DNA from: Octopus sinensis
Lineage: Eukaryota
Direction: 5' to 3'
Length of the DNA: 7,366 nt
Assembly: GCF_006345805.1 (NCBI RefSeq)
Contig: NW_021828878.1
Coordinates: 1 to 7,366, forward strand
Positions 1-7,366 of the stretch are shown here, in pieces (the first letter of the stretch is position 1; each line of letters opens with the position of its first letter). A program made the translations under genes and the position numbers. Under the pieces are notes generated by a model. The model ran no database searches and had not been told where the DNA came from. It worked only from the letters and a program-made list of their open reading frames with translations.

Positions 1-220
1 ATATATATATATATATATACACATAGATATATATACACACATGTGTGTATGTATATATATATATACACAATATATATATATATATATATATACACTATAT
101 ATATATATAACACACACATATATAAGCTACAATATATATAATATATATACCACACACATATATTATATAATATATATATATATATATATAATACACATGC
201 TCACACACACGCACAAACAC
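1..220. repeat. Compound (TA)n/(CA)n microsatellite
   Basis: Visible directly in the sequence. Confidence 0.95.
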
Positions 221-342
221 AAAAATTTATTGTAATAAACAAAAGATGACAAATCAAGGTTAACAAAAACGTTGGATAATAGAACAAGAATAACTGAATA
301 GGGATAATAAAATAGGGATAAATTAAGGATAGCAAAATAGGG

Positions 343-835
343 ATAACAAAATAGTAACAAAACTGGTATAACAATATAGGGACAACAAAATAGTAACAAA
401 ACTGGGATAACAATATAGGAATAACAAAATAGCAACAAAACTGGGATAACAATATAGGGACAACAAAATAGTAACAAAACTGGGATAACAATACAGGAAT
501 AACAAAATAGTAACAAAACTGGGATAACAATATAGGGACAACAAAATAGTAACAAAACTGGGATAACAATATAGGAATAACAAAACAGTAACAAAACTGG
601 GATAACAATATAGGGACAACAAAATAGTAACAAAACTGGGATAATATAGGAATAACAAAATAGTAACAAAACTGGGATAACAATATAGGGACAACAAAAT
701 AGTAACAAAACTGGGATAATATAGGAATAACAAAACAGTAACAAAACTGGGATAACAATATAGGGACAACAAAATAGTAACAAAACTGGGATAACAATAT
801 ACGGACAACAAAATAGTAACAAAACTGGGTTAACA
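343..835 (+). repeat. 39-bp minisatellite (13 copies) with degenerate 13-14-bp flanking repeats at about 290-345 and 835-1100
   Basis: The unit is acaacaaaatagtaacaaaactgggataacaatataggg. The ctgg marker recurs at 363, 402, 441, 480, 519, 558, 597, 636, 672, 711, 747, 786 and 825. Confidence 0.97.
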
Positions 836-1308
836 AAATACTGATAATAAAATACTGATAATAAAATAAGGATAACAAAATAGAAAATATGGATAAGAAA
901 ATAGAGATAACAAAATAGGGGCAATAACATAGGGGTAACAATACAGGAGCAATAGAATGGCAAAACAGAATAAGAGCATTGAAAATGGGGATAACAATAG
1001 AGGGATAAACAAAAGGGGGATAAGAGAATGAGAAAAATACAATGAGGTAACAGAATAGGGGAACAGAAACAGGGATAACAGACTAGGGTGGGAGCAGATT
1101 AAGTGTCATGGTGCAGGGATAAGAGAAGAGGGGAAAATGGGAACAGGGGTGAATATAGGCAAAAGAGAATAAAGACAAGTCAGGGCAATGAAAGGGGAAA
1201 ATAAACAAGAACATGATGGAGGGATAACATGATAGATTCCATTGCCTTTTTTTTTTCCTTTTTTTTTCAAGATGGGGAGAGTGAAATAAAAAAAAACACA
1301 AAAATAGA

Positions 1309-1355
1309 ATTATCATTATTATTATTATTATTAATATTATTATTATTATTATTAT
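1309..1355. repeat. (ATT)n microsatellite
   Basis: Visible directly in the sequence. Confidence 0.95.
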
Positions 1356-1436
1356 AGGAGTAACACCACCGAAGAGATGGAAGATTAACGGCAAAAACTC
1401 TGCAAAATGGCAAGAGTGATGATACTCCAAATGAAC

Positions 1437-1474
1437 AGTAGTGGTGGTGGTAGTAGTAGTGTAGTAGTAGTAGT
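1437..1474. repeat. (GTG)n/(GTA)n microsatellite
   Basis: Visible directly in the sequence. Confidence 0.9.
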
Positions 1475-1858
1475 AAGTGGTGGGTATGCAGTTAAATGAG
1501 CACTCATTTATACTATAACCAGGCAGAAAAGAAATTTAAAAAATAACAAGGGCGACGTAAAAAGAAAACAAAAAAGTCCAACACTATAAGCTACCAGCAC
1601 GCATTATTATACTACAACAAACCATTCCATGCTTCATACGCTATGCCACCAAGCGCTGTATTGTACTACTATAGAACACTGTGCATTAGGGTGAATTGAG
1701 ATTCTGCAATTTTCAATTTCATGATGGGGGTAAAAAAAGTTGTGAATGGACATCAAAGTAACTGATGTAGAATCTAAGAACTCTGCAACAATATTCTCTG
1801 TCTCTATAAGCACAACAAAAAATGGAAAAAAGTAGGAAGAAACTCCTCTACTTATTCA

Positions 1859-2085
1859 TCTTTATATATAAAATTTAAGTTGTGTGTGTGAGACTCTGTC
1901 TCCTCCGATTTAGATTCCTAACTACTCCCACATTTTGCGGTGCAGTTTAACCAAAAGCAGGTATCTTATAGTCGTCATTCATATCGAGCCCTTCTGGGTA
2001 TTAGCGTGCATCTACGATGAGTCTACGATTTAAAAAAATTTACCATCATTTTTCCGCATTTTTAATGATTTTTGCTCGGGTTATA
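1859..2085 (+). mobile_element. Probable non-autonomous Helitron-like element, internally deleted or 3'-truncated
   Basis: It starts A|TCTTTATATATAAAA followed by a (GT)n/CTGT tract and aactactcccacatttt, a typical 5' layout of non-autonomous Helitrons. It ends with a partial cgggttata terminus, and the terminal hairpin and CTAG are not seen. The family call rests on recalled similarity. Confidence 0.5.
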
Positions 2086-2273
2086 TATATATATTATATA
2101 TATATATATATGATGGGCTTCTTTCAGTTTCCATCTACCAAATCCGTTCACAAAGCTTTGGTTGGCCCAAGGCTACAGCAGAAGACACTTACCCAAGGTA
2201 CCACTCAGTGGGTCTGAACTCGGAGCCATGTGGTTAGTAAGCAAGCTACTTACCACACAGCCACTCCTGCACC
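2086..2273 (-). mobile_element. tRNA-derived CORE-type SINE (octopus OR-like) with (TA)n tail
   Basis: On the minus strand there is an A-box tggctgtgtgg (2263-2253), a B-box gagttcagacc (2221-2211) and a CORE-like ccttgggtaagtgtcttct (about 2198-2180). The 3' part is ...gatggaaactgaaagaagcccatc followed by (TA)n. Confidence 0.8.
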
Positions 2274-2880
2274 TATTTTCGATATTTTTGCTTATTTTGA
2301 GATATTTATGGGAGCAGAAGATGAAGGTAGAAAAAAGAAACATGTTTAAGTCATATTTTAGAATAATTTCATCAGAGTCATTCAAAAGCTACCCAAACAA
2401 GATCCAATGAAAACTGTATTTCATAGCTAATAAATAAGTAGAGGGCTTTTTTTCCCCCCACTTTTCCCAATTTTTAAGCATTTGTAGAGACAGAAGATAT
2501 CGTTGCAGAGTCCTAAGACTTTACACCAGTTATTTTGATGTCCTTTCACAACTTTTCCAGACTACCCGCCATCACTAAAATCAAAAATCATTAAAAAAAA
2601 CACTCCACTCTACTCTACATCGATACTTGTAGAAAAAAATGAACAGGAAAGATTTTTTTCTGATAACTGTTTCCAATTTTATGAAGGATTTTTAGAAATC
2701 GTTAACAGCTAACGAACTGTAAATTACCAGGAACTATTTTTTATTCATATTTTTCAAACATATATAATAAATACCATGACACGGTTTCAAAATCTACTGT
2801 ATAGATATATAGATATATAGATATATATATATATATATATATATATTTAAAAAAAAGGAGATGTGGAACACGAGTTGTGA

Positions 2881-3039
2881 TATATAAAAAAAGGAAATGA
2901 AGAAAATGCTGACAAAATAATTTAAGTAAGGGAGAGTGTATTTAATTAGGTGAAAGTTCTTTTCGAAAAGAACTTTCACCTAATTAAATACACTCTCCTA
3001 CTTAAATTATTTTGTCAGCATTCTTCATTTTTTTATATA
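2881..3039. repeat. Palindrome P1 with zero spacer
   Basis: There is a perfect 68-bp palindrome at 2931-2998 centred on TTC|GAA (2964/2965). It extends with three small indels to about 2881 and 3039. Confidence 0.95.
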
Positions 3040-3269
3040 TATATATATATATATATAATACATACATATTATATACACACACACTACAATCTGAGATATC
3101 GATCCTCATGATGCTATATTGTACTATGTCAACAATATCACACAAAACCACAATACACAGTATATATGTGTGGATGTATGTGTGCATATTTATATATACA
3201 TATATATCAATATATTTATATGTATTATACATACATTACACAAATATATAACATTATATAAATCATATT

Positions 3270-3478
3270 ATATATATATTCTACACCACACATGACATTA
3301 TATAATTCATATATAATTTTCTAAACACACACATATATATATACCATCATCATCATCATCATCATTGTTTAACGTCCGCTTAAATGATGATGATGATGAT
3401 GATATATATATATGTGTGTGTGTTTAAAAAATTATATATGAATTACATAATGTCATGTGTGTAGAATATATATATATA
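3270..3478. repeat. Inverted repeat P2 (about 95-bp arms) centred on a SINE 3' tail fragment
   Basis: The left arm ...ctacaccacacatgacattatataattcatatataattttctaaacacacac...(cat)n is the reverse complement of (atg)n...gtgtgtgtttaaaaaattatatatgaattacataatgtcatgtgtgtag. The centre is tttaa-cgtccgc-ttaaa (3368-3384). Confidence 0.9.
3344..3379 (-). mobile_element. 3' terminal fragment of an octopus-type SINE (GCGGACGTTAAACAATGATGATG tail)
   Basis: The minus strand reads gcggacgttaaacaa(tga)n. This matches the 3' end of a common octopus SINE as I recall it; no database search was run. Confidence 0.55.
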
Positions 3479-3790
3479 TATATTCATACAACATATATAT
3501 TATATAAATATATATATACATAAGCGATATATATGATTTAGAATATATATATCACTTATACCAATATTGTTATATACATATATATATTATATATCTACAC
3601 ACTCACATTACATCATACTACACTGATATGCTATGGTAAACAACGCCATATTACATTGCGTGATATTGTATTATATATATTACAGCAAACCACACCGTAT
3701 TAAATACACTGCATTATATAAATATATACACTATATTATATGCCACAAAGAAAAACTATGTATATATGTTAGTTACACTATGTCACACAC

Positions 3791-3794
3791 TAAT

Positions 3795-3832
<38 letters not shown>

Positions 3833-3880
3833 GATATATATATATATATATATATATATAGATATATATACATACATACT
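3791..3880. repeat. (TA)n microsatellite
   Basis: Visible directly in the sequence. Confidence 0.95.
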
Positions 3881-4139
3881 ACTCTACAAAAGCTTAGTTA
3901 GTAAACCATACTATATAATACTATCCACCGAACTATATCACACTCCACTATAGTACGCGCCACATTAAATAATGCTTTATATATATATATATGTATATAT
4001 ATCGTAGTAGGGGATTATGGGAAATGTTGGCAGGTGGGAAAATAAAGGGGCCTAACAGGTTTCCTAAGGGGTTAGATTAACAGGGATAAATATCTCCTCA
4101 TTTTATTGCACCATTATTTTCCTTTTGGCATTGATCCAC

Positions 4140-4172
4140 TCGTGTGTGTGGTGTGCATGCATATATATATAT

Positions 4173-4218
<46 letters not shown>

Positions 4219-4357
4219 ATACATACACATACATGTCCATAAAGAGAGGGAACAAGAGAAAGGGACCCACCCACCCACACACACATATACATGTATGTAA
4301 AGAGAGGGGACAGGAGAAAAGGGCCCACACACACAAACACACACACATATATATATA

Positions 4358-4391
<34 letters not shown>

Positions 4392-4622
4392 CAAATATAC
4401 AAACACACAGATGCAAGTGCATATATATAAATATATATATATATACATGTATGTGCATGTATCTATGTGTGTGTCTGTGTGCACACCTATACACACATTC
4501 AGAGAGAAGGGTGGAAGAGAGATAGATATACAGAGATATATATATATATATATATAGGCAGAGAGAGAAAAAGAAAGAGAGAAAGAAAGAGCAAGAAAGA
4601 AAGAGAGAGCGAGCGAGCGAGA
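4140..4622. repeat. Compound (TA)n/(CA)n/(GT)n/(GA)n microsatellite region, including a two-copy 58-bp duplication starting at 4240 and 4298
   Basis: The tracts are visible directly. The duplication is taaagagagggaacaagagaaagggacccac versus taaagagaggggacaggagaaaagggcccac. Confidence 0.9.
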
Positions 4623-4661
4623 TGTCTTGAAAGGTTTGTTGTGGTTTAGCTTGTTACCCAC

Positions 4662-4747
4662 CCTCTTCACTCGAAGAACGCTTAGGCCGTCCTTGGGGTT
4701 GATACTTAAACTGTACCTTACGGTTGATCCCTGAGAAACGTCCATAC
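4662..4747 (-). CDS. PPIP5K: Internal coding exon (86 nt, phase 2 to phase 1) of inositol hexakisphosphate/diphosphoinositol-pentakisphosphate kinase (PPIP5K/VIP1 family), phosphatase-like domain region
   Basis: The minus strand reads ttgtttgttgttttcag|G TAT GGA CGT TTC TCA GGG ATC AAC CGT AAG GTA CAG ... GAA GAG G|gtgggt, encoding (M)[28 protein letters not shown]. This matches the PPIP5K motif [22 protein letters not shown] as I recall it from human PPIP5K. The acceptor AG is at 4749-4748 and the donor GT at 4661-4660. The paralog is not resolved, and no other exon was recognised in the window. Confidence 0.88.
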
Positions 4748-4786
4748 CTGAAAACAACAAACAAGTGAGCAACCAAACACAGTGAG
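4748..4786 (-). promoter_or_regulatory. 3' splice site of the PPIP5K exon: U-rich tract, CAG acceptor and two candidate branch points
   Basis: The minus strand reads ctgctcactgtgtttggttgctcacttgtttgttgttttcag. The yUnAy motif CTCAC occurs twice, with the branch A at 4766 and 4783 (about -19 and -36). Confidence 0.65.
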
Positions 4787-4935
4787 CAGATCAGAGATAA
4801 TGGCAACTACATGGTACCATGTTGGAGATAAACATACATGTGTGTGTGTGTGTGTGTGCACGTGTATAGATGTTTGGGAGCATTTGTATGCATGTGGCAT
4901 GAGTGCATATGGATGTACATGTCAGCTTGTCTGTC

Positions 4936-4984
<49 letters not shown>

Positions 4985-5043
4985 GTAGTAGTAACAGAAA
5001 AGAGGAATTTCGGTTGTCCCCACGTGGTGGATTGTGATGTATA

Positions 5044-5361
5044 TAAGAAATTAAAAAAGGAAAATACGCACACTTACATGGTTATAATATAATTTTTAAT
5101 GTATCGACCGGTTTCGCAATCGCTATTCATGATATAATGTTTAATTTATATGAATATATATTTTTTCTTAAGAAGAAATTTGGTCCATGTTGTTTGTAAC
5201 GAAATTCACGAGTGAATGATGGACCAAATTTCTTCTAAGAAAAAATATATATTCATATAAATTAAACATTATATCATGAATAGCGATTGCGAAACCGGTC
5301 GATACATTAAAAATTATATTATAACCATGTATGTGTGCGTATTTCCTTTTTTAATTTCTTA
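5044..5361. repeat. Long inverted repeat P3 (about 145-bp arms, 30-nt spacer)
   Basis: The arms 5044-5188 and 5219-5361 differ by 2 single-base indels and 1 substitution, with a perfect 96-bp core at 5075-5170. The spacer contains the mini-hairpin attcac-ga-gtgaat (5204-5217). Confidence 0.95.
5272..5304 (+). ncRNA. Degenerate minimal hammerhead-like motif (Penelope-like type); mirror copy on the minus strand at 5102-5134
   Basis: The sequence reads tatc ATGAATA G-cgattg-C GAAA C CG GTC gata. It has a 4-bp stem I (tatc/gata), a G10.1-C11.1 closing pair, intact GAAA, a palindromic ACCGGT stem III and a GUC triplet. The CUGANGA box has 2 mismatches (AUGAAUA). Confidence 0.45.
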
Positions 5362-5520
5362 CATATATATATTATATATATATATATATATAAGTTCAGC
5401 AAAAATTTAGATTCAAATGAATATGGTACTTAATTTAGATGCACCAGAATTTGTTATGGTGTTATCCATATAAATCCGTGGGGTGATTATAATCAAAATA
5501 AGCAACAAGAATGACTCCGG

Positions 5521-5612
5521 TAATTTGGTACGATCGTTCATACTACATCATTTTATTAAAGTTGTAAGTATTACAACAGCTTTAAAATGCTGAGCACTCA
5601 TCAGCCAAATTA
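5521..5612 (-). ncRNA. Type I hammerhead ribozyme-like motif, left-arm copy (C11.1 to U, one core A missing)
   Basis: The minus strand reads taatttgg CTGATGA GTGCT ...long hairpin... AGTAT GAA C GATC G TA ccaaatta. Stem I is a perfect 8 bp (5612-5605 with 5528-5521), CUGAUGA is at 5604-5598, and the predicted cleavage is between 5529 and 5528. Confidence 0.75.
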
Positions 5613-5625
5613 TAGAAAACCTCTA

Positions 5626-5718
5626 TAATTGGCTGATGAGTGCTCAGCATTTTAAAACTGTTGTAATACTTACAACATTTAATAAAATGATGTAGTACAA
5701 AACGATCGTACCAAATTA
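5626..5718 (+). ncRNA. Type I hammerhead ribozyme-like motif, right-arm copy (G12 to A lesion)
   Basis: Stem I is taattgg (5626-5632) with ccaaatta (5711-5718). CUGAUGA is at 5633-5639. Stem II is GTGCT (5640-5644) with AGTAC (5694-5698), extended by a long hairpin capped by gttgtaa-tac-ttacaac. AAAA at 5699-5702 sits where GAAA is expected. Stem III is A-C-[GATC]-G-T, and the cleavage triplet GUA ends at 5710. Confidence 0.75.
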
Positions 5719-5745
5719 CCGGAGTCATTCTTTTGCTTATTTTGA

Positions 5746-5749
<4 letters not shown>

Positions 5750-5793
<44 letters not shown>
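5750..5793. repeat. (TA)n microsatellite abutting palindrome P4
   Basis: Visible directly in the sequence. Confidence 0.95.
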
Positions 5794-5798
<5 letters not shown>

Positions 5799-5990
5799 CA
5801 CACATAATTACATATGTAAGTATAAAATTTGATTAGAAACATTAACTCGAGAAGTGATTAAGGTGAAGCTACCAGTTGTATTGTAATTGAAAAATCTAGC
5901 AACTTAAGAAAAATATGTGTGTATGTATGTGTATTATATGTGCATGTTTGTGTGTGTGTGTACACGCATGTGTATGAACGAGTGAATATA

Positions 5991-6166
5991 TTTCTTTTGC
6001 ATCAGACTGCGACCACGTCCATGCTGGAGCACCACCTTCAGATGTTTTATTCAAATCGTACCACCATTTATTCCAACCTGGCATGGATTTTGTTGATGAC
6101 TATTTGTCAGACTGCTAAGTGCTGAGACATAAAGGGGAACAACACGACGACACTGGTTTTTAGACA
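5991..6166 (-). mobile_element. Diverged SINE-like interspersed repeat fragment
   Basis: The motifs ccatgctggagcaccacc and ctgctaagt...gacataaa...acactggtt resemble an abundant octopus SINE as I recall it. The boundaries are approximate. Confidence 0.4.
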
Positions 6167-6434
6167 GTCATAAATATAAACATGTATGCATCTAGATGTA
6201 TCAGCCTGTATGTCTGTGAGTACCTCGAAATGGGAAGATGAAGATGAAGATGGTGGTGGTTGTGAAGCTGAAGAGGAGGGTGAAGAGGTTGAATATAAAA
6301 CAACAAAAGCAGTCTGGCGATTGTGAGTGTGTGGTTGTGAGGTGGAACAACAACATCTGGGAAGGAAACAGAGCCATGGACTCAGTTTGCTAGAGAGAGT
6401 TTACCTGATTGCTATTCTAAAGCACTTATCAGAA

Positions 6435-6442
6435 AATAATAA

Positions 6443-6488
<46 letters not shown>

Positions 6489-6702
6489 GTTTTGAGTTTT
6501 GCCACAAGGGCAGCAATTTTGGGGGAGGAGAGGAGTCAATTACATTGACCCCCAATATTTCACTGGTACTTAATTTATCAATTCTGAAAGGATGGAAGAT
6601 AAAGTCAACCATGACAGAATTTGAACTCAGAACACGGAGACTGACAAAATGCCGCTAAGCATTTCGCCCAGTGTGCTAATGATTCTGCCAGCTCATTGTC
6701 TT
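6435..6702 (-). mobile_element. tRNA-derived SINE with a Meta-like central domain and (TTA)n tail
   Basis: On the minus strand the head is gagctggcagaatcattagcac, the B-box is gagttcaaattc (6628-6617) and the Meta-like domain is ttccatcctttcagaattgataaattaagtaccag (about 6597-6563). The 3' end ccttgtggcaaaactcaaaacc runs into the (TTA)n tail at 6486-6435. Confidence 0.8.
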
Positions 6703-6708
6703 AATAAA

Positions 6709-7366
6709 AGCACCATCCATTCGTGTCCGTTGCCAGCCTCGCCTGGCCCCCATGCCGGTGGCACATAGCACCATCCGTTTGTGTCCGTTGCCAGCCTTGC
6801 CTGGCCCCCATGCCGGTGGCACATAGCACCATCCGTTTGTGTCCGTTGCCAGCCTTGCCTGGCCCCCATGCCGGTGGCACATAGCACCATCCGTTTGTGT
6901 CCGTTGCCAGCCTTGCCTGGCCCCCATGCCGGTGGCACATAGCACCATCCTTTCGTGGCCGTTGCCAGCCTCGCCTGGCCCCCATGCCGGTGGCACATAG
7001 CACCATCCGTTCGTGTCCGTTGCCAGCCTCGCCTGGCCCCCATGCCGGTGGCACATAGCACCATCCGTTCGTGGCCGTTGCCAGCCTTGCCTGGTCCCCG
7101 CGCCGGTGGCACATAAAAGCACCATCCGTTCGTGTCCGTTGCCAGCCTCGTCTGGCCCCCATGCCAGTGGCACATAGCACCATCTGTTCGTGGCCGTTGC
7201 CAGCCTCGCCTGGCCCCCGTGCTGGTGGAACGTAAAAGCACCATCCGTTCGTGGCCGTTGCCAGCCTTGCCTGGCCCCCATGCCGGTGGCACGTAAAAAG
7301 CATCATCCGTCCGTGGCCATTTGCCAGCTACGTCTGGCACCTGTTGCAGGTGGCACGTAAAAAGCA
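6709..7366 (+). repeat. GC-rich 58-bp tandem array (11 complete units, truncated by the window end)
   Basis: The unit is agcaccatccgttcgtgtccgttgccagcctcgcctggcccccatgccggtggcacat. Units start at 6709, 6767, 6825, 6883, 6941, 6999, 7057, 7118, 7176, 7237, 7299 and 7363, and there are no unique spacers. Confidence 0.97.

Follow-up and report, generated by a model that had tools for sequence, protein, structure and literature searches.

What element left a long palindrome carrying hammerhead ribozyme motifs in this octopus contig, and can those motifs still act? The window, that is, the whole stretch of DNA that was analyzed, is one complete contig of 7366 nt, and the genome searched for related sequences was the 2.72-Gb assembly of 13,516 contigs. 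A preliminary description of this DNA had read positions 5493–5745 as twin type-I hammerheads arranged head to head with lesions in both arms, and that reading is borne out by the sequence and by a repeat finder. The interval is a near-perfect head-to-head inverted repeat with its junction at 5615/5616, in which the repeat finder reported one pair of 58-nt arms (I1, 91%) and one pair of 32-nt arms (I3, 100%). Folded as RNA, the 253 nt form a single hairpin of -179.6 kcal/mol, against -40 kcal/mol in shuffled sequences (z = -34). The extent first given for the element was too short on the left. The inserted element spans 5393–5745 and is bounded on both sides by (TA)n; a 100-nt minus-strand tail, from 5393 onward, belongs to the left arm (Table 1). 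A reverse transcriptase open reading frame (ORF) had been described as lacking from the window, and none was found there. The insertion at 5393–5745 is very probably an inert, decayed Penelope-like retroelement (PLE) in a (TA)n target, composed of two 5'-truncated 3' ends lying head to head.

Table 1. Features of the insertion and of its two hammerhead arms, in window coordinates; minus-strand features of the left-arm hammerhead are given in their own reading direction.
Feature	Position	Strand	Basis
(TA)n microsatellite, left half of target	5363–5392	.	Tandem Repeats Finder
100-nt tail, long-form 3' extension of left arm, TTATAATCACCCC...GCTGAACT in minus-strand reading	5393–5492	-	BLAST: L001 1401–1500
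Left arm, last ~123 nt of element 3' UTR with dead hammerhead	5493–5615	-	96% identity to family sequence; model R1, 107.9 bits
Right arm, last ~130 nt of element 3' UTR with dead hammerhead, short-form 3' end ...GCTTATTTTGA	5616–5745	+	97.8% identity to family sequence; model R1, 133.8 bits
(TA)n microsatellite, right half of target	5746–5794	.	Tandem Repeats Finder
Right arm: stem I 5' strand	5627–5632	+	Sequence
Right arm: CUGAUGA box	5633–5639	+	Sequence; near-invariant in family (3 changes in 427 cells)
Right arm: helix II, 59-nt, rod-like, with apical GUUGUAA/UUACAAC hairpin	5640–5698	+	MFE fold; pair counts; other families: unrelated helix II, same length class
Right arm: AAAA (mutated GAAA)	5699–5702	+	Sequence; G12-to-A at 5699
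Right arm: CGAUCG, 2-bp helix III with GAUC loop, within palindrome ACGAUCGU	5703–5708	+	Sequence; dimer cofold self-pairs ACGAUCGU
Right arm: U (5709), then A17 (5710), end of GUA cleavage triplet	5709–5710	+	Sequence
Right arm: CCAAAUU	5711–5717	+	Sequence
Left arm: CUGAUGA box (tcatcag in plus-strand letters)	5604–5598	-	Sequence
Left arm: U-GAA (mutated C-GAAA); C11.1-to-U at 5540, GAA at 5539–5537 with one A lost	5540–5537	-	Sequence
Left arm: CGAUCG	5536–5531	-	Sequence
Left arm: U (5530), then A17 (5529), end of GUA triplet	5530–5529	-	Sequence
Left arm: CCAAAUU	5528–5522	-	Sequence

On its own strand, each arm presents in order a stem I strand, CUGAUGA, a 59-nt helix II, a defective GAAA box, CGAUCG, UA, and CCAAAUU. 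Most of the anatomy proposed earlier is accurate: CUGAUGA, a 2-bp stem III with a palindromic GAUC loop, and a GUA site are present in both arms; the unusually long stem II, put at about 55–60 nt with a gttgtaa/ttacaac hairpin, measures 59 nt; TAC-AAAA-C (plus) and TAT-GAA-C (minus) are exact readings; and the cut-site coordinates, 5710 and 5529, are exact as A17 positions. Stem I is a partial exception. The proposed 7–8 bp fits the minus arm, where an extra T gives a perfect 7-bp helix, but the family form consists of 4 bp, a bulged A, and 3 bp.

Both window arms depart from the hammerhead core (C3-U4-G5-A6-N7-G8-A9, G12-A13-A14, A15.1-U16.1, H17). The right arm has three differences from the family sequence, G12-to-A among them, and the left arm has five, including C11.1-to-U and the loss of one A. 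The general base of the hammerhead is G12, and both G12 and the A13–A15.1 run are essential in the core; the two window ribozymes are therefore dead. Both base substitutions are CpG transitions, and deamination at CpG is the inferred source of the lesions. It had been suggested that the reciprocal lesions reconstruct an intact core. The ancestral core is indeed real in the family, as described below. With one ribozyme on each strand, mutual complementation within one transcript is not possible. A transcript reading through both arms would instead form a long double-stranded hairpin.

It might still be argued that the locus is a working ribozyme pair whose lesions are tolerated or are rescued by trans-dimerization with intact copies. 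In PLEs, hammerheads are active in dimeric form, and pairs of motifs 100–700 bp apart on opposite strands have been described (Cervera and de la Pena 2014, PMC4209133); through its intact ACGAUCGU palindrome, a defective copy could in principle pair with another transcript. Set against this are the minority status of both lesions within the family and the further, neutral-looking differences from the family sequence in both arms. Any transcript over both arms would moreover be locked in the hairpin of about -180 kcal/mol, and established hammerhead biochemistry places the damage at core positions that cannot be spared. We consider a working pair barely credible.

The family to which the arms belong is large, with at least 2013 candidate loci detected in the same genome by the 253-nt query. 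Matches to this query fell into two groups, namely, full palindromes at 79–92% identity and many single arms at 96–98%. The single arms elsewhere read ...GUAGUAC-GAAA-CGAUCG-UA-CCAAAUU..., with an intact core. A 32-mer over the GAAA box, degenerate (Y, R) at the CpG, had 439 exact genomic matches, compared with 0 in the control; among the first 100 of the 439 listed, the CpG site was CG in 86, TG in 8, and CA in 6. The ancestor deduced from the window alone, TAC-GAAA-C, is hence the true family state, and the absence of CGAAA from other copies, which had been put forward as the observation that would tell against it, is not what the genome contains. Within the main family (61 arms), variable states made up 0.7% of the core outside the CpG, 4.0% of all other positions, and 6.4% of the CpG, and the lower variability of the core was significant (Fisher p = 2e-7). 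At CpG the excess was modest (p = 0.017), about 1.6-fold over other sites. The earlier argument that independent CpG hits mark a methylated element consequently holds only in part: both substitutions are CpG transitions, but the methylation argument is weak because the family-wide excess at CpG sites is only ~1.6-fold.

Rfam searches of the whole window at gathering thresholds, and of 5400–5850 at E ≤ 10, detected no hammerhead. For an intact genomic copy of the family, Hammerhead_1 (RF00163) was the top Rfam match and was aligned over its full length, at 18.6 bits against a gathering threshold of 34; it was likewise the top match for the family with units of ~534 nt (L027, below), at 30.0 bits against the same threshold. 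Scores fall below threshold because of a 55-nt insertion in helix II. The suggestion that the long stem II may mark an undescribed family is accordingly upheld insofar as it marks a hammerhead class scoring below the Rfam threshold.

Diverged relatives keep the core and the pairing of the helices. A diverged pair in L047 carries CUGAAGA, a change at N7 only, and its stem I is wholly different yet complementary. A covariance model built from the window family led to a third family, in L027 and L017, with the arrangement GUUUUGG-CUGACGA-[52-nt helix II]-GAAA-CAAUUG-UC-CCAAAAU; this is the family given 30.0 bits by Rfam. Cells of the alignments were base-paired at 92–94%, and at 92% in the three-family alignment, in which 14 of 31 pairs showed changes on both sides. 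The covariation score was 0.261, compared with 0.122 in shuffles (0 of 500 reached 0.261) and at most 0.064 in slid controls, for an alignment that was fitted to the model and is hence biased toward the structure. Covariation across other copies, which had been proposed as a check, was therefore found, with a score above those of all 500 shuffles. Furthermore, the pattern CTGANGA-N48-64-GAAACRATYGTH had 10,653 matches in the genome, against 8 for a reversed-pattern control. These matches comprise many families in which helix II is unrelated in sequence yet self-complementary (e.g., GUACGAG...CUCGUAC and GAUUCUUACCCA...UGGGUAAGAAUC). Across families N7 takes all four bases, and N7 and H17 are the only core positions that vary between families.

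The window family carries the core of a type-I hammerhead, and its helices covary. Its helix II of 59 nt amounts to about 22 bp plus internal loops, and the main family pairs G10.1-C11.1 directly, with U-U at 10.1–11.1 in some subfamilies. Stem I is weak in the main family, and the monomer hammerhead fold is predicted to lie 4 kcal/mol above the minimum free energy (MFE). The helix III loop region is an 8-nt palindrome, ACGAUCGU, or ACAAUUGU in other families, and the predicted dimer is a double hammerhead joined by an 8-bp ACGAUCGU intermolecular helix III, at -48.8 kcal/mol against 2 × -21.0 (-42.0) kcal/mol for the monomers. On this comparative evidence the ribozyme class is well supported, and cleavage itself is putative.

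The same evidence bears on whether the 253-nt palindrome might be a MITE or foldback DNA transposon, or else a hairpin-RNA or microRNA gene, in which the hammerhead boxes are incidental. The long and perfect hairpin and the TA-rich flanks are what such an element would present, and many microRNA precursor models of Rfam matched the palindrome, though below threshold. Those matches are far below gathering scores and fall in unrelated families, as would be expected of any long hairpin, the best being MIR8706 at 62 bits against 95; a microRNA identification from the E-value mode over 5400–5850 was dropped as resting on generic, hairpin-like matches below threshold. With regard to a DNA transposon, each genomic palindrome has its own junction and arm lengths, single arms stand alone, at 98–100% identity, as 3' ends of longer elements, and target-site duplications are unreadable in (TA)n. 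The conserved core and covarying helices, moreover, lie within one arm. An incidental hammerhead in a foldback element or microRNA gene is thus very improbable.

The preferred reading of the arms as retroelement 3' ends is based on the form of the copies and on what lies upstream of them. Copies share a common fixed 3' end, ...GCTTATTTTGA, are truncated at the 5' side anywhere from 135 to >679 nt, and elsewhere in the genome are also flanked by (TA)n. A fixed 3' end, variable 5' truncation, and (TA)n sites together are the signature of target-primed reverse transcription. In longer copies (L031, L042, L043, L047, and L048), the end of an ORF lies ~1.4 kb upstream of the 3' end in one unbroken block of homology. 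The hammerhead follows the stop of this ORF at a distance of ~1.4 kb, and 36 nt separate it from the short 3' end. This ORF end is an endonuclease-like C-terminal domain, and the proposed check for PLE ORFs beside other copies therefore gave a positive result.

A genome search with the ORF fragment gave >17,000 candidate relatives, whose open frames reach 922 aa; frames of 700–922 aa occur, for example, on C1, C5, and C10. Its sole close database relative was P0001 (64% identity over 75% of the query), which carries CNCRIKSKC, a fit to CxCX5C. P0001, from Octopus sinensis, bears the RefSeq name 'myelin gene regulatory factor-like A' and appears to be a PLE endonuclease fragment. An exhaustive HMMER search recovered 2102 homologues. 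In the long homologues P0058, P0007, and P0093, a YRDD reverse transcriptase motif is followed by CxCX5C and then by a nuclease domain. The alignment consensus is CNCRxKxxC, with C-N-C and the third C each kept in ≥90% of 40 homologues; in the decayed copy L047, Y replaces the third C of this linker. Pfam GIY-YIG was matched by 12 of the 40 homologues (best E = 1e-4). Other domain-level searches gave little: Pfam returned nothing significant for the window family's own two endonuclease ORF fragments, ten long homologues had no match to RVT_1 and a single weak match to GIY-YIG, the endonuclease fragment showed no significant BLASTP similarity to another PLE endonuclease of the same genome (E = 0.35), and solved-structure searches with P0058 and with the endonuclease profile produced no informative match.

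These features support identification of the element as the 3' end of a PLE, with the reverse transcriptase motif read in homologues. The Hydra clade is defined by an endonuclease of the GIY-YIG type at the C terminus, preceded by a CxCX5C linker, together with (TA)n targeting and hammerheads in all members, and its hosts include molluscs; its reverse transcriptase bears DKT and RWK motifs, and its endonuclease lacks CCHH (Craig et al. 2021, PMC8557442). A PLE of the Hydra clade is the most likely assignment, resting on the endonuclease, the CxCX5C linker, the (TA)n targets, and the hammerhead as they are read in the sequence. The preliminary description had favored a Penelope-like pLTR or a non-autonomous ribozyme retroelement. 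Its PLE affinity is retained in the form of a PLE 3' end, but the structure is a twin 5'-truncated insertion and not a pLTR pair flanking an ORF.

A related possibility is that the arms derive from an ORF-less non-LTR retrozyme that shares only its 3' end with a PLE and was copied from circular or multimeric RNA. Such retrozymes resemble the window family in having a type-I hammerhead, a dimer-type helix III, and a repetitive non-coding context (Cervera and de la Pena 2020, PMC7229834), and a 2026 preprint (10.64898/2026.07.22.740005) argues for a derivation of animal retrozymes from PLE pLTRs. The same octopus genome also contains a sister family, in L027, made up of tandem ~534-nt, retrozyme-like units with a hammerhead in each; L027-type units are 98.7–99.6% identical, and the array is likewise inserted head to head in (TA)n. 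The window family, in contrast, is non-tandem and continuous with an ORF-bearing element, its homology running unbroken from the hammerhead to the endonuclease ORF in several loci, and its copies show a gradient of 5' truncation instead of a fixed unit length. Tandem arrays, proposed as something to look for, were thus found in a different family, and among the first 100 listed 32-mer matches of the window family there were 8 head-to-head pairs and 0 same-strand close pairs. A retrozyme origin of the window arms is unlikely, if somewhat less so than the foldback and microRNA readings.

The tail and the pairing of arms recur across the genome. The long-form 3' end (TTATAATCACCCC...GCTGAACT) extends 100 nt beyond the short form, and in all 36 tail matches in the retrieved loci (three of them partial or diverged), the tail is downstream of a ...TTATTTTGA-type 3' region. 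Nearly all 36 run into TA-rich repeat. One idea is that the tail is the start of a downstream tandem unit, and in the ~534-nt family it does plainly continue the repeating unit; against this, further recognizable element sequence past the tail was present in 0 of the 36 matches. Each of the inverted pairs L002–L016 has a different junction, and these pairs therefore arose independently. A tail at exactly one outer end, with ...TTTTGA at the other, was seen in all 16 pairs L001–L016 and also in pairs in L019, L026, and L027. For the class as a whole, the first 100 matches on C1 included 26 close pairs (<5 kb), compared with a chance expectation of 1.7% per motif; 19 of these were head to head, 6 were tandem, and 1 was tail to tail.

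By analogy with known retroelements, the most likely origin of the head-to-head pair is twin priming, that is, twin target-primed reverse transcription. Reverse transcription would be primed at the (TA)n target from each of the two nicked strands, and two incomplete cDNAs would then be joined, with the element 3' ends facing outward. One cDNA may have started from the long-form 3' end, which would account for the 100-nt tail, and the other from an internal UUAUAA-like site, which would account for the ...TTTTGA end. In the source elements, the ribozyme probably self-cleaves, and the modeled mechanism is one in which transcripts of more than unit length would be cut by a dimer held together through the 8-bp intermolecular helix III. 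Both arms have decayed since insertion. Template switching is a possible alternative mechanism. The window palindrome is less likely to have arisen by snap-back self-priming: the right arm reaches 8–9 nt further 5' (sense) than the left, and these extra nucleotides cannot come from simply folding back the left cDNA. A known parallel is provided by twin priming and 5' inversion of LINE-1, where both strands of a staggered break prime reverse transcription and the resulting segments are inverted, 5'-truncated, and joined at a variable point. The window insertion differs in that both arms keep the element 3' end, as two cDNAs each begun at a 3' site, and in its enzyme, a GIY-YIG-type PLE endonuclease in place of the AP-type endonuclease of LINE-1.

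Much of this arrangement is already published, including PLE hammerheads with a helix III of the dimer type, truncated copies in inverted orientation, tails on one side only, and insertion into (TA)n (PMC4209133, PMC8557442, PMC6765202). The PLE hammerheads described earlier (PMC4209133; Lunse, Weinberg and Breaker 2017 via PMC6765202) share with the window class the type-I form, the 2-bp helix III, the palindromic loop, and the capacity to dimerize, as well as a site in the terminal region, copies that number in the thousands per genome and are for the most part solitary or truncated, and close dual motifs on opposite strands. Likewise, inverted 5'-truncated copies beside PLEs with a tail at one end only have been reported (PMC8557442), and the Hydra clade has in common with the octopus family the GIY-YIG endonuclease, CxCX5C, (TA)n, the hammerhead, the inverted 5'-truncated copies, and the one-ended tail (PMC8557442).

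The differences are chiefly in dimensions. Helix II of the window class is a 52–64-nt imperfect rod, whereas that of described PLE hammerheads is 6–8 bp. The tail of the octopus family is 100–125 nt long, compared with 30–40 bp in the published account (PMC8557442), and the 3' UTR of the window family, at ~1.4 kb, also differs from those of Hydra-clade PLEs. The hammerhead search of Craig et al. used a 7–17-nt spacer, and the authors noted only eight 'half-core' cases at 35–50 nt (PMC8557442); the spacing of 59 nt between core halves in the window family is beyond both the spacer and these 'HHR_half_core' cases. Among the papers searched, Craig et al. 2021 was the sole one to bring together hammerhead, Penelope-like, and octopus. 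The 52–64-nt rod-like helix II is partly new relative to the PLE hammerheads described in these papers. The insertion in the window is dead and unremarkable within its family. That family represents a known association between ribozyme and retroelement in a form with a long helix II.

A broader reading can be offered only tentatively, and we judge it more apt to be wrong than right in its entirety: octopus Hydra-clade PLEs and their non-autonomous tandem derivatives may carry an undescribed hammerhead subclass, marked by a conserved helix II in the form of a 52–64-nt rod and by a palindromic helix III of 2 bp, numbering >10,000 intact-core copies, and lying below the Rfam threshold and beyond the reach of published PLE hammerhead descriptors, in which helix II perhaps serves as a recognition element for the reverse transcriptase at the RNA 3' end and the one-tail rule perhaps reflects asymmetric two-primer integration.

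In sum, the window copy itself is an inert retroelement fragment, and its value lies in the family behind it. Annotation that relies on Rfam gathering thresholds, or on descriptors with a short spacer, overlooks hammerheads in very large numbers in this cephalopod genome. For structure-function work, the family offers numerous naturally occurring variants of helix II in a hammerhead of the dimer type, and its abundant head-to-head insertions, with their variable junctions and one-ended tail, are a natural record of the mechanism of PLE integration.

Exactly one outer end carried the 100-nt tail, the long-form 3' extension of the Penelope-like element (PLE), and the other carried the short form ending in ...TTTTGA in all 19 head-to-head pairs examined (those in the fetched loci L001-L016, L019, L026, and L027, of which L001 is the window locus). 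This one-tail asymmetry may preserve a trace of how an insertion's two ends are resolved by the PLE endonuclease and reverse transcriptase (RT). More diverged pairs were also encountered. At L047 757-1323, one (TA)n tract holds, tail to tail, a copy of the main family and two head-to-head copies of a family with about 25% divergence and the core CUGAAGA; another diverged head-to-head pair, truncated inside helix II, lies at L035 127-258.

A hammerhead family distinct from the main one forms a tandem array of ~534-nt units at L027 131-2911 (about 177100430-177103210 on contig C2 of the Octopus sinensis assembly, G000) and occurs also at L017 2125-2223. The minus strand of the array holds four hammerhead cores, with 98.7-99.6% identity among the three full units between them, the plus strand carries an inverted partial copy, and (TA)n is present at both outer ends. 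Each unit reads GUUUUGG-CUGACGA-[52-nt helix II]-GAAA-CAAUUG-UC and scores 30 bits with Rfam Hammerhead_1, below the threshold of 34. Within the unit, the two outer ends have stop points 125 nt apart, in keeping with the one-tail rule described above. The array resembles a non-LTR retrozyme or else a non-autonomous derivative of a PLE, with multimeric or circular RNA as its apparent template.

In the plus arm of the window copy, AAUAAA lies in the 3' strand of helix II (5679-5684), and the ribozyme's cleavage site follows 24 nt downstream; the motif has the same position in family copies and is replaced by AUUAAA in some related families. This motif may be a polyadenylation signal or merely AT-rich sequence.

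Two tandem repeats in the window yield long spurious open frames. The GC-rich 58-nt repeat at 6709-7292 (10 copies, 91% matches; frames such as GWQRTRTDGAF...) is a dispersed satellite, recurring at L021 5515-7131 and L026 3921-4555, loci that were fetched for unrelated reasons. The 39-nt repeat at 297-941 (13.7 copies, 89% matches; underlying period, 14 nt) gives such frames on the minus strand.

The closest database relative of the main family's endonuclease ORF, P0001, is a RefSeq protein on contig C5 titled "myelin gene regulatory factor-like A [Octopus sinensis]." P0001 consists of a low-complexity region rich in N and, after it, the CxCX5C linker and GIY-YIG-like domain of the main family's PLE group; the protein is probably a piece of transposon that was wrongly annotated. 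Among the ORF fragments of other PLE families are endonucleases whose finger is CGRxNCxTC (CX2-5CxxC-type) and whose core is NIIYVIKC/YVG, as well as one RT fragment. Several PLE lineages are present in this genome.

ORF fragments of other PLE families in the fetched loci
Feature	Locus	Position	Strand	Context
ORF fragment, other PLE family	L003	103-687	-	near family copies
ORF fragment, other PLE family	L029	3414-4004	-	near family copies
ORF fragment, other PLE family	L026	6065-6550	+	near family copies

A whole-genome search for CTGANGA-N48-64-GAAACRATYGTH returned 10,653 matches, compared with 8 for the reversed control. The matches comprise many families, whose helix II sequences are unrelated between families yet self-complementary, and 19 of the 26 close neighbor pairs among the first 100 matches listed on contig C1 were head to head. 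These matches represent a large hammerhead population under the Rfam gathering threshold.
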